A stretch of DNA of 64,000 bases from Methylotenera sp. (GTDB lineage Bacteria > Pseudomonadota > Gammaproteobacteria > Burkholderiales > Methylophilaceae): NCBI GenBank assembly GCA_044222005.1, contig JBGANY010000002.1:82426-146425 (forward strand), in the 5' to 3' direction. Of this stretch, positions 1 to 64,000 are shown piece by piece. Positions within the stretch are counted from its first letter, which is position 1, and each line of letters opens with the position of its first letter. Under the pieces are notes generated by a model. It was not told the DNA's origin, did not search any database, and saw only the letters and a list, made by a program, of their open reading frames with translations. The translations under genes and the position numbers were made by a program.

Positions 1-942
1 CAGGCCATTTGAGCGGTCTTTATCTTCCGTTACAAACCCAATCCGGTCAAGCGCAAGGCCGACACGGCGCCAGCCGCGATCAAACGGGTCATTCAAATTA
101 AGTGTCACGCTGCTGTCCGCCTCTTTTACAACTTCCGCACGTTTTTCAGATACCGGATTAGCGACAATTTCCTGGGCACGTTTCTCAGCCACGCCCAATT
201 TCACCATCAGGCGGCGCAGCAGCTCCGCATCTAAATCCGCATCCATTTCCTCGGCTTTGGTAAGCGGTTTCGAAGAATCCAGACGGTAGCCTGTATCAAT
301 TTCACCCAGCTGCGTTTTTACAACATTTTTGCCATCATCCGGCGCACCGCTTACGGTACGATGCGTCATGTAGATTTCGGTTGAGCCTTCTTTTTCACCG
401 CGTTCCAGCCGCGTACGGAATTTGCGTCTATCGGCTAGTCCAGAGAGTTTGTCCAGCCATGCATCAAATTTCTCGCCTACATTTTTCTTGTCCTCTTTCG
501 CTTTAATCGCATCGGCTTCTACCCATTCGGTTTCCATCACGCCTGTTTCAGCATTTTCGACACGCACCGCAAACCCTTGGTCTATCCAGAACTCCCGCAC
601 CACAGGCCAGATTTTTTCTGCCGGGGCATTCACTACCAACCAGCGCTGGGCACCTGCTTTTTCCATGCGCACGCCATCAGAGGTAGGCAAGACTTTCTCT
701 ACGCCTGCTTCCTGGCCTTCCTGCGCCTGGTTATAGGTATTGTAAGTAGTAGAACCGCCCGGCACGCTATAGGCGTCGCTAGAGTTTACCGAGGTCAAAT
801 CCGGCGGCACTTCAAGCGGGCGCGAGCGCCCAGCGCCTTTGTAGTCTGACGACGTATCTACAAACGGAATAGAGTCGCAGGCACTCACCAGCATTGTAAG
901 CAGCGCTGCTACGGTTAACTTGAATATCACACTTTGTTTCAT
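1..942 (-). CDS. bamC: Outer membrane assembly lipoprotein BamC/NlpB (partial; 3' end lies beyond the left edge)
   Basis: My own translation of the minus strand from the ATG at 942-940 gives MKQSVIFKLTVAALLTMLVSAC, a lipobox. It continues with LEVPPDL and WLVVNAPAEKIWPVVREFWIDQGF, which are BamC-like. It lies immediately downstream of dapA, as in many proteobacteria. It is missing from the ORF track because there is no stop codon in the window. Confidence 0.7.
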   Translation of the reverse strand, partial: MKQSVIFKLTVAALLTMLVSACDSIPFVDTSSDYKGAGRSRPLEVPPDLTSVNSSDAYSVPGGSTTYNTYNQAQEGQEAGVEKVLPTSDGVRMEKAGAQRWLVVNAPAEKIWPVVREFWIDQGFAVRVENAETGVMETEWVEADAIKAKEDKKNVGEKFDAWLDKLSGLADRRKFRTRLERGEKEGSTEIYMTHRTVSGAPDDGKNVVKTQLGEIDTGYRLDSSKPLTKAEEMDADLDAELLRRLMVKLGVAEKRAQEIVANPVSEKRAEVVKEADSSVTLNLNDPFDRGWRRVGLALDRIGFVTEDKDRSNGL

Positions 943-965
943 CTCTTTACCACCATTTACTGTAA

Positions 966-1841
966 TCAAATAATACCTGCCTGACGCATCGCCGCCCGCA
1001 ACACGTCATGATATTGGGCAGACAAGTTCACCATCGGCAACCGTATGCCAGCTTTAATCAAACCCATCTGCTGCAAAACCCATTTCACCGGGATTGGGTT
1101 CGCCTCAACAAATAATTTTTGATGCAGGCCGAATAATTTTGCATTGATCTCGCAGGCGTTTTTAACATTTCCCGCCATTGCGGCCACACACATTTCGTGC
1201 ATCAATTTAGGCGCCACATTGGCGGTGACCGATATCACCCCATGTCCGCCAAGCAGCATCAGTGCCATCCCGGTGGCATCATCGCCGCTGTAAATCGCAA
1301 AATCTTTAGGCACACGCAGCAGCAAATCGGTTCCCCGCTCGATGCTGCCGGTCGCATCTTTAATCCCGACAATGTTATTGACAGCCGCCAGCCTGATCAC
1401 GGTGTCGTTCGCAATATCACAGCCGGTGCGGCCTGGCACGTTATACAGAATTTGCCGAATATCCACCGCCGCCGCAACCGCCGCATAGTGTTGATATAGA
1501 CCCTCTTGCGTAGGCTTGTTGTAATAAGGCGCCACCAACAAACATGCATCCACACCTAAGGCTTTGGCTTTGGCTGTGAGTTCAATCGCTTCACTTGTGG
1601 AATTTGCACCCGTGCCTGCAATCACCGCAATGCGGCCATTGACATGCTCTACGGTTGTTTCAATCAGCAAACAATGTTCAGCAACATCCACCGTAGGCGA
1701 TTCGCCTGTCGTGCCGACGATGACAATACCATCAGTGCCTGCATCAATATGAAAATCAATCAGCGCGCGTAACGCATCCAGATCCAAACTTCCATCGTCA
1801 AACATGGGTGTGACAATGGCAACCAAACTACCTTGCAGCAT
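966..1841 (-). CDS. dapA: 4-hydroxy-tetrahydrodipicolinate synthase
   Basis: The ORF-track protein has DapA hallmarks ([30 protein letters not shown]). I prefer the ATG at 1841 ([10 protein letters not shown]) over the TTG at 1856. Confidence 0.95.
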
Positions 1842-2111
1842 ATTAAAACCTGCCAAAAATAAAGTGTGTTATTTTAACCGAAACTGCCCACTTAATGCGA
1901 AAACGCTGTTGTTCTAGCTTCAAATAAATCACATATATCAAATTATGCTAATAATATAATTACATATTCTTTGTAACTATAATAAACATCGCATATATTG
2001 CTTGACTCGGGGAACAAGCGCCAAGGACTTTTGGTTGAATTTGCCTGCCGGATTGCGTTCTAACCGAGCATAAAACACAGTATAATCGCATTAAAATTAA
2101 CAGGTTCGCCT

Positions 2112-2696
2112 ATGTCACAAAGTTACATTTTAATTTTAATCAGCACGGTATTAGTGAACAACATCGTACTGGTTAAAATTCTGGGCTTATGCCCATTTAT
2201 GGGGGTTTCCAAGAAGCTGGAAGCTTCCATTGGCATGGCCGCAGCAACCGCATTCGTGCTGACAATCGGCTCGATGACCAGTTGGGCAATTAATCACTAT
2301 CTGCTTGAGCCAAACAACCTGCAGTACCTGCGTACGCTGTCATTCATTGTAGTTATTGCAGGCGTAGTGCAGTTTACCGAAATTGTCATGGAAAAAAGTT
2401 TCCCGTTGCTGTACCAGATGCTGGGCATTTTCTTGCCGCTGATTACCACCAATTGCGCTGTGCTGGGCATTCCGCTTCTCAATGCGCAATCAAGCCACGG
2501 ACCAATAGAATCGGCCATATACGGTTTTGGCGGCGCGGTTGGTTTTTCGATGGTGCTGATTTTATTTGCCTCATTACGTGAACGTCTGGAAGCCGCCGAC
2601 GTACCAAAAGCGTTTCAAGGCTCTGCTATCGCCATGGTGACTGCGGCTCTGATGAGCCTTGCCTTTATGGGTTTCGCCGGATTAGATAAATACTAA
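2112..2696 (+). CDS. rnfA: Rnf/Rsx electron transport complex subunit A
   Basis: 194-aa polytopic membrane protein with an RnfA-type sequence ([18 protein letters not shown]). First gene of an rnfABCDGE-order cluster. Confidence 0.95.
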
Positions 2697-2820
2697 AAAT
2701 GCAATTTTCGTCGCCATACGGTGTTGCTTACAAAAAACACCTGCTTACATATACCCCATATGCCGCGTCAATGTTTTTTGCGCGCGCCTTGTCCGGCTTA
2801 GAAACTTGCATTTTTAAAGG
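2692..2820. repeat. Intergenic hairpin-forming repeat, copy A (inverted orientation relative to copy B)
   Basis: Terminal inverted repeat taaaaatgcaa (2694-2704) / ttgcattttta (2806-2816). The central apex catat-acccc-atatg sits exactly at the midpoint, 2755. The reverse complement aligns with copy B at cctttaaaaatgc, aaggcgcgcgc, tatggggtata and cgacgaaaattgcattttta. Confidence 0.55.
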
Positions 2821-2835
2821 TTTTTTGGTGAGTTA

Positions 2836-3405
2836 ATGTTAACAGCCCTATACATCATGATTGGCCTGGCACTGGTCTTGGGTATTTTGTTGGGCTTTGC
2901 CGCGCTTAAATTCAAAGTGGAGGGCGACCCGCTCATCGCGCGCATTGATGCCATTCTGCCGCAAACACAATGTGGCCAATGCGGCTACCCTGGCTGCAAG
3001 CCTTATGCCACTGCTATTGCCAAAGGCGAGGCCGATATTAACCAGTGCCCGCCAGGTGGTGAGGCAGGCGTGCGCGCACTGGCTGATTTGCTGGGTGTAG
3101 AATATAAGCCGCTTAACGCCGAGCATGGTGAGCCCAAACCTAAGTCAGTAGCTTTTATTGATGAAGAAGTATGCATCGGCTGTACGTTGTGCATTCAAGC
3201 CTGCCCGGTAGATGCCATTTTAGGTGCGGCCAAGCACATGCACACCATTATTGCGAGTGAGTGCACAGGCTGCGAGCTTTGCGTGGCACCGTGCCCGGTC
3301 GATTGTATCTCGATGATCCCCATTGCAGAAACGCCCGATAACTGGAAATGGAAATATCCCACCATTCCGATTAAGCCCGTGCCTTTCAACTCAAAACCTG
3401 TCTAA
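2836..3405 (+). CDS. rnfB: Rnf complex subunit B (Fe-S ferredoxin-like)
   Basis: N-terminal TM segment, a CGQCGYPGC motif and two CxxCxxCxxxCP ferredoxin motifs. Confidence 0.95.
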
Positions 3406-3426
3406 CGATATGAACAAATTGGCAAC

Positions 3427-5238
3427 ATGAACGCACTGGTTAATTTTACTAAAATTTTCAAATTTCACGGCGGCGTACACCCGCCTGGACACAAGGCGGA
3501 ATCGACCCGGCTGCCGATCGGACAATTGCCGCTGCCGGAAAAACTGGTACTGCCTTTGCGTCAACACGTCGGCAACATTCCAAAAGTAAAAGTAGGCATT
3601 GGCGATAAGGTGCTGAAAGGCCAATTGCTCGCCGAGGCAGAGGGTACGGTATCAGCAGCCATTCATGCGCCCACTTCCGGCGTGGTGACGTCCATTGATG
3701 ATGCGATTATCCCGCATCCTTCCGGCTTACCGGATCGATGCATTACCATTACGCCGGATGGCAAAGACGAATGGATTGAACGCCGGCCACAGGATTGGCG
3801 CAACATACAATGCAATGATTTAATCGCGAGTTTGCGGCTATCGGGCATTGTGGGATTGGGTGGAGCCACCTTCCCCACCCATATCAAGTTTCGCGTCGGT
3901 TGCAAATCGGATGTGCATACGCTGGTTATTAATGCTGCCGAATGCGAGCCCTACATAACCTGCGACGACATGCTGATGCGTGAACGTGCGGATGAAATTG
4001 TAAAAGGCATTGAAATCGCCCAGCGTCTGCTGGGTGCAGAAAAAGTATTAATTGGCATAGAAGACAACAAGCCGGAAGCGATTGCGTCCCTTCAAGCCGC
4101 TACCACGGGCACTTCCATACAAATAGTGGTGGTGCCTACGCTTTATCCCAGCGGCGACGCGCGCCGTCTGGTGCATTTAGTATTAGGCACTGAAATCCCG
4201 CACGACAAGCGCTCGACCGAAGTTGGCGTACAGGTATTTAACGTAGCGACCATGCGGGCGCTGTATCGTTATTTTGAACTTGGCGAACCATCGCTTAGCC
4301 GTATTGTAACCATGACCGGCAACGTGCAGCAGCCGCAAAATTTCGAGGTGCTTTTTGGCACGCCTTTACCGCATTTGGTAAAAGTCGCTGGCGGCGCCAA
4401 ACAAGGAACCACGCACTACATCATGGGCGGGCCGATGATGGGTTTTGATTTGCCCGACGAAAATGTACCGATTACCAAAGCGGCTAACTGCATCATTGCG
4501 GCCTCGCCCAATTTATTTGCGCCGCCGCCCACGCCGATGCCCTGCATCCGCTGCGCGCGCTGTGCAGATGTTTGCCCGGTGAATCTGCAGCCGCAAGAAC
4601 TGTACTGGTTTGCCAAATCGGATAATTTCGAAAAAGCGAGCGATTATCAGTTGTTCGATTGTATTGAGTGCGGTGCCTGCTCGTATGTATGCCCCAGCAA
4701 TATCCCGCTGGTGCAGTATTACCGCTATGCCAAAAGCGAGATCATTGCGCTGGATAAGGCACGTGAAGCCGCTGACCTGGCGCGCGAACGCAATGAATTC
4801 AGGCTGGCGCGTATTGAGCGTGAAAAACAGGAACGCGCGCAAAAACATGCCGAGCGTGCGCAAGGTGCCAAACAAGAAGGCGAAAAAACACCTGCCCCGG
4901 AAGCCAGGCAGGATGCGCCTTCCCGCTCTGCCATTTCAACGACGGATGACGCCAAAAAAGCCGCCATCGCAGCCGCCATCGAGCGTGCCAAGGCTTTAAA
5001 ACTGGCTGCCCAGCAAGCTGGGGAAGCCCCTAAAAATACTGAACCGGCAAGTGCTGAAATAAAACAGGAAATCGCCGAAATTGATGCGCGGCGCAAAAAT
5101 GTGGGCCTGGAAAAACCTGCCGCAGCAGACGCTGACAAGCAGGCCAGAATTGCAGCGGCTATCGAGCGCGCCAAAGCCGCAAAAGCAGCAGCTGAGGCGG
5201 CCAAGCACGCGAATGACAATTTAATTACAAAGGAATAA
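3427..5238 (+). CDS. rnfC: Rnf complex subunit C with a long Ala/Lys/Glu-rich C-terminal tail
   Basis: GGVHPP motif, NADH/FMN-binding-like core and two 4Fe-4S motifs (CIRCARCADVCP, CIECGACSYVCP). Followed by a low-complexity tail of about 150 aa. Confidence 0.95.
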   Translation: MNALVNFTKIFKFHGGVHPPGHKAESTRLPIGQLPLPEKLVLPLRQHVGNIPKVKVGIGDKVLKGQLLAEAEGTVSAAIHAPTSGVVTSIDDAIIPHPSGLPDRCITITPDGKDEWIERRPQDWRNIQCNDLIASLRLSGIVGLGGATFPTHIKFRVGCKSDVHTLVINAAECEPYITCDDMLMRERADEIVKGIEIAQRLLGAEKVLIGIEDNKPEAIASLQAATTGTSIQIVVVPTLYPSGDARRLVHLVLGTEIPHDKRSTEVGVQVFNVATMRALYRYFELGEPSLSRIVTMTGNVQQPQNFEVLFGTPLPHLVKVAGGAKQGTTHYIMGGPMMGFDLPDENVPITKAANCIIAASPNLFAPPPTPMPCIRCARCADVCPVNLQPQELYWFAKSDNFEKASDYQLFDCIECGACSYVCPSNIPLVQYYRYAKSEIIALDKAREAADLARERNEFRLARIEREKQERAQKHAERAQGAKQEGEKTPAPEARQDAPSRSAISTTDDAKKAAIAAAIERAKALKLAAQQAGEAPKNTEPASAEIKQEIAEIDARRKNVGLEKPAAADADKQARIAAAIERAKAAKAAAEAAKHANDNLITKE

Positions 5239-5239
5239 T

Positions 5240-6259
5240 TTGAACCGTTCCCCTTATATTTCTGAAGCGCCTAGCGTGAGCGCCATCATGCTCAAAGTGC
5301 TGCTGGCGCTGGTGCCAGGTATCATTGCCTATGTGTGGGTGTTTGGCGGTGGCGTGCTGGTCACGATTACATTGGCCACCGTTACTGCATTACTCGCCGA
5401 GGCAGCTATGCTAAAGCTTCGCAATCGCCCTGTGCAGCCGTTTTTAACGGATTACAGCGCCGTGATCACCGCATGGCTATTGGCGCTGGCGATACCCCCG
5501 CTTGCGCCGTGGTGGCTGATTGTGGTCGGCACCTTGTTTGCAATTGTAGTTGCTAAGCAATTATATGGCGGATTGGGTTACAACCCGTTCAACCCCGCCA
5601 TGATCGGCTATGCCGTGCTGCTAATTTCTTTTCCGGCGCTAATGACCAAATGGCCGGCTGCCTTGCAACTGGCGCAAACACAGTTGGATTTTGCTGATCA
5701 ATTTCAGTTTATTTTTAGCGGGATTTTGCCACAGGACGTGAAATTAGACGCAGTCACCTCTGCAACGCCATTGGATTACTTAAAAACACAACTTACACTG
5801 AAACATGATGTCGCCAGCATTAGAGAGGCGCCTATATTCGGCGCGCTAGGCGGCAAAGGCGGCGAATATGTAACGATGTCCTATTTGTTGGGTGGCCTTT
5901 ATTTATGGCAGCAAAAAATCATTTCCTGGCATTTGCCTACGGCGTTTTTAGGCGCTTTGGCGCTCATTTCCGGTGTGTTTTGGGTCATTAACCCAGCGCA
6001 TTTCGCATCACCCCTGTTTCACTTGTTCAGTGGCGCCAGCATGCTGTGTGCGTTTTTTATTATTACTGATCCCGTTAGCGGCCCGACTACGCCAAAAGGC
6101 AAGTTATATTTTGCGGCGGGCGTGGCGGTCATTACTTATCTCATCCGCGCTTATGGCGGTTACCCGGATGGCGTAGCGTTTGCGGTGATTTTTATGAACA
6201 TTTGTGTGCCGTTGCTTGATATGCATACGCAGCCGCGTGTATTCGGGCATGAGAAGTAA
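5240..6259 (+). CDS. rnfD: Rnf complex subunit D
   Basis: 339-aa polytopic membrane protein with RnfD/NqrB-like sequence and the expected position in the cluster. Confidence 0.95.
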   Translation: MNRSPYISEAPSVSAIMLKVLLALVPGIIAYVWVFGGGVLVTITLATVTALLAEAAMLKLRNRPVQPFLTDYSAVITAWLLALAIPPLAPWWLIVVGTLFAIVVAKQLYGGLGYNPFNPAMIGYAVLLISFPALMTKWPAALQLAQTQLDFADQFQFIFSGILPQDVKLDAVTSATPLDYLKTQLTLKHDVASIREAPIFGALGGKGGEYVTMSYLLGGLYLWQQKIISWHLPTAFLGALALISGVFWVINPAHFASPLFHLFSGASMLCAFFIITDPVSGPTTPKGKLYFAAGVAVITYLIRAYGGYPDGVAFAVIFMNICVPLLDMHTQPRVFGHEK

Positions 6260-6261
6260 AT

Positions 6262-6882
6262 ATGCCTGAAACCATTTTAAAACACACCAGCAAAACCGCA
6301 TTTACGCTGATTGCCTTTGCTTTAGTGTTTACATCACTGATGGCTTACGTGTTTAACATCACCAAAACGCCGATTGAAAAGAGCGAGGCCGCCGCGCGCA
6401 TGGCTTTGTTCAGGCAAATCGTGCCGGAACACATGCATGACAATGATTTACTCAAAGACACCATCACCATTGCACCTAACGATTTGTTGGGCAATCGGCA
6501 GCCCACCATTGCCAGTCGCGCGCGCATCGACAATGTGCCTGCAGTAGTGATATTAGAGGCCATCGCGCACGATGGTTACAGCGGCGATATCAAGTTGCTG
6601 ATTGCGATTAAATACGACGGCAGCATCTCTGGCGTGCGTGTACTCACGCACAAAGAAACGCCCGGCTTGGGCGATTATATTGACATTACCAAAGGTAACT
6701 GGATTAAACTTTTTAACGAAGAATCGCTCACAAAGACAAGCAGCGAAAGATGGAAAGTAAAAAAAGACGGTGGCCAGTTTGATTATATGGCGGGCGCGAC
6801 CATCACACCGCGTGCGGTAGTGAAAGCGGTGCATAAGGCATTGCAATATTTTGAAGCGAATAAGCAGGCGTTGTTTGCCTAA
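6262..6882 (+). CDS. rnfG: Rnf complex subunit G (FMN-binding)
   Basis: N-terminal anchor plus an FMN_bind-like region (HKETPGLGD ... GATITPRAV). Confidence 0.9.
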   Translation: MPETILKHTSKTAFTLIAFALVFTSLMAYVFNITKTPIEKSEAAARMALFRQIVPEHMHDNDLLKDTITIAPNDLLGNRQPTIASRARIDNVPAVVILEAIAHDGYSGDIKLLIAIKYDGSISGVRVLTHKETPGLGDYIDITKGNWIKLFNEESLTKTSSERWKVKKDGGQFDYMAGATITPRAVVKAVHKALQYFEANKQALFA

Positions 6883-6898
6883 AGGTTAGAGGTTAAAA

Positions 6899-7576
6899 AT
6901 GAGCGACTTTAAAGAAATTGCCTACAACGGGCTATGGAAGCAAAACACAGGTGTAGTTCAGCTACTAGGCCTGTGCCCAACATTAGCGGTTACCACATCG
7001 GTGGTCAACGGTGTGAGCTTAGGCATAGCAACCGCATTGGTCATGGCAGCTTCTAACGGCGCGGTTTCTCCGGTACGCAAATACATACCGGATGAAATTC
7101 GCGTGCCGGTATTTATTCTGGTGATTGCGGCACTGGTGACGGTGATTGATCTGACTATTCACGGCTTTGCTGAGCCATTGCACAAAGTGCTGGGCATATT
7201 TATTCCGCTGATTGTGGTGAATTGTATCGTGCTGGCGCGCGTAGAATCGTTCGCGGCCAAAAATCCACCCGCTCCCGCCATATGGGACGGCTTCATGATG
7301 GGTATCGGCCTGACGGTTGTATTGGCCATATTGGGCGGCATGCGTGAAATCATCGGAAAAGGCACACTTTTTTCTGGGCTGGATCTGGCGCTGGGGCCAC
7401 AGTTCAAACAGTTTATGGTAACGGTTATCCCGGATTATCACGGCTTCTTATTAGCGATTCTGCCCCCTGGCGCGTTCCTTGGCCTGGCTTGCTTGATCGC
7501 GTTCCGCAACTGGGCCGAGCAGCGTAAATCATCTCCAAGTCAACAAGCCACTGGCGCGCTTAAACCTGCGCATTAG
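6899..7576 (+). CDS. rnfE: Rnf complex subunit E
   Basis: RnfE/NqrD-like membrane protein (QLLGLCPTLAVTT). Confidence 0.95.
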   Translation: MSDFKEIAYNGLWKQNTGVVQLLGLCPTLAVTTSVVNGVSLGIATALVMAASNGAVSPVRKYIPDEIRVPVFILVIAALVTVIDLTIHGFAEPLHKVLGIFIPLIVVNCIVLARVESFAAKNPPAPAIWDGFMMGIGLTVVLAILGGMREIIGKGTLFSGLDLALGPQFKQFMVTVIPDYHGFLLAILPPGAFLGLACLIAFRNWAEQRKSSPSQQATGALKPAH

Positions 7577-7588
7577 CCAACAATTAAC

Positions 7589-8254
7589 ATGAATGCGGGA
7601 AAACGCGCCGAGATTTTTAAGCGACTCAGCATCGCCATTCCAAGTCCAACGACAGAGCTTGAACATTCCAGCACGTTTGAACTGCTGATCGCCGTGATTT
7701 TATCTGCACAGGCCACTGACAAAGGTGTAAATATTGCCACCCGCAGGCTGTTCAAAGTTGCCAATACACCGCAGGCCATTTTTGACTTGGGCATCGAAGG
7801 CCTGGAAAGTTATATCAAAACTATCGGGCTGTATCACGCAAAAGCTAAAAATATTATTGCCTGCTGCGAAATGCTGATGCAACAACATGAGGGCCTGGTA
7901 CCCAATACCAGAGCGGCTCTTGAGGCATTGCCAGGCGTGGGCCGCAAAACTGCCAACGTGATGCTGAACACCGCGTTTGGCCAGCCCACTATTGCGGTCG
8001 ATACGCACTTGTTCCGGCTCGGAAACCGCACCAGGCTTGCCACTGGAAAAAATGTGCTGCAAGTCGAGCAAAAATACCTGAAAGCGATCCCGAAAGAGTA
8101 TATGCAGGATGCGCACCATCTGCTGATTCTGCATGGCCGTTACACCTGTACTGCCCGCAACCCCAAGTGCGGTGAGTGCTGCATCGTGGATCTATGCGAA
8201 TATCCGCATAAAATAATTCCAAAAATTCATCTGATGGCTGGTGGCGCGGCATGA
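7589..8254 (+). CDS. nth: Endonuclease III
   Basis: HhH-GPD motif (LPGVGRKTANV) and a C-terminal 4Fe-4S cluster loop (CTARNPKCGECCIVDLC). rnf-nth linkage as in E. coli rsx-nth. Confidence 0.95.
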   Translation: MNAGKRAEIFKRLSIAIPSPTTELEHSSTFELLIAVILSAQATDKGVNIATRRLFKVANTPQAIFDLGIEGLESYIKTIGLYHAKAKNIIACCEMLMQQHEGLVPNTRAALEALPGVGRKTANVMLNTAFGQPTIAVDTHLFRLGNRTRLATGKNVLQVEQKYLKAIPKEYMQDAHHLLILHGRYTCTARNPKCGECCIVDLCEYPHKIIPKIHLMAGGAA

Positions 8255-8395
8255 GGCCTTTGTAAAAGTGTTTATTGTGGATGAAGTGCAAGGCGCACGG
8301 AGCGCAGAAGCCGAGATAGTATGGGGTATACAGCGAGGTTATGAGCACCGCGTAACGCAGCAATTCGACACCAGAAATACTTTTACAAAGGCCTC
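8253..8395. repeat. Intergenic hairpin-forming repeat, copy B (best preserved)
   Basis: Perfect 17-bp terminal inverted repeat gaggcctttgtaaaagt (8253-8269) / acttttacaaaggcctc (8379-8395). The interior is imperfectly self-complementary. The apex gtat-ggggt-atac is centred at 8324-8325. The element fills the whole nth-FIST spacer, overlapping the nth stop and ending 3 nt before the FIST ATG. Confidence 0.65.
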
Positions 8396-8398
8396 AAT

Positions 8399-9502
8399 AT
8401 GAAAGTCGCAACCGGACTCGCCATTGGCGCAACACCCATGCCCGAACTGGCAGCCAAAGCGGTCGAGACAGCGATGGCAAAAGCCAATATCCATGCGCCT
8501 TCCAGCGTATTGTTGTTTTTAACCTCTGAATTTGCGGCTGATCCGCAATCCGCCATCAAAGCCGCTGCCAAGGCGGCACGCTGCACGCAGATTATCGGCT
8601 GCTCGGCCACTGGCATTTTTACGGAAGAAGATTGGGTGATTGATAGCCCGGCCGCCGCCGCGATGGTGTTTTCAGACTTAAATTTCGGTTATCCCAGAGC
8701 AGATGCCACACAGAAGAATGGTGATTTTCTGCTCACGCTCACCGCGCCCAATGCCATCAATACAACCTGGCTGAATCAGTCCGGACTCAGATTCGGCGGC
8801 GTTTCGGGCGATGCGATTGGACACGGGCCTTTTTCTGTTTGGCAAAACGGCAAAGGCACCACACAGGGCTACTGCGAAGTGACACTCAACAATATCGCGA
8901 TGGCCGTAGCGGCCACGCATGGCTTGAGGCTGATATCTGCCCCACAGAGAATTACCACTTGCAATGGCAATGACCTGCTCACCGTAGCCAATCTGCCGGC
9001 GCTTGCCACACTGTTAGGTGCATGGCAAAAACACGCAAAAACATCAGATCCCGCACCATATCATCAACTCATGGCAGTGTACGCCAGCAAAGCCAGTCAG
9101 ATAGAACGGGGTGAGTACAATATCGCCTCCATCATCATCGAGGATGCAGATGCTGCCTCCGTCACCCTGACCAAGCCTCTGCAAACGGGAGATTGGCTCA
9201 GTTGGGCGATTCGTGATGTAGATGCGGCGCAAATTGATATTGTCAAAACTGCCACCGAACTAAAGCAGCAATTAGACTCCGAGCCTGCGTTTGCCTTGCT
9301 GTTTTCCTGTTTAGGCCGTGGCCCTTATTTTTATAACGGCACCGATCAGGATTTGGCTTTAATTAAAACGCTGTTCCCACATCTGCCCGTGATTGGTTTT
9401 TATGGCAATGGCGAAATCGCACCTATCAACGGCATTAATGAGTTACTGCAATATTCTGCTGTACTGGGCTTATGTTCCAAAAGCAAAGTAGCCTATTTAT
9501 GA
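8399..9502 (+). CDS. FIST-domain (FIST_N + FIST_C) sensor protein with no output domain
   Basis: 367 aa. The C-terminal GFYGNGEIAP...LLQYSAVLGL is typical of FIST_C. No kinase, GGDEF or HTH region is visible. Confidence 0.85.
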   Translation: MKVATGLAIGATPMPELAAKAVETAMAKANIHAPSSVLLFLTSEFAADPQSAIKAAAKAARCTQIIGCSATGIFTEEDWVIDSPAAAAMVFSDLNFGYPRADATQKNGDFLLTLTAPNAINTTWLNQSGLRFGGVSGDAIGHGPFSVWQNGKGTTQGYCEVTLNNIAMAVAATHGLRLISAPQRITTCNGNDLLTVANLPALATLLGAWQKHAKTSDPAPYHQLMAVYASKASQIERGEYNIASIIIEDADAASVTLTKPLQTGDWLSWAIRDVDAAQIDIVKTATELKQQLDSEPAFALLFSCLGRGPYFYNGTDQDLALIKTLFPHLPVIGFYGNGEIAPINGINELLQYSAVLGLCSKSKVAYL

Positions 9503-9945
9503 GCCTGTTTAACCCTTCACGAGACGAGGTGCGCGAGTTCTTTTTTGGCATTTGGGCTAAATTCAAGGCTTCACAAACACTGACTGATTTAGAAAAAATC
9601 GGTTTGGGCGTGATACACATGCACCCCGAATATCACGCCATCCTGGATGCGCCGGCGCAGTTCAAGCACCAGGCCTACTTTCCGGAAATGGGCGAAACCA
9701 ACCCATTTTTGCACATGAGTCTGCACCTGTCCATCCTCGAGCAAATCAGCATCAATCAGCCGATTGGCATTGCTGGCATTTACGAACAATTGAAACTTAA
9801 ACACCAGAACGAACATAATGCCCAGCACGATATTCTAGAATGCCTAGCAGAGGTAATCTGGCAGGCACAGCACAATAACACTGCACTCGATGCCGACTAT
9901 TATGTACAATTGCTACAAGAAATAGCGGGTAACCCATCACAATGA
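9499..9945 (+). CDS. DUF1841-family protein
   Basis: The NPFLHMSLHLSILEQISINQP motif is typical of DUF1841. I prefer the ATG at 9499, which forms an ATGA overlap with the FIST stop. The 3' end forms an ATGA overlap with the sigma-factor start at 9942. Confidence 0.75.
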   Translation: MSLFNPSRDEVREFFFGIWAKFKASQTLTDLEKIGLGVIHMHPEYHAILDAPAQFKHQAYFPEMGETNPFLHMSLHLSILEQISINQPIGIAGIYEQLKLKHQNEHNAQHDILECLAEVIWQAQHNNTALDADYYVQLLQEIAGNPSQ

Positions 9946-10496
9946 CGACAGCGAATGTGCATGACTGGCTTAACGATCACGGTGACTTTCTGTATCGATT
10001 TGCGCTCGCGCGTCTGCGCGACCCGCATCTGGCGGAAGATGTGGTGCAAGAGACGTTCCTTGCCGCAATCAAATCGCCTAGCTTTGCGGAGCAATCTGCG
10101 CCGCGCACCTGGCTGACAGGCATACTCAAGCACAAAATTATTGATGTCATGCGTAAAAATGTACGCGAAATTGCCGCTTCCGACTTAATGGATGACGAAG
10201 ATGCCAATATGGATGAGTTTTTTGATGAAACTGGGCACTGGGCAGAAAAACCATTGGCTTGGGAGATGCCAGACAACGCGCTTGAGCGGCAGCAATTTTT
10301 GAGTATTCTACAAACCTGTATCGATAAACTGCCTGTTAAATTAGCGCAACTGTTTTTGATGCGCGATGTGCATGATAGGGATAACGAAGAAATCTGTAAG
10401 GAACTGAACATCACCACGACTAATGCCTGGGTGATGCTGTACCGGGCCCGCATGGGATTAAGAAAATGTCTAGAAATCAATTGGCTGGGGGCTTGA
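9942..10496 (+). CDS. ECF (group IV) RNA polymerase sigma factor
   Basis: Sigma-70 region 2 (DVVQETFLAAIK) and region 4 (NEEICKELNITTTNAWVMLYRARMGLRKCL). Confidence 0.9.
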   Translation: MTTANVHDWLNDHGDFLYRFALARLRDPHLAEDVVQETFLAAIKSPSFAEQSAPRTWLTGILKHKIIDVMRKNVREIAASDLMDDEDANMDEFFDETGHWAEKPLAWEMPDNALERQQFLSILQTCIDKLPVKLAQLFLMRDVHDRDNEEICKELNITTTNAWVMLYRARMGLRKCLEINWLGA

Positions 10497-10506
10497 AGGT
10501 TTAACT

Positions 10507-10764
10507 ATGCTGAGTTGCAAACAAGCCAGTCAACTTATTTCACAATCGTTAGATCGGCCATTAACGCTACGTGAACGTTTTGCACTGCAGTTGCATCTAA
10601 TTGTCTGCAAATACTGCAAGCGGTTTAGTCAACATTTGCAAACCTTGCGCGCTGCTATTAGAAGAATGGTTGATTCTATCGAGAATAATGACACTATCAA
10701 AATGCCATCTGCGGCCAAAAAACGCATTGCAGATCAACTTGCAACAAATCGCCCGCAACCATAA
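10507..10764 (+). CDS. Minimal soluble zinc-binding anti-sigma factor (ZAS / zf-HC2)
   Basis: 85 aa with no TM segment. C4 plus H30-x3-C34-x2-C37 form the ZAS ligand pattern. It starts 10 nt after the ECF sigma gene. Confidence 0.8.
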   Translation: MLSCKQASQLISQSLDRPLTLRERFALQLHLIVCKYCKRFSQHLQTLRAAIRRMVDSIENNDTIKMPSAAKKRIADQLATNRPQP

Positions 10765-10793
10765 CCCTTAACTAATCTTAAAAGGAATTATTC

Positions 10794-11153
10794 ATGAAAA
10801 CATCCAATAAAACACTCGCATTGGCCGTTAGCGGCGCATTTGCACTTTCTGTCGGCTCAGCAAGCATTGGCGCGGCAGAAAACCCATTCACAATGAAATC
10901 ACTCTCTAGCGGCTACCAAGTCGCTGAAGCTGATGCCAAAATGAAAGATGGCAAATGCGGAGCAGGTAAATGTGGTGCCAATAAGAAAAAAACCGTGGAA
11001 AAAGAAATGAAAGAAGGCTCTTGCAGTGCAGAGAAAATGAAAGACAAGGAAGGTAACTGCAGCGCTGAAATGAAGGCCAAAGAAGGTAACTGCAGTGCTG
11101 AAATGAAAGGTAAAGAAGGTAATTGCAGCGCTGAAATGAAGTCCAAAAAATAA
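10794..11153 (+). CDS. Sec-exported Cys/Met/Lys-rich repeat peptide; candidate RiPP (metallophore-type) precursor
   Basis: Signal peptide MKTSNKTLALAVSGAFALSVGSASIGA|AE. Then AENPFTMKSLSSGYQVAE, then GKCGAGKCGA, then four EG(S/N)CSAE(K)MK modules. Lies directly upstream of the DUF692 and DUF2063 genes. Confidence 0.75.
   Translation: MKTSNKTLALAVSGAFALSVGSASIGAAENPFTMKSLSSGYQVAEADAKMKDGKCGAGKCGANKKKTVEKEMKEGSCSAEKMKDKEGNCSAEMKAKEGNCSAEMKGKEGNCSAEMKSKK
11010..11144 (+). repeat. In-frame tandem repeat: one 36-bp unit plus three 33-bp units encoding KEG(S/N)CSAE(K)MKx
   Basis: Units at 11010-11045, 11046-11078, 11079-11111 and 11112-11144. The last three differ only at synonymous sites or the final codon (aaggaaggtaactgcagcgctgaaatgaaggcc / aaagaaggtaactgcagtgctgaaatgaaaggt / aaagaaggtaattgcagcgctgaaatgaagtcc). 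Confidence 0.9.
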
Positions 11154-11172
11154 ACATTATCTATCGTTCTAA

Positions 11173-12075
11173 ATGCCGACAATGGCGGACATTAAAGGCG
11201 CAGGTTTGGGGTTAAAGCGCGAGCTGATACCCCAAATCCAAAGCCTACACTCAAATAATACAGGCCAAACACCCTTATTAGCCAATCTCGCTTTTGTAGA
11301 AATCGCCCCAGAAAACTGGATTGGTGCCGGCGGCAAAGCCGCTTCTGACCTGGCCTGGTTCACAGAGCGCTTCCCTATTGTCTGTCACGGCCTCTGTTTA
11401 TCATTGGGTGGGCCAGACCCGCTCAATACTGATTTCTTGAAGCAGGTAAAGCAGTTTCTCGAATCTAACAAGATTCCACTCTATACCGAGCATCTAAGCT
11501 ACTGCAGCGACATTCAGCACGGCAAAGCAGGTTATCTGTACGATCTATTACCCATCCCATTTACCGAAGAGGCCGTGCATTACATAGCCAAGCGCATCCG
11601 CCAAACACAGGACATACTGGGTCAGCGCATTGCGGTGGAAAATGCTTCGTTTTACGTCGCGGCGCCGATTTCAACCTTAGACGAACTCACATTCATTAAA
11701 GCGGTGCTGGAAGAAGCCGACTGCTGGTTACATTTGGATATTAATAATATCTACGTCAACAGCATCAATTTTGGTTTTAATGCCCATGCGTTCTTACGCG
11801 GCATTCCGGGTGAACGCATTGTATACAGCCATGTTGCGGGTCATTTGCGGGTTCAGATGCAGGCTCAGCCGGATTTGCTGGTGGATACGCATGGCGAGAG
11901 TATCATCGACCCGGTATGGGCTTTGCTGGATGAAGCCTATCAATTATTCGGCACCTTCCCGACACTGCTAGAGCGCGATTTGAATATCCCAGCATTGCCT
12001 GAGTTGATCCCTGAAATTGATAAAATTGCAGCATATCAGGCGCGGCATCGTTTGCGACAGACGAGGGTTGCATGA
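11173..12075 (+). CDS. DUF692 / MNIO (multinuclear non-heme iron oxidative) family enzyme; MbnB/HvfB/BufB-like
   Basis: 300 aa, TIM-barrel-type DUF692 sequence (FVEIAPENW..., PIVCHGLCLSLGG, LYTEHLSY, VENASFY, WLHLDINNIYVNS, HVAGH). Confidence 0.9.
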   Translation: MPTMADIKGAGLGLKRELIPQIQSLHSNNTGQTPLLANLAFVEIAPENWIGAGGKAASDLAWFTERFPIVCHGLCLSLGGPDPLNTDFLKQVKQFLESNKIPLYTEHLSYCSDIQHGKAGYLYDLLPIPFTEEAVHYIAKRIRQTQDILGQRIAVENASFYVAAPISTLDELTFIKAVLEEADCWLHLDINNIYVNSINFGFNAHAFLRGIPGERIVYSHVAGHLRVQMQAQPDLLVDTHGESIIDPVWALLDEAYQLFGTFPTLLERDLNIPALPELIPEIDKIAAYQARHRLRQTRVA

Positions 12076-12809
12076 TGCTGGATTTTCAACACTATCAAAT
12101 CGCCTTCACGGCGCACATCCGCAACCCAAAAGCTCATAAAAAACCCGCCGAAGTGCCAGATGCGCGCATGGCGATTTACCGGGAAATTGTGTTCAACAAT
12201 ATATTCAGCTCAGTTTCTGCATGCTTCCCTGTGTGTAAAAACATTCTGGGTATTCGTGCCTGGCGCAAACTTGTAAGGCTGTTTTTTGCACATCACCAAG
12301 CCGACAGCCCCATTTTCAGGGAGATCCCGCAGCAGTTTTTGCAGTTTCTAAATGACGTTAAAGATTTGCCAGCGTATTTACAGCAGCTAGCGCATTACGA
12401 ATGGGTCGAGCTGGCAGTTGGCGTGCAACAGACTGAGGTCACTGAACTAAGCAAAGAAATGGATTTATTGAATGAGCGGCCGATATTAGCGTCAGCTTGC
12501 AGGTTGCTGGAATACGAATACGCAGTGCACAAAATCTCCAAACGCCATATCCCAAACACTCCTGAAAAAACCTATTTGCTGGTTTTTAGAAATAGTGAAC
12601 ATCAAGTTAAGTTTATTGAGTTAAATGCGATGACGTTTCAATTGCTGGACCTGATTCAAAAAAACGAAATGACCGGAAAGCAAGCGCTGTCATGGCTTGC
12701 AAAAGCCATAAACCATCCGGACACTGATGCAATGATTCGATTTGGAACGGGGATTCTGGCTGATCTGGCGAATCAGCAAGCAATTACTGGCAGCATCAAA
12801 ATCAGCTGA
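12072..12809 (+). CDS. DUF2063-family partner protein (HvfC/BufC-like RiPP maturation partner)
   Basis: 245 aa. The N-terminal FQHYQIAFTAHIRNP ... MAIYREIVFNN is typical of DUF2063. ATGA overlap with the DUF692 gene. Confidence 0.85.
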   Translation: MMLDFQHYQIAFTAHIRNPKAHKKPAEVPDARMAIYREIVFNNIFSSVSACFPVCKNILGIRAWRKLVRLFFAHHQADSPIFREIPQQFLQFLNDVKDLPAYLQQLAHYEWVELAVGVQQTEVTELSKEMDLLNERPILASACRLLEYEYAVHKISKRHIPNTPEKTYLLVFRNSEHQVKFIELNAMTFQLLDLIQKNEMTGKQALSWLAKAINHPDTDAMIRFGTGILADLANQQAITGSIKIS

Positions 12810-12987
12810 ATTGCCGCGCTTCGCGCTCGCTCGCCTTGGCCACAACGGCCTGTTTCTGCTGATTGTTCAAATCCCACCACTGTTGGATTTCTTCAATCGT
12901 GCGGTAACAGCCATAGCAATAGCCTGTGTTTTCGTTCATGCTGCACACGCCGATACAAGGTGACTGTATTTCAACTTCGTTTGTCAT
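12802..12987 (-). CDS. DUF1289-family small Cys-rich (putative Fe-S/metal-binding) protein
   Basis: 61 aa with the SPCIGVCSMNENTGYCYGCYRTIEEI motif typical of DUF1289. Its start abuts the secA stop. Its 3' end overlaps the convergent DUF2063 gene by 8 nt. Confidence 0.75.
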   Translation of the reverse strand: MTNEVEIQSPCIGVCSMNENTGYCYGCYRTIEEIQQWWDLNNQQKQAVVAKASEREARQFS

Positions 12988-15726
12988 TTAAGTGAGCGCG
13001 CCATGGCATTGCTTGTATTTCTTGCCGGATCCGCACGGGCACGGATCGTTGCGCCCGACTTTAACGCCTTCGCGCATAACCGGCTTACCACCTGCCAATT
13101 GGGCTTTTTCTTCCTCACTAATATCAGCTGCTGGGTTCGCCAGCGCCTCATCAAAATCCGCATGCTGATATTGCACATTAGCCACTTCCTGTGGTTTTTC
13201 CACCGCTTCCACATCGTCCTGCGTTTTCACTTGTACCAGCATGGTTATTTTAGTGACTTCGCTTTTTACCGTGTTAAGCAAAGCCTCAAACAGCAGGAAC
13301 GCCTCGCGTTTGTATTCCTGTTTTGGGTTCTTTTGCGCATAAGAGCGCAAATGAATGCCCTGGCGCAAATGATCCAACGCTGCCAGATGCTCACGCCAAT
13401 GATTATCGATACTTTGCAGCATCACCGCACGCTCAAACTGGCGCATGGTATTTGCGCTGGCAAGCGCCTCTTTGTCTAAATATGACTTATCAGCTGCCTC
13501 AAAAATACGCTCGCGTAGCGTTTCTTCATGCAGATCCGGATTTTCTTCCAGCCACTTGCCCACCGGCAAGTCCAGGCCGGTTTCTTCTTTAATATCTTTT
13601 TCCAAGCTCGGAATATCCCACTGCTCTTCGACGCTGCCAGGCGGAATATGTGTGGCAATCATGTCGGAAAGCACGTCATAGCGCATTGCACTAATGGTTT
13701 CGCCAATATCGGTCGCCTCCAGCAGCTCGTTGCGCTGTTCGTAAATCACCTTGCGCTGGTCGTTGGAAACGTCATCAAACTCAAGCAGTTGTTTACGAAT
13801 ATCAAAGTTACGGCCTTCCACTTTGCGTTGCGCGTTTTCAATGGCGCGCGTCACCATGGCATGCTCAATCGCCTCGCCTTCCGGCATCTTCAAACGCTCC
13901 ATAATGGCCGAAACACGATCGCCTGAGAATATACGCAGCAATTGATCTTCCAGTGACAGGTAAAAACGGCTGGAGCCCGGATCGCCCTGACGGCCGGAGC
14001 GGCCGCGCAACTGGTTATCGATACGGCGCGACTCATGGCGCTCGGTGCCGATGATATGCAGGCCGCCCGCCGCCACGACTGCAGCATGGCGCTGTTGCCA
14101 TTCCGCTTTAAGCTGCGCAATTTTGCTTTCTTTTTGTGCTTCGCTCAGGCTCTCGTCCATACGCACGGCATGGATGTAGGCTTCCGGATTGCCGCCCAGC
14201 ACAATATCCGTGCCCCGCCCCGCCATATTGGTCGCAATGGTAATCACGCCTGTGCGGCCCGCCTGCGCCACAATATGCGCCTCGCGCTCGTGCTGCTTTG
14301 CATTAAGTACCTGATGCTCCAGCTTGGCTTTCGTGAGCAGAGCAGAAATCAATTCTGAGTTTTCGATCGAGGTCGTACCTACCAGTACTGGCTGGCCGAT
14401 GGCCTGACATTGTTTAATATCCTCGATTACCGCATTATATTTTTCTGCAGCGGTACGATACACTTTGTCCATTGCATCCTTACGTAACATGGCGCGATGT
14501 GTGGGAATGACGACCGTTTCCAGACCATAGATCTGGTTGAATTCATAAGCCTCGGTATCTGCCGTACCCGTCATGCCAGAAAGTTTTTTGTACATGCGGA
14601 AATAATTCTGGAACGTGATAGATGCCAACGTCTGATTCTCTTTTTGAATCGCCACACCTTCTTTGGCTTCCACGGCCTGATGCAAGCCATCGGACCATCT
14701 GCGGCCTGGCATCATGCGGCCAGAGAATTCGTCCACGATAATAATCTCGCCATCGCGCACTACATAATGCTGGTCTTTGTTAAACAGGTTTTGCGCGCGC
14801 AGCGATGCGTATAAATGATGCACCAGGGTAATATTGGCCGGCTCATACAGGCTGGAACCCTCGGTCAACAAGCCGGAGCTGGCCAGAATTTCTTCCGCGC
14901 GCTCATGCCCTGCTTCAGACATGGTTACGGTCTGCGCTTTTTCATCGACCCAGAAATCACCCGGGCCATCTTCTGTGGCCTGCTTAGTCAGCTGAAGCGC
15001 AACCGCATTGATCTGGTTGTATAAATCAATACTATGTTCTGCCTGGCCGGAAATGATCAGCGGCGTGCGCGCTTCGTCGATTAAAATCGAGTCCACCTCA
15101 TCCACCAGCGCATAACTCAGGCCACGCTGCACGCGCTCTTCAGCGGTAAACACCATGTTGTCGCGCAAATAATCAAAGCCGAATTCGTTATTTGTGCCAT
15201 AGGTAATATCGGCGGCGTATGCAAGCAGTTTGGCATCGTGCGGCATTTGCGATAAATTAATGCCCACGCTCAGCCCCAGGAAATTGTAAAGCTTCCCCAT
15301 CCATTCGGCATCACGCTTGGCAAGGTAATCATTCACCGTGACCACATGCACGCCTTTGCCCGTGATCGCGTTCAAATAGACAGGCAGGGTCGCCACCAGC
15401 GTTTTACCTTCGCCTGTGCGCATCTCGGCGATCTTGCCTGCGTTAAGCACCATGCCGCCGATCATCTGCACATCAAAATGACGCATTTCAAGCGCCCGCA
15501 CACTGCCTTCACGCACAACGGCAAAGGCTTCCGGCAACAGCTTTTCCAGGCTTTCGCCCTGTTGGAAACGCTGCTTGAATTCTTCCGTTTTGGCACGCAA
15601 GGCTTCATCGGACAGCGCTTGCATGACAGGTTCTAGCGCATTGATTTCTTTGACTTTCTGGCTGTATTGCTTAATAAGCCTATCGTTACGACTACCGAGA
15701 AATTTTCTGAACAACGTGGATAACAT
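12988..15726 (-). CDS. secA: Preprotein translocase ATPase SecA
   Basis: 912 aa, DEAD-like motor motifs, and a C-terminal zinc finger [14 protein letters not shown]. Confidence 0.97.
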
Positions 15727-15887
15727 GGAATGACACCGATTTTCCGACTTAAGCGGAAACCTCTAATATAGATTGGATGAAAAGATTAGTTTTTTATTGA
15801 TGCTGGTTCTTAATTTAACTCAGTGTTAACTGAGGGCTTTAATTTTTAATTCAAGGGTTGAATATATCTTAAATTATTGTCGATAGA

Positions 15888-16790
15888 TTAATTCTTTAGG
15901 TATCTTCGTGGATCCAAAGCATTTCCATTGAGCCGAATTTCATAATGCAAATGCGGGCCTGTAGAACGTCCGGTGCTACCTACCTCTGCTACCACTTGAC
16001 CCTTAACTACCCGCTCCCCTACATGAACTAATAGTTTAGATGCGTGTGCATAACGCGTTTCTAAACCAGAGCCATGCTCGATTTTGACTATATTACCATA
16101 ATCGGAGGCGTGTTCGGCTGCAGACACAATGCCGTCGGCCGCTGCGCGGATGGGTGTGCCGGTATTTGCCGTAAAATCCAGGCCTTCATGAAACGCTTTG
16201 TTGCCGTTAAAAGGATCAATACGCCAGCCATAGCTGGATGAATTGAAGGCAGCATTGATAGGACTGCTGTTTGGCAACATGTCCTTCAGCACACTTTGCT
16301 GCAAGATTTTGGCCTCAAGGCCGCTTAAAGAGTCATCGCGCGCATCGACCGCCTGCGTCAACTCCAGAATCGCCGCTTGCAGATCCGCTTCTGTCATTGG
16401 ATGTGCATTGATAAGCGGCCCGCCTCTATTGGCTGGCAATAAACTATCAGCCGGCTGTTGATTGGAAGGGGCTGTTCCTTGCTTATCTTTTTCGCCCGCC
16501 AATTTTGCCAGGCGCTGGCTTTGCGCGTCTAAACGCATCATACGCGCCTGTAACTCCCCAAGCTCTTTAGCGTAGGCGTCCAGATGCACTTGCGATGAAA
16601 TAATGGAACTTTTAAGATGTGGTGGCAGCAAGGCTTTCATGCCCTGCTCTTTGATATTGCTTTTAGGGGTGATAAACAACAAAGTGAGCAAGACAGGCAC
16701 CAGCACCAAGGCGGCAACCAACATGCCAGCCTGAAGTACCGACAGGCTCTTGGCCTTTGCCATTTTGTTAGAAACCAGAATTATATTCAT
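15888..16790 (-). CDS. M23-family metallopeptidase (murein endopeptidase/activator-like)
   Basis: N-terminal TM segment, a coiled-coil region, and a C-terminal LytM domain (HEGLDF ... GSTGRSTGPHLHYEI). Confidence 0.85.
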   Translation of the reverse strand: MNIILVSNKMAKAKSLSVLQAGMLVAALVLVPVLLTLLFITPKSNIKEQGMKALLPPHLKSSIISSQVHLDAYAKELGELQARMMRLDAQSQRLAKLAGEKDKQGTAPSNQQPADSLLPANRGGPLINAHPMTEADLQAAILELTQAVDARDDSLSGLEAKILQQSVLKDMLPNSSPINAAFNSSSYGWRIDPFNGNKAFHEGLDFTANTGTPIRAAADGIVSAAEHASDYGNIVKIEHGSGLETRYAHASKLLVHVGERVVKGQVVAEVGSTGRSTGPHLHYEIRLNGNALDPRRYLKN

Positions 16791-16840
16791 AGGATAATAT
16801 TCATTAGGTAATAATTGTCAGTATTCCGATAGAATTCATT

Positions 16841-17281
16841 ATGCGCAAAATTAACACATTGTTTATCGAGAACAGCCAGCTCAACGCGCTGACCGAGAGC
16901 ATACATGCACATCAACTCCCCAGGCTGCTTTGGCAAGCGGCTGCACCAAAAATACTGAGTCAGCAAAGCATTGCCCTCAGCCTGAACAACGGCCAATTAA
17001 CGGTTTACGCTGACAGCGCAATCATCGCCAGCAAAATCAAACTGACACATGCTAGCTTATTGACTCAATTACAAAATATTCAAAAAAACGACCCTTTATT
17101 CGGGGAATGTAAAGTTACTGCAATTGTGGTGAAAGTGCAAGTAAAATCTCGCCCCCAACCTGTCATTAAAACACCGCGAAAGCTATCGACAAACGCTGCA
17201 ACAAGCCTGAAACAATTGGCTCAGGATCTGGGGGATTCCCCTCTCGCACTAAAACTAAACTCCTTGGCCAGCAAAGCCTAG
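16841..17281 (+). CDS. DUF721 / DciA-like protein
   Basis: 146 aa. Size, the LTVYADSAIIASKIKL-type core and a position divergent from the M23-secA unit resemble betaproteobacterial DUF721 genes. The assignment comes from pattern memory only. Confidence 0.5.
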   Translation: MRKINTLFIENSQLNALTESIHAHQLPRLLWQAAAPKILSQQSIALSLNNGQLTVYADSAIIASKIKLTHASLLTQLQNIQKNDPLFGECKVTAIVVKVQVKSRPQPVIKTPRKLSTNAATSLKQLAQDLGDSPLALKLNSLASKA

Positions 17282-17445
17282 AAACAATGTTGCTAGCCCA
17301 TCTGCAATGTGCTGGCGCAAGTTATTGTCGCGCCCGACTATTAATGCCATAATGCTGCACGTTGTTACAAAAATTTACAATTTTTTCAACGCTATTTCAG
17401 TCAATTACGTTTCAGATTTATATCGATAATAAATAGGGAGAAGTC

Positions 17446-19473
17446 ATGTCAGTCGCACTAATGATCGCCATTGCTGCCGCAGTGTTAGCAGTGCTGTATG
17501 GCGTAGTAATGAGTAAATGGATTACCAGTTTGCCAGCAGGCAATGCGCGCATGCAGGAAATTGCCGGCGCAATTCAGCAGGGGGCAGCTGCCTACCTGGC
17601 ACGTCAATACAAGACGATTACAATGGTGGGCATTGTACTTGCGGTGTTAATCGGAATCTTCCTGAGTGTGGATACCGCAATTGGCTTCGTATTAGGTGCA
17701 TTGCTTTCAGGCGCATGCGGCTTTATCGGCATGAATGTTTCCGTAAAAGCCAACGTGCGCACTGCGCAAGCGGCTACTAATGGCATCGGCCCAGCTTTAG
17801 ACGTTGCGTTTAAGGGCGGTGCGATTACCGGCATGCTGGTGGTTGGTCTTGGCTTGCTCGGTGTGACCGGGTTCTATGCTTATCTGGGGGCAGAAAATGC
17901 AGCGAATCTTGATCCCTTGATTGGCCTGGCATTTGGCTCCTCCCTCATTTCCATCTTCGCGCGTTTAGGCGGCGGCATCTTCACCAAAGGGGCTGACGTA
18001 GGGGCCGACCTGGTAGGTAAAGTGGAAGCGGGTATTCCTGAAGACGACCCGCGCAACCCTGCAGTGATTGCCGACAACGTGGGCGATAACGTGGGCGACT
18101 GCGCAGGCATGGCAGCTGACTTGTTTGAGACTTACGCGGTAACCATAATCGCAACCATGGTATTAGGCAGCCTGATGGTGGCAGAGGCAGGCACAAACGG
18201 CGTGATCTATCCATTGCTACTCGGTGCGGTTTCGATTGTGGCTTCAATCATCGGCTGCTTCTTTGTTAAAGCGTCGCCAGGCATGAAAAACGTGATGCCT
18301 GCCCTATACAAAGGCTTGGCGGTAGCGGGCGTGTTGTCACTGATTGCATTCTACTTCGTGACACAATACCTGTTCCCTAACGGCTTTACCCATGGCGATC
18401 ATGTGATTACATCAAACGCCTTATTCGGCAGTTGCGCTGTTGGCCTTGTGCTAACCGCCGCATTGGTTTGGATTACCGAGTACTACACAGGTACGGATTA
18501 CGCCCCTGTCAAACACGTGGCACAAGCCTCCACTACTGGCCATGCCACCAACATCATTGCCGGCATTGGCGTTTCAATGAAATCGACTGCCTTGCCTGTG
18601 ATTTCAGTATGTATCGCGATTTTTGCGTCTTATCACTTAGGTGGCCTGTACGGCATCGCGATCGCTGCAACTTCCATGCTCAGCATGGCAGGCATTGTGG
18701 TGGCTTTAGATGCTTACGGCCCGATCACCGATAATGCTGGCGGTATTGCAGAAATGGCCGAGTTGTCAAGTAGCGTTCGCGACGTAACCGACCCGCTGGA
18801 TGCAGTTGGCAACACCACTAAAGCCGTGACTAAAGGCTATGCCATTGGCTCAGCAGGTTTGGCCGCATTGGTGTTATTTGCTGACTATACGCACAAACTT
18901 CAAGGTGCAGGCATTGATGTCAAATTTGATTTAAGCGACCCCATGGTGATTATTGGCCTGTTTATCGGTGGTTTGATCCCATTCCTGTTTGCCGCAATGG
19001 CGATGGAAGCGGTTGGCCGTGCTGCAGGCGCAGTAGTTGAAGAAGTGCGCCGTCAGTTCCGCGATATCAAAGGCATCATGGAAGGCACCGCCAAACCGGA
19101 ATACGGCAAGGCAGTGGACATGTTAACGACCGCTGCCATTAAAGAAATGATGATTCCATCATTACTTCCAGTCGCCGTGCCAATCGCCGTAGGTTTATTG
19201 CTCGGTCCGGTAGCGTTAGGCGGCTTGCTGATGGGTACGATTGTAACCGGCTTGTTCGTTGCAATCTCCATGTGTACCGGCGGCGGCGCGTGGGATAACG
19301 CCAAGAAATATATCGAAGACGGCAACCATGGCGGCAAAGGTTCAGATGCGCACAAAGCAGCCGTCACCGGCGACACCGTGGGCGACCCGTACAAGGACAC
19401 CGCTGGCCCAGCCGTGAACCCGTTGATCAAGATCATCAACATCGTGGCCTTGTTGATTGTGCCTTTGCTGTAA
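17446..19473 (+). CDS. hppA: Membrane-bound proton-translocating pyrophosphatase
   Basis: 675-aa polytopic protein with the motifs [19 protein letters not shown] and [15 protein letters not shown]. Confidence 0.95.
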
Positions 19474-19487
19474 TTTGGCAACACTGA

Positions 19488-19513
19488 TAAAAAGGCGGCT
19501 TCGGCGCTTTTTT
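19488..19513 (+). terminator. Rho-independent terminator after hppA
   Basis: aaaaaggcggcttcggcgctttttt: a GC stem with a TTCG-containing loop followed by a T-run, 15 nt after the stop codon. Confidence 0.5.
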
Positions 19514-19578
19514 ATTGCCCACACGTGAGAAACGATGCTCTGGAAGCCGCATCCAGCTTACCTTCCAGGGCATGTCTT

Positions 19579-20124
19579 TTAGGCTTGATGAGGTAAAAGC
19601 AGGTCTTCGAGAAAAAATGCTGAGAGTTCAGAGCGCCCGGATACGCCGGATTTGCGGTAAATCGCACGCGCCTGGTCGCGAATGGTACGCTCGCTGGAAT
19701 TGCGCACATCGGCAATTTCCTGATGGCTGAGCCCTTTTAACATCAGCATGCCCACTTCTGCCTCTGCCCGAGTCAGTTGCCAGGTATCGAACTGTTTTTG
19801 AATCTGGGCTGCCAAACCGGCGACGAGTTCATGATTGGCCTCGCGCCATTGTTGTGCCTGTTGATTCGCCAATGCCAGATCTTGTTGAAGCAGGTTAATT
19901 CTGGATTGCGCCGTCAAATAGTAAAGCCTGCCAAAATAGGCGATGCCTGCCAGAGAAAACAATAAAATCAGCACTTCTATCAATAAATGCGTCCAGGCAA
20001 TGCCATCCTGGTAATCACCCAGCACATCCATTGAGATCAGCACAAACACGACCACACTGAACGCAATGGCCCACTGGCTGAGCTGTTTGTTATCGTTCAG
20101 GTTTTCTTCGTCAAAAATAGCCAT
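19579..20124 (-). CDS. Membrane-anchored LuxR/GerE-family transcriptional regulator
   Basis: Two predicted N-terminal TM helices, a Gln-rich coiled segment, and a C-terminal GerE HTH (LTRAEAEVGMLMLKGLSHQEIADVRNSSERTIRDQARAIYRKSGV). Confidence 0.75.
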   Translation of the reverse strand: MAIFDEENLNDNKQLSQWAIAFSVVVFVLISMDVLGDYQDGIAWTHLLIEVLILLFSLAGIAYFGRLYYLTAQSRINLLQQDLALANQQAQQWREANHELVAGLAAQIQKQFDTWQLTRAEAEVGMLMLKGLSHQEIADVRNSSERTIRDQARAIYRKSGVSGRSELSAFFLEDLLLPHQA

Positions 20125-20224
20125 AAATTCTCGTTTCTACGTCGTATGACGGATGCAACTGTTGCAAGTTTAGCGCAATATGCACATCATGGAAGCTATC
20201 CGATAATCTGAAGGGAGAATTGTC

Positions 20225-20917
20225 ATGACAAATGATAAAAGAATTGTAAACGTTTGGGATCCGCTGGTACGCATCGGGCACTGGACATTGGTGATTGCAT
20301 TTTTCACCGCCTACTTTACTGAGGATGACTTGATGGAAGTGCACAGTTGGGCCGGATACACCGTGGCTGCCATTGTGTTGATTCGCATCGTTTGGGGCTT
20401 GGTCGGCAGCAAGCATGCGCGTTTTGGCGATTTTATCTACGCGCCGAGCAAAGTATTTGCATATCTCAAAAACCTGCTGGCGCGCAAGCCGCAGCATTAC
20501 ATTGGCCACAACCCGGCTGGCGGCGCGATGGTGATTGCGTTGTTACTCAGCCTAGGCGCGACCACGTTTACCGGCATGAAACTGTATGCAGTGGAAGAAA
20601 ACGAAGGCCCGTTTGCAATCACCGCACAGCAAGCGCAGACACACACGGATAAAGCCAGCATCATCAGCACTGCCAATGCGAAGGAGGAAGAAGATAACGA
20701 TGCCGATGAGAAATCCGAAGGTGCAAAAAGCGGCCATGTGGTGGATAAGCAGGCAGAAGAATACTGGGAAGAACTGCACGAAACTTTTGTGAATTTGACC
20801 TTGCTCTTGGTGTTTCTGCACATTGGCGGCATCATTTTCTCCAGCATTGTGGACAAGGAAAAACTCGTCAAAGCCATGATTACCGGCAAAAAAGAAATTG
20901 ATGATTCCTATCAGTAA
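20225..20917 (+). CDS. Cytochrome b561 / hydrogenase-type b-cytochrome family membrane protein with an acidic loop
   Basis: The N-terminal VWDPLVRIGHWTLV motif with conserved His residues in the TM helices fits the family. There is a Glu/Asp-rich loop of about 60 aa between helices. Confidence 0.7.
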   Translation: MTNDKRIVNVWDPLVRIGHWTLVIAFFTAYFTEDDLMEVHSWAGYTVAAIVLIRIVWGLVGSKHARFGDFIYAPSKVFAYLKNLLARKPQHYIGHNPAGGAMVIALLLSLGATTFTGMKLYAVEENEGPFAITAQQAQTHTDKASIISTANAKEEEDNDADEKSEGAKSGHVVDKQAEEYWEELHETFVNLTLLLVFLHIGGIIFSSIVDKEKLVKAMITGKKEIDDSYQ

Positions 20918-20959
20918 TCGCGCGGTTATAATGCTTAAAATTACCGACAAGGACGCATC

Positions 20960-21652
20960 TTGAGACACTTCGAGTTTCACCGCTCACACCGCATCGGCTG
21001 GCTACGCGCTGCGGTGCTGGGCGCCAACGATGGCATTGTTTCCACCGCAAGTTTGCTGATTGGCGTAGCTTCTGCCGGCGCCAGCCAGCAAACGCTTATC
21101 ATCACCGGCCTGGCGGGCCTGGTCTCCGGCGCCATGTCGATGGCGGCGGGAGAATATGTCTCCGTCAGCTCACAAGCCGATACTGAAACGGCCGACATCA
21201 CCCGCGAGACCGAAGAGCTCGCAACCCAGCCGGAACACGAGCTGGACGAACTGACAGGCATCTATGTCAAACGCGGCCTGACGCCAGAACTCGCGCGCCA
21301 AGTCGCGATCCAGTTCACCGAGCACGATGCTTTGGGCGCGCACGCACGCGATGAACTGGGCATCAGCGAAATCATCAGCGCTCGCCCGGTGCAGGCCGCA
21401 TTGGCCTCTGCCGCCACATTTGCGGTGGGCGCCGCATTGCCACTATTGGCGGCCTGGTTCGCCCCCCATGACAATGTGATTTATTACATCGCGGCAACTT
21501 CACTCGTCTTTCTGGCCGCGCTTGGCGGGCTGGCTGCCAACGCAGGCGGGGCAAAACTCGTGCAAGGCGCCTGGCGCGTCACGTTCTGGGGCGTGCTTGC
21601 TATGGCGGCCACAGCGGCTGTCGGGCACTTGTTTGGCGTGGCGGTGGGTTAA
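20960..21652 (+). CDS. VIT1/CCC1-family iron/manganese transporter
   Basis: LRAAVLGANDGIVSTASLLIGVA and MAAGEYVSVSSQ motifs. TTG start in the ORF track. Confidence 0.85.
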   Translation: MRHFEFHRSHRIGWLRAAVLGANDGIVSTASLLIGVASAGASQQTLIITGLAGLVSGAMSMAAGEYVSVSSQADTETADITRETEELATQPEHELDELTGIYVKRGLTPELARQVAIQFTEHDALGAHARDELGISEIISARPVQAALASAATFAVGAALPLLAAWFAPHDNVIYYIAATSLVFLAALGGLAANAGGAKLVQGAWRVTFWGVLAMAATAAVGHLFGVAVG

Positions 21653-21757
21653 GGTTAAAGCTTACCTGCGCGCGCGTTCATTGACAAAATTATCAGCCTG
21701 CGAGGCAAGCTGGATGCGGCTCCCAAGCCGATTGCCTGCATAATGAAAACAGGCAAT

Positions 21758-21787
21758 AAAAAAGCCCTGGATGTCCAAGGCTTTTTT
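21758..21787. terminator. Bidirectional rho-independent terminator between VIT1 and ppa
   Basis: aaaaaagccctggatgtccaaggctttttt: the stem has one mismatch and is flanked by an A-run and a T-run, between convergent genes. Confidence 0.5.
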
Positions 21788-21802
21788 GTGCGAAAAACTG
21801 TA

Positions 21803-22351
21803 TTAGAACGCCGGTTTTACTTCCGCCTCGTTGTAACGTTTTACGCCTTCTATGATTTCGCCGTGCGCTTCTTCAATGCCCACCCAGCCCTCGATTTTTA
21901 CCCATTTACCTTTGTCGAGGTCTTTATAATGCTCAAAAAAGTGGGCAATCATTTCCAAGCGCCAAGGTGAAACATCTTTATAGGTTTTTTGGTACGCATA
22001 TAGCCCGCATACCTTTTCAACTGGCACTGCCAACAGTTTTGCGTCACCGCCCGCTTCATCGGTCATTTGCAGCATTCCTAGCGCACGGCAACGCACGACC
22101 ACGCCCGGCAGCAGTGGCACCGGAGTAATCACCAGCACATCCACCGGATCACCATCATCAGCCAAGGTATGGGGAATATAGCCATAATTACATGGATACT
22201 GCATCGAAGTTCCCATAAAGCGGTCAACGAAGATCGCACCGCTTTCTTTATCCACCTCGTATTTAACAGGGTCGCCCTGCATCGGGATTTCGATAATCAC
22301 ATTAAAGTCATGCGGAAGGTTTTTGCCGGATGGCACTAAGTTTAACGACAT
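21803..22351 (-). CDS. ppa: Inorganic pyrophosphatase
   Basis: 182 aa, family I PPase sequence ([16 protein letters not shown]). Confidence 0.95.
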
Positions 22352-22440
22352 ATTAAATAAAGCCTATTGATTAGAATAACTCGTATTATAAGTGAAAATT
22401 GTTTCTACTTTATTGCATGGAACCAAAATTGATTCTGACT

Positions 22441-23070
22441 TTAGCGCCTGGTCAGGCGTTTCCAGCCTTGATTTACAAGAAACACGGTCATAACGATTGC
22501 TAGCCCAAGCAGCGCTATAGTTCCAAGATGTTTCTGAACAATCGGAATATTGCCGAAAAAATAACCTGCCAGCACACAAACAAGCACCCAGATTACCGCC
22601 CCTATAGAAACAGAACGCGTGAATTTTACAAGCTGCATCTGGGTAACACCGGCAAGAAATGGTGCCAGTGTGCGTATCACGGGCAGAAACGGGGAGAATA
22701 AGAATCCTATCTCCCCATATTTTTCGTAAAAAAGGTGGGTTTTGTCCAGAGCCTCTTGTTTAGGCCATTTCAAGACCTCCACAAAGAATTTTTTACCCAC
22801 CGCCTTGCCCAGCCAATAACTAAGCAGGCTGCCTAATATGGCCGCCGCAATAAGGCTGGGCAACAGTAGCTTTAAGCTAAGTTCGCCTGCAGCGCAGAAC
22901 GCGCCGCATACAAACAAGAATGGATTTCCTGGCAGAAAAAATAAAGGAATAACGCCGATTTCCAGAAACACCACCAGGAATAAAAACAGATACACAAGGT
23001 TTGCATGCATGGCAATCAGCACGTGCAGTTGCTGATCAAAATTTAATATCATCTGCCAGACATGCATCAT
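22441..23070 (-). CDS. DedA-family membrane protein
   Basis: 209 aa, with a DedA/SNARE-associated pattern (FLEIGVIPLFFLPG ... RTLAPFLAG). Confidence 0.85.
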   Translation of the reverse strand: MMHVWQMILNFDQQLHVLIAMHANLVYLFLFLVVFLEIGVIPLFFLPGNPFLFVCGAFCAAGELSLKLLLPSLIAAAILGSLLSYWLGKAVGKKFFVEVLKWPKQEALDKTHLFYEKYGEIGFLFSPFLPVIRTLAPFLAGVTQMQLVKFTRSVSIGAVIWVLVCVLAGYFFGNIPIVQKHLGTIALLGLAIVMTVFLVNQGWKRLTRR

Positions 23071-23339
23071 GTACGCTCGCTTTTACATTCAGCGATAATG
23101 TCCGCTGGCGTTAGTCTCAAGGCAAAATAAATCAACATGGGAATAACAATCACATCATCCAGCTGGCCGATGACTGGTAAAAAATCAGGAATTAAATCAA
23201 ACGGCATCAGCAGGTAACTAACAGCCAGCCATAGCGAAATTTTAGCGAGAACAGGCGTTCGCGGATGCTTTTGCAGGCGCCGATAAAAATCAAACTCTGC
23301 CTTAAGTTTTGCTGCAATCTCTTTGAGCTTTTCTCTCAC
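23067..23339 (-). CDS. DUF1232 (YkvA-like) membrane protein
   Basis: 90 aa. The LLMPFDLIPDFLPVIGQLDD motif is typical of DUF1232. Confidence 0.7.
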   Translation of the reverse strand: MREKLKEIAAKLKAEFDFYRRLQKHPRTPVLAKISLWLAVSYLLMPFDLIPDFLPVIGQLDDVIVIPMLIYFALRLTPADIIAECKSERT

Positions 23340-23344
23340 GTCAG

Positions 23345-24256
23345 TCAGGCTTGCAAACGTTTTCCGGTTAATTTTTCAAACGCTTCCAGGTACTTTTCCG
23401 AGGTGCGTTTTGCAATGTCGTCCGGTAACGCCGGAGCGGGCGGTGTTTTGTTCCATCCAACAGATTCCAGCCAATCGCGCACATACTGCTTATCATAACT
23501 GGGTGGGTTACTGCCCACTTTATAACTGTCAAGCGGCCAGAAGCGTGAAGAATCTGGCGTGAGCACTTCGTCCATCACATGCAGCACACCATTATTATCC
23601 AGGCCAAATTCAAACTTGGTATCCGCAATAATAATGCCTTTTGAGAGCGCATATTCGGCGGCTTCGGAATAAAGCTGGATAGCGACTTTTGACACCTTCT
23701 CAGCCATGTCCCGGCCAATCAAATCTGCACATTGCTGCAAGCTGATGTTTTCATCATGCTCGCCTACTGCGGCCTTGCTGGAGGGTGTAAAAATAGGCTG
23801 CGGCAGCTTCGATGCCTCCTGCAGACCTGCTGGCAATGCAATACCGCACACAGTGCCTTTAGCTTTGTATTCCTTCCAGCCGCTACCCACTAAGTAGCCG
23901 CGTACAATCGCCTCAATAGGCAAGGGCTTGAGCTTTTTTACCACCACGGCGCGGCTTAAACCTCCAGTACCTAGCTGAGCTTTTTCTGCTGCATCGCTCA
24001 CCACCGAGTTAGGGTCGATACCTGTCAAGTGATTCGGTACGACATGCTTGAGCTTTTCAAACCAAAAGTTAGCCATTTGCGTGAGCATTGCGCCTTTATT
24101 GGCAATACCGGTGGGTAAAATCACATCAAATGCCGAGAGCCTGTCGGTACTTACCAGCAACATGGTATTTTCATTTATGTCGTAAATATCACGCACCTTG
24201 CCTTGATGAATACGTTTCAGGCTTTTGATGGTTGTTGCTAACAAAGGTGTATTCAT
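23345..24256 (-). CDS. purC: Phosphoribosylaminoimidazole-succinocarboxamide (SAICAR) synthase
   Basis: Long-form PurC (GKVRDIYD ... ADTKFEFG). I prefer the ATG at 24256 (MNTPLL...) over the ORF-track start at 24301. Confidence 0.93.
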   Translation of the reverse strand: MNTPLLATTIKSLKRIHQGKVRDIYDINENTMLLVSTDRLSAFDVILPTGIANKGAMLTQMANFWFEKLKHVVPNHLTGIDPNSVVSDAAEKAQLGTGGLSRAVVVKKLKPLPIEAIVRGYLVGSGWKEYKAKGTVCGIALPAGLQEASKLPQPIFTPSSKAAVGEHDENISLQQCADLIGRDMAEKVSKVAIQLYSEAAEYALSKGIIIADTKFEFGLDNNGVLHVMDEVLTPDSSRFWPLDSYKVGSNPPSYDKQYVRDWLESVGWNKTPPAPALPDDIAKRTSEKYLEAFEKLTGKRLQA

Positions 24257-24333
24257 GAGCTTGCTTACATGTAAAAGATCAAACGACATTATAAATTGCA
24301 CATGGATTTCAAGCTAACTTTCATTGCATTCAT

Positions 24334-25764
24334 TTATTTATGATCGCTAATCTTGATAATTTTAAGTGTATTCGTACCGCCAGGGCTTCCAATCGGCTCG
24401 CCGAATGTCAGAATGACCAAATCCCCGGGATTTACCACTTTCTGCTGCAATAACACCTGTTCCATTTCATGCAGGATTTCATCCCTGTTTTTATTTTCCT
24501 GCAGGATGGGGTAAGGATAAACGCCACGATGCAGCGTTAACTTTCTGCGTGCTATTTTTTCAGGCGACAATGCATAGATAGGCACTTCGGTATCCGCGCG
24601 CGACAACCACTGCGCCGCATTGCCGGACTGAGTCAGCGCAGCAATCGCCTTGATTTTCAGGTGCTGGGCAGTATAAATTGCCGCAGCGGCAATGGCTTCA
24701 TCCGTTTGTTTTAGTTGGTGTGTTCTTCGATGTGCATGTTGCAAACCTTCATATTCTTTCTCTGCCTCCATACATACCCGGTGCACGGCCTGCACGGTTT
24801 CGAGTGGATACTGCCCACTTGCGGTTTCGGCTGACAGCATCACCGCATCCGTGCCATCCAATACCGCATTTGCCACATCCGAAACTTCTGCACGTGTCGG
24901 AATAGGGCTCGAAATCATCGACTCCATCATTTGCGTTGCCGTAATCACCAATTTGTTTTGCGCGCGCGCCATGCGTATCATGCGCTTTTGCAGCCCCGGC
25001 ACAGCAGCGTCGCCTACCTCAACCCCCAGGTCGCCGCGCGCCACCATGATAGCATCGGAGGCCTCAATAATATCTTCCAGGTGATCAATCGCTTCGGCGC
25101 GCTCGATTTTGGCAATGATGCTTGCCGTTCCGCCTGCTTTTCTAACCAGAGTACGCGCCAGCTCAACATCCAATGCCGATTTAGGAAACGAAATCGCGAC
25201 ATAGTCCGCCTCTAGCGCTACAGCGGTTTTGATATCCGCGCGGTCTTTTTTGGTCAGCGCATCTGCCGCCAGCCCTCCGCCTTGTAAATTAATGCCCTTG
25301 TTGTTGGACAAAACACCGCCTGTAAGCACGACGCAGTGAATCTGGTTGCCTTTAATGCGATCAATTGACATGGTGATGCGGCCATCATCCAGCAGCAGCA
25401 AGTTACCTTCGCTAACTTCCAGAGGCAGATTTTTATAATCCAGGCCTACTTTAAACTGGTCGCCAAGCTCGCAATCAGCATCCAGCACAAACAAATCGCC
25501 CATTTTAAGAGTGATTTTGCCTTGCTCGAACTTGCCGATGCGAATTTTTGGACCTTGCAGGTCACACAGCACGCCAATCGGGCGATTCAGTTTTGCAGCG
25601 ATCTGCCGCACAATTTCCGCGCGTTTGATATGGTCTTCGGCTGTTCCGTGCGAAAAATTTAAACGCACCACATTCACACCCGCCATAATCAAGCGCGCAA
25701 TCATCTCCTCGCTACTCGAAGCTGGGCCTAGTGTTGCAACAATTTTTGTTTTTCGTAATATCAA
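24334..25764 (-). CDS. pyk: Pyruvate kinase
   Basis: RKTKIVATLGPAS and MVARGDLGVE motifs. 476 aa. Apparent TTG start. Confidence 0.95.
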   Translation of the reverse strand: MILRKTKIVATLGPASSSEEMIARLIMAGVNVVRLNFSHGTAEDHIKRAEIVRQIAAKLNRPIGVLCDLQGPKIRIGKFEQGKITLKMGDLFVLDADCELGDQFKVGLDYKNLPLEVSEGNLLLLDDGRITMSIDRIKGNQIHCVVLTGGVLSNNKGINLQGGGLAADALTKKDRADIKTAVALEADYVAISFPKSALDVELARTLVRKAGGTASIIAKIERAEAIDHLEDIIEASDAIMVARGDLGVEVGDAAVPGLQKRMIRMARAQNKLVITATQMMESMISSPIPTRAEVSDVANAVLDGTDAVMLSAETASGQYPLETVQAVHRVCMEAEKEYEGLQHAHRRTHQLKQTDEAIAAAAIYTAQHLKIKAIAALTQSGNAAQWLSRADTEVPIYALSPEKIARRKLTLHRGVYPYPILQENKNRDEILHEMEQVLLQQKVVNPGDLVILTFGEPIGSPGGTNTLKIIKISDHK

Positions 25765-25802
25765 ACTTTTACCTTTTTTTTACTAAATATTAAAATGAAA
25801 AT

Positions 25803-25819
25803 AGGGGCTCAACGCCCCC
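25803..25819 (-). terminator. Possible terminator downstream of pgk
   Basis: The minus strand reads gggggcgttgagcccc followed by tattttcatttt. The stem is short. Confidence 0.4.
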
Positions 25820-25844
25820 ATTTTATTCATGCTGACCCAAGAGG

Positions 25845-27026
25845 CTAACTGCTCGCACGTTGCTCCAGAATTTCTACCGCAGGCAAAATCTTGCCTTCCA
25901 AGAATTCTAAAAATGCACCGCCTGCGGTAGAAATGTAGCTTACCTTATCGTAAATGCCGTATTTCTGTATCGCCGCGATTGTGTCACCGCCGCCCGCAAG
26001 TGTAAATGCTTTTGTTTGAGCGATTGCATTGGCAATAGTTTTAGTGCCTTCTCCAAACTGATCAAATTCAAACACACCCACGGGTCCATTCCAAACCACC
26101 GTGCCAGCATTATTGATAATCTCTACCAATTCATTAGCAGATTTCGCGCCAATGTCAAAAATCATATCGTCCGCCGTTACAGAAGTCACGTCTTTCTTCA
26201 CTGCCGGCTCATTGGCATCGAATTTCTTGCCGCAAACCACATCCACAGCAATCGGCACGGCTGCACCACGCTGGCTCATTTTTTCCATCAGCGCCTTAGC
26301 TGTGGGCACCAAATCATGCTCACAAAGCGATTTACCGACCTCATGGCCTGCCGCTTGGAGGAAAGTATTGGCGATACCGCCGCCCACCACCAGCTGGTCG
26401 ACCTTTTCTGACAGGCTTTCCAATACCGTCAATTTGGTTGAGACTTTACTGCCGCCCACGATCGCCACCATCGGACGCGCAGGGTTTAATAAGGCTTTGG
26501 TTAAAGCGTCCAATTCCTCGGTGAGCAAAATGCCAGCGCACGCCACCGGTGCGAATTTGGCAATACCATGCGTGCTGGCCTCTGCACGATGCGCAGTGCC
26601 AAACGCATCCATCACAAACACGTCACACAACTTGGCATAAGCCTGTGCGGTTTCATCCTTGTTTTTTTTCTCGCCCACATTAAAGCGGCAATTCTCCAGA
26701 AGCACCATTTCGCCATTGGCAACTTCGAATCCACCGGACATCCAGTCCTTGATTAAGCGTACAGGCTTAGCCAATTTGGCGGCAATCACGTCCGCAACAG
26801 GTTTTAACGAGTTCTCTTCTGAATAAACACCTTCTTCAGGACGCCCCAGATGCGAAGTCACCATTACCTTAGCGCCCTGCTTCAGTGCGTACTCAATCGT
26901 CGGCATTGAAGCCGTGATACGCGCATCCGATGTCACTTTGCCATCAGCCACAGGCACGTTTAAGTCGGCGCGAATAAAGACGCGCTTGCCTGCTAAATTC
27001 ATATCCGTCATTTTAAGAAACTTCAT
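25845..27026 (-). CDS. pgk: Phosphoglycerate kinase
   Basis: Motifs [19 protein letters not shown] and STGGGA-like STAGGAFLE. Confidence 0.97.
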
Positions 27027-27035
27027 GCTAATCCC

Positions 27036-28040
27036 CTATTTTGCGATGTGCTGTACTAGACGCATCAAGTTACATGTATATCCATATTCATTGTCATACC
27101 AGCCAACCACCTTAACAAAGGTTGGGTCAAGCATGATACCTGCGTCTTGATCGAATACTCCAGCCGCAGGGCTGCTACGAAAATCGGTAGATACCACTTT
27201 TTCGTCCGTATAGTCCAGCACACCCTTCAATTCACCTTCGGATGCCTTTTTCATAGCTTCGCAAATCGCTTCGTAAGTCGTTTCTTTGTTGAGCTCTACG
27301 GTCAAGTCCACCACTGACACGTCTGCAGAGGGCACACGCAATGCCATGCCTGTGAGTTTTTTGTTGAGAGAGGGAATCACTTTGCCCACGGCCTTGGCTG
27401 CACCGGTGCTGGAAGGAATAATGTTCTCGAATACGCTACGACCGCCGCGCCAGTCTTTCTTGGAGGGGCCATCTACTGTCAGCTGAGAAGCTGTTGCCGC
27501 ATGTACGGTTGTCATCAAACCACGCTTGATGCCAAAATTATCGTGTAACACTTTTGCCAATGGCGCCAGACCGTTGGTGGTGCAGGAAGCGGCCGAAACA
27601 ATCGCCTCACCTTTGTATTCTTTGTGGTTTACGCCATATACAAACATCGGCGTATCATCTTTTCCTGGAGCCGATTGCACCACTTTTTTCGCCCCATTGT
27701 TGATATGCGGCTGGCAGGTATCCAGCGTTAGGAATGCGCCCGTAGATTCAACCACGATGTCTGCACCGCCAGCTTTCCAATCAATGTTGTTTGGGTCACG
27801 CTCCGCTGTGAGACGGATTTTCTTGCCATTGACCACCAGACTGCCATTATCGGCTTCCAGCTTGGCATCAAAACGTCCGTGTACAGAATCATATCTCAGC
27901 AAATAGATGATATATTCAATATCGTAAGAGCTGTTGATTGCAACAACTTCAATATCGTTAAATTCACGCTCTTGCACCGCCGCACGCAATACCATACGGC
28001 CGATACGCCCAAAGCCATTAATTCCCACTCGAACTGTCAT
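27036..28040 (-). CDS. gap: Glyceraldehyde-3-phosphate dehydrogenase
   Basis: INGFGRIGR and active-site SCTTN motifs. 334 aa. Confidence 0.97.
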
Positions 28041-28091
28041 GATAACCCCTTAAAAGACACCATAATTGACTGCTAATTTAGTTTTACAAAT

Positions 28092-28119
28092 AAAAAGAGC
28101 CTCTTATGGAGGCTCTTTT
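28092..28119. terminator. Hairpin terminator between tkt and gap
   Basis: aaaagagcctc-ttatg-gaggctctttt: a perfect 11-bp stem flanked by A and T runs. Confidence 0.55.
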
Positions 28120-28139
28120 ATTACAACGCTACTCGATAA

Positions 28140-30125
28140 TTACAACACTGATTTTACAGTTGCAACAACATTTTCAACTGTAAAGCCAAAGTGTTTCATT
28201 AACACGCCGCCTGGAGCAGATTCACCGAATGTATCGATGCCTACAACTGCACCTTCCAAGCCCACATATTTGCGCCAGAAATCTGGATGCGCTGCTTCAA
28301 CTGCCACGCGCTTAACGCCCGGAGTCAATACGCTGTCACGGTAAGCTTTATCCTGACGGTCAAATACATTGGTAGAAGGCATAGAAACCACACGCACTTT
28401 AGTGCCAGCTGCATTCAGCTCAGCCGCTGCTTTCACAGCCAAATCAAGCTCAGAACCGTTCGCGATGATAATCACGTCGGCTTTGCCTGCCACATCAGAG
28501 AAGACATAACCACCCTTACGCATCAATGCAAAATGCGCTGTGTCATGCTTAATGCCAGCAACGTTCTGACGGCTCAACACCAAGCTGGAAGGACCATCTT
28601 TACGCTCAACCGCGGCTACCCAGGCCACCGCAGTTTCAGTCGAACTGCCTGGGCGCCATACATCCATTCGTGGAATGTAGCGCAAGCCGGATGTATTCTC
28701 TACTGGTTGGTGGGTTGGACCATCTTCGCCCTGGCCGATAGAGTCATGTGATAACACAGCAATGGTGCGCTGTTTCATCAGTGCAGCCATACGCAATGCG
28801 CTCTTGGCATAGTCTGAGAACATGTGGAATGTACCGCCGAATGGCAACAGGCCACCGTGCAATGCCATGCCGTTCATGATGGCGTACATACCGAACTCAC
28901 GCACACCGTAAGAGATGTAGTTGCCTGGTTTTTTGCCGTCTACATGCGTAAAGCTCGGGCATGAAGTCAGGTTAGAACCTGTCAAATCAGCAGAACCGCC
29001 CAAGAATTCAGGCAATACGATAGCCAAAGCGGTAATTGCATTTTGTGAAGCTTTACGGGTTGCAATGCCTTCTGCTTTTTCGTTAGTTGCAGCAATCAAT
29101 GCGTCTGTTGCCTGTTTCCAGTTAGCTGGCAAGTCGCCTGCCATACGGCGTTTGAATTCTGCAGCCTCTTCAGGGAATGCCTTAGCGTATGCTTCAAATT
29201 TAGCGTTCCACTCACTTTCCAGTTTAGCGCCTTTCGCCTTGCCATCCCAACCTGCATAAACATCCGCCGGAATTTCGAATGGGGCATGTGGCCAGCCGAT
29301 TGCTGCACGTGTAACAGCAACTTCAGCATCACCTAATGCAGAACCGTGGCAGTCATGGCTGCCGGCTTTGTTTGGTGAGCCTTTACCAATGATGGTTTTA
29401 CAGCAGATCAATGAGGGTTTGTCTGTCACTTTTTTCGCTGCAATCACTGCGGCGTTGATCGCGTCAGAATCGTGACCATCTACTGACTGCACGTGCCAGC
29501 CGTAAGCTTCAAAGCGTTTCGCTGTATCGTCTGTGTACCAGCCTTCGATATGACCGTCGATAGAGATGCCGTTGTCATCCCAGAAAGCAACCAACTTGCC
29601 CAGGCCCCATGTACCAGCTAATGCGCAAGCCTCGTGAGATACGCCTTCCATCATACAGCCGTCACCCAGGAAGCAGTAGGTGTAGTGGTCAACGATATCG
29701 TGACCTGGCTTATTGAATTGGTCAGCCAATAATTTTTCAGCCATCGCAAAACCAACTGCATTAGTAATACCTTGGCCCAGTGGACCAGTCGTGGTTTCAA
29801 CACCCGGCGCATAGCTGTACTCTGGGTGGCCAGCGCATTTAGAGTGCAATTGGCGGAAAGTCTTGATTTCATCCATCGGCAGATCATAGCCGGTCAGATG
29901 CAACAAGGAGTAAATCAGCATGGAGCCGTGACCGTTAGAGAGAATGAAACGATCGCGGTCAGCCCAGTTTGGATTGGTTGGATTGTGACGTAAATGGTGA
30001 TTCCATAATACCTCTGCAATTTCTGCCATACCCATAGGCGCGCCTGGATGACCAGAGTTAGCTTTTTGCACTGCATCCATAGATAACGCACGGATGGCGT
30101 TACATAAATCGTTACGTGTTGCCAT
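28140..30125 (-). CDS. tkt: Transketolase
   Basis: 661 aa, with [13 protein letters not shown] and [16 protein letters not shown] motifs. Confidence 0.97.
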
Positions 30126-30391
30126 GATTCTCTCCCTAATGATTAAACTTGAAGTCTTATATGAAATGCTATAAAACTCTGACTAAATTCTTAAAAAAGC
30201 CTGTTTTAACTTCAGCTTTTGCAAAGATTTAATTATTGCTCAAATAGCCCTTTTCAGCAAGGGCTTAAGCTTGTTATTGCTGCTGGAAAAAGCTTATTTT
30301 TGATTTTTAAATGTGAGCAGCCAGACAGGAGGAATTATTGAAAGCGCCTGCCCATCCAGCTTTAGCCATTATTAAATCAACAGGCAGACAT

Positions 30392-31411
30392 TTAAATGTC
30401 GATTTTAATGCCTCTGGAGGCCGCATGGATACTGGCCTGCAGAGCGGCACAATTTGCTTTTGCATCGGTAAACGTTAAATAAGGCGCTTTGTCGTTAAGC
30501 ACGCAATCACTGAAATGTTCAATCTCTAAAGTAAAGTGGTTGCTTGACGCAAAGCGTTCCTCACAATATCTGCCGTCCTCCAGCGCCCAGCTAATCACCG
30601 GCACATCGTTCTGGAACACCCACGCGGCATGGCATTTCACCCAACCTTTGGTGCCGATGATTTCGTATTCCGATTTGCGTGAACGCTCGAAGCTGATGTC
30701 AAAATGCCCGAATCTGGCGCGGCCTTCTGCATCGTTGCCAAAATCCAGCACGCCGCTCATCACGGTATCGGCGCCGTGTTCGTTAAGCTTGGCATGGGCG
30801 ATGACGGTTTTTGGTTCTGCGCCAAAACACCATCTGAGAGAATGAATCGCGTAAGGGCCAATATCCCACAGTGCACCGCCGCCATCGGTCATGCTGCGGT
30901 TAATGCGGTACATGCGCGCTGGTTTCATTAAGAACGAGTATGAAGCGCGAGCTGAAAGCACATCGCCAATCAGGCCGCTTTCCACGATTTCCTTAACACG
31001 CGTATGCTGCGGATGAAAGCGGTACATAAAGCCTTCCATCACCTTCACGTTGGCTTTTTTTGCGGCAGCTTCAATCGCCTCGATGTCTCTTACCGTCAAG
31101 GCCATCGGTTTTTCTATCAATGCATGCTTGCCTGCGTTAATCGCCTTTAGCGCCCATTCCGCGTGCTCCTCATTCGCCATCGGGCAATAAATCGCTTCGA
31201 TGTTTTTATCGTTAATCAGCGCATCCATGTCATGATAACAAGTCACGCTATTTGCATAACAGGGTGCGTATTTTTCCAGCGTCGCTTTCGCCGCACCCGC
31301 GCGGCGGCTGGCAATAGCGACCAATTGCGAATTGGGCGCTTCGATAATCGCCGGCAGCAAGCGCTCGTTCACCCGCGCCGCGCCCAGGATACCCCATTTG
31401 AGTTTATTCAT
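30392..31411 (-). CDS. Gfo/Idh/MocA-family NAD(P)-dependent oxidoreductase
   Basis: N-terminal Rossmann motif KWGILGAARV and EKPMAL. I prefer the ATG at 31411, which forms an ATGA overlap with the upstream thioredoxin-fold gene, over the GTG at 31423. Confidence 0.85.
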   Translation of the reverse strand: MNKLKWGILGAARVNERLLPAIIEAPNSQLVAIASRRAGAAKATLEKYAPCYANSVTCYHDMDALINDKNIEAIYCPMANEEHAEWALKAINAGKHALIEKPMALTVRDIEAIEAAAKKANVKVMEGFMYRFHPQHTRVKEIVESGLIGDVLSARASYSFLMKPARMYRINRSMTDGGGALWDIGPYAIHSLRWCFGAEPKTVIAHAKLNEHGADTVMSGVLDFGNDAEGRARFGHFDISFERSRKSEYEIIGTKGWVKCHAAWVFQNDVPVISWALEDGRYCEERFASSNHFTLEIEHFSDCVLNDKAPYLTFTDAKANCAALQASIHAASRGIKIDI

Positions 31412-31962
31412 GTTTCGCTCCACTTGATACTGCAGCCAATGCTCGCAATCTGCTCCTTTGGTCCCTGCCCAGTTTCTGCAATCTGCTTCATGGCGTGGAA
31501 CAAATCACGTGTGCTATTGGGCGCGGTTTCTTTGCGGCTTTCATCAAAACGGCCGCGGTATTGCAGCTCGGCCTTGTTGTTGAAGCCAAAAAAATCTGGC
31601 GTACACACCGCGCCATAGGCTTTAGCTATCTCTTGCGTTCTATCCGACAAATACGGAAACGGAAAATCCATCTCGTATGCGATTTTTTGCATGTTATCAA
31701 AACTGTCTTCCTGATACTCTTTTGGGTCGTTGGACATAATTGCCACGGTGTTGATGCCGAGCATTTTCAGCTCACGCACGTCCGCAATCAGGCGTGGCAA
31801 AATGGCTTTTACGTAAGGACAATGGTTACAAATGAACATCACCAACAGGCCATTTTTGCCCATGATCTGGTCGCGCGAAATCATGCTGCCATCTACATTT
31901 TGCAGATTAAAATCGGGTGCTTTCCAGCCAAAATCGCACACCGGTGGGTTTAAACTTGCCAT
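31408..31962 (-). CDS. Thioredoxin-fold (AhpC/TSA-like) protein with a CxxC motif
   Basis: 184 aa. FICNHCPYV redox motif and a peroxiredoxin-like fold sequence. Confidence 0.75.
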   Translation of the reverse strand: MASLNPPVCDFGWKAPDFNLQNVDGSMISRDQIMGKNGLLVMFICNHCPYVKAILPRLIADVRELKMLGINTVAIMSNDPKEYQEDSFDNMQKIAYEMDFPFPYLSDRTQEIAKAYGAVCTPDFFGFNNKAELQYRGRFDESRKETAPNSTRDLFHAMKQIAETGQGPKEQIASIGCSIKWSET

Positions 31963-32026
31963 GCTAATTTCCCAACTTGGACTCCAAAAACTTTATAATC
32001 TAATCTTATCACTTTAAGTTTGAATC

Positions 32027-32761
32027 ATGTCTAACCTTCGATTTTACAGTGCCGAAAATTTGATTATTGGTGCAACCGTCAAACTTTCTGAAAACGCCGC
32101 TACACATGCCACACGTGTGCTGCGCTTAAATGAGGGTGATGTGATTAATCTATTTAATGGCGACGGTTTCGATTATGCCTGCGAGTTAATCCTGGTTAAA
32201 AAAAATGAAGTGCTTGCCAAAGTAAAAGGCAGCGCAGCAATTAACAATGAACCGCCACTCAACATCACGCTGCTGCAAGGCATTTCCAGCGGCGACCGCA
32301 TGGATTACACCATTCAAAAAGCGGTTGAGCTGGGCGTAAAGCAAATACAACCGATTGCCACCGAACGCAGCGTGGTAAAACTCAGTGCAGAGCGCGCAGA
32401 AAAACGTGTTGAGCATTGGCAAAACGTGGTGATTTCCGCCTGTGAGCAATGCGGGCGGGCGACCATTCCCATAGTTTCTGTACCAAAGACTCTGGCGAAC
32501 TGGCTGGCAGCCAATCCACAAGCCACCAGCACGCGAATCTTGCTCAATCCGATAGGTGCAAAACGCTTGGCTGAAATGGCAAAACCGAATGGCGAAATTC
32601 AACTGCTGATTGGAGCGGAGGGCGGTTTAAGCACCGCCGAGATTGACACAGCCATCTCGCACGGCTTTCAATCTGTGATTTTAGGCCCGCGCATTTTGCG
32701 CACAGAAACTGCGGCGCTTGCAGCGATGAGCACCATGCATACGCTTTGGGGAGATTTTTAA
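32027..32761 (+). CDS. rsmE: 16S rRNA (uracil1498-N3)-methyltransferase
   Basis: 244 aa with an RsmE/SPOUT pattern (HATRVLRL ... LLIGAEGGLS ... LGPRILRTETAA). Confidence 0.9.
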   Translation: MSNLRFYSAENLIIGATVKLSENAATHATRVLRLNEGDVINLFNGDGFDYACELILVKKNEVLAKVKGSAAINNEPPLNITLLQGISSGDRMDYTIQKAVELGVKQIQPIATERSVVKLSAERAEKRVEHWQNVVISACEQCGRATIPIVSVPKTLANWLAANPQATSTRILLNPIGAKRLAEMAKPNGEIQLLIGAEGGLSTAEIDTAISHGFQSVILGPRILRTETAALAAMSTMHTLWGDF

Positions 32762-32771
32762 TTTAAAATAT

Positions 32772-32829
32772 TTGCATTATTTACAATAATATTTTATAAT
32801 TATGTAAATTTTACATAATTATAAAATAT
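32772..32829 (+). promoter_or_regulatory. Putative sigma-70 promoter overlapped by a perfect 41-bp palindrome (candidate operator)
   Basis: -35 TTGCAT at 32772-32777, a 17-nt spacer, and a perfect -10 TATAAT at 32795-32800. The palindrome spans 32789-32829 with 20-bp arms around t32809 and runs into the ATG at 32828. Confidence 0.6.
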
Positions 32830-34420
32830 GTCACTTGGTAATTTTATACGTCAGCGACGCAAATCGCTGAATATCACACTGCAAACACTTGCTAACCAAG
32901 TGGATGCGGACGCCGGTAATTTATCGCGCATCGAGCGCGGCGAATTAGGTATTAACGAAACCTTGCTGCGCAAAGTGGCGGCAGCGCTCGACTGTACGCC
33001 GGCATATTTATATGCGCAAAGCGATGCGCCTCTGGCACAATTAACCGCACAGGAAAATCGGCAGCCTTATCTCGTCAACCCGTCGCAAACCAACAACACA
33101 AAAGACTTCGTGCAGTGGTTTCGCTCTGCTACCCCCTATATTCACGCATTTGGCGGCCGCACTTTTGTGATTGCGTTTGGCGGCGAGGTGGTCGATGAAA
33201 AACAATTTATCGCACTTTCGCATGATTTGAATCTGCTCGCCAGCCTGGAAGTCCGGCTGGTGCTGGTGCATGGCGCGCGTCCGCAGATTGAGCAGCGCTT
33301 AAAACGTGCCAAACTCACGCCCACGCTGCACAACGGTTTACGTGTGACCGATGACGAGGCGATGGAGATCGTCAAAGAAGCCAACGGCGCGGTGCGCGTA
33401 GAGATTGAAGCACTGCTATCGATGGGTATTGCCAACTCGCCGATGGCAGGCGCTGACATTCGCGTGGCGAGCGGCAATTTTGTCACCGCCAAGCCGCTTG
33501 GCGTGCGCGATGGCGTTGATTTGCAGCACACAGGCGAAGTACGCAAGGTTGATGCTGTGGGCATTCAAAAGCGCTTGGACGACAGCGAACTGGTACTGCT
33601 CTCCCCGCTTGGATATTCGCCCACAGGCGAGGCGTTTAACTTAAGCCTGGAAGATGTGGCTGTTAGCACCGCGATCGCGCTTGATGCGGACAAGCTCATT
33701 TTTTTAATGGATAGTGAGGGCGTGCATAATTTACGCGGTGAATTATTGCGCGAAATGACCACAGAAAAAGCCAAAAATTTATTACACAACTTGCAAAATA
33801 ACGATGCGCCGATAAACGTTTCAGAGGATGTGAATTACTACTTGCCAGCCGCAGTGCGCGCCTGCGAGCAAGGCGTAGCCCGCACGCATCTGATTTCACG
33901 CCATATTGATGGCGCCATCATTCAAGAACTGTTTACCCATAACGGCATTGGCACAATGGTGACGGAACAATCGCTGGAAACCATGCGCCAAGCCAATATT
34001 GACGATGTGGGCGGCATACTCATACTCATCGAGCCGCTTGAAAATGAGGGGTTTTTAGTACGCCGCGGACGCGAACGTATCGAGACGGATATCAACCATT
34101 TCTATGTGATGGAGCACGATAACCGCATCATCGGCTGTGCGGCTCTGCACCCATTTGTATCTGAAGGCATGGCCGAATTTGCCTGCTTGGCGATTGACCC
34201 GACCTACAGGGGCGGCGGACGCGGCGATAAGCTCTTTAACTACTGCCAGAATCAAGCGAAAGAGTTGGGATTCAGGCACCTGTTTTGCCTGACTACGCGC
34301 ACCGAACAATGGTTTTTAGAGCGCGGCTTTGTTGAAAAACCTATTGAAAGCCTGCCACAAGAAAAGCAACAGCTTTACAATTTTCAACGGAGATCTAAAG
34401 TATTTGTTAAAACACTTTAG
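32828..34420 (+). CDS. argA: N-acetylglutamate synthase (AAK + GNAT) with an N-terminal XRE-type HTH domain fusion
   Basis: Residues 1-64 are an HTH_XRE pattern (NFIRQRRKSLNITLQTLANQVDADAGNLSRIERGE). A linker runs to about residue 91. From DFVQWFRSATPYIHAFGGRTFVIAFGG onward the protein is colinear with E. coli ArgA to the C terminus (QQLYNFQRRSKVF). Confidence 0.9.
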   Translation: MSLGNFIRQRRKSLNITLQTLANQVDADAGNLSRIERGELGINETLLRKVAAALDCTPAYLYAQSDAPLAQLTAQENRQPYLVNPSQTNNTKDFVQWFRSATPYIHAFGGRTFVIAFGGEVVDEKQFIALSHDLNLLASLEVRLVLVHGARPQIEQRLKRAKLTPTLHNGLRVTDDEAMEIVKEANGAVRVEIEALLSMGIANSPMAGADIRVASGNFVTAKPLGVRDGVDLQHTGEVRKVDAVGIQKRLDDSELVLLSPLGYSPTGEAFNLSLEDVAVSTAIALDADKLIFLMDSEGVHNLRGELLREMTTEKAKNLLHNLQNNDAPINVSEDVNYYLPAAVRACEQGVARTHLISRHIDGAIIQELFTHNGIGTMVTEQSLETMRQANIDDVGGILILIEPLENEGFLVRRGRERIETDINHFYVMEHDNRIIGCAALHPFVSEGMAEFACLAIDPTYRGGGRGDKLFNYCQNQAKELGFRHLFCLTTRTEQWFLERGFVEKPIESLPQEKQQLYNFQRRSKVFVKTL

Positions 34421-35362
<942 letters not shown>

Positions 35363-35388
35363 CTTACATCCAAATAACACGGCAACAG

Positions 35389-35509
35389 AAATTTTATTTT
35401 GCGGGATGAAGCGCTAGGCGCCGCAAAGCGAATGACGAAGGCATATCGAATTGCATAGACAAGTAATGAGCGCGCACGCAACGACGCGATTCGCCCACAA
35501 AATAAATTT
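35389..35509. repeat. Intergenic hairpin-forming repeat, copy C
   Basis: Imperfect terminal inverted repeat aaattttattttgcggg (35389-35405) / cccacaaaataaattt (35494-35509). The interior gggatgaagcgctaggcgcc ... atgagcgcgcacgcaacgacgcgattcgcc aligns with copy B (ggatgaagtgcaaggcgcac ... atgagcaccgcgtaacgcagcaattcgac). It ends at the nucleotide before the ATG of the next gene. Confidence 0.55.
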
Positions 35510-36139
35510 ATGAGCCGCGTCTGGATATTCGATTTAGACGACACATTGCATAACGCTTCCGCGCATATTTTTCCGGTGATGAATCGCGCCATGACGCAGT
35601 ACATCATGGAGCATCTGGAATTGGAAGAACACGCCGCCCATCAACTGCGCCAGCACTATTGGCACATATACGGTGCCACGCTTAAAGGCCTCACGCGCCA
35701 TCATGGCGTTGATCCTTATCACTTTCTGCATGAAACGCACAAGCTTATCAAATTGCCTGAAATGGTGCTGCAAACCAAACGCTTGCGCCACATGCTGCAA
35801 AGTCTGCACGGCCGCAAAGCAGTATTTACCAATGCGCCGCGTAACTATGCGCTACAAGTGCTTGATTTACTTGGCATCGCTGATTGTTTCGAACTGGTAT
35901 TCAGTGTGGAGTCTGCAAAATTCCACGCCAAGCCCAGTGTGCGCGGCTTTCAATTGTTGCTTAAAAGCATGCAGGCCAAAGCAAGTGACTGTGTCATGCT
36001 GGAAGACAATCTTTCTGCGCTGATGACAGCCAAACGGCTTGGCATGCGAACGATCTGGATTACTAAAAAACCACAAAAACCAAATTTTGTGAATTATCGG
36101 CTAAGCAACGTGTTAGCGCTTACTCACATTAAGCTATAA
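35510..36139 (+). CDS. HAD-superfamily pyrimidine 5'-nucleotidase-like hydrolase
   Basis: WIFDLDDTLH motif I and FTNAP motif II, with a size and layout typical of the family. Confidence 0.75.
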   Translation: MSRVWIFDLDDTLHNASAHIFPVMNRAMTQYIMEHLELEEHAAHQLRQHYWHIYGATLKGLTRHHGVDPYHFLHETHKLIKLPEMVLQTKRLRHMLQSLHGRKAVFTNAPRNYALQVLDLLGIADCFELVFSVESAKFHAKPSVRGFQLLLKSMQAKASDCVMLEDNLSALMTAKRLGMRTIWITKKPQKPNFVNYRLSNVLALTHIKL

Positions 36140-36172
36140 TAAATCATAAAAATCATTTCTAAGGGGGACAAT

Positions 36173-36742
36173 GTGGCTTCAGACCGCACTACAAATAGAA
36201 AGCAGCAGATATTAGAAACACTCGCCAAAATGCTCGAGAACCCGAAGCGCGAGAAAATCACCACCGCTTCACTTGCAGCCAAACTGGATTTGAGCGAAGC
36301 TGCGCTTTATCGTCACTTTGCCAGCAAGGCGCAGATGTTCGAAAGCCTGATCGAGTTTATTGAAACCTCGATTTTCGGCGTGATCAACAAAATCACCACG
36401 GATGAGCATGACGGGGCTAAACAGGTACAGCTCATCATCACCATGCTGCTCAAATTTGCCGAAAAAAATCCGGGTATGACGCGTGTGCTGATTGGCGATG
36501 CACTAGTAAATGAGGAAGAGTGGCTTCAGACGCGTATTAACCAGCTTTTCGACAGACTGGAAGCCAGTCTCAGACAAAGCCTGAAAATTGCTGTTGCCGT
36601 ATCTGGCAAGAAAATCATGCCGGAAGCGCAAGCTAACCTGCTCGTTTGCTATGTGATTGGCCGCTGGCATCAATTTGCAAAAAGCGGTTTCAAGCGTAAG
36701 CCGCTCGAGCTTTCCCAGGCACAGCTGCTTTTTTTGAACTAG
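36173..36742 (+). CDS. slmA: Nucleoid occlusion factor SlmA (TetR family)
   Basis: Colinear with E. coli SlmA (ITTASLAAKLDLSEAALYRHFASKAQMFESLIEFIE ... RINQLFDRLEASLRQ). GTG start. Confidence 0.88.
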   Translation: MASDRTTNRKQQILETLAKMLENPKREKITTASLAAKLDLSEAALYRHFASKAQMFESLIEFIETSIFGVINKITTDEHDGAKQVQLIITMLLKFAEKNPGMTRVLIGDALVNEEEWLQTRINQLFDRLEASLRQSLKIAVAVSGKKIMPEAQANLLVCYVIGRWHQFAKSGFKRKPLELSQAQLLFLN

Positions 36743-36813
36743 ACTCAAGTTGATTTGTCGTATTCGAATATTGGCTTTGCGCTATATAACCAATAAACAC
36801 CCGGAAGGAAGCC

Positions 36814-37287
36814 ATGATGTCGATTCACAACAAGGCAATCAAAGCGCTGAAGCCCGCTGATTATCAGGCGATTGAAAAAGAGCACGCGCTGCTGGAGAAG
36901 TTTCTGCATGATCTGCATGACGCATGTCTGGCGTTGGATAAGCTTGACCAGATCAGTGATCGTGAAGCAGTGGCTTCTTATAGCGGTCGCTTACCCACTT
37001 TCTTGCTATATATCACAGAACTTATAGCGAATCATTTTGAGCATGAGGAAAAAATCATGCTGAGCAGGCCAAACGTAACGGAAAATTATGAATACTTTCG
37101 TGCACATCGGCAGGCACATGCCGACATCGTGCGAAAGCTGGATGCGGTAGTGAGCAATTGCTTTACCTTGGCTGCACATAAAACTACCGCTGAAATATAT
37201 CACCTCTTTTACAAAAGCATTTCTAACCTGTTTGAAGAGCACGACCGTGCTTTTGACGATCCTTTTCTACAATCCACCAAAACTTGA
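36814..37287 (+). CDS. Hemerythrin-like metal-binding domain protein
   Basis: 157 aa with spaced His/Glu motifs (HDLHD, HFEHEE, HRQAH, EEHD) as in hemerythrin HHE domains. The assignment comes from motif pattern only. Confidence 0.5.
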   Translation: MMSIHNKAIKALKPADYQAIEKEHALLEKFLHDLHDACLALDKLDQISDREAVASYSGRLPTFLLYITELIANHFEHEEKIMLSRPNVTENYEYFRAHRQAHADIVRKLDAVVSNCFTLAAHKTTAEIYHLFYKSISNLFEEHDRAFDDPFLQSTKT

Positions 37288-37387
37288 ATGTGCGGCGGAA
37301 CGCACGATCACCGGGCAGTTGCCTATCAAGAACAATCTGAGTAGGATTGCAGGTTATTGCACAGCAACTTAGGCACAGGAGAATGTC

Positions 37388-37612
37388 TTGCAAGGCACAG
37401 TTTTTGGTTTTACCGAAGCGCAGATCACCGAATTTGGCATGACCTATGGCGTCAGCGGACTGATGCTGCTCATGGTGTTCATCGTCGGGCACCTGGCCTG
37501 GGAATCAAAAGCAGGGAAGTTCGGCACCTTTGCCTTGTTTATCGGCCTTGCTTTTGGCTTGGTAGGCTATGTGGCGAAATACGTCATTAAATTAAAACTC
37601 GGTATCCAATAG
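37388..37612 (+). CDS. DUF2788-like small membrane protein
   Basis: 74 aa, two TM helices, and an SKAGKFGTFALF motif resembling DUF2788. TTG start. Confidence 0.55.
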   Translation: MQGTVFGFTEAQITEFGMTYGVSGLMLLMVFIVGHLAWESKAGKFGTFALFIGLAFGLVGYVAKYVIKLKLGIQ

Positions 37613-37616
37613 CGCG

Positions 37617-38825
37617 TTACAAAACCAACTTCACCGCCGCAAGCCTCGCCTCATAGACCGCGACTCTGATTCTCTCCGGCTCGCTGAATCCGCTGGCAAC
37701 CGCACCCGCATCTACACGCAACGCCGCATCCAGTGCCTTTAACATTAAATCAGCCTCGGGTATCGCGCAGTTCTCAAAACCGGTTCTGCCGCGAGAATCG
37801 GCCTCACAGGCCTTCAGAAAATCATTAAACCTGGCTGGCTGGCGAATCGCATCCAACTCGATCAAAAACTCCAGCAAGGTGTTTGGCCGCATTTTGCCCA
37901 CCTGATGCAATTTGCCATGGAACTTGGCTACGATATGTGCCAGTTCTTTGCAATCGTTTGGCACGCGCAAGCGTTGGCAAACATCTTTCAGCAGGGCCAC
38001 GCTGCGCACTTCGTGACCAATATGCCGGGGCAGAATATCAACGGGCGTAGTGCCCTTGCCCAGATCATGCATCAGCGCGGCAAAGCGTACTGGCAGGCTA
38101 AAATTCTGCCTGGCGGCGTAATCAATCACCATCATCATATGTACGCCAGTATCCACTTCCGGGTGATGCTGTGGCGGCTGTGGCACGCCCCATAGCTTAT
38201 CAAGTTCAGGCAGTATCTTTTGCAACGCACCGCACGCGCGCAACACCTCAAACATGCGGCTTGGCTTTCGTTCCATCAAGCCTTGCGCCAGTTCCTGCCA
38301 TACACGCTCCGGCACCAGCGCGTCCACCTCGCCCGCAGCTACCATTTGCCGCATCAAAACGAGCGTTTCCGGCGCCAGGCTAAACTCTGTTAGCCGCGCC
38401 GCAAAGCGCGCCGCACGCAAAATACGCACCGGATCTTCTGCAAAGGCGCTGCTGACATGGCGCAGGATTTTAGATTGAATATCCGCTTGCCCATTGAAAG
38501 GGTCAATGAGTTTGCCCTCGGCATCCTTGGCGATGGCGTTGATAGTCAAATCGCGGCGCGCCAGATCTTCTTCCAGCGTGACTTCGGGCGAGGCATGCAC
38601 GGTAAAGCCCTTGTAGCCTTTAGCGGTTTTACGTTCAGTGCGTGCCAGCGCATATTCATCATGCGTTTTGGGGTGGAGAAACACAGGGAAGTCTTTGCCG
38701 ACCGGCCTGTAACCCGCCTCCAGCATGGCTTGTGGCGTGGCACCCACGACAACAAAATCTTTATCTTTTATCGGAAAACCCAGCAACTCATCACGCACCG
38801 CACCGCCTACGCAATACGTCTTCAT
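37617..38825 (-). CDS. cca: Multifunctional CCA-adding enzyme (tRNA nucleotidyltransferase with HD domain)
   Basis: MKTYCVGGAVRDELLG, the RDLTINA motif, and an HD domain (HPEVDTGVH ... HDLGK). Confidence 0.93.
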   Translation of the reverse strand: MKTYCVGGAVRDELLGFPIKDKDFVVVGATPQAMLEAGYRPVGKDFPVFLHPKTHDEYALARTERKTAKGYKGFTVHASPEVTLEEDLARRDLTINAIAKDAEGKLIDPFNGQADIQSKILRHVSSAFAEDPVRILRAARFAARLTEFSLAPETLVLMRQMVAAGEVDALVPERVWQELAQGLMERKPSRMFEVLRACGALQKILPELDKLWGVPQPPQHHPEVDTGVHMMMVIDYAARQNFSLPVRFAALMHDLGKGTTPVDILPRHIGHEVRSVALLKDVCQRLRVPNDCKELAHIVAKFHGKLHQVGKMRPNTLLEFLIELDAIRQPARFNDFLKACEADSRGRTGFENCAIPEADLMLKALDAALRVDAGAVASGFSEPERIRVAVYEARLAAVKLVL

Positions 38826-38828
38826 GCG

Positions 38829-39794
38829 TTACCTTCTGGCACGAATGGCACGACCTGCCGCGCTTCGGAAGCTATCGTATGCTGCGCGCGGCGAAGTATT
38901 GAGCAAATATTCAGGTACTACTACATCCAATGAGGCAGGCGTGACGCCAAGTTCGGCTGCGATCGGTGCATTGCATACACTATCTACCTGCATTGAGCGC
39001 ACATTGTCGCGCGACATCAGCTTGATGGGCAGGCATTCCATCATGAACACCTGCGCATAAGAGAGCGCATCATTCAAACCAATGATAGGCCGCTGTTTGC
39101 CCAGAATTGCCATTACCTTTTGCAATAATTCCCGCAGAGAGTAAATATCCGGGCCACCCAACTCATAGCATCTGCCATAAGTAGCGGTGTTTTCAAGTGC
39201 GTTTACAAAGCACTGTGCGACATCCTCCACCCAGATCGGCTGGAACTTTGCGTCAGGTTTTGCCAAAAAAATGATGGGTAAGAACTTAATCAAACTGGCA
39301 AACAGATTTAAGAAATGATCGCCTCGGCCAAAGACCACCGAAGGTCTAAAAATGGTGATGTCTAGCTTTTTATTAAACTCATTGATGGCCGCCTCACCAG
39401 CCACCTTGCTGCGCAAATATTGGCTTGGCGCGTGGGTGCTGGCTTGCAGGGCGCTCATGTGCAAGAGCCGGTGAATACCCAGCTCTTCGCAACACTGCGC
39501 AACGCGGCGTGGTAATTGATGATGAATGAGCTCAAACGTATTCTTGCCGCTTTCATGCAGAATACCGATCAGGTTAATCACGGCATCGCTGCCTTTAAGC
39601 GCCTCTTTCAGCGCGTGATTATCTATTACATTACATTCCTGCACCTGCACATTCGGCAGTATAATCAAGTGTTTGGCCGCCTCACGACGGCGCGACAGCA
39701 CTTTAACCCTGTAACCTGCCTGGTCTAATTTGGCTACCAGGCAGCTACCTATATACCCCGCGCCGCCTAACACTGTGATTGTTTTAATTGTCAT
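38829..39794 (-). CDS. NAD(P)-binding NDUFA9-like / NmrA-like epimerase-dehydratase family protein
   Basis: N-terminal Rossmann motif VLGGAGYIGS. 321 aa. Confidence 0.8.
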   Translation of the reverse strand: MTIKTITVLGGAGYIGSCLVAKLDQAGYRVKVLSRRREAAKHLIILPNVQVQECNVIDNHALKEALKGSDAVINLIGILHESGKNTFELIHHQLPRRVAQCCEELGIHRLLHMSALQASTHAPSQYLRSKVAGEAAINEFNKKLDITIFRPSVVFGRGDHFLNLFASLIKFLPIIFLAKPDAKFQPIWVEDVAQCFVNALENTATYGRCYELGGPDIYSLRELLQKVMAILGKQRPIIGLNDALSYAQVFMMECLPIKLMSRDNVRSMQVDSVCNAPIAAELGVTPASLDVVVPEYLLNTSPRAAYDSFRSAAGRAIRARR

Positions 39795-39809
39795 TTTTTC
39801 TTATCCTGC

Positions 39810-41831
39810 TTATTCAGTTGATCCGGCCTGCCCGATTGGCTGGCTTTGCTCAGCTAACGGCTGAGATTCAAGGGCGTCCTCAGTTTGAGCATAGAACGCA
39901 CCATTGCTGCCGGGAACAACACCCAATCTCTGCTTGAGTGGCATGGTTTTCAAGCCCAGGCGTGGCGCATACAAATGCGCGTTTGCCATTACTTTCTGTA
40001 CATAACTGCGGGTTTCGCTAAACGGAATGGTCTCCGCATAAATAGCGCCCTCCAGCGGCACTGCCGCCACCCATTTTTTAGCGCGGCTAGGGCCTGCATT
40101 ATACGCGGCTGTCGCCATGGTTTCCTGCCCGTTCATTAATTCAAGCGTGTAGTGCATATAGTAAGTACCCAGCGCGATATTAGTATCCAGCTCATGGATC
40201 ATGCCCTGATGAAAGTCATCAATCCCGACGCGCCTGGCCGCCCATTTGGCGGTGGCGGGCATCAGCTGCATGAGGCCAGAAGCGCCTACCCCGGATTTGG
40301 CATAATGCATAAACCGGCTTTCCTGCCGTGTGATGCCATATACCCAAGCCTCATCAACTGCCTGCTCCTGCGCTGCCGACTTCATTAAATTGCGATAAGG
40401 GGTCGGGTATCGCAGTGCGAAATCGTGCATTTCAGTGGTTTTATCTGCCGTGATAATCGCCAGATCGTGCCAATTTCTGTCCGCGGCGAATTCGGCTGCG
40501 GCAAGCAGTTGTTTGTCGTCGAAGTCTTTAGTTGCCAGCGCCCATTCCGATTTTGCTTCCCATCTAAGGCCCAGCCTTTGCAGCGCCTCAGCACGCTGAA
40601 ACGCAGGCCTATCCGCGATTTCCTCTACCTCTGAATCTGCCACCTTGTATTCACTCAGCGGCGCCGACATAAAACCGTCCAATTCATCTTGCGCAAGCCA
40701 GCCATAGTAGTGACGCTCGGTGGAAAGTTTGGCCAGCAGGGTATTCGCCTCTAGTGTCTGATTCTGCGCTTTTAGCGCACGCGCTTTCCAGTAGCGCCAG
40801 GTGCCTTCTTCAGCTTGCTCTGGCTGCATTCTGGAAACCGCACTTAACACCACAGGCCAGTTTTTTTCACGTAACGCTGCGCGCGCATACCAGGCTAACT
40901 GCTCCTTATTCAGCGAGGCATTTTCTGCCAGCTTAAACCACTGCAGCGCCTGCGGCTCATGCCGCAATGCAGCCTGCAGCGCGAGCCTGCCATAAAAATA
41001 TGTCCGATCTTCCGCACGGAACAAATCCTCAACTTTTTTGAACGCGCTTAACGCCTGCTGCGAATCTGTTTTTGCTATTCGATTGAGCGCGAACAGATTC
41101 AGCTCACGGCCAAACCGGCTCTTAAACGAAATGAGTTTTTTACTTAGCACCAGTTGCGGTGAAGCATAAGCCTTGTCTATTAACTTATAGTAACTGGGTT
41201 CAAAAGTATTCGACCGCTTGCTGATGGCTTTAGCAAGGTTAATGCGACTATCAGCGAGTGCCAAGCGGAAGCGCGCCCAGATATCTTCCTCTGTCAGCAC
41301 GCCTGCTACCTGCATGCGGTCATATAGATCAGCACAGTTACCGGGCTGCTCTTTTGCCTGCATCCACAGCGGCTTTGCGGCTTCCAGCGTAGAAATGTCG
41401 CCCGCAACCGAGTTTGCCTCCGCTGCATAGCAGGCAACGGCCACATCCTCCAGCTGATAATTCACGACCTCGTTTGAAAAACTCAGCCAGTCCAGATTCT
41501 TGGCCAGTTTTTTTAGATATTCACCACGCAATCGATCCGCAAAAGGAAACTCACTGTACTTGTTCAGGAAGTTCTCTACCGTCTGATTATCTGCATCTTT
41601 CAGATTAAGCAGCATCAGCCAATAGTCAGCATAAGGCGCCAGAATATAATTCTGGCTTTGTAATTGTTCAACGTAATCGGATAAAGCAATGACATTTTTT
41701 TTATCGTAAGCGGCACGCGCCTGTAAAAACTCGTCATCACCGGAAGCTGCAAAACCGCTCTTTATTGCAAAAAACACAATAAAAATGCCAGAGAAAACAA
41801 ACTGTTTGATGAATGTAGTGGCCATACCCAT
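39810..41831 (-). CDS. slt: Soluble lytic murein transglycosylase (Slt70-like)
   Basis: Superhelical N-terminal region plus a C-terminal SLT domain (ITRQESRF ... GLMQLMP ... AYNAGP). I prefer a start at 41831/41825 (MGMATTF..., signal peptide). Confidence 0.88.
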   Translation of the reverse strand: MGMATTFIKQFVFSGIFIVFFAIKSGFAASGDDEFLQARAAYDKKNVIALSDYVEQLQSQNYILAPYADYWLMLLNLKDADNQTVENFLNKYSEFPFADRLRGEYLKKLAKNLDWLSFSNEVVNYQLEDVAVACYAAEANSVAGDISTLEAAKPLWMQAKEQPGNCADLYDRMQVAGVLTEEDIWARFRLALADSRINLAKAISKRSNTFEPSYYKLIDKAYASPQLVLSKKLISFKSRFGRELNLFALNRIAKTDSQQALSAFKKVEDLFRAEDRTYFYGRLALQAALRHEPQALQWFKLAENASLNKEQLAWYARAALREKNWPVVLSAVSRMQPEQAEEGTWRYWKARALKAQNQTLEANTLLAKLSTERHYYGWLAQDELDGFMSAPLSEYKVADSEVEEIADRPAFQRAEALQRLGLRWEAKSEWALATKDFDDKQLLAAAEFAADRNWHDLAIITADKTTEMHDFALRYPTPYRNLMKSAAQEQAVDEAWVYGITRQESRFMHYAKSGVGASGLMQLMPATAKWAARRVGIDDFHQGMIHELDTNIALGTYYMHYTLELMNGQETMATAAYNAGPSRAKKWVAAVPLEGAIYAETIPFSETRSYVQKVMANAHLYAPRLGLKTMPLKQRLGVVPGSNGAFYAQTEDALESQPLAEQSQPIGQAGSTE

Positions 41832-41835
41832 ACCG

Positions 41836-42018
41836 TTATAAACGAATGACCCGCGCAATTAAATAAAGCACAACGACCACGAGCAAACCCCAGCTCGTGT
41901 ATTTAAGTAATTGTTTAATATAAGCCAAATACTTTCGATTGCGCGTAACCACAAAAGTTGCCAGTAACACCAAACTTGCGATAAACACCAATATGATCGT
42001 TAAGCGGATGATTGGCAT
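41836..42018 (-). CDS. Small two-TM membrane protein (hypothetical)
   Basis: 60 aa with two clear hydrophobic helices separated by RNRKYLAYIKQLLKYT. The stop lies 4 nt before the slt start. No family recognised. Confidence 0.4.
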   Translation of the reverse strand: MPIIRLTIILVFIASLVLLATFVVTRNRKYLAYIKQLLKYTSWGLLVVVVLYLIARVIRL

Positions 42019-42035
42019 TTCGGATGACCGATAAC

Positions 42036-42974
42036 TTAACTAAAATGCGGCATGAGATCGGGCGTAAAAAACGCGGTTTGCTCCTGAAAACCGACCGGCG
42101 CCTCTTCAATGCGTTCAAATGTCGCATATTCCCAGGCTGACGCATCAGCCAACAGCGCGCGGAGCAGTGCATTATTTAGCGCATGGCCTGATTTATATGC
42201 AGTAAAAGCGCCAAGCAGAGGATGGCCCAGCATATACAAATCGCCAATCGCATCCAGCACTTTGTGTTTGGCAAACTCATCCTGATAACGTAACCCATCG
42301 CTGTTCAACACACGGTACTCGTCCAGCACAATCGCGTTATCCAGACTGCCGCCACGCGCCAAGCCATTGGCGCGCAGGTATTCTACTTCGTGCATGAAGC
42401 CGAATGTACGCGCACGGCTGATTTCCTTCACGTAAGAGTTATCGGCAAAATCAATTTTAACGTTATTGCCGGAGTGCTCGAAAACGGGATGCGCAAAATC
42501 AATGGTGAAATCCATTTTAAAGCCGTGGTAAGGCTCAAACCTCACCCACTTATCGCCTTCTTTTACTTCGATTAACTTTTTGATTTTTATAAACTTTTTG
42601 GCAGAATTCTGCTCAACGATGCCAGCCGATTGCAACAGGAAGATAAACGGCCCAGAACTGCCGTCCATGATGGGAATTTCCGACGCCGTGACTTCGATAA
42701 TAATATTATCAACGCCTAGGCCGGCCAGTGCGGACATCAGGTGCTCAACAGTGGCGACACGCACACCATCGTGTTCTAGGGCAGAACACATGCGCGTGTC
42801 ACGCACCGCCTCAGGCTGTGCTTGTATTTCGGGTGCGCCGGGCAAATCGGTGCGCCTGAATACGATGCCAGTATCAATCGCAGCCGGCTTTAAAGTCAAC
42901 GTGACCTTCTCGCCGTTATGCAAACCAACACCGGTAGCACTCACCTGCTTTTTCAAAGTTCTTTGTTTTAACAT
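42036..42974 (-). CDS. lpxC: UDP-3-O-acyl-N-acetylglucosamine deacetylase
   Basis: MLKQRTLKK ... GVGLHNG ... HELNN-like HALNN motif. Follows ftsZ, as is typical. Confidence 0.97.
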
Positions 42975-43054
42975 GTTATAGGTCTAGCACCTGATTCCTT
43001 ATTGCGGTTCAACCAATATCTATCCTGTTGATATTTTAGCAAATTACCCGCAAG

Positions 43055-44221
43055 TTAATCTGCTTGTTTGCGCAAAAACGCAGGAATGTCATATTCCTCC
43101 ACTCCTGACATTTTCATCGCCTCAACCTGTGCACGACGGTTGTTCTGACTAAACACGGCAGGTGCCTCGTCCTCCACTTCACCGCCCACAAACATGGGTT
43201 GATTAGTTGTTCCATTCATGACCGTGGTCATCACGCGTAGTTCCGGTTTCTGCTGGCGGCGTGCAATCGCACCATTCAAGCCGGTCGCTACCATGGTCAC
43301 ACGCAATTTGTCACCCATGGTCTCGTCCATCACATTACCTACAATCACGGTCGCATCATCGGCAGTGAACTCTTTAATGGTGTTCATCACATCATAATAC
43401 TCTTTCATTTTAAAGCTGGCGCTTGCGGTAATGTTAATCAAAACACCGCGTGCGTTAGCCAAGTTGACGTCTTCCAGCAACGGGCTGGCTACTGCCTGCT
43501 CAGCCGCGATACGCGCACGTTCTGGGCCGCTCGCCTCAGCAGAACCCATCATTGCCATGCCCATTTCACTCATCACCGTGCGTACATCGGCAAAGTCCAC
43601 GTTCACTAAGCCCGGGCAATTAATGATCTCTGCAATACCTGAGACAGCATTATGCAGCACGTCGTTCGCGGCGCGGAAAGCTTCCAGAAACGGTACATCT
43701 TCTCCGAGCACTTCCATGAGCTTTTCATTCGGAATCACAATCAAGGAATCCACGTGCTGTGAAAGCTCTTCCAGGCCCTCTGTCGCCACTTTGGTACGCT
43801 TGCCTTCAAACGCGAACGGCTTGGTAACCACCGCTACCGTTAAAATGCCCATTTCCTTAGCCACTTCGGCAATGATAGGTGCAGCGCCCGTACCCGTGCC
43901 GCCGCCCATGCCTGCAGTGATAAACAGCATATCGGCGCCATCGATGATTTCAGCGATACGATCACGGTCTTCCAGCGCGGCATCGCGGCCAATTTCAGGT
44001 TTCGCGCCAGCGCCCAAGCCTTTGGTAATCTCTGAACCGATTTGCAATACCGTTTTTGCCTGGCTCTTTTTAAGCGCCTGCATATCGGTATTGGTGCATA
44101 TGAACTCGACGCCGCTCAGGTTCTTGGTAATCATGTGCTCGATTGCGTTACCACCGCAGCCGCCCACGCCGATGACCTTAATCACGGCTTCTTGTGAATC
44201 TTTTTCCATAATTTCAAACAT
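43055..44221 (-). CDS. ftsZ: Cell division GTPase FtsZ
   Basis: GGGTGTGAAP tubulin signature and a C-terminal DIPAFLRKQAD peptide. Confidence 0.98.
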   Translation of the reverse strand: MFEIMEKDSQEAVIKVIGVGGCGGNAIEHMITKNLSGVEFICTNTDMQALKKSQAKTVLQIGSEITKGLGAGAKPEIGRDAALEDRDRIAEIIDGADMLFITAGMGGGTGTGAAPIIAEVAKEMGILTVAVVTKPFAFEGKRTKVATEGLEELSQHVDSLIVIPNEKLMEVLGEDVPFLEAFRAANDVLHNAVSGIAEIINCPGLVNVDFADVRTVMSEMGMAMMGSAEASGPERARIAAEQAVASPLLEDVNLANARGVLINITASASFKMKEYYDVMNTIKEFTADDATVIVGNVMDETMGDKLRVTMVATGLNGAIARRQQKPELRVMTTVMNGTTNQPMFVGGEVEDEAPAVFSQNNRRAQVEAMKMSGVEEYDIPAFLRKQAD

Positions 44222-44331
44222 CTTTACTCTCCTTTTTTGCCTTAATTTTTGAGCTTAATTGCATCAGCTCTGCCCTGTTTTTGAAACTAAATGCCTACTG
44301 CTTTGCTACACCCTTTACTGCTAAAAATTCT

Positions 44332-45570
44332 TTAAAAATTCCCCTGGAACCAGCTTTTCATTTTCTCGAACATGCGCCCAATCGCACTGGACTCCATCTG
44401 CCCGCTCAAATGACGTTCCAACTGCTGCTTACCCATTAAAATCAGGCCCACCGCCGTGGCGTACCGTGGATTACCGACTACTTCAGACAAGCCGCCGACA
44501 TAGCGTGGCATGCCCATGCGTACCGGCATATGGAAAATCTCTTCACCCAGCTCCATCATGCCGCGCATCATCGCCGAGCCGCCTGTGATCACGATGCCGG
44601 AAGCGATCATTTCTTCCATCCCGCTGCGGCGCAGCTCTTGCAGCACCAGCTCATACAGCTCCACTACGCGCGGCTCAATCACTTCTGCCAGCGTCTGTAT
44701 CGAAAGCTGGCGCGCCTCGCGGCCATCCACGCCGGGTACTTCCACCACTTCACGCGCATCTGCAAGCTGTCTAAGCGCGCAACCATATTTAATTTTGATA
44801 TCTTCGGCCGACTGCGTAGGTGTGCGGAAGGCTACCGCGACATCATTGGTAATTTGGTCGCCTGCGATAGGAATTACCGCGGTATGGCGAATCGCGCCGT
44901 TCTTGAAAACGGCGATGTCTGTGGTGCCGCCGCCGATATCCACCAGGCACACGCCTAGCTCTTTTTCATCTTCGGTCAGCACCGCAATGCTTGAAGCAAG
45001 CGGCTGCAAGATCAGATCGCTCACTTCCAGACCGCAGCGCTTGATACACTTCACAATGTTCTGCGCAGCCGCAACTGCGCCAGTCACGATATGCACTTTC
45101 ACCTCCAGTTTCATCCCGCTCATGCCCAGTGGTTCGCGCACATCGTCCTGCCCGTCGATAATGAATTCCTGCGTCAGAATATGCAGAATCTGCTGATCTG
45201 CCGGCAAGGCCACCGCCCTTGCGGTTTCAACCACGCGGTCCACATCCATTTGCGAGACTTCAGCGTCTTTAATTTTCACCATGCCGTGTGAATTCAGGCT
45301 TTTGACGTGGCTACCGGCGATGCCGGTGAATACTGTTTTAATTTTGCAATCAGCCATCAGTTCAGCTTCTTCCAGCGAGCGCTGAATCGCCTGCATGGTC
45401 GAGTCGATATTGATCACCACCCCTTTTTTCAAGCCGCGCGAGGCGTGCTGGCCTAGGCCGATCACCTTCAAAGTGCCTTCCGGCAGCAGCTCGGCCACAA
45501 TGGTCACAATTTTAGATGTGCCGATATCCAACCCGACGATCAGGTTTTTATCTTCACGAACTTTGCTCAT
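44332..45570 (-). CDS. ftsA: Cell division protein FtsA
   Basis: Actin-like ATPase motifs (VGLDIGTSK, DIGGGTTD). 412 aa. Confidence 0.97.
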   Translation of the reverse strand: MSKVREDKNLIVGLDIGTSKIVTIVAELLPEGTLKVIGLGQHASRGLKKGVVINIDSTMQAIQRSLEEAELMADCKIKTVFTGIAGSHVKSLNSHGMVKIKDAEVSQMDVDRVVETARAVALPADQQILHILTQEFIIDGQDDVREPLGMSGMKLEVKVHIVTGAVAAAQNIVKCIKRCGLEVSDLILQPLASSIAVLTEDEKELGVCLVDIGGGTTDIAVFKNGAIRHTAVIPIAGDQITNDVAVAFRTPTQSAEDIKIKYGCALRQLADAREVVEVPGVDGREARQLSIQTLAEVIEPRVVELYELVLQELRRSGMEEMIASGIVITGGSAMMRGMMELGEEIFHMPVRMGMPRYVGGLSEVVGNPRYATAVGLILMGKQQLERHLSGQMESSAIGRMFEKMKSWFQGNF

Positions 45571-45597
45571 GTCTTACTCCCTTTTTCATTCTTTAAG

Positions 45598-46356
45598 TCA
45601 TGCCTTGACAGGCACCGCTGGTACTGCTTTTACTGGTAATGGCTTAGCTGCAGGTTTCAATCCAATCGGCTTGCGCACCGCAAATCCATTCGGATAGCGC
45701 AAATCTGCATAAACCACTTTTACATTCAGCTGGCCGAGCGTGGTTTTATATGCGCCTGCAAATTTATTTAATCTAGCCTCCATGTCCTCACGCCCCAGTG
45801 CGATTAACAGCCCTTTGTCCGTTTTAATCTCCCAGGCACGGCGCGGCGATAATGTCACCTGTGCGATTCTGATATCCGCCTTATTCAGAATCTGGCTATA
45901 GTTGCCATAGCTTTTAGTGACTTCCATCACGCCATCGCCCGGACCGTAAAACACCGGCAAATCTGCATCGGTGGCCGCCTGGAACAGTTCACCATGCGTA
46001 TTGACCAGCCCGATATTGCCCCAGCGCGCCAATGCCTGATGCTCCTCAATCGCGACATCCAGCTTATCCGGCCAGCGGCGGCGCACGCTGACATTGCGCG
46101 CCCACGGCAGTTTTTCAAACGCATCGCGTGTCTTGATTAAATCCAATGTAAAAAAATTACCCTTCAGATGTTTGGCTACAATCAGCTTGATTTGCTCGCG
46201 ATTCACATGCGTTAGCTGCCCATCCACTTTCACTTCACGGATCGGGAAAATAGGCAGATGCACCACCACAAACAGCACTGCATACAGCATCAGCACAACG
46301 GCCAGTGCAAACAGAAAATTTGCAATCCAGTTGAGCAGTCTTGGCTTATCCCACAT
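45598..46356 (-). CDS. ftsQ: Cell division protein FtsQ
   Basis: Single TM segment plus POTRA-like sequence, positioned between ddl and ftsA. Confidence 0.9.
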
Positions 46357-47290
46357 GGCTTTCTTCCAGCGTCATGCGCAAAATTTTTACCACCAGTTCA
46401 TCAAAACTCATGCCAGCCGCTTTGGCTGCCATCGGCACCAGGCTGTGGTCGGTCATGCCTGGGCTGGTGTTTAGCTCTAAAAAATAGTGATTGCCTGCCT
46501 CGTCCATTAAAAAATCCACACGTCCCCAACCGCGGCAGCCCACGGCGCGAAAAGCTTGTAGCGCCTCTTGCTGGATTTGGGCTTCTTTCTCTGCACTCAG
46601 GCCGCATGGGCACAGGTATTCGGTGTCATCACGTAAATACTTGGCCTCATAATCGTAAAACTCATTTTTCGGCACGATGCGCACGATAGGCAATGGCATG
46701 AGTCCTAGCTTGGAGTCTTCCAGAATGCCCACGGTGTATTCGCCGCCACCCACAAATTTCTCTGCAATCACCAAAGGATCCGCCTTGGAAGCCAATAGAT
46801 ATGCGGCTTGCAGAGCACCTTTTTGTTTTACTTTGGTAATGCCGATGCTAGAGCCTTCATTGGCTGGTTTCACAAACAGCGGCAAACCTAATTTCTGCTC
46901 AATCGCGCCAAAATCGCTTTGTGCATCGACCAATTCAAAGTCTGGTGTTTTTATATTCAGTACGCGCCACAATAGTTTTGTGCGCCATTTATCCATGCCC
47001 AGGCTGGAAGCCATCACGCCACTGCCGGTATACGGGATGCCCATCAGTTCCAGCGCGCCTTGTATCGTGCCATCCTCGCCATAGCGGCCGTGCAGCGAGA
47101 TGAATGCGCGGTCAAACCCTTCCAGTTCATGCAGAGGACGTTCAGCCGGATCGAACGCAAGCGCATCAACTCCCTGACGCAGCAAAGCCGCCAATACTGC
47201 AGCGCCGCTTTTAAGCGACACTTCACGCTCGTCTGATTTGCCGCCGAACAGTACAGCTACTTTTCCAAATTTATTTATTTCTTTATGCAT
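46346..47290 (-). CDS. ddl: D-alanine--D-alanine ligase
   Basis: [19 protein letters not shown] and ELNTSPGMT motifs. Confidence 0.95.
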
Positions 47291-48173
47291 ATTCGCCTAT
47301 CACCCTTACCTCTTGCTGCAACGCCACGCCTTGCCTCTCTAATACCGTGTCTTTCATATGCCGAATCAGCAGTTCAATATCCAATGCGGTCGCATTACCC
47401 AGATTCACAATAAAGTTGGCATGTTTAGGCGACACCTGCGCACCGCCAATCTGGTAGCCTTTCAAGCCGCTGGCTTCGATTAACCTTGCTGCAAAATCGC
47501 CATGCGGATTTCTGAAGGTAGAGCCCGCGCTTGGCAAATTAAGCGGCTGGCTAGCCAACCGGGTTGCTAACAAGTTTTTAATTTTCTGCAAAGATTCATC
47601 TGCATTTCCGGGCTCCAGCTTGAACCAGGCACCCAAAAACCACTCGTCAGGCACCGGCATTTCCACATGGCGGTAACTCGAAATGAACTCTGAGGCATTA
47701 CGCACATGCGTGTTTCCATGCCGATCGATGGTCAGTACCTGGTGTACGATGTTCCAGGTTTCCCAGCCATAACAGCCCGCATTCATGGCCAATGCGCCGC
47801 CCACCGTGCCAGGGATGCCAGCCATAAACTCTGCACCTTGTCTGAACTGGCCTGCACAGAATCTGGCCAGCTTGCCACACGTCACCCCTGCTTCGGCATA
47901 GATGTATTTCCCATCCACTCTCAACTCACTCAGCGCCTGGTGCATCACGATCACCGTGCCACGCACACCGCCGTCGCGCACCAGCAGGTTACTGCCCAGG
48001 CCAATAAAATAAACAGGTTCAGCCTGGTCCAGCGTTTGCATGAAGGCCTGCAATTCCTTCAGGTTTTCCGCTATGAACAAGCGATCGGCACTACCTCCCA
48101 CACGCCAGCTGGTATAGCGGGCAAGCGGCTCGTTCTTAAGCAACTGTGACTGTGTTTCCGGTTGTGCCATCAA
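47283..48173 (-). CDS. murB: UDP-N-acetylenolpyruvoylglucosamine reductase
   Basis: FAD-binding GLGSNLL motif and a C-terminal MurB domain. Confidence 0.95.
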
Positions 48174-49564
48174 TCTGCCAACTCCCTGGTTTTAGCGGCC
48201 ACGTGCCCGATGGAGCCGGCGCCCATCACCACCACCACATCGCCGGCTCGCGCTGTATTCAGAATAGCTTCCGGTAGCGCATCAGTGGTTTCCACAAATA
48301 GCGGCTCTACCCTGCCTGCCACGCGAATCGCGCGAATCAGGGCACGTGTATCTGCCGCGACAATCGGCGCTTCGCCTGCGGGATACACTTCGGTCAACAA
48401 CACCGCATCGGCAGTAGAAAGCACATGCACAAAATCTTCGAAGCAATCGCGCGTTCTGGTAAAACGATGTGGCTGGAACGCCATGACTAATCTGCGGTCA
48501 GGAAACGCGCCGCGCGCCGCAGCAATCACCGCCTGCATCTCAACCGGATGATGTCCGTAGTCATCAATCAAGGTAAACGTACCACCCGTTCTCGCTGTGA
48601 CTTCACCATAACGCTCAAAGCGGCGACCCACGCCTTTAAAGTCCGCGAGTGCCTTGATGATGAATTTATCCTCAATATTCAATTCGCTGGCAATGGCAAT
48701 CGCGGCTAAAGCATTCAACACATAGTGGTTGCCTGGCAGGTTCAAAGTCACGTCAAATGTCGTGGTCACGCCGTTAATACGGTCAACCGTAAAGTGCATT
48801 TTGCCGTGGTCCGCCCGCACATTTCTGGCACGAATACGCGCATCCTCAGAAAAGCCATAAGTCATCACAGGCTTGGTCACGCGCGGCAAAATCTCGCGGA
48901 TATTGGCGTCATCCACACACACCACTGCCATGCCCCAGAATGGCAGTTGCTGCAGAAACTCCACAAACGCACTTTTGAGCTTGTCAAAGCTGTGCTCGTA
49001 GGTATCCATATGATCCTGGTCAATATTGGTCACCACCGCCATCACCGGTGTCAAATGCAGGAACGAAGCATCTGATTCATCTGCCTCGGCGACAATATAT
49101 TCACCGCTGCCAAGCCGCGCATTGGCGCTTGCAGCTTCGAGCCTTCCGCCAATCACAAAGGTGGGGTCCATGCCCGCTTCCGCCAAGATACTAGCAATCA
49201 GGCTGGTCGTAGTCGTTTTGCCGTGCGTTCCCGCTACTGCAATGCCTTGTTTAAAGCGCATAAGCTCGGCCAGCATGAGCGCACGCGGTACAACGGGAAT
49301 ACTCTTGGCACGCGCGGCGATAATTTCAGGATTCTTCTCATTCACTGCAGAAGACACCACCACTACATCCGCCACGTTCAAGTTTTCTGTTGCGTGACCC
49401 TGATAAATTTTGGCACCAAAACCCGCCAGGCGTTGTGTAGTGGCATTGCTGGCCAAGTCGGAACCCGAAACCTCAAAGCCCAAATTAATCAGCACCTCGG
49501 CAATACCGCTCATGCCGGCGCCGCCAATGCCCACAAAATGCACGTTCTTTACTTTATGTTTCAT
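48170..49564 (-). CDS. murC: UDP-N-acetylmuramate--L-alanine ligase
   Basis: [18 protein letters not shown] and GTHGKTTTT motifs. I prefer the ATG at 49564 (MKHKV), which forms an ATGA overlap with the murG stop. The ORF-track start at 49651 would overlap murG by 90 nt. Confidence 0.95.
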
Positions 49565-50655
49565 GCGGCCACCTCCATGCATATTTTTGCAACCGTCTGC
49601 GTGGCTTCTGGTTTGGCTAGCGCTTTGGCCTTGATAGCCATCGCCAGACAAGCCTCACGGGATAAACTGTGCAAAATTTCTGTCGCTTTCTGTACATTAA
49701 ATTCCGTTTGCTGAATCAACTTGGCTGCGCCCGCATCACTCAGATATTTCGCGTTATAGGTTTGATGGTCATCCACCGCGTAAGGGAAAGGCACCAGCAC
49801 GCTCGCCACACCCACGCAGGCCAGTTCAGCGACCGTGAGCGCGCCAGCGCGGCAAATCACCACGTCTGCCCAAGCGTACATTTCGTCCATGTTGTTAATA
49901 AAAGCTTTGGTGTCTGCCTGCACGCCAGCCGCCTGATAATTGGCCTGCAGGGTAGCGATATGTTTTTCACCCGCTTGGTGCACCACATCTGGCCGAATAT
50001 TTTCAGGTAATTCGGCCAGCGCTTTTGGCAGCACTTCATTCAATGCCGCTGCGCCTAAGCTACCACCAACTACTAACAACCTGAGCTTGCCAGTGTGTGT
50101 GGCATACCGCAGCTCCGGCGCTGCTAACTGCGTGATGTCGTGGCGCACCGGATTGCCAACCAACTCTGCCTTGTTACCGAATGCAGATGGAAACGCTGCC
50201 AGCACTTTATTGGCGATTAAACTTAAAGTTTTATTGGTTAACCCTGCAATAGAGTTTTGCTCATGGATCACCAATGGCTTGCCTTGCAATTTCGCCATCA
50301 ACCCACCCGGAAAAGCTGCAAAGCCGCCCATTCCCAGCACTACGTTGGGCTTATATTTGCGAATAGCAGCAAAACTTTGTTTAAATGCGATGGCCAATTT
50401 AACCGGCAACAACACCCAGCCCAGCAAGCCTTTGCCGCGTACGCCGCGCATCGTTATCATGGCCTTGCTGTAACTTTTGCCTTCAATCAGCCGGTTCTCC
50501 ATGCCGCCTTCTGTGGCCAGCCAGACGACATTCCAGCCATGCTCTTTCATATAATCTGCCACTGCCATGGCAGGATAGACATGGCCGCCTGTGCCGCCTG
50601 CCATCACCATCAGCGTGCCTGAGCCGTATTGCGTGATTGGAGAAGCAAACATCAT
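49561..50655 (-). CDS. murG: Undecaprenyldiphospho-muramoylpentapeptide beta-N-acetylglucosaminyltransferase
   Basis: [10 protein letters not shown] motif and position in the dcw cluster. Confidence 0.95.
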
Positions 50656-51818
50656 GCTGGTAAACCCTTCTGTAGACGGCGATTTTCATAATCAATTCTC
50701 AGCAGCACAGCCATGGCAATGCAATTGGCCAGTATGCCGCTGCCGCCAAACGAGAGCAGCGGTAGTGTTAAACCTTTGGTTGGCAGCACGCCCATGTTCA
50801 CGCCGATATTGATAATGCCTTGCACGCCAATCCATACGCCTAGGCCTTGAGCCAGCAACGCAGCAAAATAGCGCTCATTCGCTACGGCCTCTTTGCCGAT
50901 ACCAAAGGCGCGGATCACGATCCAGACAAACAAGCCCAGCACTGTCAGCACACCCACAAACCCTAGCTCCTCTGCAATTACTGCAAGCAAAAAGTCGGTA
51001 TGCGCTTCTGGCAGATACAGCAATTTTTCAACGCTCGCCCCCAGGCCCACGCCAAACCATTCACCACGCCCAAAGGCGATTAACGCATGCGAAAGCTGGT
51101 AACCTTTACCGAACGGATCTGCCCATGGATCCAGAAACCCGATCACGCGCTGCAAGCGATAAGGCGAGCTCCAGATCAGCACATAAATGGCTACCGGCAA
51201 TAAAGCCAGCAAACCGGCAAAGATTTTGGCATTGATGCCGCCCAGCCAAAGAATGGAAATCGAAATCGCCGCAATCACAGCGAATGCGCCAAAGTCAGGC
51301 TCACGCAGCAGCAAAAATCCAACCAGCACCATTACCGCCACCATCGGCAAAAAGCCGCGCACGATGCTATCCATTTGTGGGGCTTTGCGTACCGCGTAAT
51401 CGGCGACGTACATGGCAGCAAACAACTTCATCAATTCGGAGGGCTGCAAATTGATGACAAATAGCGAAAGCCAGCGCTGACTGCCGTTCACGTTGCGCCC
51501 GATGCCAGGAATAAGCACCAGCACCAGCAGCGCCAGCCCAGCCAGGAACAGATAGGGCGCTGCTTTTTGCCACATCGCGATGGGGATTTGAAACGACACA
51601 AAACCCGTGACCAAACCGATGGCAATAAAAATGGCCTGCCGGATGAGGAAATAGGTGCTTTGATGCCCAACCGCCTTATCTGCCTCGGCGATAGCAATCG
51701 AGGCGGAATACACCATGACCAGGCCCAATCCCAATAGAATGAAAACGACCCATAGCAGCATCTGGTCATAATTGGGCGCGTTGAGGCGCTCGCGACTATT
51801 CATGACAGACGCTAGCAT
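50652..51818 (-). CDS. ftsW: Peptidoglycan glycosyltransferase / lipid II flippase-family protein FtsW
   Basis: SEDS-family polytopic protein (SELMK, PEAHTDF). Confidence 0.95.
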
Positions 51819-53212
51819 GCGGCCACCTTTTTATTTTCCAGCGCCAACCGCTTCACCGCATCCACAAACACCTCTGCGCGGTGCACATAATTTCTGAACA
51901 TATCGAAACTGGCGCAGGCAGGGGATAGCAATACCGCATCACCCGCATTGGCAATTTTTTTAGCGATATTGACAGCTTCCGGCAAATCCGCCGCCCGGTA
52001 TAAAGGTACTTGTTTTTCTAATGAAGGAGTTGCCAATAACACCGCTTCGATCAATGCCGCATCACGGCCGAACAGCACCACGGCACGCGCATTGGCCTGC
52101 ACGGCTGGCACCAGGGGTGAAAAATCCTGCCCCTTGCCGTCGCCGCCTGCAATCAGCACTACCTTTTGCGGTTTGTCATTTTTAGTCATGCCAGCAATCG
52201 CCGCGCAAGTCGCACCTACGTTGGTGCCTTTTGAGTCATCATAAAAATCAACCCCATCAATATTGGCAACCCATTCCACGCGGTGTGGCAGCCCCTTAAA
52301 ATGACGCAGCGCCTGAACAATCGATGTCCTATCAATGCCGATTGCACTGCATAACGCGGCCGCTGCAAGCGCATTGGCCACATTATGCTGACCCGCGATT
52401 CTGAGTTCGCTCGCTTTGCATAATTTGCGCTGCCCGCTCGCCAGGTAATGTTCTTCTTTACACTTAGTCAAGCCGAAATCATTCATAGTAGGCGCGGCAT
52501 TCAGGCCAAAGGTCACCGTATGTTTGTGATGCATGGCCAGGGTTATGGCATCGTCGCGATTCAATACGCTCGTTTTTGCATGCGCTAAGATGCGCGCTTT
52601 AGCGGCTGTATAATCGGCAATGCTGGCGTATCTATCCATGTGGTCTTCACACACATTCAATACCGTTGCAGCATCCAGGTTTAAGCCATGCGTAGTTTCC
52701 AGTTGAAAACTGGAAAGTTCCAGCACATACACATCCGGCGTCTCCATTTGCAGCGCATCCAACACTGGCAAGCCGATATTGCCTGCCACAATGGCTTTTA
52801 GGCCCGCTTCCTTGCAGATCTCACCTACTAAGGTTGTCACAGTGGTTTTGCCGTTTGAGCCGGTAATGCCAATTACTTTTGCGTTTTTCGGCCGGTGCTG
52901 CGCGAACAACTCGATATCGCCAATCACTGGAATGCCTTGCTTGACCGCGGCCTGCACGGCAGGCTCACTCAAAGCCACGCCCGGGCTAATCACGATCAAC
53001 TCGGCGCGCAATAGCACTTCCGGCTGAAACGCGCCTGTATGAATTTCAACCTGCGGCATACGTCTGATCACGTCATCCACACCAGGCGGATTCTCACGCG
53101 AATCGGCCACCGACAGAATAGCGCCCTTGGAGGCCAGCCAGCGCAACGCTGACTGCCCTGTTTCACCAAGGCCCAGCACTAAGACACGTTTATTTTTAAG
53201 TTCAACTTTCAT
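51812..53212 (-). CDS. murD: UDP-N-acetylmuramoylalanine--D-glutamate ligase
   Basis: [10 protein letters not shown] and [10 protein letters not shown] motifs. Confidence 0.95.
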
Positions 53213-53224
53213 TTTTTGTTTTAG

Positions 53225-54328
53225 TCATCTCAGTTTCAGCGTGGATAAGCCAACCAATACCAGCATCATGGTAATAATCCAGAACCGCACCACGACCTGT
53301 GTCTCCTTCCAGCCTTTTTGCTCATAGTGATGATGCAGCGGCGCCATTAGGAAGATACGCTGTCCGACTCCCGTTTTATATTTGGTGTATTTGAAATACA
53401 TGACCTGCAACGCGACCGAGAAGGTTTCCACCACAAATACGCCACCCATAATAAACAGCACGATTTCCTGTCGGACAATGACGGCCACCACGCCCAGCGC
53501 GGCCCCCAAGGCCAGCGCGCCCACATCGCCCATGAACACTTCTGCCGGATAGGCGTTGAACCACAGAAAACCTAGGCCAGCACCCGCCATGGCGGCACAG
53601 AACACCATCAGTTCACCGGAGCCCGCAACGTATGGAACGCCCAAATATTTTGAAAAGTACAAATGCCCCGCCACATAGGCAAATATGGCAAGCGCACTGC
53701 CGACCATCACGGTGGGCATAATCGCCAGTCCGTCCAGCCCGTCGGTAAGATTCACTGCATTGCTGCTGCCGACAATCACCAGATAGGTCAGCACAATAAA
53801 ACCGACAGCGCTTAGAGGCAGCACCACATGTTTGAAAAATGGGAAAATCAACGTAGTTTCTACCGGCGTTACGGAAGTTTTGAACAGAAAGATCGCCACG
53901 CCCAAACCGATCACGCTTTGCCAAAAGTATTTGGCCTTGGCCGACAAGCCTTTAGGGTTTTTATAAACCACCTTGCGGTAGTCGTCTACCCAGCCAATCG
54001 CGCCGAAGCCCAGCGTGGTTACCAGCACCACCCAGATATATTTGTTATGCAAGTCACCCCATAACAAGGTGGCAATCGCAATCGCCACCAGTATCAGCGC
54101 ACCACCCATCGTCGGCGTGCCGGCCTTGATCAGATGCGTTTGCGGGCCATCGTCACGCACCGCCTGGCCAACCTTGTACTCTGTCAGCTTGCGTATCATT
54201 TTCGGGCCCACCATGAATGAAATGATAAGCGCTGTCAGCGTTGCCAGCACCGCGCGCAACGTGATGTAGTTAAACACATTAAAGCCGCGAATATCGTGTG
54301 CCAACCAGCGAGCAAGTTCTAGCAGCAT
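53225..54328 (-). CDS. mraY: Phospho-N-acetylmuramoyl-pentapeptide transferase
   Basis: [13 protein letters not shown] and HHHYE motifs. Confidence 0.97.
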
Positions 54329-55596
54329 GACTTTTTCTCCATTTCACTATTTTTTTCTATCAGTTGATTTACAACGCGCTCCATTTGCATAAAACGTGAG
54401 CCTTTTACCTTGGCCGCCAGCTGACTCAGTTCGCCAAAAGTAAGCAGTTGACCGATGCCTTTTTGTTTGGCGTACAAGCCAATATCGGCGTGCATTTGCG
54501 GCGCATCTTCGCCCAATTCGGCCATATCGCCCATCACAAAGATTTGTGTGCCTTTCTGACTTGCGAGCACATCAATCGCCGCTTTCATCGAATCCGGATT
54601 TGCGTTGTAAGTGTCGTCAATCAACACCGCGCCATTGCAGCCTTGCAGCCAATTGAGGCGGCCTTTAACCGCATGGAACCCGGCCAGTCCTGTGGCGATA
54701 TCCGCATTGCTAATTCCCAGCGAAACCGCCACAGCGCTTGCTGCCAGCGCGTTATGAACATTGTGTACACCTAACACGCTGAGCTCGAACTGGGTTTTGC
54801 CATTGGGTGTTTTCAGGTGGATTTGCGTTAAATTCTCATGTGCCTGGTAGCTTGCGCTTACGTCAGCAAGCGCTGTCAACCCAAATGTGATGACTTTTCT
54901 TGTTGTATTGAGCGACTTCCAATAATCTGCAAAATCATCGTCGGCGTTGATAATGGCGACGCCATCTTGAGCCAAGCCTTCATAGATTTCACCTTTGGCA
55001 CGCGCAATCCCCTCGCGCGAACCTACTTCACCAATATGCGCAGTACCCGCGTTGTTGACAACTGCAACATCCGGCTGTGCCAGTTTTGTCAGATAGCGGA
55101 TTTCGCCTTCGTGGTTCATGCCCATTTCAATCACCGCAAAAGCATGCTCCTGGCGCAGTTTCAGCAAGGTCATCGGCATGCCAATGTCGTTATTCAGATT
55201 GCCCTGCGTGGCCAATACGCTTTGATTCGTGGCAGCCAGAATCGCAGCGATCATCTCCTTGACAGTGGTTTTGCCATTGCTGCCAGTTACCGCCACCAGC
55301 GGCAGCTTGAATTTATCGCGCCAGTATTTTGCTAGCTGCCCCAACGCCAAACGCGTATCGGACACGATGACTGCCGGGCTGGCTTGTGTGTTAGCATCTG
55401 ATACCAACGCCGCCGCAGCGCCTTGTTTGATAGCTTCTGCCGCGTAGGTATTGCCGTCAAAGCGCTCGCCCTTGATGCCAACAAACAGTTGATTTTTCGC
55501 AATATGACGGCTGTCAGAACCCACGCTTTCGCATAGCACATCTGTGCCCGTCATGCGTCCAGCCACCGCGTTGGCAATCTCGGAGAGCATCATCAT
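54319..55596 (-). CDS. murF: UDP-N-acetylmuramoyl-tripeptide--D-alanyl-D-alanine ligase
   Basis: VTGSNGKTT and DDTYNANP motifs. Confidence 0.93.
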
Positions 55597-57026
55597 ACGA
55601 ATGCCCTTTCATATATCTTGAGCACATCTTTCGCCTGCTCAACATCGCTGAAATAGTGTTTTTTACCGGCGATTTCCTGATAGTCTTCATGGCCTTTGCC
55701 GGCAATGAGTACGATATCGCCCGGCTTGGCTGACAGTATGCCGACCGAGATGGCCTTGGCACGGTCTTCTTCTATGGCAAAATTACCGTGCATCCCGCTC
55801 ACTATATCCTGAATGATTTTTTCAGGCGCTTCGTCACGCGGATTATCCGAGGTCACCACCACCGCATCGGCAAATTCGCTGGCAATCCTGCCCATCAATT
55901 CGCGTTTGCCTGCATCGCGGTTGCCGCCGCAGCCGAACACACAAATCAATTTGGAACCTGCCTGCACCTTCAATGTGGATAACACCTTCTCAAGCGCATC
56001 CGGCGTATGTGCATAATCCACCACTACCAAAGGCAGGTTGCCGCCGCCAATCTGCTGCATGCGGCCACTGGCGGATTGGATGTGCAAAATCGCGTCTATC
56101 GCTTCATCCAGACTCACTTTCGAGATCAGCAAGACCGCCAGTACAGCCAGCACGTTATAGACATTAAACCGCCCGATCAAACTGGCTTTCACCGGCGCAT
56201 TGCCAGATGGCGTGATGGCATAAAAGGTAAAATGCGTGTTCTCAAAATGCAGCTCGGTCGCCCTCACATCACCGCGCTCAATACCGTATGTCATCACAGA
56301 GGTACCTGCACCCGTCAAATCTTTTTCGACTTCCTGGCCAAACACATCATCCGCATTAAGCACCGCATATTTCAGGTCACTCGCATCAAATAAGCGACGT
56401 TTCGCAGCGGCATAATCCTCAAAAGTCTCGTGATAATCCAGATGGTCGCGCGATAGATTGCTGAGCACGGCCACATCAAAATGCACCGCCCTGACTCTGC
56501 CCTGATGCAAGCCGTGCGACGACACTTCCATTGCAACGGTCGTGACTTCCTGTTTGACATAATCCGCGAGCATCTCCTGCAGCGACACCGCATCTGGGGT
56601 GGTGTTTGAAGTTGGGCTCAACTGGCCTGGCAAACCATTTCCCAGGGTACCGATCACCGCTGTCTTGCGCCCCAAATAATTAAAACACTGGCTCAGCCAT
56701 TGCGTAATCGAGGTTTTGCCGTTGGTACCTGTCACGCCTACCATCCACATTTTTGTCGATGGGTTTTTGTAAAACTGGCTTGCAATATCACCGGCTTGCA
56801 GCCGCAACTGCTTAACCGGTTTGTTTTCAATATCCCAATCCGCGTTCCAGTCAAACCCTTCCGGATCCCAAAGTACCGCGGCAGCGCCGTTTTTAATGGC
56901 ATCCGCAATATACCGGCGGCCATCCGACTTGTCGCCTGGATACGCCAGAAACAGGCTGCCCGGCAGCACTTTTCGGCTATCGACGGTGATGTTCTTTACC
57001 GGGGTTTTGATTTGATAGTTTGTCAT
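55593..57026 (-). CDS. murE: UDP-N-acetylmuramoyl-L-alanyl-D-glutamate--2,6-diaminopimelate ligase
   Basis: VTGTNGKTS, DYAHTPDAL and DNPR motifs. Confidence 0.95.
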   Translation of the reverse strand: MTNYQIKTPVKNITVDSRKVLPGSLFLAYPGDKSDGRRYIADAIKNGAAAVLWDPEGFDWNADWDIENKPVKQLRLQAGDIASQFYKNPSTKMWMVGVTGTNGKTSITQWLSQCFNYLGRKTAVIGTLGNGLPGQLSPTSNTTPDAVSLQEMLADYVKQEVTTVAMEVSSHGLHQGRVRAVHFDVAVLSNLSRDHLDYHETFEDYAAAKRRLFDASDLKYAVLNADDVFGQEVEKDLTGAGTSVMTYGIERGDVRATELHFENTHFTFYAITPSGNAPVKASLIGRFNVYNVLAVLAVLLISKVSLDEAIDAILHIQSASGRMQQIGGGNLPLVVVDYAHTPDALEKVLSTLKVQAGSKLICVFGCGGNRDAGKRELMGRIASEFADAVVVTSDNPRDEAPEKIIQDIVSGMHGNFAIEEDRAKAISVGILSAKPGDIVLIAGKGHEDYQEIAGKKHYFSDVEQAKDVLKIYERAFV

Positions 57027-58759
57027 ATCACTTCTTTTACATCTTCGGCCGCATCGGGTGGAATCACGACATTGTCATTTGGCGAGTCTTGCGGCACCGC
57101 CAGCATGCGCAGCGCATCGGCCATCACCGCGCTAAATACCGGCGCGGCAACTACGCCACCGTAATATTGGTCTTTTTCTATATTGGGCTCGTCTATCATC
57201 ACCGCCATGATTAGGCGCGGATTGGATGCGGGCGCCAATCCCACAAAAGAACCCACGTATTTATCCGGCTCGTATCCAGCTGGGCCGAGTTTGTGTGCCG
57301 TACCAGTTTTGCCTGCCACACGATACCCTGCAACCTGCGCTCTGAGTGCCGTGCCACCTGGCTGCACGACCAGTTCCAGCATATCCTTCACATCATTCGC
57401 GACCTGTGCAGAAAAGACCTGATGTCCTACCGGCGCATCTTTTAATTTTGCAAGAGAAACAGGCTTGAGCTCGCCCTCGTTACAAAAAACCGTATAGGCA
57501 CGTGCCAATTGCAGCAAGGTCACACTGATGCCGTGTCCGTACGACATCGTGGCCTGTTCGATCGGACGCCAGGTTTTATAGGGCCGCACCTTGCCGGAGG
57601 CTTCGCCAGGGAAACCAATATGCGTAGGCGCACCAAAACCCAGCTGATTAAATGTGCTCCACAGCTCTTCTTTTTTAAGGCTCAGCGCCATCTTAGCGGC
57701 ACCTACGTTAGAAGATTTCTGTATCACTTCCGCCACTGAGAGTACGCCATGCGGATGCGCGTCATTGATGGTGGCTGGACCAATTGACATATGGCCTGGT
57801 GCGGTTTGAATTTTGGTGTCCGGTTTAAAATCACCAAACTGCATCGCCGCCGAGGCTGTAACCGGCTTCATTGTTGAGCCTGGCTCAAAAATATCCGTGA
57901 TCGCGCGATTACGCGTTTTGCCTTTGATATTGACAGGGTTATTTGGATTGTAGGTGGGTAAATTCACCATCGCCAGCACTTCACCCGTTTTGGCATCCAA
58001 AATCACTGCAGCGCCTGCAGCGGCCTTATGCTGCTCAACCGCTTTAGCAAGCTCTCTAAAGACCAAATATTGAAGGCGCCTATCTATACTCAACACCAGG
58101 TCGCGGCCATCCTGCGGCACTTTGACCGCTTCCAGATCCTCAACGATATGCCCTTTTCTATCCTGGATTACGCGGCGACTGCCGGGTTTGCCGGAAAGCA
58201 CGCTATTTTGTGCCAGCTCAAAACCTTCCTGGCCGTTGTCATCAATGCCAGTAAACCCGACCAGATGTGCTGTCACATCGCCTGCGGGATAAAAACGCTT
58301 ATATTCGCGCTGCAAAAACACGCCCGGGATTTCCAGACTCATCACCTTGGCCGCCAAATCTGGGGAAATGCGCCGTTTCAAATAAACGAACTCACGTTCT
58401 CTGTTGGCAATCTTTTTGTCAATATCCTTGGTTTTAATCGTCAGCAATTTGGCCAGCGCGGTTTTTTGCTGTTTATTCATTTCGACGTCTGGCGGACTTG
58501 CCCATACCGATTCAACCGGACTGCTAATCGCTAACAGCTCGCCGTTTCTATCGGTAATCTTGCCGCGATGCGCCTGCAGCACGAGCGTGCGGCTATAGCG
58601 TGCGTCGCCTTTTTGCTGCAGGAAGGTTTTATGTAAGCTTTGCAAATAAATGCCACGCGCCAACAGAGCGGAAAAACCAAGCAATACAAGAATGAGCAGC
58701 ACGCGCCTGCGCCATGCTGGCAACTTGACGATATGATGTTGTGCTTGGCTATAGGCCAT
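57023..58759 (-). CDS. ftsI: Peptidoglycan D,D-transpeptidase FtsI (PBP3)
   Basis: N-terminal anchor and transpeptidase motifs (STMK, SSN, KTGT). Confidence 0.95.
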   Translation of the reverse strand: MAYSQAQHHIVKLPAWRRRVLLILVLLGFSALLARGIYLQSLHKTFLQQKGDARYSRTLVLQAHRGKITDRNGELLAISSPVESVWASPPDVEMNKQQKTALAKLLTIKTKDIDKKIANREREFVYLKRRISPDLAAKVMSLEIPGVFLQREYKRFYPAGDVTAHLVGFTGIDDNGQEGFELAQNSVLSGKPGSRRVIQDRKGHIVEDLEAVKVPQDGRDLVLSIDRRLQYLVFRELAKAVEQHKAAAGAAVILDAKTGEVLAMVNLPTYNPNNPVNIKGKTRNRAITDIFEPGSTMKPVTASAAMQFGDFKPDTKIQTAPGHMSIGPATINDAHPHGVLSVAEVIQKSSNVGAAKMALSLKKEELWSTFNQLGFGAPTHIGFPGEASGKVRPYKTWRPIEQATMSYGHGISVTLLQLARAYTVFCNEGELKPVSLAKLKDAPVGHQVFSAQVANDVKDMLELVVQPGGTALRAQVAGYRVAGKTGTAHKLGPAGYEPDKYVGSFVGLAPASNPRLIMAVMIDEPNIEKDQYYGGVVAAPVFSAVMADALRMLAVPQDSPNDNVVIPPDAAEDVKEVI

Positions 58760-58760
58760 G

Positions 58761-59036
58761 TCAGTGCGCCATGTCTTCTAGTGAAATCACCTGAATGCGT
58801 TTTGCATCAGGCACTTGCATTTGCAATTTCTTGGTGGCGAGGTCTTCGATTCGCGAGTGCATCGCCCATGTGCTCTGCTCGAGCTGCAATTGGCCATATT
58901 CGGTTTCATATTTTTTGGTCAGGTCTTGCTGCTGCTCCAGCTCAAAATACAATTTGCGCGCCTTATGTTGCGAAGTCACCACGCCCAGACTCACCACAAT
59001 GAGCACAAAGAACAGAATCAGATTTAGGCGTGTCAT
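58761..59036 (-). CDS. ftsL: Cell division protein FtsL
   Basis: 91 aa with a TM segment plus a leucine-zipper-like coil, between rsmH and ftsI. Confidence 0.85.
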   Translation of the reverse strand: MTRLNLILFFVLIVVSLGVVTSQHKARKLYFELEQQQDLTKKYETEYGQLQLEQSTWAMHSRIEDLATKKLQMQVPDAKRIQVISLEDMAH

Positions 59037-60040
59037 GCTGTGGCCGTTCTTTCTGCCACGCGCATTACGGCGCTTCTGGCACGCACATTAAGCTTGATTT
59101 CATTGGCGCCTGGCTTGATGGCACGGCCAATCGAAACCAGCCGCGCCTGAGGCAAATCTTTGGCTTTGATAGGAAAATTGGCGGGCAAATCATCGCGATT
59201 TTCTTCACTTTGTATAAACCGCTTCACGATCCTGTCTTCCAGCGAATGAAAGCTGATCACCACCAGCCTGCCACCTGCATTTAACAGACTCAGACATTGC
59301 GGCAATATCAGCGATAACTCCTCAAGCTCCTGATTGACGAAAATCCGTAAAGCTTGAAAGGTACGCGTTGCAGGGTTCTGCCCCGGTTCGACCTTGGGGA
59401 TTGCACTTGCCACGACCTTGGCAAGTTGTCCGGTAGTGGTGATGGCGCGCCCGTCTGTGCGCTCCTTAATAATCGCCCTTGCAACCTGCTTAGCAAACCG
59501 TTCTTCACCATAGTCTTTTATTACCTTCCCTAGTTGTTGTTCTGAAATTGTGGTTAACAGTTCTGCTACCGTTTTGCCACGCGTTTGATCCATGCGCATA
59601 TCAAGCGGACCGTCATATCTGAAACTGAAGCCGCGCTCACCTTCATCAATTTGCGGCGACGAAATCCCCAAATCCAGCAATATGCCGTCTACGCCCGTCA
59701 AATGATTTTCTGTTGCCAATTGATTGATTTCTGAAAAGTGCCGGTGCTCGATTTTGAATCGCACATCGCTGATTTGTTTACCAACTTCCAAAGCCGCCAA
59801 ATCCCTGTCCATAGCGAACAGGCGGCCTTGTTCATTCAATCTGGATAATATTTTTCGGCTGTGCCCCCCACGTCCGAATGTGCCGTCAATATATGTGCCA
59901 CTTGGCTTGATGTTGAGCGCATCGACTGCCTCATCAAGTAAAACCGTGATATGCGAAGAGATTAGAGGCATAGCAGCTGCTGACACTTTTTCTGAAGACA
60001 CTGGGGCTGCTGCGGGCGCCGACGTCGCGCCCATCATCAT
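59033..60040 (-). CDS. rsmH: 16S rRNA (cytosine1402-N4)-methyltransferase
   Basis: HITVLLDEAV ... DGTFGRGGHS motifs. The start at 60040 gives an ATGA overlap with mraZ and an Ala/Ser-rich extension of about 23 aa. The alternative start is the MPLISSH Met. Confidence 0.93.
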   Translation of the reverse strand: MMMGATSAPAAAPVSSEKVSAAAMPLISSHITVLLDEAVDALNIKPSGTYIDGTFGRGGHSRKILSRLNEQGRLFAMDRDLAALEVGKQISDVRFKIEHRHFSEINQLATENHLTGVDGILLDLGISSPQIDEGERGFSFRYDGPLDMRMDQTRGKTVAELLTTISEQQLGKVIKDYGEERFAKQVARAIIKERTDGRAITTTGQLAKVVASAIPKVEPGQNPATRTFQALRIFVNQELEELSLILPQCLSLLNAGGRLVVISFHSLEDRIVKRFIQSEENRDDLPANFPIKAKDLPQARLVSIGRAIKPGANEIKLNVRARSAVMRVAERTATA

Positions 60041-60483
60041 AGTGAGAAACCTTCTAGTTCTGCGGGCATTTCAATGCCATCGCCGTTCATTACGTTTTCA
60101 AGCTGCTTGCGCCATGCTTCCATATTCCACATCTCAAAATGGCTGCCCTGGCCCACCAACATGACTTCTTTTTCCAGCCCGGCGAATTCGCGCAGAACCG
60201 GCGAAACCAGCATACGGCCTGCGCTATCAAGCGCGATGTCTTCCGCATAACCCACCAGCAAACGCTGCAAGCTGGAAGACTGCCTGTCAAAACTGGAAAG
60301 CGCCATCATTTTGGCCTGAATCGGCTCCCACGCGGGCTGGGGATACAACAACAGGCAGCGATGCGGATGCGCGGTCAACACCACATTGCCCGCAGATTGC
60401 GTCAAAAGCGCTTCACGATGCCTGGCCGGCACCGCCAGCCTGCCTTTTGCATCCATACTCAAATTTGTCGCACCGCGAAACAT
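60037..60483 (-). CDS. mraZ: Transcriptional regulator MraZ
   Basis: MFRGATNLSMDAKGRLAVPARHRE and a second SpoVT/AbrB-like repeat (LDSAGRMLVSPVLREFAGL). Confidence 0.95.
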   Translation of the reverse strand: MFRGATNLSMDAKGRLAVPARHREALLTQSAGNVVLTAHPHRCLLLYPQPAWEPIQAKMMALSSFDRQSSSLQRLLVGYAEDIALDSAGRMLVSPVLREFAGLEKEVMLVGQGSHFEMWNMEAWRKQLENVMNGDGIEMPAELEGFSL

Positions 60484-60566
60484 GTTTGATTAAAAACCTT
60501 ATAATTTCTAATATCGATTTGATTAAAAAGTGAGGAATCACCAACCACCCTTAGTAAAGCAAGAAA

Positions 60567-60596
60567 TTCCCCACAAAAACCCACTTTCCCCCACTA
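60567..60596 (-). promoter_or_regulatory. MraZ operator: three GTGGG direct repeats with 10-bp periodicity
   Basis: The minus strand reads GTGGGGGAAA GTGGGTTTTT GTGGGGAATT, about 85-110 nt upstream of the mraZ ATG. This matches the known MraZ repeat-binding architecture. Confidence 0.6.
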
Positions 60597-60602
60597 AATT
60601 GC

Positions 60603-60631
60603 ACTATAGATAAAAAAAAAGCGCTTTGCAA
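60603..60631 (-). promoter_or_regulatory. Putative dcw (Pmra-like) promoter
   Basis: Minus strand: -35 TTGCAA (60631-60626), a 17-nt spacer, and -10 TATAGT (60608-60603). The GTGGG repeats begin about 8 nt downstream of the -10. Confidence 0.4.
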
Positions 60632-60638
60632 GCACTTT
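60611..60638 (-). terminator. Possible rho-independent terminator downstream of rnpB
   Basis: Minus strand aaagtgc-ttgcaaa-gcgcttt followed by a T-run. The 7-bp stem contains one G-U pair. It overlaps the proposed -35. Confidence 0.35.
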
Positions 60639-60780
60639 ATTAAGATTTTTTTCTTTATAAGACAAAGACTTAGCGCATTTTTGTATAAAAACAAACATGT
60701 TAATAATCAACATGTTATAAAATCAAGTGAATGTAAGTTGTGAGCGCTATTGACTATGTATTTGAATTGCATCGAAGGAA

Positions 60781-61111
60781 AAAGAAGCTAGCCGATAAGC
60801 CGGGTTCTGTCGTGCATTGCTGCACGTAACAGTCATTCATCTAGGCGCACAATTGCTCGTGCGCTCAAGCAACCCACCCGCCAGTGACGCGAGCCACGTC
60901 TAGCTATTTTCATAGCTCACTGGCCTATTTGGTCTTGCTGCAGATGGAGGTTACCGCGTTTCACGTCCGCAACTACCGAAGTAATTGCATACTCGTCTCT
61001 GTGGCCCTGTTCCTCGTCTCACGACGTACGGCCGTTAGCCGTCATCTTGCTCTGTGCAGCCCGGACTTTCCTCCCCTTGTTTACACAAGCGGCGACTGTC
61101 TAGCTAGCTTC
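60781..61111 (-). ncRNA. rnpB: RNase P RNA (bacterial type A)
   Basis: The reverse complement reads GAAGCTAGCTAGACAGTCGCCGCTT ... GGGGAGGAAAGTCCGGGCTGCACAG ... GCAAGACCAAATAGG ... GGTTGCTTGAGC ... GCCTAGATGAATGACTGT ... CACGACAGAACCCGGCTTATCGGCTAGCTTC. This is colinear with E. coli M1 RNA, including P1 pairing of the two ends. The ends are approximate, within about 5 nt. Confidence 0.92.
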
Positions 61112-61208
61112 GCTGTTATTTTATCACAGATGAACAGGGCTTTAGTACCTACAGCATGTTCTGATATGCTACAGCCCAATATCCATGAGGCTTCCAGAGC
61201 ATCTTTTT

Positions 61209-61712
61209 TTATGGCTTTACAACCAAGCCATTGCTGACCGATTTAACGCCTTTTACGCTCGCCGCGATTTGTCCTGCGCGTGTTTTGGTAGCTTCATTAT
61301 CGACAAAACCGCTTAGCACGACAATGTTATCTTTGGTTTCTACGCTGACTTTAAAACTTTTAATGCCTTTTTCAAGCAGGTATTTGGATTTTATTTTTGC
61401 AGTAATTGCGCTGTCGCTGGCGGCTTGCTTGGCTTCTTTTTGCTGCACGGCTGATTTGTAAGTAGCGTATTCGTCTTCACTCAGGCTGCCATTGTGGTTT
61501 GTATCCGCTTTGCTGAACCCGCTAAAATCAAACAGGCTGTCTTTTTTAATTTCTTTGGCGTTCACTTTTCCATCGCCATCCACATCCAGCCGTTTAAAAT
61601 CGCGCTGATAGCTGGTCTGATTGATCTCGTCCGTCAGCGCCGCCAGCGCAGGCGTGCTTGCCAAGCCAATGACCAAACCAACAAGCATCAGTTCTGTTTT
61701 AGAAAAACGCAT
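61209..61712 (-). CDS. Periplasmic protein with two EF-hand Ca-binding loops and a C-terminal BON domain
   Basis: Signal peptide ending ALAA. Canonical EF loops DVDGDGKVNAKE and DTNHNGSLSEDE. BON-like C terminus (VSVETKDNIVVLSGFVDNEATKTRAGQIAASVKGVKSVSNGLVV). Confidence 0.7.
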   Translation of the reverse strand: MRFSKTELMLVGLVIGLASTPALAALTDEINQTSYQRDFKRLDVDGDGKVNAKEIKKDSLFDFSGFSKADTNHNGSLSEDEYATYKSAVQQKEAKQAASDSAITAKIKSKYLLEKGIKSFKVSVETKDNIVVLSGFVDNEATKTRAGQIAASVKGVKSVSNGLVVKP

Positions 61713-61727
61713 ATTTCACCCCAATAT

Positions 61728-62777
61728 TTAAAGTAACTTCCAGTGCACTTGCTGCCCGGCCCTTAGTGGTACTAGACTGTCGCTGCCCATCGGTAGTTCA
61801 TTTGGCACCTGCCAGCTGGCTTTTTGCAGCGTGATTTTATCGGCATTTCGCGGCAGTCCGTAAAAATCCGCGCCATAAAAACTGGCAAAGGCTTCCAGTT
61901 TGTCCGGCGCGTTCGCTGCCTCAAACGCTTCGGCATACAGCTCAATCGCCGCATGAGCAGTATAAATACCGGCACAGCCACAAGCGGCTTCTTTAGTGTG
62001 TTTGGCATGTGGCGCGCTATCCGTACCCAAAAAAAATTTTGGGTTGCCGGACGTTGCCGCTTTGACTAATGCCAACCGATGTTCTTCGCGCTTCAAAACA
62101 GGCAGGCAATAGTGATGCGGGCGAATGCCACCAACAAACATGTCATTACGATTCATCAGCAAATGGTGAGCGGTAATGGTCGCCGCAACATTGGCTGACG
62201 CGCTTGTCACGAAATCTGCGGCATCTTTGGTGGTGATATGCTCAAACACCACTTTCAGCGCTGGGAAGCGTTTGATTAAAGGCGCCATGTGGCGGTCGAT
62301 AAATACTTTTTCGCGGTCGAACACATCCACATCCGCATCGGTCACTTCCGCATGCACCAGCAATGGCATACCGACTTCTTGCATGGCTTGCAGCGCGGCA
62401 TCGCATTTAAGCAAATCCGTCACGCCGGAATCCGAGTTGGTCGTAGCACCTGCCGGATAAAGCTTTACGCCGTGAATGATGCCGCTTGTTTTGGCCCTTT
62501 TAATTTCATCAGCACTGGTATTGTCTGTAAGATACTGCGTCATCAGCGGCTCAAAAACCATTCCTTGCGGCAGGGCGCTCAGAATTCGCTGGCGATAAGC
62601 GGCCGCCAGCTCGGTGGAAGTCACCGGCGGGCGCAGATTGGGCATCACAATCGCGCGCGCAAATTGCCGCACCGTATCAGGCAACACAGCCTGAAGCGCA
62701 GCGCCATCACGCAAGTGCAAGTGCCAATCGTCAGGGCGCGTGATGGTGAGGTTTTTTGTCATCGACATATCCTTCAT
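61728..62777 (-). CDS. pyrC: Dihydroorotase (homodimeric type)
   Basis: [12 protein letters not shown] motif and FLGTDSAPH. 349 aa. Confidence 0.93.
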
Positions 62778-63616
62778 TTTTTAATCTTTAAAGCCAAATC
62801 GTAAAGCGCATTTTTCTTTTCATTCGTGATTTCTGTCGCCAATTTAACCGCCTGTTTCAGCGGCAATTCCGCCAGCAGGCATTTTAATACACGTTGCGCA
62901 TCCTCACTAATCTCTGTTGCTTCTGGCAAAGGCGCAGCTTCGATAAGTAACACGAACTCGCCCCGCTGCTGATTAGCATCGGCCTGCAGCCACGCACTGG
63001 CAAGGCTGAGCGGGCAGGTGTAAATCGTTTCAAACGTCTTTGTCAGTTCACGCGCAAACGTGATGCGGCGTTCGCCGCCCAATATCGCATTCAAATCTGC
63101 GATACATTCCACAATGCGGTGCGGTGCTTCGTAAAACACCAACGTCACAGTTTGAGCCGCCAATTCTTGCAATATCTTGCGCCGCGCCGCGCCACTGGCA
63201 GGCAAAAATCCATAAAAAAGAAAACCATTCTGCGTGATGCCGCTGGCCGACAAAGCAGCAATCACCGCACTTGCACCAGGAATCGGCACCACTTTCACAC
63301 CAGCTTTACGCACCAAATCTACCACCACCGCGCCCGGGTCGCTAATGCCGGGCGTACCCGCGTCCGTCACCAGTGCGATATTTTCACCTGCTTTGAGCTG
63401 CATCAATAATTTTTCGGCAGACTGATGTTCGTTATGCTCATGCAACGCGATGAGTTTTTTGCTGACGCCAAAATGCCACAACAGGCCTGAAGTGTGGCGC
63501 GTATCCTCGGCCGCGATCGCATCCACGCTTTTTAATGTTTCCAGCGCACGCAGAGTGATGTCACCCAAATTACCGATTGGTGTGGCGACCACATATAATA
63601 TGCCTTCTTGCTTCAT
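62774..63616 (-). CDS. rsmI: 16S rRNA (cytidine1402-2'-O)-methyltransferase
   Basis: [19 protein letters not shown] motif, tetrapyrrole-methylase-like fold. 280 aa. Confidence 0.93.
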
Positions 63617-63650
63617 ATTTTTAATTCTAAGCTAAAGCCATCATAACGCC

Positions 63651-64000
63651 TATGTTATTAAACAAAAACAACGCCGGTCTGGAAGCGGAAAAATTAGCTG
63701 CAACTTTTTTGACGAACCACGGCCTTAAGCTTGTAACGCAGAATTATCATTGCCGGTTTGGTGAAATTGATTTGATCATGAAAGATGCCCAGACCCTTGT
63801 GTTTATTGAGGTACGGCTCAGAAGCAACAGCCAGTTTGGCAACGCGGCCAGCAGCATTACGCCGCAAAAACAGAAAAAACTGATTTTGACAGCTCAACAT
63901 TATTTACAGCAACATGGCCCAAGTGCTTGTCGTTTTGATGCTATTTTAATGCACACAAACGACTTGCAAAGCATCGAGTGGATACGTAATGCATTTGACG
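63651..64000 (+). CDS. yraN: YraN-family (UPF0102) endonuclease-like protein, partial at the right edge
   Basis: My own translation from the ATG at 63651 gives MLLNKNNAGLEAEKLAATFLTNHGLKLVTQNYHCRFGEIDLIMKD...LVFIEVRLRS...KQKKLILTAQHYL...RFDAIL, the YraN pattern. It is divergent from rsmI, as in many proteobacteria. No stop codon occurs before the window ends. Confidence 0.75.

Follow-up and report, generated by a model that had tools for sequence, protein, structure and literature searches.

Trigger enzymes are enzyme-repressor fusions, such as the biotin ligase/repressor BirA, PutA and NadR, and only a few such direct couplings of a metabolite to a gene are known. The concept has also been discussed for PepA and PyrH (PMC6245113). 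Phage repressors of the CI/C2 type, including P22 c2, lambda CI and the 434 repressor, combine a DNA-binding head of the HTH_3 family, a flexible linker and an oligomerizing body formed by a self-cleaving S24 dimerization domain, and their paired dyad operators lie over a promoter. The arginine repressors ArgR/AhrC are hexamers with one arginine site per subunit and arginine-responsive DNA binding. Classical N-acetylglutamate synthases (NAGS, ArgA), which open the arginine biosynthetic pathway, are represented by the N. gonorrhoeae enzyme (ngNAGS; 2R8V/3D2P) and E. coli ArgA and are described by the models NF003641/TIGR01890. They are D3 hexamers nucleated by the ring of amino-acid-kinase-like domains, and their acetyl-CoA:glutamate acetyltransferase activity is inhibited by arginine. 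Their arginine site is defined by an E-(L/I)-(F/M)-(T/S)-x-x-G-x-G-T loop together with a Lys and a Glu equivalent to K201 and E270 of ngNAGS (PMC4490483). In the N. gonorrhoeae enzyme, arginine shifts the N-terminal helix and alters the shape of the hexamer; the hexamer of the E. coli enzyme is stabilized by arginine (PMC4490483).

We analyzed a 64,000-nt stretch of the genome of Methylotenera sp. (GCA_044222005.1, contig JBGANY010000002.1), referred to below as the window, which encodes an ArgA with an N-terminal helix-turn-helix (HTH) domain, hereafter HTH-ArgA. The protein shares with classical ArgA the common body and the arginine-site motif and key residues, but is extended at its N terminus by about 90 residues, a DNA-binding head and a linker mounted on the mobile N-terminal helix. 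With the phage repressors it shares the type of head (HTH_3) and a layout of head, flexible linker, a body expected to oligomerize and paired dyad operators, predicted here, over the promoter; in HTH-ArgA, however, a whole metabolic enzyme stands in place of the self-cleaving S24 domain. RecA-type induction is impossible, and the input would be a metabolite. Like the trigger enzymes, it is a single conserved polypeptide in which a DNA-binding domain is joined to a pathway enzyme, and its predicted target is a gene of its own pathway. BirA, PutA and NadR contain other enzymes and other DNA-binding folds, and the operator predicted here is unlike theirs; whereas the ligand site of BirA is its active site, that of HTH-ArgA would be the allosteric feedback site. 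The resemblance to ArgR/AhrC, in an expected hexameric form, one arginine site per subunit and predicted arginine-responsive DNA binding, is a functional analogy only: there is no homology, the 13-bp dyads at 30-bp spacing are unlike ARG boxes, and the predicted regulon is a single promoter. The first-pass annotation of this DNA knew of no characterization of the architecture, and we likewise found no published description of it in the literature searched; a 2015 review of the NAGS family mentions neither "helix-turn-helix" nor "fusion" (PMC4490483).

Domain architecture and predicted fold

The HTH-argA gene occupies positions 32828..34420 of the window (+ strand) and encodes 530 aa plus stop, with its start ATG located two codons 3' of an in-frame TAA. 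This single open reading frame comprises an XRE/Cro-CI HTH, a disordered linker and a complete classical ArgA consisting of amino-acid-kinase-like (AAK) and GNAT domains. All three domains named in the first-pass annotation were matched: Pfam HTH_3 covered residues 7-61 (30.9 bits; cut-off 23), AA_kinase residues 112-357 and GNAT residues 416-503. The NCBIfam ArgA equivalog NF003641 matched residues 88-530 from end to end (687 bits; cut-off 344), and TIGR01890 scored 578 bits. The boundaries originally proposed (HTH at about 1-64, a linker of about 27 residues, ArgA from about 92) proved correct. The lambda-repressor-like HTH domain occupies residues 1-65 (32828..33022, +). It is followed by a low-complexity flexible linker at residues about 66-90 (33023..33097, +; pLDDT below 50), the AAK domain at residues about 91-380 (33098..33967, +), to which the N-terminal helix (91-108) and the elements of the arginine site belong, and the catalytic GNAT acetyltransferase domain at residues about 381-530 (33968..34417, +).

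In an AlphaFold2 model, which represents the monomer only, residues 3-65 form five helices (pLDDT 81-95), residues 67-96 of the linker fall below a pLDDT of 50, and the ArgA body beyond the linker is well folded. The HTH proper consists of helices 2 (18-24) and 3 (29-36), and within Methylophilaceae the recognition segment, GNLSRIERG, hardly varies. The modeled head superimposed on the DNA-bound head of the P22 c2 repressor (2R1J, 3JXB) with an rmsd of 1.0 A over 61 columns at 36% identity, and likewise lay 1.0 A rmsd from the SinR and DdrO heads. The P22 c2 head was also the best solved match by sequence (E 5e-4), and the nearest non-ArgA relatives of the head are HTH_3 + Peptidase_S24 repressors with 44-48% identity.

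By sequence, the protein matched ngNAGS 2R8V with an E value of 1e-88, and the model aligned to 3D2P with a TM-score of 0.86. Judged by these matches, the body of HTH-ArgA is a classical, arginine-type N-acetylglutamate synthase. K289 and the segment E367-L-F-T-H-N-G-I-G-T376 align to the arginine-site residues of ngNAGS, and the E-L-F-T-x-x-G-x-G-T motif, K289 and E367 (the equivalents of ngNAGS K201 and E270) are invariant in 31 family sequences; as read from this alignment, the arginine site is intact. By analogy with the homologues, the best reading is that HTH-ArgA forms a hexamer with the AAK domain as the ring.

The gene argB (acetylglutamate kinase; 34478..35362, +) lies 57 nt 3' of HTH-argA. 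Given this short gap and the lack of any terminator-like site found between the two genes, argA and argB are probably co-transcribed here. Matches to a TIGR00761-type ArgB paralogue adjoin argA in the genus, and argA-argB adjacency is present in genera g1, g39 and g42 of the family set and absent in g18, g33 and g54.

Distribution of the fusion and selection on its parts

We compared the locus with related genomes, as the first-pass annotation had proposed as a check for a frameshift, and found no stop or start parting the HTH from ArgA: full-length matches (residues 1-530) without stops were present in 20 of the 24 other genomes of the genus. Across Methylophilaceae, an ArgA match was detected in 149 of 151 genomes and in all 41 of 41 genera, most spanning residue 1 to about 530. 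The fusion is unbroken in about 140 genomes, which rules out an assembly or frameshift artefact, and the statement that it is obligatory as read holds family-wide. It has been retained even in streamlined, Methylopumilus-type genomes of 1.2-1.4 Mb, and named records that carry it include Methylotenera, Methylobacillus, Methylovorus, Methylophilus, Novimethylophilus and Ca. Methylopumilus.

A comparison of ArgA architectures across the order revealed the fusion in Methylophilaceae and unfused ArgA in the other families, where matches begin at about residue 90. In the scan of genome contigs, full-length fusion matches were limited to Methylophilaceae. One apparent outlier (L197) was rejected, as the small ORF there is tautomerase-like and contains no HTH. 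A search of representative sequences returned mostly fragments and is uninformative on fusions outside the family, because the clusters that contain full-length fusions are probably represented there by an unfused ArgA. Separate fusions of ArgA to unrelated HTH domains may exist outside Methylophilaceae.

The dN/dS ratio was 0.17 for the HTH and 0.07-0.09 for the enzyme domains, against about 1.1 for the linker. As measured by these ratios, the head is under purifying selection and the linker evolves freely. Mean pairwise identity of the linker is 17%, and family members place the first ArgA helix motif anywhere between 68 and 114 aa from the start; in OM43-type members, the linker is almost absent.

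Operator-like dyads over the argA promoter

Upstream of HTH-argA, two operator-like dyads accompany a predicted promoter on the + strand. The distal dyad O2 (TGCATTATTTACA; 32773..32785) overlaps a -35-like hexamer, TTGCAT (32772-32777). The predicted -10 box TATAAT (32795..32800) is located 17 nt 3' of this hexamer (consensus scan, 10/12 matches), with transcription predicted to begin near 32807, and the proximal dyad O1 (TGTAAATTTTACA; 32803..32815) is placed between the -10 box and the ATG. Exact TGTAA-N3-TTACA occurs only 3 times in the 2.08 Mb genome, O1 being one of these matches.

Most family members have a 13-bp dyad of the form TGY-N7-RCA in the interval from the -10 box to the ATG; its positions 3 and 11 were always Y and R, without a filter demanding so. 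TG-N9-CA at -33..-23 was found in 51 of 72 family loci; among 2005 upstream regions of this genome, 29 have it. In 39/72 loci, the proximal site is preceded by another TG-N9-CA at a distance of 29-31 bp (exactly 30 bp in 26/72), and pairs with this spacing occur in 2/2005 upstream regions of this genome. As the sites are A/T-rich and the loci related, these counts overstate independence. Upstream of unfused outgroup argA, none of the 10 scored regions contained a TG-N9-CA site. Because the conserved dyad pair lies on the gene's own promoter and occurs only where the HTH is present, the idea of a one-polypeptide enzyme-regulator gains indirect support. In about 45% of loci, decay has left only a half-site of the distal dyad, which also coincides in part with the -35-like TTGCA. 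The residue preceding GNLS (Ala/Ser) and dyad position 3 (T/C) covary only as a tendency (70% and 71%) that is confounded by phylogeny.

The upstream palindrome noted in the first-pass annotation is real: a perfect 20+1+20 nt palindrome at 32789..32829, with 100% complementary arms, takes in the -10 box and O1, and its 3' end falls within the start codon. Its symmetry is preserved by a compensatory pair of changes in a 97%-identical relative (L002). The corresponding RNA has a folding energy of -16.4 kcal/mol (z -7.1), and the fold includes the start codon. Across genera, only the 13-bp core is conserved and the long hairpin is not. The 41-bp extended symmetry is not accounted for by the enzyme-repressor model.

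A proposed enzyme-repressor and its alternatives

We interpret HTH-ArgA as a bifunctional trigger enzyme, that is, an arginine-inhibitable NAGS that also represses its own promoter through O1/O2, probably with arginine bound, and assign this reading a probability of roughly 0.68. Binding of the dyads by the HTH, transcriptional repression and strengthening of DNA binding by arginine are inferred. The ring-forming kinase-like domain would stand in for the oligomerization domain of a phage CI/C2-type repressor, with the HTH heads tethered by flexible linkers to the ring's N-terminal helices. Paired heads would bind the two 13-bp dyads 30 bp apart, one (O1) just 3' of the -10 box and the other (O2) overlying the -35 box. 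Such binding would repress the promoter, which in the genus probably drives argA-argB, and HTH-ArgA probably represses its own gene in this way. If the helix movement or hexamer stabilization seen in the homologues carries over, arginine would tighten DNA binding, and one ligand site would shut off both transcription and catalysis. The more specific proposal, that the allosteric feedback site doubles as a corepressor site at which arginine on the AAK ring both inhibits catalysis and, through helix movement and hexamer stabilization, pairs the heads on O1/O2, shutting off argA(-argB) transcription, is tentative, and we place it somewhat below even odds. Because a disordered linker of 25-45 residues would blunt the transmission of ring geometry, the arginine effect may come only through oligomer stability or avidity.

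Repression without a ligand input is the nearest alternative. Here the oligomer would bind its own promoter according to its concentration and hold the enzyme at a low, steady level. The genome contains ArgJ, so that ArgA is probably required only to prime the acetyl cycle, at a small and constant dose; moreover, the long disordered linker argues against tight allosteric coupling, and sites were found at the gene's own promoter only. However, the arginine site adjoins the helix that bears the linker, OM43-type members have almost no linker, and since arginine alters the ring shape and stabilizes the hexamer in homologues (PMC4490483), an effect on head pairing would be hard to avoid. We regard this arginine-independent autoregulation as rather unlikely. 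Far less probable still is a head that does not bind DNA or that serves protein contacts, in which case the palindromes would belong to another regulator or form an RNA or DNA hairpin that keeps read-through transcripts from being translated. The stable fold over the start codon and the compensatory maintenance of the extended symmetry would suit such a hairpin, but GNLSRIERG is nearly invariant, the low dN/dS of the head holds family-wide with minimal genomes included, the 13-bp core rather than the long hairpin is what genera share, and the dyads are missing where the head is missing.

The trigger enzyme could also act more widely, as a functional substitute for ArgR over several arg genes. 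Consistent with this, no ArgR domain was found in 61 Methylophilaceae genomes or in 5 complete ones, by searches that were positive in 8-9 of 14 control genomes, and the Pfam search gave neither PF01316 nor PF02863 in the HTH-ArgA protein itself. Upstream of argH, a PWM match scoring 18.7, a score reached by 6 of 1998 upstream regions, lies just 3' of a -10-like box and has been retained by 13 of 23 genus members. However, this candidate site is absent from the other sub-clade, and scans of this genome for the genus dyad (exact, one mismatch and PWM), for dyad pairs and across the upstream regions of arg genes found no site upstream of argC, argD, argF-argG, argJ or carA; with argH alone scoring, and in one sub-clade alone, a wider arg regulon is not supported. 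Exact operator cores (TGCGT-N3-ACGCA) in five other genomes proved to be REP-like repeats or to lie near unrelated genes (DoxX, acetyl-CoA synthetase, phosphoglucomutase). Furthermore, a search of 121 genomes from the whole order gave no ArgR_C, which weakens the notion that the HTH replaced ArgR: since ArgR was not found anywhere among the sampled genomes of the order, there is no family-specific loss to compensate. Taken together, the data point to autoregulation over whole-pathway control, and we consider a pathway-wide repressor improbable.

Other high PWM matches in this genome are at nirB, aspartate transaminase and ompW and inside metW. A second dyad pair (C24:130874) was set aside, as it sits among NtrC-like TGCAC..GTGCA sites.

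Methylophilaceae are abundant freshwater and marine methylotrophs that include the OM43/Methylopumilus lineage. If the proposed trigger enzyme is correct, HTH-ArgA would be the first candidate arginine-responsive transcription factor for this family, and, on the more specific corepressor proposal, ArgR-like logic would have evolved separately in an order whose sampled genomes yielded no canonical ArgR. A phage-repressor head is here mounted on a well-studied allosteric hexamer for which arginine-bound and arginine-free homologue structures are known, which makes the gating of DNA binding by ring movement directly testable.

In public annotation, the protein is recorded only as "amino-acid N-acetyltransferase", and its regulatory half is unmarked.

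Domain architecture of HTH-ArgA

The HTH-argA gene is a single plus-strand ORF of 530 aa (32828-34420), and because its ATG lies two codons past an in-frame TAA, a longer reading is impossible. In Pfam, residues 7-61 match HTH_3 (30.9 bits against a gathering score of 23), residues 112-357 match AA_kinase and residues 416-503 match GNAT. NF003641, the amino-acid N-acetyltransferase equivalog of NCBIfam, spans residues 88-530 end to end (687 bits, cut-off 344). The AlphaFold2 model, computed with 31 family sequences as input, comprises a five-helix bundle at residues 3-65 (pLDDT 81-90), a stretch with pLDDT <50 at 67-96, and a confidently predicted ArgA body beyond. Since these boundaries agree, the first-pass annotation was correct to within a few residues in describing an XRE-type head, a linker and a classical ArgA body.

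Modelled separately, residues 1-130 overlay the DNA-bound head of the P22 c2 repressor (2R1J, 3JXB) with an rmsd of 1.0 A across 61 columns (36% identity), and also the heads of SinR, DdrO, 434 Cro and C.AhdI; P22 c2 is likewise the best solved sequence match (E 5e-4). Across 72 family loci, GNLSR(I/M)ERG, with which the recognition helix begins, scarcely varies; the linker differs between loci in both length and composition, with 68-114 residues separating the start from the first ArgA helix motif. Nei-Gojobori dN/dS was 0.17 in the head, 0.07 (AAK) and 0.09 (GNAT) in the enzyme domains, and about 1.1 in the linker, a rough figure because the linker is hard to align. By sequence and model, the head is predicted to be a DNA-binding domain of a working type. 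When 1.84 billion representatives were searched, its closest non-ArgA relatives were 210-240-aa proteins with 44-48% identity. Peptidase_S24 in five of the six scanned identifies them as CI/LexA-type repressors, and the head was most likely derived from a repressor of this kind. Such repressors carry an S24 oligomerisation domain, whereas HTH-ArgA has the ArgA body in that place.

Distribution of the fusion

An assembly or sequencing artefact, a concern attached to the original reading of an obligatory fusion, is ruled out by comparison with relatives. Of 24 other Methylotenera genomes, 20 have a stop-free match that begins at residue 1-3 and ends at 530, the remaining four being contig-end fragments or without a match. 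In Methylophilaceae, ArgA was found in 149 of the 151 genomes drawn (41/41 genera), and most matches span residue 1-4 to about 530, among them those of complete 1.2-1.4 Mb genomes, with 40-57% identity. Named records with the full-length fusion include Methylotenera, Methylobacillus flagellatus, M. glycogenes, M. arboreus, Methylovorus menthalis, Methylophilus methylotrophus, Novimethylophilus kurashikiensis and Candidatus Methylopumilus universalis.

In 16 other families of Burkholderiales, matches begin only at about residues 72-94, and ten outgroup N-termini read directly start 8-25 residues ahead of the conserved FVxWFRxAAPYI helix. Records from Sulfuricella, Thiobacillus, Gallionellaceae and similar taxa match only in the ArgA part. 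Given full-length proteins in Methylophilaceae versus unfused ones elsewhere, the fusion is, judged from these matches, an ancestral character retained by this family. One outgroup MAG considered as a fusion outside the family (L197) was rejected: its argA is unfused, and the 61-aa ORF between rsmE and argA (1478-1663, beginning MPYVNIRI) has no HTH and looks like a 4-oxalocrotonate tautomerase, which marks the rsmE-argA spacer as a site of gene insertion.

Public sources label HTH-ArgA merely as amino-acid N-acetyltransferase, and a single ESM Atlas cluster (53 members) carries its domain set. In a full-text literature search, no account of an HTH-NAGS fusion turned up, and neither "helix-turn-helix" nor "fusion" occurs in a 2015 review of the NAGS family (PMC4490483). 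HTH-ArgA is a real, conserved enzyme-repressor architecture that is apparently uncharacterised.

Operator-like dyads at the argA promoter

Upstream of the ATG, a -35-like TTGCAT (32772-32777, plus strand) is followed after a 17-nt spacer by a perfect predicted -10 box, TATAAT (32795-32800, plus strand). Two 13-bp operator-like dyads on the plus strand accompany them: O1, TGTAAATTTTACA (32803-32815), lies immediately 3' of the -10 box, and O2, TGCATTATTTACA (32773-32785), overlaps the -35 box, with 30 bp between centres. Two dyads placed three helical turns apart on the core promoter are the classical layout of cooperative repressors. The 2.08 Mb genome contains just three exact copies of TGTAA-N3-TTACA.

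We surveyed 72 family argA upstream regions, whose flanks are mostly unalignable between genera. A TG-N9-CA 13-mer with an A/T centre at -33 to -23 was present in 51 of them, and a second dyad 29-31 bp upstream of the first in 39 (exactly 30 bp in 26). Under the same criteria, upstream regions of the own genome yielded a single site in 29/2005 and a pair in 2/2005, and none of the ten scorable outgroup argA regions had a TG-N9-CA site. Of 110 sites, 106 have a pyrimidine at position 3 and 108 have a purine at position 11, features to which the filter is blind, so the half-site reads TGY. By genus, the half-site tends to follow the residue before GNLS (Ala with TGT, 70%; Ser/Thr with TGC, 71%), a suggestive co-variation that is confounded by descent.

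Scope of regulation

By our site scan, no good dyad pair other than that of argA was found in the genome; at C24:130874, the genome-wide pair scan returned one further pair of good dyad-like sites between genes. This sole other intergenic pair with 30-bp spacing lies among TGCAC..GTGCA-type, NtrC-site-like palindromes in a 680-bp intergenic region (C24:130445-131124; L137 1645-2325) ahead of a 325-aa secreted protein. Single PWM matches of at least 18 were present in 6 of 1998 upstream regions, namely those of argA, nirB, aspartate transaminase, argH and a divergent ompW/endonuclease-family pair with one shared site. Operator-like high scorers at C11:123505, C12:1151, C10:33620 and C10:34110 lie upstream of nirB and aspartate transaminase, with two inside metW.

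At C19:89549-89567, the single argH site, AGTAATTTTTACA, is directly 3' of a -10-like TATATT upstream of argH. It persists in 13 of the 23 members of the genus, but in the other sub-clade the sequence at this position is CGAA(A/T)ATTTTCA, which does not match. No dyad was found upstream of argC, argD, argF-argG, argJ or carA in the own genome. Outside argA, exact copies of TGCGT-N3-ACGCA in five genomes from other genera lie within REP-like repeats or next to unrelated genes. REP-like repeated hairpins in one genome (G077; L223, L227, L234), with core GGTGCGTAAAACGCACC, mimic the operator core of that genome's argA.

The regulatory target supported by these scans is thus the predicted promoter of HTH-argA itself, which probably also drives argB here and in two other genera. 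Autorepression by HTH-ArgA is likely (probability about 0.7), and control of the whole pathway is unlikely. The head could also be viewed as a simple replacement for ArgR. Arg_repressor_C was found in none of 61 family genomes, and the Arg_repressor N-domain in none of five complete ones, with positive-control matches in 8-9 of 14 control genomes. However, Arg_repressor_C was not found in 121 genomes (84 genera) drawn from the whole order either, which weakens this view. Among the sampled genomes, the fusion instead appears to be an innovation on an ArgR-less background, ArgR having been missing before the head was gained. The genome also encodes ArgJ (ornithine acetyltransferase) at C9:58780-59958, some 23.6 kb before the window begins. 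The pathway is therefore probably a cycle, with ArgA only as its anaplerotic entry, a role in keeping with tight self-limitation.

Enzyme body and arginine site

Residues 86-528 match N. gonorrhoeae NAGS (ngNAGS, 2R8V) at E 1e-88, and the model superposes on the arginine-bound form (3D2P) with a TM score of 0.86 and an rmsd of 3.6 A. The arginine site consists of the loop E-(L/I)-(F/M)-(T/S)-x-x-G-x-G-T with ngNAGS K201 and E270, and abuts the C-terminal portion of the N-terminal helix, which arginine is reported to shift (PMC4490483). According to the same review, the D3 hexamer becomes about 20 A shorter along its three-fold axis when arginine binds, the ring becomes about 10 A wider, and the E. 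coli hexamer is stabilised by arginine and N-acetylglutamate (PMC4490483). In HTH-ArgA, the loop ELFTHNGIGT (367-376) and K289 and E367, aligned to K201 and E270, are invariant in the 31-sequence alignment.

The head and linker join the N-terminal end of the same helix (91-108 in the model) that adjoins the arginine site, which makes an effect of arginine on the heads plausible: it could alter the presentation of the six heads or the number held together. By this analogy, the coupling of arginine sensing to transcription proposed in the first-pass annotation is plausible but tentative, with the odds slightly against it.

Extended palindrome and start region

The 13-bp core lies within a perfect 41-bp palindrome (32789-32829). 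In a 97%-identical relative (L002, 1460-1502), its 20/20 symmetry is kept by a compensatory double substitution that changes the -10 box to TATATT together with the mirror base. This symmetry exceeds the needs of a head dimer on a 13-bp operator and is left unexplained by that model. As RNA, the palindrome folds into a hairpin of -16.4 kcal/mol covering the start codon, which would form only in read-through transcripts from rsmE. In Methylotenera, no Shine-Dalgarno sequence precedes the HTH-argA ATG (32800-32830); upstream regions from other family genera (L033-L052) carry AGGA, GGAG or AAGGTG at normal spacing from the argA start.
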